Positions 1 to 32,000 of a stretch of 32,000 nucleotides of DNA are shown here, piece by piece (positions within the stretch are counted from its first letter, which is position 1; every line of letters begins with the position of its first letter). The stretch covers positions 450,001-482,000 of the forward strand of contig NZ_CP045921.1 in the NCBI RefSeq assembly GCF_025273655.1, written 5' to 3'. The DNA is from Candidatus Saccharimonadota bacterium (GTDB lineage Bacteria; Patescibacteriota; Saccharimonadia; Saccharimonadales; Saccharimonadaceae). A program made the position numbers and the translations under genes. Below the pieces are notes generated by a model. The model was not told where the DNA came from, did no database searches, and was given only the letters and a program-made list of their open reading frames with translations.

Positions 1-316
1 TCGCAGTAGCTTCGAGGTATAACACGATGAGTGAACTGACGATAGATACGATGATACTGAACCATCCGAGTGCATCCGAGCCATAGGTGTTAGGATAGCC
101 AGCGAGTCCAAGGCTGAGATTTGCGACAGACAGCACACCAAACACCGTGAGGAGGAGAGGCACAAAAGCGAGCAGTGTCAGTACTGAAAGGACGACACCG
201 ATCAGTGTGAGTAGCCATGCATACTCCGCGAGCCATTTGGTCAGACCTTTTGGCAGCTTGGGCAGATCTTTATTGATTTTCACTAACTGCTGTTCGATTG
301 ATGTTACTGTTTCCAT
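1..316 (-). CDS. hypothetical membrane protein (N-terminal part; ORF runs off the left edge)
   Basis: Absent from the ORF track because no stop codon lies in the window. Minus-strand ATG is the complement of 314-316, with GGAGGT (complement of 321-326) 4 nt upstream. Translation METVTSIEQQLVKINKDLPKLPKGLTKWLAEYAWLLTLIGVVLSVLTLLAFVPLLLTVFGVLSVANLSLGLAGYP...WFSIIVSIVSSLIVLYLEATA shows several hydrophobic helices. Confidence 0.55.
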   Translation of the reverse strand, partial: METVTSIEQQLVKINKDLPKLPKGLTKWLAEYAWLLTLIGVVLSVLTLLAFVPLLLTVFGVLSVANLSLGLAGYPNTYGSDALGWFSIIVSIVSSLIVLYLEATA

Positions 317-386
317 AGTCACCTCCACATACTAATGTTGCTCATATGGTACGCCTGTTTCAGCGTGAATTCAAGTAGTATTCGGG

Positions 387-394
387 TGTATACT
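387..394 (+). promoter_or_regulatory. -10 box TGTATACT immediately upstream of msrA (leaderless-type)
   Basis: TGTATACT at 387-394 ends 6 nt before ATG 401. There is no room for a Shine-Dalgarno sequence. Confidence 0.4.
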
Positions 395-400
395 GAATAT

Positions 401-922
401 ATGACAACATACGTACTAGCTGGTGGATGTTTTTGGTGTCTCGATGCAGTGTTCCGCAGGCTCGAGGGCGTGAGCAAGTCCGTCTGTGGCTATGCGGGTG
501 GTAGTAGCGCCACTGCATCATACTATGTAGTGGCAACGGGCAAAACGCATCATGCCGAAAGTGTGCAGGTGACATTTGATGAGTCGATACTACCTGCGGA
601 GGTACTACTCGATCTTTTCTTTTTGATTCATAACCCCACCACACCGAATCAACAAGGTGCGGACCATGGGCCGCAGTATCGTTCGGCTATGTTTTATGCT
701 GATGAAGAACAAAAAGCGGCGTTTGAAGCAGCAATAACGCGTGCTACTCAGCACTGGGATGATGCTATCGTCACCGAGCTTTCTCCTCTCGACCATTTCT
801 ACGAAGCAGAGCCGGAGCATCAAGATTACTTCAACAATAATCCGCAGAACGGCTACTGTTCTGTCGTGATCGAGCCAAAGATCGTGAAGGCGCGTGCGGC
901 GTATAAGCAATATTTCAGGTAA
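401..922 (+). CDS. msrA: peptide-methionine (S)-S-oxide reductase MsrA
   Basis: ORF 335..922; I place the start at the internal ATG 401 (MTTYVLAGGCFWC). It has the GCFWC active-site motif, HAESVQVTFD, and QGADHGPQYRSAMFY, typical of MsrA. Confidence 0.9.
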   Translation: MTTYVLAGGCFWCLDAVFRRLEGVSKSVCGYAGGSSATASYYVVATGKTHHAESVQVTFDESILPAEVLLDLFFLIHNPTTPNQQGADHGPQYRSAMFYADEEQKAAFEAAITRATQHWDDAIVTELSPLDHFYEAEPEHQDYFNNNPQNGYCSVVIEPKIVKARAAYKQYFR

Positions 923-933
923 GACGCTTAGCA

Positions 934-962
934 TTGAATTATATCCTAGTATATGCTATAAA
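934..962 (+). promoter_or_regulatory. sigma70-like promoter (TTGAAT-17-TGcTATAAA)
   Basis: TTGAAT at 934-939, a 17-nt spacer, TG at 954-955 and TATAAA at 957-962. It lies upstream of the 1074 gene, whose SD is AAGGAG. Confidence 0.45.
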
Positions 963-1073
963 CTACGTAGTTTGACTGCCTACATCGGTATGCCAAATCG
1001 ACTCTCTGGGCAACCGTCTGGAAAGTGAACAATTTGGCAGAATCAGAAATCCGCCAACGACAAAGGAGTCTAC

Positions 1074-1961
1074 ATGAACTTCGCTGAGTTTGTAAGAGCA
1101 CAGCGTATCCAGGCTGACCGTGTCGCTGGCGTAGGCGGCACTAGTGATGGGCGCGGCCAGACACTTGCGCAGTGGATTGCACCACTTGCGCTTGGTACGA
1201 TCGAATGGCTCGTCTACATGGCAAGTATCGCGCCGATCATTCGTCCAGAGGACGAACATGGTCGGCGGGCATCTCTAGGCTACTCTGCATCGTGTTTCTG
1301 GGCCATGGCGCGTGCGCGTTCGTGGCTGGGGCGTACGTCTGGCTGGCGGTTACTCGTCGGCTATTCGCAGGGTGCAGAGGCCGCAGGTAACGCGTTCACT
1401 CGGCATGTCTGTCGAGATCACGATATGACTGGTGTGACGCTACTGCTGCTGGCCGATCCGCGAGGTTGGCCTACGGCGCTCAAGCCGTGGATGTCTAGTA
1501 GTCGTGTGGTGCGCAATGTGGTGCGGCGATTTGGCGTGGAGCTCAACGGCTACCGTGATGAGATGAAAGCTCAGGGCGGCCGCATCTACAGCGTGGCTAT
1601 CTTGGGCGATCCAATCACCGCTGTCGAGTCAGTGCTCAAGAATCCGTTCGGGGCTCTCAGCGGCCTTATCGGCTTCTTCAAGATCCACAGCAAAGCGGAT
1701 CACATGGATGAGCTAGCGATACTGTGTGACTACATGTATGGCGACGTACATCGGGTGGTGTTGTACGAGACTCACCCGTTCACGCAGGTCATCCCTCTTT
1801 GTCCGGAGTGGTTTGCGGAGCTTATCGCACCGCGTACCGTACCTGGCGAGGGGCCGGCTACGCTGTTTCGTAGCCGGAAGGAGATTGTGCGACAGCTCGA
1901 GCGTGCCCGTCGGGGTAATGCTCGTCAGGAGCGTGTCGCAGCCTTGCTCGACGCCGCCTGA
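1074..1961 (+). CDS. alpha/beta serine hydrolase, PE-PPE/cutinase-like (GYSQG nucleophile elbow), no signal peptide
   Basis: 295-aa ORF with AAGGAG 7 nt upstream. LLVGYSQGAEAAG is a GxSxG elbow; the later ILGDPIT and KIHSKADH are candidate Asp/His residues. It is paralogous by motif to 2182..3642 and 26572..28650. Confidence 0.7.
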   Translation: MNFAEFVRAQRIQADRVAGVGGTSDGRGQTLAQWIAPLALGTIEWLVYMASIAPIIRPEDEHGRRASLGYSASCFWAMARARSWLGRTSGWRLLVGYSQGAEAAGNAFTRHVCRDHDMTGVTLLLLADPRGWPTALKPWMSSSRVVRNVVRRFGVELNGYRDEMKAQGGRIYSVAILGDPITAVESVLKNPFGALSGLIGFFKIHSKADHMDELAILCDYMYGDVHRVVLYETHPFTQVIPLCPEWFAELIAPRTVPGEGPATLFRSRKEIVRQLERARRGNARQERVAALLDAA

Positions 1962-1974
1962 TTCTGCCTGTCTA

Positions 1975-2014
1975 CCCCGCTCCGACCATGCGTCGGAGCG
2001 GGGCTTCTTCTTTT
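1975..2014 (+). terminator. rho-independent terminator
   Basis: CCCCGCTCCGA (1975-1985) pairs with TCGGAGCGGGG (1993-2003) across a 7-nt loop, followed by CTTCTTCTTTT. Confidence 0.7.
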
Positions 2015-2040
2015 ACGTACGTTTTGACAGAGCATTGATA

Positions 2041-2069
2041 TTGATTTTTCAATGATTTTATGCTATAAT
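2041..2069 (+). promoter_or_regulatory. sigma70-like promoter with extended -10 (TTGATT-17-TGcTATAAT)
   Basis: TTGATT at 2041-2046, a 17-nt spacer, and TGCTATAAT ending at 2069. Confidence 0.6.
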
Positions 2070-2181
2070 GATCAAGATCTGTTTATCTGTGCTTGTCACA
2101 GATAAAACGGGTAGTGACTACCTCCTTGCGGCGACCGCTGCGGGAGTACATGAAGTTTACATCCACAGGAAGGAGCCTCTC

Positions 2182-3642
2182 ATGGCTCGCAAGTTTGTTC
2201 GTAGCACCGTTGTCGCCGGTTGCGTCGTCTGCGCTGGTCTGGCGCCCATCGCTCCGGCTTTGGCGTCGGCACAGGTCGACAACTTGACCGACGTCACGCA
2301 GTCCGACAACACCAAGAACTGGTATCCGGGTCGACCGGACTCCATGGTGATTGGCATACCTGGCACAGATGACACCAACTTCATCGCTCGTAGCCTCGGT
2401 ATCTTCGGGAATCGTGAGGCGTATCGACTCGAATACCCGGAGTCGGCTGGCCCGTTCATCGCGGGGCGGTCAGGAGAATTTTTTCTCCTCGCACCCAGCT
2501 ATGCCGAGTCATCTGCCATCGCGCGTGACAACCTCGTGGAGGCGTTGCGCCAGCTCAACGAGCAGGCGCCAGAGGGTGGTCGGAAATCGATCATCCTCGC
2601 AGGCTACTCCCAAGGTGACAAGGCGCTTTATGATGCTGCGGTGATCGCCATCGAGAAGGGTTACTTGAACGAAGACGATCTGATCGTGTTCGTCTCGTCG
2701 CCTGGCAGCCCCTGGGGACTTGCAACACAGGCGGATCAGTATCCGTTTCTGCCCCAGCTCGCGGGACTCGTTGGGTTCACGACGGGTGTCGATGATCCGA
2801 GCAAGCTCGGTGACGTGCCGTCGGAGGAGCATGTGATTGTCGGAGACTCTGTCGCCGGCTCACTGTTCAATCCGCTCAATCCGGTGGGTTCGGTGGCTGT
2901 CATCCTGGCGGGTCACCTAATTCACTCGTCGCTCACAAGCCAGAGTTACAATAATCTGGACGAGCTCGGCACGCCGACAATCTACAAGTCGGTCGACGGC
3001 AAAATGACGGTGTATGTGTATGAGGATGTACACCATCCCATCACACTCGCTGCCGAATTCGTGCTGAGCAAACTGTCTGGCGGTGCGATTCAGCTCAGCG
3101 GCGAGCAGAAGGATCAGCTCGACGTGTTTAACAACACGTGGGCGCCGATCACTCCGCTTACGGAAGACAACGCCGGAATCGAGCTCGTGAAGGTGCAGCA
3201 GGGTGACCTACCCACCTATCGCACGAGTCCGGTTCCGGCATGGAGCGTGACAGTTCCCTCGGCCGTGGCAACCGGCGCAGAGGCTCCGGCCGACGCGTCG
3301 ACGCTCACTCGGGTCGACGACATGCCTGCGCCTGCCGAGTCGGAAGTCGAGCCTGTCTCGAACCCCGATTCCTCACCCGCTCCGGTGGTTGTGGAGGAGC
3401 CTGTCTCCCCTGCGGCTCAGGAGCCCGTGTACGCGGCGCCCGAACAGCCGGTGGTGGACGATTCGAGCAGCCAGCTCGAATCACCTGCTCCAGCTACTTC
3501 GGACGTCTCATCCCAGGGTGACACGGCCGACGGTGGTTCGGATTCCGGTTCGGACGACTCGTCGTCGGATGCCTCCAGCTCGTCGGATTCGGATAACTCC
3601 GATTCTGGCATGGGCTCCGACTCGGGGAGTTCGTCGGAGTGA
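2182..3642 (+). CDS. secreted serine hydrolase, PE-PPE/cutinase-like, with Pro-rich and Ser/Asp-rich C-terminal tail
   Basis: ORF 2068..3642; I place the start at ATG 2182, with GGAAGGAG 7 nt upstream. It has the signal peptide MARKFVRSTVVAGCVVCAGLAPIAPALASA, then IGIPGT, YPESAGP, ILAGYSQGDKALYDA, VIVGDS and GHLIHSS. The last ~130 aa are low-complexity P/A/E followed by S/D/G. Confidence 0.8.
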   Translation: MARKFVRSTVVAGCVVCAGLAPIAPALASAQVDNLTDVTQSDNTKNWYPGRPDSMVIGIPGTDDTNFIARSLGIFGNREAYRLEYPESAGPFIAGRSGEFFLLAPSYAESSAIARDNLVEALRQLNEQAPEGGRKSIILAGYSQGDKALYDAAVIAIEKGYLNEDDLIVFVSSPGSPWGLATQADQYPFLPQLAGLVGFTTGVDDPSKLGDVPSEEHVIVGDSVAGSLFNPLNPVGSVAVILAGHLIHSSLTSQSYNNLDELGTPTIYKSVDGKMTVYVYEDVHHPITLAAEFVLSKLSGGAIQLSGEQKDQLDVFNNTWAPITPLTEDNAGIELVKVQQGDLPTYRTSPVPAWSVTVPSAVATGAEAPADASTLTRVDDMPAPAESEVEPVSNPDSSPAPVVVEEPVSPAAQEPVYAAPEQPVVDDSSSQLESPAPATSDVSSQGDTADGGSDSGSDDSSSDASSSSDSDNSDSGMGSDSGSSSE

Positions 3643-3666
3643 TCTGCACAACTTCATAGTCACTCG

Positions 3667-3720
3667 GCCTCGGCTGCGTCTACTCACCCAGAGTAGCGCG
3701 GTCGAGGCTGTTTGCATTTT
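3667..3720 (+). terminator. rho-independent terminator (long imperfect hairpin plus T-tract)
   Basis: GCCTCG (3667-3672) pairs with CGAGGC (3703-3708), enclosing the inner stem CTACTC/GAGTAG. TGTTTGCATTTT follows. Confidence 0.55.
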
Positions 3721-3721
3721 A

Positions 3722-3730
3722 TGGTATAAT
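3722..3730 (+). promoter_or_regulatory. extended -10 box TGgTATAAT
   Basis: TGGTATAAT at 3722-3730, about 49 nt upstream of ATG 3779. Confidence 0.5.
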
Positions 3731-3778
3731 ATACATTAGGTTTGTCGATACGCGACAACTCAAGTAGAAAGTGTGAAG

Positions 3779-4294
3779 ATGCTCCTATCCGTAGATGAAG
3801 TGTTCTCGGAGTTCAAGTCTCCTGCCGAGATTGGCGACGGTATGCATACGCTGCAAAATGCGGTTGCTGAACCGCCGATCCTCAATGCGATGACCGATGA
3901 CTCCAGGCGACTGGAGCAGCAGCTACTGGCTGTTGCAAGCAGGACTGATGGTGGTGTCGTATCTCGGATCGAGTGCTTCTACGATTTACCGGAAGGCGCG
4001 CATGGTGCAGTGGTTTATGCCACCGGCTCGCGTGAGCAGGCGGTGATGTACTTGCGCTCAGCGCGTCTCGGGTTCAACGGTTCTGGGCCCCAGCTCATGA
4101 GCGAACTACTGACTGCGTGTGGTGTTCCCGTCATGCTCCAAGAGACGCTCAAGCAAGCTGCGCACGGGCAGCGATATCAGGTCGTGATCTCGCGCGAGCA
4201 GTTCCGGTTCGACACGAAGTCACAGGTCGATCCGAAGGAAGTTGATGTGAGTCCGCGCTCGTGGCGCGTGCTCAGGCTCGACACTCCTCGCTAA
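3779..4294 (+). CDS. hypothetical protein (171 aa)
   Basis: ORF 3773..4294; the ATG at 3779 is preferred over the GTG at 3773. I recognise no family, and there is no signal peptide. Confidence 0.6.
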   Translation: MLLSVDEVFSEFKSPAEIGDGMHTLQNAVAEPPILNAMTDDSRRLEQQLLAVASRTDGGVVSRIECFYDLPEGAHGAVVYATGSREQAVMYLRSARLGFNGSGPQLMSELLTACGVPVMLQETLKQAAHGQRYQVVISREQFRFDTKSQVDPKEVDVSPRSWRVLRLDTPR

Positions 4295-4539
4295 CACAGG
4301 AGTTGCAATCGACGAACCGCCCCGTAGTCTACATGGCTGCGGGGGTTTGTTCGTTTGCTCGTAAGATACCATCCGCCATCAATATCTTTGTATACGTATA
4401 GTTGCAAATCTGGTTTGAGCAACCTTTGTTCTATAGTGGCAGCCTCTGCCTGTCGTTTGGTCGCGAAGCGTTTCTTGCGCGCAGGAAGGCCATTATAGTC
4501 ATAAACGGAGTGAGATTTTGTACGATTTTTGCGTGGCAT
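4291..4539 (-). CDS. small basic hypothetical protein (82 aa)
   Basis: The ORF begins MPRKNRTKSHSVYDYNGLPARKKRFATKRQAEAA... and contains ...LYVYKDIDGGWYLTS. The basic N-terminus looks protein-like. The C-terminal 20 codons run through the hairpin at 4320-4344, and the stop overlaps the stop of the convergent gene by 4 nt. Confidence 0.4.
   Translation of the reverse strand: MPRKNRTKSHSVYDYNGLPARKKRFATKRQAEAATIEQRLLKPDLQLYVYKDIDGGWYLTSKRTNPRSHVDYGAVRRLQLLC
4320..4357 (+). terminator. terminator-like hairpin for the 3779..4294 gene
   Basis: CCCCGTAG (4320-4327) pairs with CTGCGGGG (4337-4344) with one G-U pair and a 9-nt loop, followed by GTTTGTTCGTTTG. Confidence 0.45.
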
Positions 4540-4609
4540 GGATATGCCTATTGTGCACTACTATGGTTTTTTGTACAATCAGCATATACAGCATAAGAGG
4601 AATGATAAA

Positions 4610-6406
4610 GTGGCTCGACTACCGATTGCGGGCAGTGACAGCGGAGTATGGGGTGACATACTTAATGGGTACTTGCTTCAGGCCCATAAACAAGATGGCA
4701 CGCTCAAAGATGGCTCTGTAGGTGAGACACAACTCGCCGAACCTGTACAGACTAAACTGAATAATCCACCAAATGCACTTCTCCTAAGTGGCGACCAAAC
4801 GGTTGACGGTGACAAGACATTTCAAGATGTTGTACGAGCAAAAGTATTTGTGCTCGATAATACAGTTGATTCCACCATGAATTCACGTCTTATATTGGGA
4901 GGTGGTCCATATCCGGGTATAGCTATAGATGGTGGGCCTGGTACCCAGCCTAGCGTACAGTTCGCAAGCGATCCAAGTGTAGGCAGTATGGTACTGAGAT
5001 ATGTTGGACCAACTGGCGGCTCTTTTTCTGTCTTTTCCTCGTTTACCGCTACTACAAGTGCGTTTTCTATCGACCAAAACGAACTAGCGACATTTTCTGG
5101 CGCAGTCACTGCTCCAGCACTCAAACTTACAGGCGGATCGCCTGCAGCTGGAAAAATTCTTACATCTGACTCAGCTGGCAACGCCACCTGGCAGCCTCCA
5201 TTGGCACAGCAAGCTACAGCAACACTGGGTAGTTTGTTTGATCCTATCATTGGGACTTTTCCGGTCTCTGAAATTGTGCAGGATAGTTACGATAACGATA
5301 ATCTCGACACGAGTAATTATGGTGGTATCACTGGCACACTCTGGAATTCAAATCGCATTAACACCCAAGCGATGAAACTAGTCGCCAACAACTCCACTAA
5401 TCCTGCCGCGGGCTGTACGAACATGCCAAACGGTCGTACGGTGGGATCATGTTTCGATTTTGAGTTTGAGTTTACAGGAGACAAGCTGGCACTGATGTTT
5501 GCGGCATTCGGATATTTCGACACCCAGATATATGTGGAGAACCAGGGTCAAATGACAAGACTCAAGGCCTTCCCTATGGCGGGGAATCATAATGGTATTG
5601 TATTTCGCAATATCCGTTTCGCGTCGTATGAGACTCGGCGCATCCGCGTGCTCGCGCCGTACATTTATTTCTATCAGATCGTACATGAGCCAAATGCTAT
5701 AGTGAATCGTACTCCAGATCGACCAATGATTGCTATTACGGGCGACTCGTATGTCGATGGCTCGACTGCATATAATTCTGGTAGCGCACAAACATATTCG
5801 GTCGGCGGTACTGTAGATGCAATCTTAGAGGCGACAGGGTTTGCCGTGATTCGACTAGGCCAGGGAGGTACAGGGTATTTCAACAATGCTACCGGTAATG
5901 CGTCCGATGCGATGGGGCCGAATAACTCCTCACGTTTCTTCTCGGCCAGCCGTCTAGCTGCTATTCAAGCATTCGGTACGGGTAAAATTGCTGCACTGAT
6001 TGTCAATGGCACGATCAACGATGGCGAGCTCTCTGGTGGTATGGCTGGTATGAAAGCTCGAGCACTCGAGGGCTACGGTGCATTGAATGCATGGGATCCT
6101 GCAATTTCAATCGTCGCGGTTACACCGGAACCTCTCAACAACCCAACTGCGGGCAACGTACATGATCTTAATCGTCAGGGGCTCATACAGGCTATTAGTA
6201 GCCACCCGCAAGGCATCGGTTATATCGATGTATACAACCCAGATCAACCCCTTTGGACTGGTACTGGCACCGAGGCTGCACAAGGCGCTGATCCACAGAC
6301 GAAGCTAATAGGTCATGATGGTGTACATCCAAACTGGGCTGGCTATCGCCTGTATGGGGGTCATATTGCGGCAAATATTGCACACATGAAACTTTATAGT
6401 GAATAA
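4610..6406 (+). CDS. tail-fibre-like N-terminal region fused to a C-terminal SGNH/GDSL hydrolase domain
   Basis: ORF 4529..6406; I place the start at GTG 4610, with AAGAGG 9 nt upstream. The N-terminus reads ARLPIAGSDSGVWGDILNGYLLQAHKQDGTLKDGS. C-terminal SGNH blocks are ITGDSYVDGS (I), GQGGTGY (II), GTINDG (III) and DGVHPN (V). Confidence 0.8.
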   Translation: MARLPIAGSDSGVWGDILNGYLLQAHKQDGTLKDGSVGETQLAEPVQTKLNNPPNALLLSGDQTVDGDKTFQDVVRAKVFVLDNTVDSTMNSRLILGGGPYPGIAIDGGPGTQPSVQFASDPSVGSMVLRYVGPTGGSFSVFSSFTATTSAFSIDQNELATFSGAVTAPALKLTGGSPAAGKILTSDSAGNATWQPPLAQQATATLGSLFDPIIGTFPVSEIVQDSYDNDNLDTSNYGGITGTLWNSNRINTQAMKLVANNSTNPAAGCTNMPNGRTVGSCFDFEFEFTGDKLALMFAAFGYFDTQIYVENQGQMTRLKAFPMAGNHNGIVFRNIRFASYETRRIRVLAPYIYFYQIVHEPNAIVNRTPDRPMIAITGDSYVDGSTAYNSGSAQTYSVGGTVDAILEATGFAVIRLGQGGTGYFNNATGNASDAMGPNNSSRFFSASRLAAIQAFGTGKIAALIVNGTINDGELSGGMAGMKARALEGYGALNAWDPAISIVAVTPEPLNNPTAGNVHDLNRQGLIQAISSHPQGIGYIDVYNPDQPLWTGTGTEAAQGADPQTKLIGHDGVHPNWAGYRLYGGHIAANIAHMKLYSE

Positions 6407-6418
6407 ATGGAGAAGACT

Positions 6419-6550
6419 ATGACAGTAAAACTTGACCCAAAAATACAAGAAGCAAATGATAGGCTGATAAAGGCGCAGGCTGATTTACGTCAAAAGATGC
6501 AAAATCTCCAGATAAAAGTCGAGCCAATCGGAGCGATTATTACGAAATAG
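6419..6550 (+). CDS. possible small ORF (43 aa, helical/coiled-coil-like)
   Basis: Below the track threshold. ATG at 6419 with GGAGA 6 nt upstream. Translation: MTVKLDPKIQEANDRLIKAQADLRQKMQNLQIKVEPIGAIITK. Confidence 0.3.
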   Translation: MTVKLDPKIQEANDRLIKAQADLRQKMQNLQIKVEPIGAIITK

Positions 6551-6594
6551 TGGCTGTTGTGGCGCTGATGCTTTTCTGCTATGCTATAGCATAG

Positions 6595-6861
6595 ATGAGC
6601 ACCTCATCAGACAAATCGGGTGATTCACCAACACCGCCGCCGAAGAATGCAGATGCCTCGACGGTTATTTTATTGCTCGGCATCGCTGGTGATACCACCT
6701 GGCGCATGTTTGTGCCGGTTATCGGTGGTACGGCGCTTGGTATCTGGGGTGACCACAGTTTCGACAGCAAGCCATGGCTGACTGTCATAGGTCTCGCCGT
6801 CGGAGTTGTCGTGGCTGGTTTGCTCGTCCGTAATCAACTTAGAAAAGACGTATCTAAATAA
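6595..6861 (+). CDS. atpI: AtpZ/AtpI-family small membrane protein (ATP synthase protein I)
   Basis: 88 aa with two hydrophobic helices (TVILLLGIAGDTTWRMFVPVIGGTALGIWGD, PWLTVIGLAVGVVVAGLLV). It sits first in the atp operon, and its stop overlaps the atpB ATG (TAATG). Confidence 0.75.
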   Translation: MSTSSDKSGDSPTPPPKNADASTVILLLGIAGDTTWRMFVPVIGGTALGIWGDHSFDSKPWLTVIGLAVGVVVAGLLVRNQLRKDVSK

Positions 6862-7679
6862 TGCAAGATTTACATATCAGTATCGCTGCCGAGCCGATTT
6901 TCTACATCGGCAGCTTCCCTGTCACCAACGCCCTTGTCAACGGTATTGTCGGCAGCGCTATCGTCGTGCTCATACTCTGGTACGTGGCGGGCAAAGTCCG
7001 CAAGGGACAGTACAATCGTTTCACCGGGCTCGTGCAGTGGGTGTTCGAGGGCCTGTTGGCGCAGATCGACGCGGTCATCCCAGACAAGAAGCTGGCACGC
7101 AAAATCACACCGCTCGCATGTACTATCTTCTTTGTCGTCCTTATCAATTACTGGCTCAGCGTATTACCGGGTCTAGAATCGATCAAAGTCAACGGCGTAC
7201 CACTTTTGCGTAGTCTCACGGCCGATCTCAACTTCACCCTGGCTCTGGCAATCATCACTATTATTACTGTGCAGATTTACGCCGTCAAATATCTCGGTGT
7301 GTTTGGCAATGGCGCTCGCTATTTTCGCAATCCTTTCAAAGATTTCGTGGGTGCGTTTGAAGGTATTCTGGAACTTATCGGCGAGTTGTCGCGCGGTACA
7401 GCGCTTGCGCTTCGACTTTTTGGCAACGCGTTTGCGGGCGAAGTGTTGCTTATCGTCATCGCGGCACTTACTAGCTATGCAGCTAGCGTGACGCTCCCCT
7501 TCTTCATGGCATTCGAGCTGTTCATCGGATTCATCCAGGCGTATGTGTTCTTTATCCTCACGCTCATCTTCACTTCACTGGCGGTTAGTCACGAACATTC
7601 AGATGGCCACTCCACCAATACCACTTCTCTTGATCATTCATCTGCTGATACGTCCAAAACGGCTGCACAGCTGGAATGA
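6861..7679 (+). CDS. atpB: F0F1 ATP synthase subunit a
   Basis: Polytopic membrane protein with the hallmark ALRLFGNAFAGE (essential Arg) and operon context. Confidence 0.95.
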   Translation: MQDLHISIAAEPIFYIGSFPVTNALVNGIVGSAIVVLILWYVAGKVRKGQYNRFTGLVQWVFEGLLAQIDAVIPDKKLARKITPLACTIFFVVLINYWLSVLPGLESIKVNGVPLLRSLTADLNFTLALAIITIITVQIYAVKYLGVFGNGARYFRNPFKDFVGAFEGILELIGELSRGTALALRLFGNAFAGEVLLIVIAALTSYAASVTLPFFMAFELFIGFIQAYVFFILTLIFTSLAVSHEHSDGHSTNTTSLDHSSADTSKTAAQLE

Positions 7680-7682
7680 CAA

Positions 7683-7691
7683 TGGTATAAT
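7683..7691 (+). promoter_or_regulatory. internal promoter-like extended -10 (TGgTATAAT) between atpB and atpE
   Basis: TGGTATAAT at 7683-7691, followed by AAGGAG and ATG 7724. Confidence 0.3.
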
Positions 7692-7723
7692 TTAGGTAAT
7701 AATTAAAAGGAGTTACAACTAAT

Positions 7724-7936
7724 ATGGAACAACTAGCATTCGGTCTCGCCTACGCCCTCCCTGCCTTGGGTGCTGCAATCGGTATCGGTATCATTGGCGG
7801 CGGCGCGCTCAACGCACTTGGTCGCAATCCAGAGAAACTAAGCGAGATCCGCACACTTATGATTACCGCGATTGTGTTCGCCGACTCACTCGCTATCATC
7901 GGTATCATTGTCGCTATCATTGCGAAATTCCTATAA
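7724..7936 (+). CDS. atpE: F0F1 ATP synthase subunit c
   Basis: 70-aa hairpin proteolipid with GIGIIGGG, the loop GRNPE, and a helix-2 carboxylate in VFADSLAI. Confidence 0.95.
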   Translation: MEQLAFGLAYALPALGAAIGIGIIGGGALNALGRNPEKLSEIRTLMITAIVFADSLAIIGIIVAIIAKFL

Positions 7937-7958
7937 GCCGTAGATTCGAGGTGATCAT

Positions 7959-8498
7959 ATGGAACTATTAACACAATTCGCTGCTGCGGAGACTGGTGCA
8001 AATCAGGATATATTCTCGACGCTTGGTATTCACTGGGAGCTACTAGTGTTGCAGATCGTCGCGTTTATCATCTTGGTGTGGGCCCTGGGCAAATGGGTCT
8101 ACCCGTGGCTCATGAAGTCTGTCGATGAGCGCCAGGCCAAGATCGAAGAAAGTGTCAAAGCAGCCGAAGAAGCCGAGAAAAAGGCCGAATCTGCACAGGA
8201 AGACATTCAGAATCTTTTGAAAGAAGCCCGCAAAGAAGCCAAAGAAATCGTCGCAACTGCCAAAGATGAAGCGGTAGCCATGGTAGAGGCCAGCGACGCG
8301 AAGGCAAAGGCTCGTGCCGAGAAAATCGTGGCCGATGCACACGATACCATCGAAAAAGACGTAATCGCCGCCCGCAAGGCGCTTCATAACGATACGATCG
8401 ATCTGGTGGCACTGGCGACCGAAAAAGTCGTTGGTAACTTGGCAGATGCCAAGTTAGACCGCAAGGTTATCGACGCGGCCGTCAAGGAGGCTCGCTAG
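7959..8498 (+). CDS. atpF: F0F1 ATP synthase subunit b
   Basis: Single N-terminal transmembrane helix (LLVLQIVAFIILVWALGKWVY) followed by a long A/E/K-rich helix; operon position. Confidence 0.9.
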   Translation: MELLTQFAAAETGANQDIFSTLGIHWELLVLQIVAFIILVWALGKWVYPWLMKSVDERQAKIEESVKAAEEAEKKAESAQEDIQNLLKEARKEAKEIVATAKDEAVAMVEASDAKAKARAEKIVADAHDTIEKDVIAARKALHNDTIDLVALATEKVVGNLADAKLDRKVIDAAVKEAR

Positions 8499-8501
8499 AC
8501 C

Positions 8502-8885
8502 ATGGCAAAACTGAGTCGTCGTAAAATCGCCGAGCTATGGGCAGAGGAGCTGTTAAAAGGCCGGGATATTACCGGCAATATCGCCGCGTATCTTGTGACT
8601 GAACGTCGCGTGGACGAGACCGATTTGATCGTCCGCGACACCGAATCTGCTCTAGCGGCTCGCGGTGTCGTCGTGGCAGATTTGACAAGCGCTAACGGCC
8701 TAAGCAGCGAATCACGCGCCGCAATCGAGAAATTCTTGATCGTCAGCATGAACGCAAAGAAAGTCGCCTTCCGAGAAGCTACCGACCCTAGTGTGATCGC
8801 TGGTGTCCGTGTCGAAACGGCCGGTCAGCAGCTTGATGCAACTCTGCGTACACGACTCAACCAATTGAAAGCAAGCAAGATATAG
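8502..8885 (+). CDS. atpH: F0F1 ATP synthase subunit delta (short form, 127 aa)
   Basis: Sits between atpF and atpA. The C-terminal DPSVIAGVRVETAGQQLDATLRTRLNQLK matches the delta/OSCP C-terminal signature. Confidence 0.75.
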   Translation: MAKLSRRKIAELWAEELLKGRDITGNIAAYLVTERRVDETDLIVRDTESALAARGVVVADLTSANGLSSESRAAIEKFLIVSMNAKKVAFREATDPSVIAGVRVETAGQQLDATLRTRLNQLKASKI

Positions 8886-8894
8886 GAGACAAGA

Positions 8895-10436
8895 ATGGCA
8901 ACAGAATTATCAGTTACAGAACTTTCCCAGGATCTCCGCGACGCGATTGCTAAACTCGACGTCTCCGGTGATCTTGAAACGGTCGGCATCGTCACCCGTG
9001 TTGGTGATGGTGTGGCCTGGGTGCATGGCCTGCGTAGCGCTGGTTACAGCGAAGTACTTTTGATCGAAGGTGCAGACGGCGAAACCGTCGAAGCATTCGC
9101 GTTGAACCTCAACGAAGATGAAATAGGTGCGGTGCTACTGGGTAGCGACGAATCAGTGCAAGCTGGCGCAAAAGTCACTCTCAAGGGCACTGTCCTCGAC
9201 GTGCCTGTCGGCCCAGAACTTCTCGGTCGTGTGGTCGACCCACTCGGAAACCCACTTGACGGTGGTCCAGCGATCAAAACAAAGCAGCGCGGACTCGTAG
9301 AGCGCGAAGCAATCGGTGTTATTGGCCGTAAACACGTCCACGAACCAATGATGACCGGTATCATGTCGATTGACGCCATGTTCCCTATCGGTCGTGGTCA
9401 GCGCGAGCTGATTATCGGTGACCGTCAGACGGGCAAGACGGCTATTGCTATCGACACCATGATCAACCAAGGTCGCCAAAAGACCGGTGTGATTAATGTG
9501 TATGTCGCGATTGGTCAAAAGCTTAGTAAAATCGCGCGACTTGTTGAACGTCTTAAAGAAGAAGGCGTGATGGATCAGACGATCATCGTCGCGACCGGTC
9601 CAAGCGACCCTGCGTCACTCCTGTACCTTGCGCCGTATGCAGCAACGGCTATGGGCGAATACTTCCGTGACAACAAAGAGCACGCGCTGATTATCTACGA
9701 TGATCTGACTAAGCACGCCGTGGCATATCGCCAGATGTCACTCTTGCTCCGTCGCCCACCAGGACGCGAGGCGTTCCCTGGTGACGTGTTCTATCTACAC
9801 TCTCGTCTGCTCGAGCGCTCAGCCAAACTCACCGACGAACTCGGTGCAGGTAGCCTGACTGCGCTGCCTATTATTGAGACACAGGCTGGTGACATCAGCG
9901 CGTACGTGCCGACCAACGTCATCTCGATTACCGATGGTCAGATTTTCCTCGAGACGGACTTGTTTAACCAAGGTATTCGCCCAGCAATCTCGGCAGGTCT
10001 CTCGGTTTCGCGAGTTGGTGGTGACGCCCAGACGAAATCAGTCAAATCAGTCGGTTCGCACCTCAAACTTGGTCTTTCACAGTTCCGCGAGCTCGCGTCA
10101 TTTGCGCAGTTTGGTAGCGACCTCGACGAAGCAACCAAGAATCAGATCGAAAAAGGTCAACGCCTGACCGAGCTGCTCAAGCAGCATCAATATCAGCCTG
10201 CGAGCGTGTGGGAGCAAACGGCCAGTATTTACGCTGTGTCTGAAGGTGCATTCGACAAAGTACCAGTGGCGAAAATCAAAGAAGTGCAGACCGCCCTGCT
10301 CACTCGCCTGTGGACCGACCACAAAAAGGACATGCAGGAACTCACCAAAGGTGACGAAAAAATCTCTGGTGATAGCAAGTTTGCTAAGCTGATCCTGAAA
10401 ACCGCGACGACTGTAGCGAAGGGATTTGAGGATTAA
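8895..10436 (+). CDS. atpA: F0F1 ATP synthase subunit alpha
   Basis: 513 aa with Walker A GDRQTGKT, YDDLTKHAVAYRQMSLLLRRPPGREAFPGDVFYLHSRLLER and ITDGQIFLE. Confidence 0.97.
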   Translation: MATELSVTELSQDLRDAIAKLDVSGDLETVGIVTRVGDGVAWVHGLRSAGYSEVLLIEGADGETVEAFALNLNEDEIGAVLLGSDESVQAGAKVTLKGTVLDVPVGPELLGRVVDPLGNPLDGGPAIKTKQRGLVEREAIGVIGRKHVHEPMMTGIMSIDAMFPIGRGQRELIIGDRQTGKTAIAIDTMINQGRQKTGVINVYVAIGQKLSKIARLVERLKEEGVMDQTIIVATGPSDPASLLYLAPYAATAMGEYFRDNKEHALIIYDDLTKHAVAYRQMSLLLRRPPGREAFPGDVFYLHSRLLERSAKLTDELGAGSLTALPIIETQAGDISAYVPTNVISITDGQIFLETDLFNQGIRPAISAGLSVSRVGGDAQTKSVKSVGSHLKLGLSQFRELASFAQFGSDLDEATKNQIEKGQRLTELLKQHQYQPASVWEQTASIYAVSEGAFDKVPVAKIKEVQTALLTRLWTDHKKDMQELTKGDEKISGDSKFAKLILKTATTVAKGFED

Positions 10437-10439
10437 ACT

Positions 10440-10658
10440 ATGCCAATAAATCCTCTAGGTCGAGAGGGGCGAATGCCAGAATCTAAGCGTCCTATGCCTC
10501 GCGATACGCTCGAAGTATCACTGCCAGAGGCAGTTGAGCGACGCGATGCGCGTATCGCAGCCTGCATGCAGCTTGCTGCAGGAGGTCTTATAGGCCCGCT
10601 TGTCAACATGGTGCCGTCTCGATCTGCCGAGCAGACACGACAGGAGGGGTATCTATAA
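10440..10658 (+). CDS. extra 72-aa ORF wedged between atpA and atpG (hypothetical)
   Basis: ATG lies 4 nt after the atpA stop, with GAGGA (10428-10432) 7 nt upstream. Its TAA overlaps the atpG ATG (TAATG). It contains one hydrophobic stretch, IAACMQLAAGGLIGPLVNMV. The region is also hairpin-rich, so an RNA element is an alternative reading. Confidence 0.45.
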   Translation: MPINPLGREGRMPESKRPMPRDTLEVSLPEAVERRDARIAACMQLAAGGLIGPLVNMVPSRSAEQTRQEGYL

Positions 10659-11519
10659 TGCCTAGCACCCGCGCCCTCAAAACCCGTATCCGTTCGGTCA
10701 AAAGCACTAAGCAGATTACGAAGGCTATGCAGCTTGTGGCTGCGAGCAAGATGCGCAAAGCACAAGAGGCTGAAGCCGCATCCGCACCCTACACTCGCAC
10801 GGCCAACGAGATTTTGACGCACCTAGCTAACCAAGGTGTGACCGATCGTCATCCGCTGTATGAAGTACGCGAAATTAAATCTCGCTTGCTTATCGTGGTC
10901 GCGACCGACAAAGGTCTGGCCGGCGCCTACGATGCGAATGTGCTCAAGCTCTACACTAGGCAGTTGATCGAAGACGATCGGAGCAATGTAAAGAACCAGA
11001 CTATCGCTATCGGCCGCCGTGCGAGTCGCTTTGTGAGTAAGCTCAAGGACACACAGGTGGCGGCGGTCTACCAAGATTTGGCCGACGACCCTGCCGGTAG
11101 TCAGCTCCGTGCGATCGTCGATATGGCAATCGAGAAATTCGAGGCTGGCGATGTGGATGCAGTGGATGTGGTATTTACCGAATATATCTCGAGCGTCAAC
11201 CAGCAAGCTATCACGCAGCGTATTTTGCCTGCTGGTTACGAAGCGGTGGAGGTGGGCGAAAACGTCCGCGAAGCCGAGTTTGAGCCAAGCCAAGAGGAGG
11301 TATTGCAGGCAGTCACCTACCGCCTGATCGAAGCACAGGTGTATCACGCGCTGCTGACTGCCCGCGCCAGTGAGTACATCATGCGCATGATGGCCATGAA
11401 AAATGCTACTGACAACGCCACCGACTTGATCGATGATCTGACACTTGCCATGAACAAAGCGCGTCAGGCAGCGATTACGCAGGAACTTGCCGAAATTAGC
11501 GGTGGTGTAGAGGCGTTAA

Positions 11520-11527
<8 letters not shown>
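10658..11527 (+). CDS. atpG: F0F1 ATP synthase subunit gamma
   Basis: The N-terminus (LKTRIRSVKSTKQITKAMQLVAASKMRKAQ) and C-terminus (MNKARQAAITQELAEISGG) are canonical gamma motifs. Confidence 0.95.
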
Positions 11528-13182
<1,655 letters not shown>

Positions 13183-13203
13183 TTTACCCTCGGATAATAT
13201 ACA

Positions 13204-13235
13204 AATACCCCGCATATGCGGGGTATTTGCTTTTC
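13204..13235 (+). terminator. rho-independent terminator directly after atpD
   Basis: AATACCCCGC (13204-13213) pairs with GCGGGGTATT (13219-13228), followed by TGCTTTTC. Confidence 0.7.
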
Positions 13236-13253
13236 GTGCTGTCCAGGGGAAAT

Positions 13254-13285
13254 CTTGAGCACGCACATCATTGGGCGTGCTCAAG
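13254..13285. other. perfect 11-bp hairpin in the atpD-atpC spacer
   Basis: CTTGAGCACGC (13254-13264) pairs with GCGTGCTCAAG (13275-13285) across a 10-nt loop. There is no clear T-tract on either strand. Confidence 0.5.
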
Positions 13286-13556
13286 AAGTGTGCGAGGTGA
13301 CGGTTATTGACGCGGGTAGAATACTTCAATCGATGAGATCGGATCTACCCCGGTGGTCTCGTCGCGCGTGGCGCAACAAACCAGCTGCGTGACAAACGCC
13401 ATTGCACAATGAAGAAAGTAATGCACTTTCTCTCCTTCGGTGGTTGGCCGGATCAGCTTGGCTCCGGTGAGTTTTTACTCTGTGAGTATGGGCTTCGATA
13501 CGTATTTTACGCCGAAATATGGCGATGTCAATAACTTTTTGCCTACAGGGGTAATC

Positions 13557-13565
13557 TGGTATAAT
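13557..13565 (+). promoter_or_regulatory. extended -10 TGgTATAAT for atpC (leaderless-type)
   Basis: TGGTATAAT at 13557-13565 ends 8 nt before ATG 13574. Confidence 0.5.
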
Positions 13566-13573
13566 CAGAGTAT

Positions 13574-13996
13574 ATGAATTTCCAGCTTGTCACTCTCCTA
13601 GGCGTTAAAGTAGATGCCGACGTATACGAAGTAATCCTACCGACTAAAGATGGAGAAATTGCCGTGTTTCCAGGGCACGAACCACTCGTAAGCATTGCAG
13701 TGCCAGGTGCAATTGCCGTGCGCCATACCAAGGGCGATACTGACGAAAAGCTAGAATACTTTGCCATCAGTGGTGGTGTAGTTGAGGTTTCGCCGGAATC
13801 GCTGAAAGTCTTGGTCGACGAGGCTGACCACGGCGATGATATCGTAGAAGCTGAATCAAAAGCAGCGCTTGAACGTGCGCTCAAGATGCAGGGTGAGGCT
13901 AAAAATCAAGTCGAACTCGAAAAAGCCTCGGCATTGGTAGACCGCCATGCAGTTCGCTTGAAAGTCTCCGATCTTCGCCGTCGACACCGTCGCTAA
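13574..13996 (+). CDS. atpC: F0F1 ATP synthase subunit epsilon
   Basis: 140 aa. The N-terminal beta-sandwich signature (VILPTKDGEIAVFPGHEPLV, ISGGVVEV) is followed by a helical C-terminal hairpin. Confidence 0.9.
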   Translation: MNFQLVTLLGVKVDADVYEVILPTKDGEIAVFPGHEPLVSIAVPGAIAVRHTKGDTDEKLEYFAISGGVVEVSPESLKVLVDEADHGDDIVEAESKAALERALKMQGEAKNQVELEKASALVDRHAVRLKVSDLRRRHRR

Positions 13997-14018
13997 CCTG
14001 CTTCTATAAAAAGAAAGC

Positions 14019-14056
14019 AACCCTCGCCGGCAAACCGGCGGGGGTTGTGTGCTTTC
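14019..14056. terminator. bidirectional terminator between atpC and the convergent lipoprotein operon
   Basis: AACCCTCGCCGG (14019-14030) pairs with CCGGCGGGGGTT (14035-14046) as a 12-bp stem with one G-U pair and loop CAAA. The minus strand has a strong T-tract (GCTTTCTTTTTAT); the plus strand has a weaker one (GTGTGCTTTCC). Confidence 0.6.
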
Positions 14057-14072
14057 CTGGTGACGAGGTGCA

Positions 14073-14504
14073 CTACTCCTCGGTGGAGCAGTATGCCAAC
14101 TTGACATTGAGAGTTGCAAGGAGGCGTGGGGTGGGGCTTGCTGTCACAAGGTTGAACCGATAGCTGTCGTCGTATAGCTTCGGGCCAAGGATCGTGAATT
14201 CTTTGCCAGCCGGAATCTCGTAGGTGTTCTTGAGTACCTGTTCTCCCTCCTGCTCTCTCAAGCTTGGATCGCGGTCTTCCTTCTGTAGTTGTACGACAGT
14301 TTTCTCGACTGTCTTACCGACGATCGAGAACCGCTGACCATCTTCATCGTCTTTGCAGCTCGGCTTCTTGAGTTCGAGCGACGAGAACACCGAAGCGGTC
14401 TCGCTTGTTCTGACGACTTCGAGCTTCTCGCCCCAACTGCCGCAGGCGGTCAGGAGTGAGAGTGCCGCTGCGATGCTGGCCGAAACGATGTAAACGTTCT
14501 TCAT
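14073..14504 (-). CDS. hypothetical lipoprotein
   Basis: ORF 14073..14522. The start is probably ATG 14504, with AAGGAA 5 nt upstream. MKNVYIVSASIAAALSLLTAC has a lipobox (LLTAC). Confidence 0.7.
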   Translation of the reverse strand: MKNVYIVSASIAAALSLLTACGSWGEKLEVVRTSETASVFSSLELKKPSCKDDEDGQRFSIVGKTVEKTVVQLQKEDRDPSLREQEGEQVLKNTYEIPAGKEFTILGPKLYDDSYRFNLVTASPTPRLLATLNVKLAYCSTEE

Positions 14505-14518
14505 GAGATTCCTTTCGT

Positions 14519-15007
14519 TCATGCGCAGCGGCTGCTGCGCGTCGATTCGAATTCCTCGACCAGCACGGCCGTCTGTCCCGTCGACAAGTCGGCGTAGACT
14601 ACTCGGTAGGCTGCTTGATCGCCGAGCTGTTGGTACTGCTCGATTTCGAACGTGTCTGGCCTACTGAGCGTTGCGGAAGATGTGTCATGAAATGCAAAAC
14701 CATGGCTCCGCACTATAGCCCCTCTCCAATACTCTGCCGGCACCCATGCACCGTCAGAGCCATTGCGCTGTAGCTCGACCACGACCGTCCTGTTGCCATG
14801 GTATTGACCGAGCACAGACACGATGCCTTGGCAGGTCTCCTGTGCTGAGGTCACGTGAACCGTGAACTCAGGATCTTTGACAATGGGCGTAGCGTTGGCT
14901 TTGTCTGCATGAGTCAAAAGGCCCACTACAAGACAGCCGAGCACCCATACTAGAGTCCACCGCACTGGCCGCGGAACATCGTCCCAGGTAGCCTGTTCGG
15001 TATACAT
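14519..15007 (-). CDS. hypothetical membrane-anchored/secreted protein
   Basis: 162 aa with GAGGAG upstream and the N-terminal hydrophobic segment WTLVWVLGCLVVGLLTHA. It overlaps the downstream ORF by 4 nt (ATGA). Confidence 0.65.
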   Translation of the reverse strand: MYTEQATWDDVPRPVRWTLVWVLGCLVVGLLTHADKANATPIVKDPEFTVHVTSAQETCQGIVSVLGQYHGNRTVVVELQRNGSDGAWVPAEYWRGAIVRSHGFAFHDTSSATLSRPDTFEIEQYQQLGDQAAYRVVYADLSTGQTAVLVEEFESTRSSRCA

Positions 15008-15062
15008 TTGCTCTCCTCAACTCTTGTGTTCAGCCTAGATATTGTCACCAGGCACGTATACT

Positions 15063-15071
15063 ATTATAGCA
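15063..15071 (-). promoter_or_regulatory. extended -10 TGcTATAAT (minus strand) for the 15007 operon
   Basis: The complement of 15063-15071 reads TGCTATAAT. Confidence 0.5.
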
Positions 15072-15088
15072 TAAAATATATAAAAAGT

Positions 15089-15394
15089 CTATGTCTGCTC
15101 ATCGTTTGACAGGTCTGAAAGTCGATCCAATTCCTCAACTTGACGCACTGTTTCGAGCAGATTGATGACATCTAGTATGCCATGGAAAAGTCGTGAGCGC
15201 TCTGCGAGTGTTTCGCCTCTATTGTGCATATTCGCGATCAGATAAAAGTAAATTGCCGGATAGCGGTTTCGAAATGCGGCAAGCCGAGTCTCATAATCAG
15301 GAGTGTCGTGTGTGGCCGCATCGAGTATGCCGTCGGAGATTTTGTCTAAATCGGACGTAGTATGGTGGCCAAAGTTTTCGGAGTTAGCCGTCAT
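15089..15394 (-). CDS. hypothetical protein (101 aa from the internal Met; the ORF extends to 15463)
   Basis: ORF 15089..15463. The ATG at 15394 (MTANSENFGHH...) lies 9 nt downstream of TGTATACT (complement of 15404-15411), matching the leaderless pattern used elsewhere in the window. Confidence 0.55.
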   Translation of the reverse strand: MTANSENFGHHTTSDLDKISDGILDAATHDTPDYETRLAAFRNRYPAIYFYLIANMHNRGETLAERSRLFHGILDVINLLETVRQVEELDRLSDLSNDEQT

Positions 15395-15403
15395 GATATC
15401 TCT

Positions 15404-15411
15404 AGTATACA
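15404..15411 (-). promoter_or_regulatory. -10 box TGTATACT (minus strand)
   Basis: The complement of 15404-15411 reads TGTATACT, 9 nt upstream of ATG 15394. Confidence 0.4.
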
Positions 15412-15488
15412 AGGTGTTGAAATCTGCGTACAGGGGCGTACAATATTCAGAGGAATATATCAAATAACATACACATAGAGGACAAAGA

Positions 15489-16430
15489 ATGCGAGACGGA
15501 GATCCAATGGTATACGCTGCAAATGATGAAACCGAGAGAAAACCATCAAATGTACTATATGTAGACTTTCGAGTCGGAGAAGCTGCGACTGGTGGTATCG
15601 AAGGTTCAGAAGAGCAGATCGATACAGTGCTAGAGTTTGTAAAAGGTACGCCGGAAGCATACGCGGTGTGCGAGAAGCCTGTGGTCTGTAAATGTATCGA
15701 CGGGCGAAGCGCAGAGGTAGCTACCGAAGGCCCAAACGCAGCGGGTGGGACTTTTGGCGTTGCAGCCGCAATCGATTTGGCGCGTCCAGAAGGAGTAGCG
15801 CCCGCTTCTCACGCGGAGACTTTACAGCATGTTATCTCGACACATAAGCGTGAAGATCATGATGTTGGTGGGCATACAGATACCCATGCGTCGGGTGATA
15901 ATTGTGGCTGTGGTGCCGTAGATAGGGTTGAAGAGATTTACACTAAGATTACCGACCAAGGAGAAAAGATTCGTGAACTTGCCGAAGCTATCTACGGTGA
16001 GCCGATCGACAATGCGACACATGCTCGCATACTGAGTAACGCTCAAAGCCACACGGAATTTGATACTGGGGCAAAGATTCGTAAGACATTTGAGGCGTCT
16101 ATGAGCCAGCCTGGCTCAGATACTCTCATGGAAAATCTCGAGGGTAGCCATAACGAGAAAATCGCATTGATTAACGTAGTTCCTAGCACGACGCTTAGCC
16201 GTCAAGATATGCAGAAGGTTTTGGGCAATGATCTTCAGGCCTTTAACGTTGATGCGTGGGCATTTGAAAAAACAGCCGCAAGTGTTGCAGCAAGTTCAGA
16301 AGACGCCCGCGCTATTCATATCGCGATGTTGTATTACAACGTGGCAACTGCGTTGACGCTCTGTGGTCCGAACATGCGCATTGTTGTACGTAGTGAGCAG
16401 TCTGTACCAGAAGAAGCGCGCGCAGCCTAA
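15489..16430 (+). CDS. hypothetical protein with a beta/zeta-carbonic-anhydrase-like Cys/His metal motif
   Basis: 313 aa with AGAGGA upstream. C69-I-D71-G-R73 forms a CxDxR motif. GGH129TDTHASGDNC139GC141GA gives His-x9-Cys. No signal peptide. Confidence 0.75.
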   Translation: MRDGDPMVYAANDETERKPSNVLYVDFRVGEAATGGIEGSEEQIDTVLEFVKGTPEAYAVCEKPVVCKCIDGRSAEVATEGPNAAGGTFGVAAAIDLARPEGVAPASHAETLQHVISTHKREDHDVGGHTDTHASGDNCGCGAVDRVEEIYTKITDQGEKIRELAEAIYGEPIDNATHARILSNAQSHTEFDTGAKIRKTFEASMSQPGSDTLMENLEGSHNEKIALINVVPSTTLSRQDMQKVLGNDLQAFNVDAWAFEKTAASVAASSEDARAIHIAMLYYNVATALTLCGPNMRIVVRSEQSVPEEARAA

Positions 16431-17044
16431 CTAGGGTTTGGAAGTGCCACGACGCAGGTTGTGCTCATGGCATCATAGAAAGTATTTTTTTGTGAACTTG
16501 CAGGCGTAAAATTACCCCAGGTACCGTCTATCATCTGCACAAGGCCAGGGACTTTGCAGTCCTGGTTGCTGCCTTCGAGTACGAATTGCATCACATAGGG
16601 ATTCGGCTGTCCATCCACCGTGAACCCCGACCAGTTCGTGAGGGTGATGCCGACGAACGTTACGCCACCCTCCTTAGTGACTACTTTGTTATTTCCCTCT
16701 GGGATACGTGAGAGGACCGTGCGTATGGCTGTATTGAAAGTGGCGTCTTCTTTCGTCGTATAGTCGGACCCGCCGCACGAGCCGACCGTATCGGCCCCCC
16801 GGATTGTATAACCTTGGCCGAGACATACGCTGCCAGCACCCATAGCAGGATACATATTGTTTTCGGTAACATATAGCTGGATTGATTTTTCGTAGTTGGT
16901 GGCGGCTTCGTATTTGGCAGTATTATTGGCTCGTTGCTGAATACCGTTGTATGCCACTATCGTGATAGCTGCGAGGATGCCTATTACCACGATTACGATT
17001 AATAACTCAACGATTGTAAACCCGGCCTGCCCCCTACTTTGCAT
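16427..17044 (-). CDS. type IV pilin / pseudopilin with prepilin N-terminal methylation motif
   Basis: MQSRGQAG/FTIVELLIVIVVIGILAAITIVAYNGIQQRANN is a class III signal peptide with the G/FT(I/L)xE motif. Confidence 0.9.
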   Translation of the reverse strand: MQSRGQAGFTIVELLIVIVVIGILAAITIVAYNGIQQRANNTAKYEAATNYEKSIQLYVTENNMYPAMGAGSVCLGQGYTIRGADTVGSCGGSDYTTKEDATFNTAIRTVLSRIPEGNNKVVTKEGGVTFVGITLTNWSGFTVDGQPNPYVMQFVLEGSNQDCKVPGLVQMIDGTWGNFTPASSQKNTFYDAMSTTCVVALPNPS

Positions 17045-17062
17045 ACACTTAGTATAGCAGTT

Positions 17063-18007
17063 TTAGAGATTTGCGAGGATTTTACGTACTTCTTGGGTGG
17101 TCTTTGTATGCATCAGTTTGTCACGCAGCTCGGCAGCACCTTCGAAGTCGCGCACGTAGATTTTATAGAAGCGTTTGAGCGTGTCATAGGGGCGGCCTGT
17201 CTGGCTGGAGTATTTGTCGTAGAGGTCGAGCTGTAGCCTCAGGAGGCCTAATAGTTCGTCGCGGGAGTGCGAACTAGCCGTCCGCTCAAACGCATAGGGA
17301 TTATGGAAAATACCTCGCCCGATCATCATGCCGTCTACACCTGTCTGAGTTACGAGCTCTTCGCCATGCGTACGGTCACGGATGTCACCGTTGATCGTCA
17401 GGAGCGTCTGCGGGGCGATTTCGTCGCGCAGCCGCTTGATATCGGCTATAAGTTCGTAGTGGGCCGGTACTTTGCTCATCTCCTTCTTCGTGCGCAGGTG
17501 GATAGTGAGGTTGACGATGTCTTGCTGCAGGATGTGTGTCAGCCACCCTCGCCATTCGTCTATACGACTGTAGCCGAGGCGTGTCTTGACGCTCACTGGG
17601 AGTCCGCTGGTCTTGGCGGCAGCGATGATCGCGGCGGCGTTTTCTGGATTGCAGATCATGGCTGAGCCTCCCCCGCTTTTGGTGGCGGATTTGTCTGGGC
17701 AACCCATATTGATATCGATTCCATCGTAGCTAAGCTCCACGCAGTGAGCAGCCAACTTTTCCATCGCTTCGGGGACACTTCCCCATAGCTGAGCGACAAT
17801 AGGCTGTTCGTCATCTGTCTTGACGAGTCGTCCGCCTATTGCCCGATCCCCTGCGGCCGCCCAACCAGTGGCGTTGGTAAATTCCGTAAACCATACATCT
17901 GGTGCAGCTGCTTCGGCCACGACATGGCGAAATACAACGTCAGTCACGGCTTCCATAGGAGCCAAGACGAAGAACGGTTTTGGTAGATTTGCCCAAAAGT
18001 TAGGCAC
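17063..18007 (-). CDS. dus: tRNA-dihydrouridine synthase
   Basis: GTG start. Motifs LAPMEAVTDVVFR, DINMGCP and the TIM-barrel pattern (VKTRLG, TIHLRT, NGDI) fit Dus. Confidence 0.9.
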   Translation of the reverse strand: MPNFWANLPKPFFVLAPMEAVTDVVFRHVVAEAAAPDVWFTEFTNATGWAAAGDRAIGGRLVKTDDEQPIVAQLWGSVPEAMEKLAAHCVELSYDGIDINMGCPDKSATKSGGGSAMICNPENAAAIIAAAKTSGLPVSVKTRLGYSRIDEWRGWLTHILQQDIVNLTIHLRTKKEMSKVPAHYELIADIKRLRDEIAPQTLLTINGDIRDRTHGEELVTQTGVDGMMIGRGIFHNPYAFERTASSHSRDELLGLLRLQLDLYDKYSSQTGRPYDTLKRFYKIYVRDFEGAAELRDKLMHTKTTQEVRKILANL

Positions 18008-18231
18008 TATTGTCCGTGACGGTTATTCTGATTGTCAATCGCGCGCTGCGCCGACTTGATCGCTTCGTCGCCGACGTGTCGCAGATCAATCTCTGTTGGA
18101 GGTAAATCGTCCGGGTCGACACGGTTTTCCCAGTCGCTCGCGAAATTGAGATAGCCTGGCTGGACACCTAGGTCGTCGGCTTGTTTGAGTCGATCGAGTG
18201 GATTGAAATCCGGTTCATCAAAACGTGACAT
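18007..18231 (-). CDS. hypothetical acidic protein (74 aa)
   Basis: This ORF's stop overlaps the dus GTG start by 1 nt. I recognise no family. Confidence 0.55.
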   Translation of the reverse strand: MSRFDEPDFNPLDRLKQADDLGVQPGYLNFASDWENRVDPDDLPPTEIDLRHVGDEAIKSAQRAIDNQNNRHGQ

Positions 18232-18360
18232 AATTTGTTCCTTTCATCTAACAAAACTCACATTTATATACAAATATGGGTATTGGTAGATGCAGACAGA
18301 GAGTATCCAAGCGGTGGGCCGATCCCCGGAGGGGATGTGGGGTTCGACCCACCGCGAGGG

Positions 18361-18412
18361 TAAAGCGGTCAAACGACCGCGCCTAGTGTCGGGGGACGAC
18401 ATGGCGCGGTCG
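18361..18412 (-). terminator. terminator-like GC hairpin plus T-tract (minus strand)
   Basis: On the minus strand, CGACCGCGCC pairs with GGCGCGGTCG (10 bp), enclosing the inner stem TGTCG/CGACA. TTTGACCGCTTTA follows. Confidence 0.4.
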
Positions 18413-18484
18413 CCCTTCCGCCGCAATCAGAAACCCCTGCGGATTCCTTCATACTTGAATCGACTTGCTCCCGTTGTATGGAGC

Positions 18485-18558
18485 GCATAGTGGTGGGGTT
18501 CAAACCCACGATCCTCCCTTTTTGCGGGAGAGCTTTTGATCAGCTAAGCTACACTACA
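18485..18558 (-). tRNA. tRNA-shaped element B (perfect cloverleaf stems, non-canonical anticodon and T loops)
   Basis: Minus-strand stems: acceptor TGTAGTG/CACTATG, D GCTT/AAGC, anticodon CTCCC/GGGAG, T GTGGG/CCCAC, with canonical 2-1-4-0 spacers. However, the anticodon loop is GCAAAAA (no U33), the T loop is TTTGAAC, the D loop AGCTGATCA lacks GG, and no CCA is encoded. Confidence 0.3.
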
Positions 18559-18568
18559 GTCGAAACCG

Positions 18569-18642
18569 AGGGACTGACGGGACTCGAACCCGCGCCTGTT
18601 CAGGCTCTACAGAACTGCTCTGACTCGCTAAGCTACAGCCCC
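18569..18642 (-). tRNA. tRNA-like gene A (canonical acceptor, D and T arms; irregular anticodon arm, identity unassigned)
   Basis: Minus strand: GGGGCTG TA GCTT AGCGAGTCA GAGC A ... GCGGG TTCGAGT CCCGT CAGTCCC T. U8, A14, G15/C48 and G53-TTCGA-C61 are all present. The anticodon stem fails to pair in the standard register. Confidence 0.5.
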
Positions 18643-18686
18643 GTGCTGCCGAAGCCGGTCGATGAAGTTGTGCGAGGGCCAGAAAG

Positions 18687-18842
18687 TCACCAGAAGTGGC
18701 TTCCGTGTATCTTGGCTTCCTCATGTGCCTTGTGGTCGAGGTTCTTCACCGACTGGCGGTTCAAGTGCTTGTCCACGAGCTGCTGCTCGGTGACGGTGCG
18801 CTTGCTCGGGTCCTTCTTTGCGGCGTTTTCTGCTGCGTCCAT
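18687..18842 (-). CDS. possible small protein (51 aa) embedded between the tRNA-shaped elements
   Basis: Below the track threshold. AGGTGGAAGG lies 6 nt upstream of ATG 18842. Translation: MDAAENAAKKDPSKRTVTEQQLVDKHLNRQSVKNLDHKAHEEAKIHGSHFW. The third codon positions look coding-like. Confidence 0.4.
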   Translation of the reverse strand: MDAAENAAKKDPSKRTVTEQQLVDKHLNRQSVKNLDHKAHEEAKIHGSHFW

Positions 18843-18881
18843 CACGAACCTTCCACCTGTGAGCCGCTGGTCGGCTCATCG

Positions 18882-18944
18882 CAGACATGTCAGGGGTCGA
18901 ACCTGTTACCGGGGTCTCCGGTGCTTCCGTATAAGCACATGTCT
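18882..18944 (-). ncRNA. 63-nt miniature cloverleaf C (tRNA-like, no usable anticodon loop)
   Basis: Minus-strand stems: acceptor AGACATG/CATGTCT (7 bp, perfect), GCTT/AAGC, ACCGG-AGACC-CCGGT and CAGG-TTCGACC-CCTG. Confidence 0.25.
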
Positions 18945-19223
18945 AGGCAAGTTACACTTTCCTACGTCGCAAGTGTATAACTTGCCTTTCGGCGAGAACT
19001 ACAGGACCGAAGTCTCCATATTTCTTACCAGGCAAACTAGCTGTGCCAGTTGGGTGTATCAGTAATACTATCTCTGTCTGTCAAAATGCGACAGGAAAGT
19101 ACACAGCGAGTCGCCCACGAAGCGTACCTCTTAGAAAACTCGCTATGCACACATCTGCACGAACACCATAGTACTGTTTTCTTGACGTTTCGTCAAGAGG
19201 AAGTGCGGCGCGTGATGATGAAA

Positions 19224-22200
19224 CTATATCTTGCCGTCGATAAGATCTTGCTCAAACTGGTGGATACCTTCGATCGATTGCTCGTATGCCGATGTATCGG
19301 GAAAGCTAAGATCTTGGATGTGGCGCCAGACACCGCGAATGAGCTGCGTGAAACGCTCGAGCTCGCTTGGATCTATATCGGTAAGCTCTAGTGCTACAAT
19401 CTCCCCTGCTGGATTTGGCTCTACGAACTGCAAGACACCGCGCGCCATAGTGTAGCGCTGCCATTCGCGCGAGTGTTCGATGAGAAGTTTGTAAAACAGC
19501 AGCTGCTGGCGGTATTTGTGTGCCTTCATTTTCTGGTAATCGGCTCCTTTGTCCCAGCTCGTTAGTACACCACCCGTCTTGTAATCAGTGACAGTAGCGG
19601 TCATGGCGTCGCGGTCAAATTGCACTACGTCAAGCTTGCCGGTCAGGTGCACATCGTCGAGCCAGACGTCTTGATGGTTAAAATTGAGTTCCGCTTGTTG
19701 CTCTGGTGAAAAAGTAGCGTATTTGGCGCGCAAAAACGTCCGCAGCGCATCACCTCCCTTTTGCAGGTAGAGTGCGTGTTCTTCGTCGGTAAACTGCATG
19801 CGCTCCAGCGATTTACCAAACTCATGGATGATGTCTTCTTCTGGTTGAGGGGATTTATGTGCGCGCAGATAGTCGTGAGCGCGCTGCAGCGTGGCGTGGA
19901 TGGCCGTGCCGTAATTGGCATACGGGCTTGGACTTTGCGGAAAGCGCAAAAGATTACCAAGCAGAAATGTCTGAGGACCGCCCTGCGAGACATCGATGAA
20001 CGTATTGATGTGTGTCGCGCTGAGTTTGTAACGAAAAAGCAGTGGCGCCAAATACTCGCGCATACTGCTCGTGGGGATAGATACGAGCGGCGCATACCAA
20101 GCTTGGGTGGCAGCTTCGAGATGTGAGCTATGCGCGTGCGGGTCATCGATACTTCGGCTTGGTATTGAATTGTCGAGGAGGAATCCGGCCTGGAGCATTT
20201 CCTTGGCGCTGTCATTTTCGCGCGCATACGAGATGCGAAGTGTGTAGCGAGCTCGCGTCATAGCAACATAAAACAAGCGAAGGCGTTCGTCGTAGTTGCC
20301 GGCATTGCGACTGAGGCGGAGATTTGGTGGATACATGATGGTGTCGGCACGTCCCCGGGCTTTTTCACCCCACATAGCATCGGTGGCGTTGACGATGAAC
20401 ACGTGGTCAAATTCCAGGCCCTTGGAGCTGTGCGCAGATAACAGCCGAACGGCATCGGCATCTTGTCCGACGTGACGCAAGCTGGTGATGTGAGTATCGG
20501 TGTCGCGGTTTTGCTGGATGAAGCCCAGAAAATCTGCCAGACGCGGTGATGTCATGTCGATCTCATGCTCGCGTAGCCGTGCGCGGATAGCAGTGAGGTT
20601 TTCTAGGTGCATGATATAGCGTGAGGCATCTTGCTCGAACTCTGCAACCGGGAAGAAGTAGTCGCGGAGTGGCGACACATACTCTGTCTCGAGTTTAGTC
20701 GTGCCAAGCAGCACGTCAACCATACGCTCTAGCGGCATGTGCTCCGACTCTTTGGCGCATGACTGGAGCCACACCCAGAATGGATGCATGTGTTCGTGGT
20801 GACGCATGGTTTCTAGCCAGCTTTGATGCGTGTTACTGGCTTTGACGCTAATCTCCCAGAGCGTCTCTGGAGCTACTCGCCAAGCAGGGTGACTCAGTAG
20901 CTCTGGTAGCAGCGCATTAGCCTCCGCATGGTCGCCGCGCGCAAGTGCTACTACTATGAGTCCGATGTGTTCGAGCTGACGCACTGCTTCATCGTCGAGC
21001 ACATTGTCGCGTCTGTCATAGCTGACAGGTATGTCTTTCTCGCTCAAGTAGCCAAGCAATGCCACGAGATCTTTGTGCTGACGTGCGATCACGGCGATAG
21101 ATTCTGGTGCCGCACCACCAGCAAGTAGCTGTTTGATCTCATGTGCGATCTGACCGCGCTCTGCATCGGGGGTGGCCAGCTCAACTATCTCTACAAAAGC
21201 GGCATCTGTCTCGGTATGTGGTGTGAGTGTTTTGTCTAGACCGGCAATCGTTGTCTCAAGTCGCTCACTGGCCTGCACGATCACTTCGCGTGCGGCCGCG
21301 AGAACTGGTGCAACACTACGGTAGTTGTCGCGTAACGTAATCTGCGTAGTGGTTGGGTAGAGCTGGCTAAACTTGATAATGTTACCTACTTCGGCACCCT
21401 GAAATCCGTAGATGGCCTGGTCGTCGTCACCTACCACGAGGATATTCGGCGAATCTTCGACGATTGGATTGTTGGTGAGATTGCGCAAGATACGCATCTG
21501 CGCCAAGTTGGTGTCTTGGAACTCGTCGACCATGATGTAATGGTATTTTTCTTGGAGCTCGTAGCGTAGCTCGGGGTTTACTTCTATGGCATGCACGACT
21601 TGCATGATCATGTCGTCGAAATCGATCAGTTCGGCCGCTTGCATGATAGCTAGATATTGGCTGTAAATCTGGCTTAGCGCACGCAGCTTGGGTTGGTATT
21701 TGGTGGCTTTCAGGATCGGCTTTTTGTCGGCGGAAACCGTCATCCATTCACGTTTCCAAGCAGTGAGAGGTGGTGTAATCTTTGGATGTGCGTCGGCGTC
21801 ATCTAGTGCCCGCTGGAGGCTACTTGCCAGTATTCCTGATAGAGGCTGGAGCGTATCGAGCGGCATGGCTTCACCTATATCGGCTATCTTGGGTATGATA
21901 TTGGCTAGTTTATCGCGTGTTGCTTTGCTGATACGGTCCGTAAACGCATCTGCGACCAGAGCGCTTGCAATCTCGAGCGCTTCATCTGTCGCATCGAGCA
22001 GCTTGGCAAATTCGGCGTCTGTGAGACTTGCGCGCTTGAGATCGGAAATTGCCTTGATAATGTCACCGATTGCGGTATATTGTCCATTCATCTTGCTGGT
22101 GAGTGGATTATTGTACGGCAGTGTATCTAGGATACTCGTGATGATACGGTGCACAGAGAGTGTGTCGGCCGGGCGAAACTCTGCACCGCGGTAGAAATAC

Positions 22201-22508
22201 TCACGGTAGCGACTCATGATTTCGGTACCGAACGCATGGAAAGTGTAAATCGACACGTTGTAGGCGTCACGGCCGATGATGCTCGTCAGACGCTTCTGCA
22301 TGGCGACAGAGCCACTTTCGGTAAACGTAAGGCACAAGATATTTTCTGGCAGCTCATCTGTTTTGCGCAGTATATTTGCCGCACGCATACTGAGTAGCTC
22401 GGTCTTGCCTGTACCCGGCCCTGCCACCACCATCACAGGCCCGTCTATCGTATCGACAGCTTGTTTCTGTGCGGCATTCAGATTTTTGTAGCGGGCGTCG
22501 AAATCCAT
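19224..22508 (-). CDS. UvrD/PcrA-type SF1 DNA helicase fused to a C-terminal PD-(D/E)xK (RecB-family) nuclease
   Basis: 1094 aa with Walker A GPGTGKT, motif II MVDEFQDTN, and VGDDDQAIYGFQGA. The C-terminus carries TVTDYKTGG and QLLFYKLL (QxxxY), the RecB nuclease motifs. Confidence 0.9.
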   Translation of the reverse strand: MDFDARYKNLNAAQKQAVDTIDGPVMVVAGPGTGKTELLSMRAANILRKTDELPENILCLTFTESGSVAMQKRLTSIIGRDAYNVSIYTFHAFGTEIMSRYREYFYRGAEFRPADTLSVHRIITSILDTLPYNNPLTSKMNGQYTAIGDIIKAISDLKRASLTDAEFAKLLDATDEALEIASALVADAFTDRISKATRDKLANIIPKIADIGEAMPLDTLQPLSGILASSLQRALDDADAHPKITPPLTAWKREWMTVSADKKPILKATKYQPKLRALSQIYSQYLAIMQAAELIDFDDMIMQVVHAIEVNPELRYELQEKYHYIMVDEFQDTNLAQMRILRNLTNNPIVEDSPNILVVGDDDQAIYGFQGAEVGNIIKFSQLYPTTTQITLRDNYRSVAPVLAAAREVIVQASERLETTIAGLDKTLTPHTETDAAFVEIVELATPDAERGQIAHEIKQLLAGGAAPESIAVIARQHKDLVALLGYLSEKDIPVSYDRRDNVLDDEAVRQLEHIGLIVVALARGDHAEANALLPELLSHPAWRVAPETLWEISVKASNTHQSWLETMRHHEHMHPFWVWLQSCAKESEHMPLERMVDVLLGTTKLETEYVSPLRDYFFPVAEFEQDASRYIMHLENLTAIRARLREHEIDMTSPRLADFLGFIQQNRDTDTHITSLRHVGQDADAVRLLSAHSSKGLEFDHVFIVNATDAMWGEKARGRADTIMYPPNLRLSRNAGNYDERLRLFYVAMTRARYTLRISYARENDSAKEMLQAGFLLDNSIPSRSIDDPHAHSSHLEAATQAWYAPLVSIPTSSMREYLAPLLFRYKLSATHINTFIDVSQGGPQTFLLGNLLRFPQSPSPYANYGTAIHATLQRAHDYLRAHKSPQPEEDIIHEFGKSLERMQFTDEEHALYLQKGGDALRTFLRAKYATFSPEQQAELNFNHQDVWLDDVHLTGKLDVVQFDRDAMTATVTDYKTGGVLTSWDKGADYQKMKAHKYRQQLLFYKLLIEHSREWQRYTMARGVLQFVEPNPAGEIVALELTDIDPSELERFTQLIRGVWRHIQDLSFPDTSAYEQSIEGIHQFEQDLIDGKI

Positions 22509-22515
22509 TGCTACT

Positions 22516-22524
22516 AGTATAGCA
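22516..22524 (-). promoter_or_regulatory. extended -10 TGcTATACT (minus strand) for the helicase, leaderless-type
   Basis: The complement of 22516-22524 reads TGCTATACT and ends 7 nt before ATG 22508. Confidence 0.5.
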
Positions 22525-22532
22525 TCGATGTT

Positions 22533-23594
22533 CTAAGCTGCGATGGGGCGGTGGCGAAACGTGTTGGATGTTGAGCGCACTGCCTCGCACAGGGCTGAAC
22601 TGCCAAGTTGGACAATACGCGGGTCGCTTTCGATTACTTCATGCACGGCTTTCAAGCGGTCTTCCCATTTTTCTTGGCAACGAGGTGCCGCGAGACTAAG
22701 ATGCCCGCCACCTTTGAAGTTTTCCACGGTAATATTGTCATATTCGGCGAATATTGGCTCCCAGCGCCTCCCCTGTCCCATAATATCTCCGAGATAGTTG
22801 GTGACATGACCGAAAGTATCCGAGGGCATGTGTCTGGCAGCATTGCCAACTGCTCCACTAAGCAACGTCGGCACCTCTTTGAGCTGTTGAAACTGCATCT
22901 TGGGGCTAAATGCGATCGTACGAGGGTAGCTTGTGACAGCATTGAACGGCAGTTTTAGAAACGCGGTCGATGCACTGAATTCATTGAGAACTAGCTCTGG
23001 TAGCTGAACCAGATCTCGCTTCAGATCAATACCTTCGGGGAAGCATGGCACAGTATAATCCCCCACCAAGACTTTTTTATCATCGACGAACGGTGCTTTT
23101 GCTGTCACGCCTAGGGCATGCATGCTGCCGCGCGAGATGCCATCTACCCATAGATTATCAGGGTCTCTGTCGTGCCGACGATGCATATAATCTGATATTT
23201 CAATGATATTGCAGACACTTTTGCCGAAATGACCCCGCCTATCAAGATTTTGCTGCGGCGAAATGAATACAGTATCTATTCCGAGCCGAGCTGCGCGCAG
23301 AGCTCTGTCTTGATTCAAGCCTCTATCGTGCGTAAGCCAAGCGGCAGTTGCGGTGATACCTAGATCGATTGTTCTTTCTTTCGCCAGGGTGGATGTCACT
23401 TCGTAGTAGGTGCCATTGCCCATTTCTACACGCTCTTTGAGGATATGCGCACGCCGGGTTTCATCTTCGTAAAGTGTTTCGGTTTTTGTGACGGGGTTGA
23501 CGAATTCCTGCAATAAAAAATCCCCGCTTTCATCGCGGGGCATAGTAGCAAAATCATCGTTTGAAGCACAAGACATTTCCATATGAGCGGTCAT
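22533..23594 (-). CDS. alpha/beta-fold hydrolase (GISRG nucleophile elbow)
   Basis: 353 aa with AAGGAG 7 nt upstream. VDGISRGSMHALG is a GxSxG elbow, and the late GGGHLS is a candidate catalytic His. No signal peptide. Confidence 0.75.
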   Translation of the reverse strand: MTAHMEMSCASNDDFATMPRDESGDFLLQEFVNPVTKTETLYEDETRRAHILKERVEMGNGTYYEVTSTLAKERTIDLGITATAAWLTHDRGLNQDRALRAARLGIDTVFISPQQNLDRRGHFGKSVCNIIEISDYMHRRHDRDPDNLWVDGISRGSMHALGVTAKAPFVDDKKVLVGDYTVPCFPEGIDLKRDLVQLPELVLNEFSASTAFLKLPFNAVTSYPRTIAFSPKMQFQQLKEVPTLLSGAVGNAARHMPSDTFGHVTNYLGDIMGQGRRWEPIFAEYDNITVENFKGGGHLSLAAPRCQEKWEDRLKAVHEVIESDPRIVQLGSSALCEAVRSTSNTFRHRPIAA

Positions 23595-23659
23595 CTTACA
23601 TCTCCTTTTTTTGTGTGGTGGTGTGAGTATACGCCCGTGTTACAAAAAACGCAAGAAGT

Positions 23660-24166
23660 TTACGCAGCAGGTGAAGCTTCAAGCTCAATACTGCGCGATA
23701 TGCCGGCAGCCAGAAGCGCAGGAGCGGCGAGTCGTGGCGAGTGCTGAGACGCAACCTCAGTTACAACATAGCTAAGATTTGGACAGTCATGCTTAAGTGC
23801 CTCTTTTGCTTGTTCAAGAAGATCGATTGTAGGTAGCACGCCTCCGTGAGGCAAGTGTGAACGATATACTTGAAACTCGACTTTTTGTGAGACTGATGGC
23901 GGTTGCGGTCTGACCATTGCAGATACAGCTTCAAACGTCATCGCACCAAGTTCCATGCCGGCCGTAACATCTTCTCGACTGAGGCGGTGCGCCAGCAACC
24001 CAATAGTGTGATGTGAGCGCCGATAGTACAGTTCCGCTACATTGTGTGCTGATGTCATAATGGAGTTATTCTGCAGCATTAAGCTCAGCAGATCCGCAGA
24101 TGCATCTCCGATATCTTTATGGGGAAAATCTGGATTTAGCTCAATATTGGTAAGTAAAAATGTCAT
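23660..24166 (-). CDS. hypothetical protein (168 aa)
   Basis: A clean ORF in which I recognise no motif. Confidence 0.6.
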   Translation of the reverse strand: MTFLLTNIELNPDFPHKDIGDASADLLSLMLQNNSIMTSAHNVAELYYRRSHHTIGLLAHRLSREDVTAGMELGAMTFEAVSAMVRPQPPSVSQKVEFQVYRSHLPHGGVLPTIDLLEQAKEALKHDCPNLSYVVTEVASQHSPRLAAPALLAAGISRSIELEASPAA

Positions 24167-24215
24167 TGTGCGGTATTTTTACATTTTTTAGTACTTTTTG
24201 CAATATCTACTCGAG

Positions 24216-24224
24216 TGCTATACT
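24216..24224 (+). promoter_or_regulatory. extended -10 TGcTATACT, leaderless-type
   Basis: TGCTATACT at 24216-24224 ends 9 nt before ATG 24234. Confidence 0.5.
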
Positions 24225-24233
24225 GTAACTACT

Positions 24234-24722
24234 ATGAACGACCAGCTACTCGACGACGAAGCTATCGAACAAATCTCCAAAGATAGGTTTGGAATCGATC
24301 TTGAGATTCGCCAGATGATCGCCAAAGAGATCCCTATTAGCCATACTGGCGAGGCCAGCGTATTCTTGTCGAAGAAAAAACAGCTGTACGTGTATATCCA
24401 CGGGCGCTCAAACTACGTGCTTGGTGATATCCAGAAAATCGTGGCGCGCATGGGGCTGCGCGCGGAGCTGTACGTGCCACCGAAAGGTCAGCCGCACTAT
24501 TTCGACGATATCGCGACTGAGAAGTTTCGCGCCACATACCCTGGTCGCACGCCTACGAGCGAAAACGATCTGCGTTATTATAAGACGCTTGCGCCGTACA
24601 ACCCTGCACTTGTGGTCGTACACGAAGTCAAAAACGGTGAAATCAAACAGTTTGATACCGACGCGTCAAGTAGCTGGCGCACTGTCGCTAAGTTTGCCTA
24701 TCGACGGATTAAGACGTCTTAA
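24234..24722 (+). CDS. hypothetical protein (162 aa)
   Basis: ORF 24198..24722. I place the start at ATG 24234 (MNDQLLDDEAIEQ...) because the -10 box lies inside the longer ORF. Confidence 0.65.
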   Translation: MNDQLLDDEAIEQISKDRFGIDLEIRQMIAKEIPISHTGEASVFLSKKKQLYVYIHGRSNYVLGDIQKIVARMGLRAELYVPPKGQPHYFDDIATEKFRATYPGRTPTSENDLRYYKTLAPYNPALVVVHEVKNGEIKQFDTDASSSWRTVAKFAYRRIKTS

Positions 24723-24796
24723 ATTAGATGTACACAATACCCGCCGACTCTTCTCGAGCGGAGTGTCATGTGCGAGATGAGTCATGAACTATAATT

Positions 24797-26107
24797 TCAC
24801 GTCTGTGGTTTCTTGTTGAGAATTACCAAATGCTCGATATGTGGTGTACGCGGGAAGAAATTATATCCCTGATGCCAGCGAATACCATACACTTCGGCGA
24901 GCCGAGCGATGTCGCGCGCTTGGGTGACAGGGTTACAGCTGAGGTAGATGATACGATCGGGTGCAGCCTCGAGCAGTTTTGCGATGACATCTTCATGCAG
25001 TCCGGCGCGAGGCGGATCAACGATGATGGTGGTATCACTTGTAATATAGTCGAGAGCTTTTTCGCTCGCAGCCAAGACGGCTTTGGCGCTGTCGGTTCGG
25101 TCCAGTTCGGCAATATTGCGCTCCATCTCGCGTACGGCATGCTCGTTGACTTCCACAAGTGTCACGTTGTTACCGCCAATAGTGAGGCCGATCGTTCCTA
25201 CCCCGCTATACATATCGACTGCTGGTTTGCCATCTGGTACCCACTCGCCCATGTCGCGCAGTGCTTGCTCGTAAACTGGTAGATTAATCTGGAAAAAGCC
25301 TTCTGTCGCATAGCGGAACGGCACATCGAGAATCGTGTCGTCAAGCACAATAGTCGAGCCACTGTACAGTCGCTTGGTGATCACGCTTGCAGGGCTTTTG
25401 GGGTTGGAGTAGATAATTTCGCCAGACTGGGCTAGGTTGCCGAGTGCAGGCACGAGCGATGCTACGTCAAAATCTTCGTTTTTGACATAAAGTTGCCATG
25501 CAGTCTGCCCCGCCCTATTACTACGAATGAGGAGTGTTTTGAGGTCGCGGCCACCGATTTGCTGGGCGTTCAGTACTGCAAGTATCTGTCGTGACACTGC
25601 AGTGATGGCTGGCGAGGCAAGACTTGTGGCTTCGATCGCAATTTTGCCGTGGCTGCCCCGCCGGAAAAAAGCCAGACTAAGCTGCTCTGTCGCGGTATCG
25701 AACCAAAAGCTGTACTCCACCTTGTTGCGGTACTCGTACTCCACGCTGTCACTGTAGGTGGTGATAGGCTGCGGCAGCACGATATCGTGAAGCTCGAATG
25801 CTTCTTCGATTAGGGCGGATTTGTAGTGCTCCTCAGATGCAAAATCCATGATCTGCCACGGGCTGGTGCTCAGGTAACTATCTGGATCGCGTGGTGTGAC
25901 ACGCTCCGAGGATGTATTGAGTACTTCTGTGACGATTCCCTCTACATAAGAGGACTTGGCTTTAGTGGGTTGTACGACTACTTTCTCGCCGGGCAAGCCA
26001 CCCCATACCAGGCATTTCTTGCCACTGTCTAGTGTGCCAATGGTCTGGCCTCCACCTACGATATGGCTGAGCGTGATTTCTACGGAGTTGAGCGTTTTCT
26101 TGGTCAT
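24797..26107 (-). CDS. SAM-dependent RNA (uracil-5)-methyltransferase, RumA/RlmD/TrmA family
   Basis: 436 aa. It has an N-terminal TRAM-like barrel, the SAM motif VDMYSGVGTIGL, VDPPRAGL, and the catalytic-Cys motif IIYLSCNPVTQARD. There is no Fe-S cysteine cluster. Confidence 0.9.
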   Translation of the reverse strand: MTKKTLNSVEITLSHIVGGGQTIGTLDSGKKCLVWGGLPGEKVVVQPTKAKSSYVEGIVTEVLNTSSERVTPRDPDSYLSTSPWQIMDFASEEHYKSALIEEAFELHDIVLPQPITTYSDSVEYEYRNKVEYSFWFDTATEQLSLAFFRRGSHGKIAIEATSLASPAITAVSRQILAVLNAQQIGGRDLKTLLIRSNRAGQTAWQLYVKNEDFDVASLVPALGNLAQSGEIIYSNPKSPASVITKRLYSGSTIVLDDTILDVPFRYATEGFFQINLPVYEQALRDMGEWVPDGKPAVDMYSGVGTIGLTIGGNNVTLVEVNEHAVREMERNIAELDRTDSAKAVLAASEKALDYITSDTTIIVDPPRAGLHEDVIAKLLEAAPDRIIYLSCNPVTQARDIARLAEVYGIRWHQGYNFFPRTPHIEHLVILNKKPQT

Positions 26108-26115
26108 TGTTACTC

Positions 26116-26123
26116 ATTATACA
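26116..26123 (-). promoter_or_regulatory. -10 box TGTATAAT (minus strand) for the methyltransferase, leaderless-type
   Basis: The complement of 26116-26123 reads TGTATAAT and ends 8 nt before ATG 26107. Confidence 0.45.
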
Positions 26124-26169
26124 CTATAGCTTAAGAGGAAATATAATTGCCTATAAGTACATAAAGTGA

Positions 26170-26492
26170 TAAAATGAGTCTTTGTGCCCGACGACGCGCA
26201 GCAAGACGGCGCCTTATCGTAAATTTAAAAGATAGAAGGTAATGTGAAGCACTTTGTGAACTCCAATCCGGAGTTCAAAGAAGCGCTCAACAATGCTTCC
26301 GTGACCCTGCCGGTACCCCTTACCGATGCCTTAAGTGAGTCTCGGTAGCTATAAGGTAACCATACCTCAACTGCCAATACCACGGTAATCTCACTCCCAT
26401 CTATCACACTGCTCACTTCCAGATACACCCGTCTGAAGGCGGGTAGCTAAGCCCTCAGCGCTGACTCATTGACGGGGGCTATTTTTATTTTA
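26170..26492 (+). ncRNA. candidate ~320-nt structured RNA of unassigned class
   Basis: No credible ORF. A closing helix pairs AATGAGTC (26173-26180) with GACTCATT (26463-26470). At least six internal hairpins are present: 26258-26276, 26280-26299, 26311-26325, 26354-26367, 26334-26339/26390-26395 and 26427-26444. The element ends in ATTTTTATTTT. Strand assignment is tentative. Confidence 0.4.
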
Positions 26493-26507
26493 AACGTAAC
26501 AATAATA

Positions 26508-26536
26508 TTGACAAAATATAAAAACTATGATAGTAT
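26508..26536 (+). promoter_or_regulatory. sigma70-like promoter (TTGACA-17-TGaTAGTAT)
   Basis: TTGACA at 26508-26513, a 17-nt spacer, and TAGTAT at 26531-26536 preceded by TGA. GGAGA SD lies before ATG 26572. Confidence 0.55.
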
Positions 26537-26571
26537 GATATCAAATTCCTATAACTTCGTGGAGATAGAGT

Positions 26572-28650
26572 ATGGAAAATAGTTCGAAATTAGTCACAAA
26601 GGATATCACCCCATCTGGTGATTTCAAAAATGCTGAAGATGAAGCCATTAAGTCTTACGCTAATCAAGGCATCACAAACATTGAACAGTATTTAGAAGAT
26701 GAGGCGGCTGAGAGTAATAATACCGCCGCAGGGCACCTCCATCGCGCGCTTGAGGCTCGCTACGACATTTCAGGTGTGGTTTATAGCCAGAATGATCAAA
26801 ATCGTTATGACATGCACACAACCGAAATCATTACTAAATTGAGTGATGCTGACATGGCTTTTGCAAGTATGGACGATGCTGCGCGTGAAGTTTTTGGCAA
26901 AGGTGTGGCAGCTGCACTTTATAATCACAGCACCGAGGAATCAAAGACTACTGCGCTGCGTGAAGTAATATCTCTCTATCGCGAGTCCCATGCTGCTCAG
27001 CAAAACTCTATTGAAACACCCGAAGCAGTAGAAGAGAATACTCACGAGACATCTCCAGACGAAAAACGTGCTAAACTCGGCAAGTTTTCATTAAGCCGTA
27101 TGTATTGGTATGCACATGCCCGTATGGCTGAAAGCGCCGAAAAATCGTATGAAAAATACTCAGCCAAAGAAGACGATTCTCGTGCGAAACGCATAGGCAA
27201 ATATATTATGCGCAACAAGGTTCCTTTGGCGATGCTTACGATGATGAGCGGATCTGCTGCCTCTAAGTGGGCTGTTGAGACAGGTGCTCTGCACGATTTG
27301 ATTCCAATGCCAAGCAACTACGATCAGGCTCATGAGATTGTTCAACAGTCGGATATTCGTCTTGCGGCAAATGCAAATATTATTGTTCCTACAAATGGAC
27401 GTGGCGGTGGTAATACGCCAAACGCAGTACCACTTCTCGGTGCATTAGGTGGAAAAAATGCCCACATAGAAGGTGTCACTTACCCTGGTGCGATTCAGAC
27501 ACTCGTGACTCCGGAAGATTCACATACACTTGATCAATCTGTGACTATTGCTAGTAATAAGCAGTATGATATTTACGAGAAGAACCCAGGCCAAAAAATC
27601 ACCTATGTCGGTTATTCGGAAGGTGGTGTAACACAAACCGTTACAGAAGCTCGTATTCGTAAGGCAAACGGTGGAGAACTCCCTGCCAATGTGCATTTCG
27701 TCTACATAGGAACACCTGGCGTTGAGGGCGGTGCATCAGAAAATCCCTATTGGGACGCGATTCCAGCTGCGATCAAAAAGTCTCAAGGCATAGAGAGTTT
27801 CGGTAATAAATCTGAAGGTGGCCCAAACGTACACTACTATAAAAACGAAAGCGATTTCTGGGCAGCAGCTAGCTCAGCCTCGCCTATTGATATGGCAGAT
27901 AAAGCGGTCGGCACGGCATTTGGTGGCACGCATGGTGCCTATGGAGGGAACATTCCTAGCACTACGGAACGTAACACGGACGGTTCATTGACAACTACCT
28001 ACCATGGCGGCAACAATGTTGTAAATGGCTACAGGTTGCGTAGCGGTATCGCGAATGCGCTGTATCAAAATCAGCATATCCCTGTCACGAAAGAAATGGA
28101 TGAAGCAATTCTTGCGATGCGAGGTGACGAAAACGGCAACTATAACGCAGCTAAGATTACGGACACGCTCGCAAAGGCTGCTGAGCGCCAGCAGCCTGGT
28201 ACCGGTAATTTTGTTCGTACTGCTTTGGGGCCTGTATTATCGCAGGAGCTAGTAGATGCTGCCACTAAAGTACAGAATGCGGCTCCAAAAGCGATCGCCG
28301 AGATTACCAACCCAGGAGCTTCTATGGGCGGAACGACCGAGCTGTCGACAGCACTTACAGACGGTGTGAAGACTATAAGTGATGCACTGACTGGTCACAA
28401 TACAGCTCCATCTACAGAAGTTGCCACCGCACCAGCAGCTTCTATACCCGCCTATACTGCCCCTTCTGCACCGGTCCTGAATAATACTGCACCCGCTCAG
28501 ATGCAACAGCCAATACAACAGTTTACACAACAGGCAGCACCGATAGTAGAGCAGTTTACTGCACAAGTAGAGAAAGCAGTACCCCAATTAGCACCTCAAA
28601 TTGCTCAAGGCAAGGCAGCTCTTAGCCAGTTCGGTATACGTCTCCCTTAG
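26572..28650 (+). CDS. large serine hydrolase, PE-PPE/cutinase-like core (GYSEG) with long N-terminal extension and P/A/Q-rich tail
   Basis: 692 aa. The core carries VTYPGA, ITYVGYSEGGVTQTV, NESDFW and GGTHGAYGG. The N-terminal ~230 aa are hydrophilic and of no family I recognise. The C-terminal ~120 aa are A/P/Q/T-rich. Confidence 0.8.
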   Translation: MENSSKLVTKDITPSGDFKNAEDEAIKSYANQGITNIEQYLEDEAAESNNTAAGHLHRALEARYDISGVVYSQNDQNRYDMHTTEIITKLSDADMAFASMDDAAREVFGKGVAAALYNHSTEESKTTALREVISLYRESHAAQQNSIETPEAVEENTHETSPDEKRAKLGKFSLSRMYWYAHARMAESAEKSYEKYSAKEDDSRAKRIGKYIMRNKVPLAMLTMMSGSAASKWAVETGALHDLIPMPSNYDQAHEIVQQSDIRLAANANIIVPTNGRGGGNTPNAVPLLGALGGKNAHIEGVTYPGAIQTLVTPEDSHTLDQSVTIASNKQYDIYEKNPGQKITYVGYSEGGVTQTVTEARIRKANGGELPANVHFVYIGTPGVEGGASENPYWDAIPAAIKKSQGIESFGNKSEGGPNVHYYKNESDFWAAASSASPIDMADKAVGTAFGGTHGAYGGNIPSTTERNTDGSLTTTYHGGNNVVNGYRLRSGIANALYQNQHIPVTKEMDEAILAMRGDENGNYNAAKITDTLAKAAERQQPGTGNFVRTALGPVLSQELVDAATKVQNAAPKAIAEITNPGASMGGTTELSTALTDGVKTISDALTGHNTAPSTEVATAPAASIPAYTAPSAPVLNNTAPAQMQQPIQQFTQQAAPIVEQFTAQVEKAVPQLAPQIAQGKAALSQFGIRLP

Positions 28651-28672
28651 CGCATTCTAAGTATAAAAGCAA

Positions 28673-28699
28673 ATCGCCGCCCCATACAGGAGCGGCGAT
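28673..28699. terminator. hairpin terminator between convergent genes
   Basis: ATCGCCGC (28673-28680) pairs with GCGGCGAT (28692-28699). The minus strand has the T-tract TTGCTTTTATAC; the plus-strand side is A-rich upstream. Confidence 0.6.
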
Positions 28700-28734
28700 A
28701 TTGCGTGCTCAAACTGCTGGCGGCGGCGGAGTGC

Positions 28735-29076
28735 CTAGTTAGGCGCGACCCAATTCCTGTCAAACAGGCTGACGAATGCTGCGGCATCGTTCAAGGCTTC
28801 CTGCTGCTCCGCTGTGCGTCGGTGTGGGCGGCATGTGTCCACAAGATGTTTGTAGACAAGCTTAAGCCCTTCGGCGTCGTAGCTAGCACGCCGACTCACG
28901 TGATCTTTAGTGTGCTGTATCACGTATGCACGCTGAGACGGAAACAGGTTCGCCAGACGCTTTTCAAGCGAGGCGAGGCGGGAAGCCTCAGAATCTACCG
29001 GCTTGAGCTCCATCACATTTGTGCGACGGGGTTCAAATATCATACTAAGCTCCATTGCTTGAGTGATGTTGGTCAA
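28735..29076 (-). CDS. hypothetical protein (113 aa, or 106 aa from ATG 29055)
   Basis: The ORF's first codon is TTG at 29076, about where the upstream promoter would start transcription. The first ATG is at 29055. Confidence 0.55.
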   Translation of the reverse strand: MTNITQAMELSMIFEPRRTNVMELKPVDSEASRLASLEKRLANLFPSQRAYVIQHTKDHVSRRASYDAEGLKLVYKHLVDTCRPHRRTAEQQEALNDAAAFVSLFDRNWVAPN

Positions 29077-29081
29077 TACTA

Positions 29082-29111
29082 ATTATATCATGCAAAATAA
29101 TCTTTTGTCAA
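29082..29111 (-). promoter_or_regulatory. sigma70-like promoter (minus strand: TTGACA-18-TGaTATAAT)
   Basis: The complement of 29106-29111 reads TTGACA and the complement of 29082-29090 reads TGATATAAT. It sits back-to-back with the glgB promoter. Confidence 0.55.
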
Positions 29112-29113
29112 TC

Positions 29114-29122
29114 TGTTACAAT
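29114..29122 (+). promoter_or_regulatory. extended -10 TGtTACAAT for glgB, leaderless-type
   Basis: TGTTACAAT at 29114-29122 ends 7 nt before ATG 29130. Confidence 0.5.
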
Positions 29123-29129
29123 ACTACTA

Positions 29130-31088
29130 ATGGTTAAAAAACTCATGCAACTCGACCCCTGGCTTGAGCCATATGGCGACAAGCTCAAGGCGCGTCACTG
29201 GCATATCTTAGAAAATTCGCGCCGTATCTTGGGTGGAAAATCCGCGACCGAATTCGCGTTAGGATATCTATACTACGGCCGGCACCGCACCGACGGTGGC
29301 TGGATCATGCGCGAATGGGCACCGCATGCGAACAAGATCGTCCTTGTCGGTGATTTCTGCGACTGGCAAGATGACGCGCGATACGAATTCACCCGCGACG
29401 GAGGCGATTGGCTCTTGGAGTTACCCGACAAGCTACTGCAGCACGGTGATAACTATAAACTGCACGTCTACTGGGACGGCGGCGATGGCTACCGTATCCC
29501 TGCGTATGCGCGCTACGTTGTACAAGACGACGAGACGAAGCTTTTTGCCGCGCAGATTTGGCAGCCGAAGCAAGAATTCAAGTGGACGGACCGTGGCTTT
29601 CGGTCACCCGCCGATCCTCCGCTCATCTACGAAGCACACGTGGGCATGAGTAGCGAGCGCGAAGAAGTTGCTAGCTATGCCTACTTCACACGCGAAGTGC
29701 TGCCCCGTATCAAGAGAGTCGGCTATAATACTGTGCAGCTCATGGCCGTGGCCGAACACCCCTACTATGGCAGCTTTGGGTATCATGTTGCCAACTATTT
29801 CGCCCCTAGCTCACGCTTTGGCACGCCAGACGAGCTCAAGGCACTCGTCAACACGGCGCACGCTATGGGACTGCGTGTGATCATGGATATCGTACACTCG
29901 CACTCGGTGAAGAATGAGGCCGAAGGTCTAAGTCGGTTTGACGGTAGCTACAGTCAGTACTTCCATGAGGGTGAGCGCGGACATCATCGCCAATGGGATT
30001 CGCGTACATTTGACTACGGTAAGCCCGAGGTAGCGCATTTTCTCCTCAGCAACGTGCGCTATTGGCTCGACGAATACCATTTCGACGGCTACCGTTTCGA
30101 CGGCGTGACAAGCATGCTCTACTATAGTCACGGCCTAGAGAAATCATATAGTAGCTACGATGACTACTTCGATGGCGATGTAGATCTCGATGCACTCACC
30201 TATCTCACGCTCGCAAACGCCGTAGTGCACGGGGTAAAGAAGCATGCTATTACTATCGCTGAAGACATGAGTGCGCTGCCTGGTCTCGCCGCTCCTATAG
30301 ATGTCGATGGTATTGGGTTCGACTACCGCCTGAGCATGGGGGTGCCTGATCTCTGGATCAAAACACTCAAGGAGAAGAAGGATGAAGATTGGGATCTCAC
30401 GCATTTGCTTCACGAGCTCACCGCACATCGGCCAGAGGAGCGGACGATTAGCTACGCCGAGAGTCACGATCAAGCGCTCGTGGGCGACAAAACGCTGATA
30501 TTTCGCCTGGCGGACGCCGATATGTACGACCACATGCTGGCGAGCGACACCGATCTAGTAGTGGAGCGCGCGGTCGCCTTGCATAAGCTCATCCGGTTGC
30601 TTACTGCTAGTACGCATAGTGGTGGCTATCTCACGTTTATGGGCAACGAATACGGGCATCCGGAGTGGATCGATTTTCCGCGTCCAGGCAACGGGTGGTC
30701 ATACCAGTATGCGCGCCGCCAATGGAGCTTGGCAGACGATGCGAACTTGAAGTATTCGCAGCTTGGTAGCTTCGACCAGGCACTCACGACACTCCTGCGC
30801 GATGTAGACGGCGAGGTGGATTACCGCTATATCCACCAGGGCGACGGTGTGCTGTCGTATATGCGTGGCAACTATCTGTTTGCCTATAATTTCTCGCCTG
30901 CCCAGTCGTATACAGACTACGGAGTGCCTGCACCAAATGGCAAATATACCGCGGTACTCTCGAGCGACAGTAAGGAGTTTGGCGGCCAGGGTCGCGTCGA
31001 TAGCCATGTCGCTTACATGGCCACTTCTGGCCAGCTCATGCTGTACCTGCCTGCACGCACAGCCTTAGTACTACGCCGGGATAAATAG
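29130..31088 (+). CDS. glgB: 1,4-alpha-glucan branching enzyme, GH13 (eukaryote-like GH13_8 motif set)
   Basis: 652 aa with REWAPHANKIVLVGDFCDWQ and the four GH13 regions: MDIVHSHS (I), GYRFDGVTSMLY (II), ITIAEDMSALPG (III) and YAESHDQALVGDKT (IV). Confidence 0.92.
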   Translation: MVKKLMQLDPWLEPYGDKLKARHWHILENSRRILGGKSATEFALGYLYYGRHRTDGGWIMREWAPHANKIVLVGDFCDWQDDARYEFTRDGGDWLLELPDKLLQHGDNYKLHVYWDGGDGYRIPAYARYVVQDDETKLFAAQIWQPKQEFKWTDRGFRSPADPPLIYEAHVGMSSEREEVASYAYFTREVLPRIKRVGYNTVQLMAVAEHPYYGSFGYHVANYFAPSSRFGTPDELKALVNTAHAMGLRVIMDIVHSHSVKNEAEGLSRFDGSYSQYFHEGERGHHRQWDSRTFDYGKPEVAHFLLSNVRYWLDEYHFDGYRFDGVTSMLYYSHGLEKSYSSYDDYFDGDVDLDALTYLTLANAVVHGVKKHAITIAEDMSALPGLAAPIDVDGIGFDYRLSMGVPDLWIKTLKEKKDEDWDLTHLLHELTAHRPEERTISYAESHDQALVGDKTLIFRLADADMYDHMLASDTDLVVERAVALHKLIRLLTASTHSGGYLTFMGNEYGHPEWIDFPRPGNGWSYQYARRQWSLADDANLKYSQLGSFDQALTTLLRDVDGEVDYRYIHQGDGVLSYMRGNYLFAYNFSPAQSYTDYGVPAPNGKYTAVLSSDSKEFGGQGRVDSHVAYMATSGQLMLYLPARTALVLRRDK

Positions 31089-31144
31089 GAGTGTGACGAG
31101 TGATGCCGCGATCACTCTTCGCATAAATATTTATCGTGGTTGAG

Positions 31145-31176
31145 TCCGTCACCCGAGCGTACGCTCGGGTGACGGA
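31145..31176. terminator. perfect 32-nt palindrome between convergent glgB and the protease gene
   Basis: TCCGTCACCCGAGCG-TA-CGCTCGGGTGACGGA spans 31145-31176. There is no convincing T-tract on either strand. Confidence 0.5.
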
Positions 31177-31196
31177 GATCACCCAACCTCTTCTCG

Positions 31197-31889
31197 TCAG
31201 CCGACGAGCTCGTAGTCTGCTCGAGTGGCGACACTAGCGCCATCGGGCACAGGTATGCCTAGAGCACGAGCTGCACTGAGGGCTGCGTCGATCAGAGATG
31301 GTGAGCCGCTGATGATGCCGACGACTTCGTCGTTAGCATCAATCACCGGCGAGCCGGAGTCGAATGGCGTGACAGCCATGCCCTTGATGACGATCCCGAA
31401 CTTGGTGATTGCAACGACGGTGCCGCACTGGCGGACCTTGTTGGCAATTCCGTGGCCGTGTTTGCACACAGTGGAACCGTGGCGCGGCTGTCCGACGCCT
31501 TTGACCGGCACCTCGTCGCGTACGATAACGTTCGGCGCCATCTGTACGGTGGCGATGTCGGCGTAATTGGCACTCACACCACTTCCGTCTGGGTAGGTAG
31601 TGCTGCGAATGACTGTGCCGACATACTGGCCGTTGGCATCGGTGATTCTGTCATTGACTTTGCCACAGTGACCTGCGAAATCAAAAGTCCTGCCACTGAC
31701 AGTGGCGACGTTGCAGCCGCCCCCGCCCTGGGGGATGACCTTGACACCGACGCCAATCACAGGTGCAGGTGCGGCACTTGCCTCGCCTGCACCGTGGGAA
31801 ATAGCGCCGATCAGTCCGACGAGAATTGCTGCGCCGATCAGTCCGACGAGCCACGCTCGAATACTTCTGGCACTGACAATGGGAATCAT
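31197..31889 (-). CDS. secreted S1-family (chymotrypsin/streptogrisin-like) serine protease
   Basis: 230 aa with AAGGAG upstream and an N-terminal signal/anchor. Candidate catalytic triad: FAGHCG (His), ANYADIATV (Asp) and PFDSGSPV (Ser). Confidence 0.85.
   Translation of the reverse strand: MIPIVSARSIRAWLVGLIGAAILVGLIGAISHGAGEASAAPAPVIGVGVKVIPQGGGGCNVATVSGRTFDFAGHCGKVNDRITDANGQYVGTVIRSTTYPDGSGVSANYADIATVQMAPNVIVRDEVPVKGVGQPRHGSTVCKHGHGIANKVRQCGTVVAITKFGIVIKGMAVTPFDSGSPVIDANDEVVGIISGSPSLIDAALSAARALGIPVPDGASVATRADYELVG
31804..31850 (-). repeat. perfect 20-bp direct repeat with 27-bp period inside the protease signal peptide
   Basis: GCGCCGATCAGTCCGACGAG occurs at 31804-31823 and again at 31831-31850. 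It encodes the duplicated LVGLIGA(A/I) core. Confidence 0.9.
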
Positions 31890-31981
31890 GACTTCTCCTT
31901 GAGAGTTGGTTGGGTGATTTGTTAACGAGCAATGGAAGAGGGTAGCTGGCTGCTACTCAACACTCTCTCACTCATGAATTA

Positions 31982-31990
31982 ATTATAGCA
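31982..31990 (-). promoter_or_regulatory. extended -10 TGcTATAAT (minus strand) for the protease gene
   Basis: The complement of 31982-31990 reads TGCTATAAT, about 90 nt upstream of ATG 31889. Confidence 0.5.
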
Positions 31991-32000
31991 TAAGTATAAT

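What the first reader, a model, noticed from the sequence alone, without database searches (positions are those of the whole stretch)
18286..19075. Cluster of tRNA-shaped RNAs with intact cloverleaf frames but non-functional-looking anticodon loops, in a 0.8-kb hairpin-dense locus
All folds are hand-made on the minus strand.

**Element A (18642 to 18569).** It has a genuine tRNA frame:
- acceptor GGGGCTG/CAGTCCC
- U8 and D stem GCTT/GAGC
- G15/C48
- T arm GCGGG-TTCGAGT-CCCGT

In the standard register, however, the anticodon stem would be GTTCT against CTGAA, which does not pair. The best helix is CAGTTC/GAACAG (one A-A mismatch) closing a 10-nt loop, TGTAGAGCCT. A canonical CTGTAGA loop (GUA anticodon) is only possible if the D stem is given up.

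**Element B (18558 to 18485).** All four stems pair perfectly or by wobble, with exact 2-1-4-0 tRNA spacers. Its anticodon loop is GCAAAAA, lacking U33. Its T loop is TTTGAAC, with U instead of C56. Its D loop AGCTGATCA lacks G18G19; an A19-U56 pair would be a compensatory tertiary contact. A and B share the sequence GTAGCTTAGC.

**Element C (18944 to 18882).** This is a 63-nt mini-cloverleaf with a perfect 7-bp acceptor and a TTCGACC T loop, but a 5-nt loop where the anticodon loop should be.

**Other features.**
- None of the three encodes CCA.
- The T-arm-like GTGGGGTTCRA(A)CCCAC occurs twice on the plus strand (18337, 18493).
- A 15-bp hairpin lies at 18946-18986.
- An 8-bp helix pairs 18311-18318 with 18348-18355.
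- A terminator-like GC hairpin lies at 18374-18412.

**Possible readings** (all inference):
- ordinary tRNAs that I have mis-folded;
- decayed tRNA pseudogenes;
- tRNA mimics serving as RNase P/Z processing punctuation for the embedded small mRNA, or as decoys or non-translational aminoacyl carriers.

The stems are preserved while the loops diverge, which makes simple decay less attractive.
Basis: partly seen in the sequence, partly recalled or inferred. Interest (0 to 1): 0.7.

Follow-up and report, generated by a model that had tools for sequence, protein, structure and literature searches.

The report
Anticodon-less tRNA mimics in Saccharibacteria
Three tRNA-shaped but non-decoding RNA modules sit inside a separately promoted, highly folded 0.9-kb transcript that also carries a 51-codon gene; this arrangement recurs across Saccharibacteria and looks like the tRNA-like processing signals known from organelles and archaea.

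Summary
Elements A and B pass Rfam's tRNA threshold (48.9 and 35.9 bits). C is a weaker but significant match to a family-specific model (24.1 bits, E=3e-4). None has a usable anticodon loop.

The window is Candidatus Mycosynbacter amalyticus (Saccharibacteria/TM7). In 80 related genomes, all 75 model hits lie in the addA-dus spacer on the dus strand. Stems are 96.7% paired with many compensatory changes. Only 11 of 60 elements have a canonical-looking anticodon arm; the rest carry 3-5-nt loops, GNRA tetraloops or insertions of up to about 90 nt.

The 0.8-kb locus is its own transcription unit, not a dus leader:
- a sigma-70-type promoter just after addA
- an ultraconserved 5' leader
- a covarying helix that pairs the two ends across about 790 nt
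- variable cargo: hairpins, 0-5 tRNA-like modules and one small ORF
- a 3' hairpin

In this genus the hairpin-capped ORF is always bracketed by two modules.

Best reading (about 0.45): tRNA-derived "t-elements" that serve RNase P and a 3' endonuclease as cutting or stability signals. Cleavage has not been shown. Neutral decay, ordinary decoding and a dus-leader role are disfavoured. It is a new bacterial variant of a known kind.

The parts
19168..19196 (-). Sigma-70-type promoter (TTGACG, 17 nt, TACTAT) 28 nt after the addA stop codon
   Evidence: Promoter scan. A TTGAC(N17-20)TANNNT promoter lies at the same place in 46 related loci. Together with the leader it is 98.5% identical to L082, where addA is 77% identical.
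19062..19162 (-). Ultraconserved 5' leader: GYRCAGAKGUGUG start, P1 hairpin (19150-19099), then ACUUUCCUGUC
   Evidence: Fold. Leader alignment across lineages. 98.5% identity to L082 against 77-81% in the flanking genes. No Rfam family matches it.
19065..19080 (-). 5' strand of the long-range closing helix (CAGACAGAGA, then UA bulge, then GUAU)
   Evidence: The unconstrained fold pairs 19080-19071 with 18302-18293, a span of 787 nt. In relatives the helix is 12 bp and 98.5% paired; 9 of 12 pairs change on both sides across 17 sequence variants.
18945..18987 (-). Long hairpin (13-15 bp) immediately 5' of element C
   Evidence: Fold. An equivalent hairpin precedes the first module in L084 and L082.
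18882..18944 (-). Element C: 63-nt mini tRNA-like module with a 5-nt loop in place of the anticodon loop
   Evidence: Family model R1 gives 24.1 bits, E=3e-4. It is a cloverleaf in the minimum-energy fold. It lies inside the block that aligns at 90% identity with L084, where the element at the same place (L084 1679-1746) is fuller.
18861..18877 (-). 5'-UTR hairpin GAGCCG-ACCA-GCGGCUC, 4 nt after element C
   Evidence: A GAGYC...GRCUC hairpin sits 3-5 nt after the first module in 8 of 8 genus-level loci, with compensatory changes.
18687..18845 (-). Small ORF (51 codons from ATG at 18842, or 52 from GTG at 18845) preceded by GGUGGAAGG
   Evidence: ORF list. NCBI annotates it as hypothetical protein GII36_02605. 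Homologues occur in L005, L023, L027, L060 and L069. Differences from L084 fall at codon positions 1/2/3 as 2/2/6.
18569..18642 (-). Element A: tRNA-like module with a full frame and a 4-bp stem with 10-nt loop (or 8-nt loop) in place of the anticodon arm
   Evidence: Rfam tRNA 48.9 bits; R1 61.0 bits; ARAGORN 4-base 'anticodon'. A module sits at this position, after the GGCRGCAC motif, in all genus-level loci.
18485..18558 (-). Element B: tRNA-like module with loop GCAAAAA (C33), T loop UUUGAAC and a weak acceptor top
   Evidence: Rfam 35.9 bits; R1 49.7 bits; ARAGORN Phe(aaa). No counterpart in sister strains.
18311..18448 (-). Three GC-rich hairpins (18448-18429, 18422-18364, 18355-18311) filling the 3' part of the cargo
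   Evidence: Fold. This segment cannot be aligned with the sister strain L084.
18293..18306 (-). 3' strand of the long-range closing helix (AUAC-UCUCUGUCUG)
   Evidence: With the following hairpin it is 92% identical to L086, where flanking genes are 74-75% identical.
18250..18278 (-). 3' AU-rich hairpin followed by AGUUUUGUU (weak terminator or stability hairpin), just before the SD of orf74-dus
   Evidence: Fold. The hairpin is kept with a compensatory extension in L088. Other lineages have a strong terminator here, CGUCUCACAG...CUGUGAGACGUUUUAUUUU.

Best explanation
A, B and C are non-decoding, tRNA-derived structural modules: bacterial counterparts of the 't-elements' of plant mitochondria and Haloferax. 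They are embedded in a separately promoted, roughly 0.9-kb, highly structured transcript between addA and dus in Saccharibacteria.

**Anatomy of the transcript**
- The 5' leader and 3' end are very strongly conserved.
- The two ends pair with each other across about 790 nt, closing a variable interior.
- The interior holds GC-rich hairpins, 0-5 tRNA-like modules and usually one small, well-translated ORF.

**Proposed mechanism**
- Each module keeps what tRNA end-processing enzymes read: the acceptor/T-arm stack, the D/T elbow and C74.
- Each has lost what the ribosome and most synthetases read: the anticodon loop and CCA.
- RNase P therefore cuts at the 5' side of a module, and RNase Z or another 3' endonuclease cuts after N73/C74.
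- In this genus that would release a small mRNA that begins a few nucleotides before a 5' hairpin and ends at the base of a 3' hairpin. The modules themselves would also act as nuclease-resistant folding blocks.

**Shown:** the structures, their conservation and covariation, the unit's anatomy, and its non-decoding nature.

**Inferred:** transcription from the predicted promoter, cleavage by RNase P/Z, and the stabilising effect.
For: **The frames are real and selected**
- Rfam and ARAGORN call the elements as tRNA-like.
- In 60 aligned elements, 96.7% of stem cells are paired (acceptor 99%, T arm 99%). 19 of 21 pairs change on both sides, and 0 of 500 shuffles reach this.

**The anticodon arm is free to vary**
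- Only 11 of 60 pass a lenient canonical test.
- Terminal loops are 3 nt (14 elements), 4 nt (18) and 5 nt (12).
- The arm plus variable region runs from 18 to 107 nt.

**The elbow is retained**
- GG is present in the D loop of 55 of 60.
- The T loop reads UUYRA in 58 of 60.

**C74 is conserved outside the model**
- Position 74 is C in 57 of 60.
- Position 75 is C in 16 of 60 and position 76 is A in 19 of 60.

**Position and strand are exclusive**
- 75 of 75 hits lie in the spacer on the dus strand.

**Purifying selection**
- Nanosynbacter elements are 82-92% identical where dus third-codon identity is 43-51% and the downstream 100 nt are non-homologous.

**Bracketing design**
- The order is module, 3-5 nt, hairpin, SD, ORF, hairpin, 2 nt, module. 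It holds in 8 of 8 genus-level loci despite different ORF families and different modules.

**Independent unit**
- Promoter.
- Closing helix with covariation and G.U pairs.
- Terminator followed by a separate -10 element for dus in L010 and L012.

**Precedent**
- t-elements direct RNase P/Z cuts that form mRNA ends (PMC1920247).
Against: - No expression or end-mapping data exist. A TM7x transcriptome paper states there are no validated small RNAs.
- About 15-19 of 70 complete spacers have the unit but no detectable module, so the modules are dispensable or replaceable by plain hairpins.
- Some units carry modules but no ORF was found (L009, L010, L012), so mRNA release cannot be the only role.
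- Outside this genus the module-to-ORF distance varies from 25 to 500 nt, and a module may lie on one side only.
- Position -1 shows no U preference: A 28, C 18, G 9, U 5.
- The Nanosynbacter long arm has a conserved apical loop, GACAACGRUGUC. That implies recognition beyond tRNA shape.
- In the window itself, the hairpin before A is weakened and B has a weak acceptor top.
- The stem alignment was fitted to the model, and the closing-helix strands were picked by hand.
Confidence: 0.45

Rival explanations
1. Relics of tRNA genes. The spacer once held, or keeps receiving, tRNA gene copies that lose their anticodon loops and drift. They have no function of their own and persist only because they are young or hitch-hike in a recombining region.
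For: - The elements derive from tRNA genes: L088 and L082 TLS1 match the genome's tRNA-Gln type.
- Turnover in the window's genus is rapid. The A/B region cannot be aligned with a strain whose dus is 98.8% identical.
- B has U1.G72 and G2.U71, lacks G19 and occurs only in the window.
- 15-19 of 70 units lack modules.
- 11 of 60 still have canonical-looking loops.
Against: - Decay should hit stems as much as loops, yet stems are 96.7% paired with 331 double-change cells.
- Nanosynbacter elements are more conserved than dus coding sequence.
- C74 is kept in 57 of 60 while C75 and A76 have drifted.
- A module is kept at the same two positions in 8 of 8 genus-level loci although its sequence is replaced.
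- Arms are rebuilt as stable tetraloop hairpins or long helices, not eroded.
Confidence: 0.2
2. Stand-alone tRNA-mimic small RNAs that act in trans after excision. They might act as decoys or regulators for tRNA-binding proteins (Dus next door, TruB/TrmA, RNase P, CCA-adding enzyme, EF-Tu), or as non-translational aminoacyl carriers.
For: - The elbow and acceptor are conserved.
- Some copies encode CCA: L029, L063, L055, L056, L058 and L084 TLS1.
- The apical loop of the Nanosynbacter long arm is conserved.
- Units exist without an ORF.
- The locus is adjacent to dus across the whole class.
Against: - There are no shared identity elements. The discriminator varies (A 36, G 13, U 9, C 2), G3.U70 occurs in 2 of 60, and CCA in 6 of 60.
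- Where dus sits in another context (L072, L075, L077), no module accompanies it.
- Modules are absent from about a quarter of lineages.
- Arm sequences are not conserved between lineages.
Confidence: 0.15
3. DNA-level feature. The conserved ends are recombination arms or att-like sites of a small exchangeable cassette, and the tRNA-like pieces are scars or targets of integration.
For: - Conserved ends (98.5% and 92%) flank a non-homologous interior between close strains.
- Identity is mosaic: dus 98.8% against addA 90%.
- At least four unrelated small-ORF families occupy the same slot.
- Some loci carry tandem units: L015, L018 and L069.
Against: - The closing helix tolerates G.U pairs and covaries as RNA.
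- The modules are complete cloverleaves in one orientation, not duplicated 3' halves.
- No integrase or recombinase domain was found in the window genes scanned, and addA and dus directly flank the spacer in the related loci.
- Cassette exchange by ordinary homologous recombination is compatible with the best explanation rather than a rival to it.
Confidence: 0.1
4. Ordinary or exotic decoding tRNAs: A as a quadruplet or frameshift-suppressor tRNA with an expanded loop, B as tRNA-Phe(AAA).
For: - ARAGORN and Rfam call both as tRNA.
- A has a canonical T loop and a sound acceptor.
Against: - A has a 4-bp stem with a 10-nt loop and a pyrimidine at the position of 37.
- B has G32, C33, an unmodifiable-looking A34, U56, no G19 and U1.G72.
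- Neither has CCA, whereas the genome's tRNA-Gln encodes it.
- Positional counterparts in sister strains carry 3- and 4-nt loops, so no decoding function is conserved.
- Family-wide 'anticodons' are arbitrary: aaa, atc, aat, acc, aac, and 2- and 4-base calls.
Confidence: 0.02

Closest known systems
t-elements of plant mitochondria (tRNA-like processing signals; Forner et al. 2007, PMC1920247)
   Same: - Non-canonical cloverleaves with a well-kept GGTTCRANYCC T arm.
- Derived from tRNA genes.
- Placed directly 5' or 3' of mRNAs.
- They act as RNase Z/RNase P cut sites; the released t-elements can get C or CCA added.
   Different: - Those are organellar, scattered singly and experimentally mapped.
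- Here the host is a free bacterial chromosome (CPR).
- The modules lie in one syntenic, separately promoted unit closed by a long-range helix.
- Copy number is 0-5, arms are rebuilt as tetraloops or long helices, and cleavage is untested.
tRNA-like elements of Haloferax volcanii (Hölzle et al. 2012; that paper is cited from memory, and the elements' use as RNase P/tRNase Z processing handles in PMC4946936 and PMC4326828 rests on search result only)
   Same: Prokaryotic tRNA-like structures cut by RNase P and tRNase Z; they can define the 5' end of a downstream RNA.
   Different: - Archaeal.
- Not part of a conserved multi-module unit.
- No long-range closure or hypervariable cargo has been described for them.
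mascRNA/MEN-beta tRNA-like 3' modules of MALAT1/NEAT1 (Rfam RF01684)
   Same: A tRNA-like module without a decoding anticodon lies downstream of a long RNA. RNase P cleavage forms the upstream RNA's 3' end, and the module is released.
   Different: - Vertebrate nuclear lncRNAs.
- Part of element A scores only 20 bits against a gathering score of 42.5, so it is not a member.
tmRNA tRNA-like domain
   Same: A bacterial RNA that combines a tRNA-like part, a structured body and a short ORF. Its 5' and 3' ends pair.
   Different: - In tmRNA the paired ends themselves form the acceptor, the ORF has no start codon or SD, and alanine identity (G3.U70) is required.
- Here the modules are internal and complete, the ORF has an SD and ATG, G3.U70 occurs in 2 of 60, and ARAGORN finds no tmRNA.
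Genuine tRNA genes co-transcribed with mRNAs (animal mitochondrial tRNA punctuation; E. coli tyrT-tpr and tufB operons, both from memory)
   Same: tRNA-shaped units flank coding RNA in one precursor and are removed by RNase P and 3' nucleases.
   Different: Those units are functional decoders. Here 49 of 60 fail even a lenient anticodon-arm test.
YrlA (bacterial Y-RNA-like RNAs with a tRNA-like domain, from memory)
   Same: A bacterial non-coding RNA with a tRNA mimic that lacks an anticodon, plus a stem formed by the paired 5' and 3' ends.
   Different: - YrlA is about 110-130 nt and permuted: the Ro-binding stem replaces the anticodon stem and the acceptor is closed by a loop. It is linked to rsr.
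- No non-tRNA Rfam family matched here beyond weak chance-level hits.
- No rsr neighbour was seen.

Membership tests
tRNA (Rfam RF00005), as a sequence/structure family | Covariance-model score at or above the gathering threshold (29 bits) | tested here: met
   A scores 48.9 bits and B 35.9 bits. C gives no Rfam hit at E<=10 and matches only the family-specific model R1 (24.1 bits).
Functional decoding tRNA | 5-bp anticodon stem closing a 7-nt loop with U33 and a purine at 37 | tested here: not met
   A has a 4-bp stem with a 10-nt loop. B has loop GCAAAAA with C33. C has a 5-nt loop. Family-wide, 49 of 60 fail.
Functional decoding tRNA | D-loop G18G19 pairing with T-loop U55/C56; 3' CCA, encoded in the one genuine tRNA gene seen from this genome | tested here: not met
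   The D loops are AGCGAGUCA (A) and AGCUGAUCA (B), without GG. B's T loop is UUUGAAC. None of the three has CCA. The tRNA-Gln from the same genome has GG, UUCGAAU and CCA.
Functional decoding tRNA | Anticodon conserved among orthologues | tested here: not met
   Positional counterparts in sister strains carry CUCGUAA, a 3-nt loop, CCCAA, UAAACAC and UUCAAAA.
t-element-like tRNA mimic (processing signal) | Non-canonical cloverleaf with a conserved acceptor/T-arm stack and a GGTTCRANYCC-type T arm | tested here: met
   The acceptor and T arm are each 99% paired. The T loop reads UUYRA in 58 of 60. All three window elements fit; B has the variant UUUGAAC.
t-element-like tRNA mimic (processing signal) | Placed at the boundaries of a co-transcribed mRNA | tested here: met
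   C ends 36 nt before the GTG at 18845 (39 nt before the ATG at 18842), and A starts 44 nt after the orf52 stop. The hairpin-capped ORF is bracketed in 8 of 8 genus-level loci. In other lineages a module lies on one side at 25-500 nt.
t-element-like tRNA mimic (processing signal) | Cleaved by RNase P (5') and RNase Z or another endonuclease (3') in vivo or in vitro | not testable with these tools
   No transcript-end data are available. C74 conservation (57 of 60) is indirect support only.
tmRNA | ARAGORN/Rfam tmRNA call, alanine identity G3.U70, and a tag ORF without a start codon | tested here: not met
   No tmRNA call. G3.U70 occurs in 2 of 60. The ORF has an SD and ATG.
mascRNA-menRNA (RF01684) | Score at or above the gathering threshold of 42.5 bits | tested here: not met
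   20.0 bits, E=0.45, over part of A.
cis-regulatory leader of dus (substrate-mimic autoregulation) | The element lies in the dus 5' UTR and travels with dus | tested here: not met
   Many lineages have a terminator plus a separate -10 element immediately before the dus ATG. Three dus loci outside the addA context have no module. In the window's genus only a weak hairpin separates the unit from orf74-dus, so read-through is possible there.

The most novel reading that the evidence does not exclude
The addA-dus spacer of Saccharibacteria encodes an undescribed, class-wide dual-function RNA. A strongly conserved leader and tail clamp together around an exchangeable cargo of small proteins and tRNA mimics. 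The cell's tRNA-processing enzymes are used to mature or regulate that cargo. The cargo is swapped between strains whose flanking dus genes are 98.8% identical, which suggests a locus under diversifying or conflict-driven selection in these epibionts. The conserved apical loops in some lineages suggest the mimics also have a trans-acting partner.
Probability: 0.3. Interest if true: 0.8.

Novelty: new variant of a known kind. Interest (0 to 1): 0.66.

Why it matters
- **A bacterial example.** tRNA-like processing signals are established in organelles, archaea and vertebrate lncRNAs, but they are barely documented on bacterial chromosomes. This would be a bacterial example conserved across much of a class, in the CPR/Patescibacteria. 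These genomes are about 94% coding, and no small RNA has been validated in them.
- **An annotation warning.** ARAGORN and Rfam call these elements as tRNA-Phe(AAA), Val, Gly, Pro and so on. That can inflate or distort tRNA inventories and codon-usage inferences for Saccharibacteria.
- **A testable system.** The bracketed, hairpin-capped small ORFs can be studied in cultivable strains (M. amalyticus, TM7x) to see how minimal genomes stabilise and mature small-protein mRNAs.
- **A marker of strain-level exchange.** The combination of conserved ends and swapped interior records recombination between strains.

Tried and rejected
- **dus-leader or Dus-substrate-mimic autoregulation.** This was my first idea, because every hit lay upstream of dus. 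I dropped it after reading the spacers. They contain a terminator and a separate dus promoter, and dus loci elsewhere have no module.
- **RNAduplex of the whole 5' region against the whole 3' region.** It returned meaningless full-length duplexes no better than shuffles.
- **Generic best-16-mer complementarity search.** Background equalled signal. Only motif-anchored strands gave a clean covariation test.
- **Pfam on ten small ORFs.** Nothing reached threshold; there were only weak zinc-ribbon or DnaJ-CXXCXGXG hints for the Cys-rich type.
- **blastn against the phage collection.** No relevant hits; the window is cellular.
- **Metagenome scan with the 17-nt leader word.** It gave 64 loci, of which only 3 were genuine.
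- **Walking out of the window for genuine tRNAs.** One edge protein was not on record. The other yielded a single tRNA-Gln, so 'real tRNAs encode CCA' rests on n=1.
- **Literature searches.** Searches for tRNA-like with Saccharibacteria, CPR or dihydrouridine synthase found no prior description. One search failed on syntax.
- **Relaxed minihelix scan of the 24 loci with no model hit.** It recovered only 3 clear degenerate modules: L056, L073 and L079. The L066/L067 hits were spurious.
Full report
**Source and context.** The window is cellular, not viral. It carries an F-type ATP synthase operon, a glycogen-branching-type amylase, a TrmA-like methyltransferase, an AddA-type helicase-nuclease (19224-22508, minus strand) and a dihydrouridine synthase, Dus (17063-18007, minus strand). 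The Dus protein is 100% identical to that of Candidatus Mycosynbacter amalyticus, a cultivated Saccharibacterium (TM7, CPR). The embedded small ORF is that genome's hypothetical protein GII36_02605.

**Checking the observation.**
- ARAGORN finds exactly two tRNA-like genes in 32 kb, and both are abnormal. 18485-18558 is called 'Phe' with anticodon AAA. 18568-18642 is 'tRNA-???' with a four-base anticodon.
- Rfam's tRNA model scores A at 48.9 bits and B at 35.9 bits, against a gathering score of 29. For A it can align only a 4-bp GUUC/GAAC stem around ten unaligned bases.
- C gives no Rfam or ARAGORN call. It is hit at 24.1 bits (E=3e-4) by a covariance model, R1, which I built from related elements.
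- C also folds as a cloverleaf in the unconstrained minimum-energy structure of the whole 913-nt transcript. That structure has a z-score of -6.9 against shuffles.
- None of the three elements encodes CCA.

**Relatives.**
- Using Dus as an anchor I fetched 80 Saccharibacteria loci with 59-84% Dus identity.
- The order addA, then 0.45-1.7 kb without long ORFs, then dus is kept in almost all of them.
- ARAGORN finds tRNA-like genes there with arbitrary 'anticodons': aaa, atc, aat, acc, aac, and two- and four-base calls.
- A strict frame scanner required a 7/7 acceptor, a 4-bp D stem, a 5/5 T stem and a TTYRANN loop. It gave 50 hits on the dus strand and 1 on the other.
- Model R1 gave 75 hits at E<=1 in 540 kb. 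All lie on the dus strand inside the spacer, which is about 6% of the strand-specific space.
- 46 of 70 complete spacers have at least one hit: one in 33 loci, two in 10, three in 2 and five in 1.
- Rfam's own tRNA model confirms 23 of these elements in 20 loci and finds no other family there.

**These are not decoders.**
- In 60 elements aligned to the model, stems are 96.7% paired: acceptor 99%, T arm 99%. 19 of 21 pairs change on both sides, and 0 of 500 shuffles reach this. The alignment is fitted to the model, so paired percentages lean high.
- The region between the D and T arms ranges from 18 to 107 nt.
- Only 11 of 60 elements pass a lenient test: a 5-bp stem with at least 4 pairs, a 7-nt loop, U33 and R37.
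- Terminal loops of 3, 4 and 5 nt account for 44 of 60. Examples are the GNRA-capped arm of L060 and the palindromic CCGGCACGUGCCGG of L088.
- The elbow is kept: GG in the D loop of 55 of 60, and UUYRA in the T loop of 58 of 60.
- A genuine tRNA-Gln(UUG) from the same genome has a canonical loop, G18G19, an encoded CCA and a terminator.
- The first module of L088 and L082 is visibly a paralogue of that tRNA type with the anticodon loop cut down to four bases.
- The modules therefore derive from tRNA genes but have lost decoding features.

**Selection.**
- In Nanosynbacter, nine orthologous long-arm modules are 82-92% identical between sub-clades. There, dus third-codon positions are 43-51% identical and the next 100 nt are not homologous. 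The T arm is invariant and the apical loop GACAACGRUGUC is conserved.
- Position 74 lies outside the model. It is C in 57 of 60, while positions 75 and 76 are not conserved and CCA occurs in only 6 of 60.
- Neutral decay of tRNA genes does not explain these patterns.

**What the locus really is.** My first idea was a tRNA-mimic leader that autoregulates dus. It did not survive a reading of the spacers. The spacer is a unit of its own, with five parts.
1. A sigma-70-type promoter lies just after the addA stop codon. In the window it is TTGACG, 17 nt, TACTAT at 19196-19168. A TTGAC(N17-20)TANNNT promoter lies at the same place in 46 loci.
2. A conserved leader follows: a GYRCAGAKGUGUG start, a P1 hairpin, then ACUUUCCUGUC.
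3. A strand GACAGGARUAGUG pairs with CACUAYUCCUGUC several hundred nucleotides downstream.
4. The interior between these strands is variable.
5. The unit ends in a terminator, CGUCUCACAG...CUGUGAGRCGUUUUAUUUU in many lineages. In the window's genus it is a weaker AU hairpin plus a U-run.

**Evidence for the long-range helix.**
- The minimum-energy fold of the window predicts it without constraint: 19080-19071 pairs with 18302-18293, a span of 787 nt.
- Across 17 distinct sequence variants from more than 26 loci it is 98.5% paired.
- 9 of 12 pairs change on both sides and G.U pairs occur. 0 of 500 shuffles reach the observed percentage paired or covariation score.
- I anchored the strands by hand on the ACAG and CUGU motifs, so there is some circularity.

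**dus has its own signals.** In L010 and L012 the terminator is followed at once by a TATAAT element 7-9 nt before the dus ATG. Three dus loci in other contexts have no module.

**Conserved ends, swapped interior.**
- Between the window and L082, the promoter plus leader are 98.5% identical, while addA is 77% and dus 81% identical.
- Between the window and L086, the 3' strand plus hairpin are 92% identical, while the flanking genes are 74-75% identical.
- The interior cannot be aligned at all with L082, L086 or L088.
- Against L084, whose dus is 98.8% identical, alignment is lost from the body of A through B and the hairpins, 18628-18302.
- The interior usually holds one ORF of 40-60 codons with a strong SD.
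- At least four unrelated ORF families occupy this slot: the orf52 type, a 'KAI..QAGS.G' type, DnaJ-like CxxCxGxG proteins and zinc-ribbon-like proteins.
- Third-position bias supports coding.

**Bracketing in the window's genus.**
- I compared eight genus-level loci: the window, L084, L082, L086, L088, L002, L153 and L154.
- All share one layout, although the ORFs and modules differ: leader, long hairpin, module 1, 3-5 nt, hairpin GAGYC...GRCUC, SD, ORF, hairpin GUCCGC...GCGGCAC, 2 nt, module 2, hairpins, closing strand.
- C is module 1 and A is module 2. B is an extra copy found only in the window.
- If RNase P cuts at G1 of module 2, and a 3' endonuclease cuts after position 73/74 of module 1, the released mRNA would carry a hairpin at each end.
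- This is the arrangement described for plant mitochondrial t-elements, where tRNA-like structures direct RNase Z and RNase P cuts that form mRNA 5' and 3' ends (PMC1920247). Haloferax tRNA-like elements are said to be used the same way. I saw PMC4946936 and PMC4326828 only as search results and did not read them; the rest is from memory.

**Limits.**
- There is no transcript evidence. A TM7x transcriptome preprint notes that no small RNAs have been validated.
- About a quarter of lineages have the unit without modules.
- Some lineages have modules but no detected ORF.
- Outside this genus, spacing to the ORF is loose.
- The modules are therefore optional, interchangeable with plain hairpins, and may have more than one role.
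- The conserved apical loop in Nanosynbacter points to some recognition beyond tRNA shape.
- In the window itself, the hairpin before A is weakened and B looks the most degenerate.

**Verdict.**
'Mis-folded ordinary tRNAs' is rejected. 'Simple decay' is disfavoured.
- I found no description of this locus or of tRNA-like elements in Saccharibacteria or CPR, and no Rfam family other than tRNA.
- I rate it a new bacterial variant of a known kind of element, set in a previously undescribed class-wide RNA unit.

Noticed in passing
window 18007-18231 (minus strand); L011, L016, L031, L034, L042 just upstream of dus: A small ORF overlaps the dus start codon (orf74 in the window). Sister strains have unrelated ORFs in its place (54 aa in L084). 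Several distant lineages share a C-terminal P[ED]GL[ST][YF]SA motif.
   Followed up: partly
window 16501-20599 compared with L084: Identity is mosaic. The block from addA through the leader and orf52 to the 5' end of element A (20599-18628) is 90% identical, while dus and its downstream region are 98.8% identical. This suggests recent recombination between strains at this locus.
   Followed up: partly
L010 2985-3003; L012 2985-3003: The dus ATG lies only 7-9 nt after a TATAAT element placed directly behind a terminator. dus may therefore be made as a leaderless mRNA in those lineages.
   Followed up: no
window 19062-19162 and 18293-18306; leaders of L016, L020, L034 and L042: The GACAGG... strand can pair either with a nearby upstream copy of ...CCUGUC (a local hairpin of up to 11 bp in L042) or with the distal 3' copy. 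This is a possible conformational switch at the base of the RNA.
   Followed up: partly
position 74 of 60 tRNA-like elements (window 18568 after A; B is one of the 3 exceptions): The base after the discriminator is C in 57 of 60, although CC or CCA is not conserved. This constraint lies outside the covariance model and hints at recognition by a processing enzyme.
   Followed up: partly
L035, L036, L047, L048, L051, L054, L065, L076, L080 (for example L035 2464-2552): The Nanosynbacter-type module has a 30-nt extended arm with an almost invariant apical sequence, GACAACGRUGUC, and a conserved 5' flank, GAAUCACA. A second, D-arm-less module about 200 nt downstream ends about 177 nt before dus; the related D-arm-less module of other Nanosynbacter loci (L055, L056, L058, L062) encodes CCA.
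   Followed up: partly
L082/L083 positions ~900-1430: An extra insert of about 0.5 kb, with long inverted repeats and a 79-aa ORF, lies between the addA stop and the unit's promoter. It is absent from the window.
   Followed up: no
L015, L018, L069: Two or three tandem copies of the unit are present, each with its own promoter and closing helix. In L018 the first carries a small ORF and the second a tRNA-like module.
   Followed up: no
window 15489-16430 (plus strand): A protein with a cadmium-carbonic-anhydrase-type (CDCA) repeat lies convergent to the dus operon. It recurs next to dus in many Saccharibacteria loci.
   Followed up: no
In the fold it forms part of a 12-bp hairpin (18355-18311). 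It may be the remnant of a fourth module.
   Followed up: no
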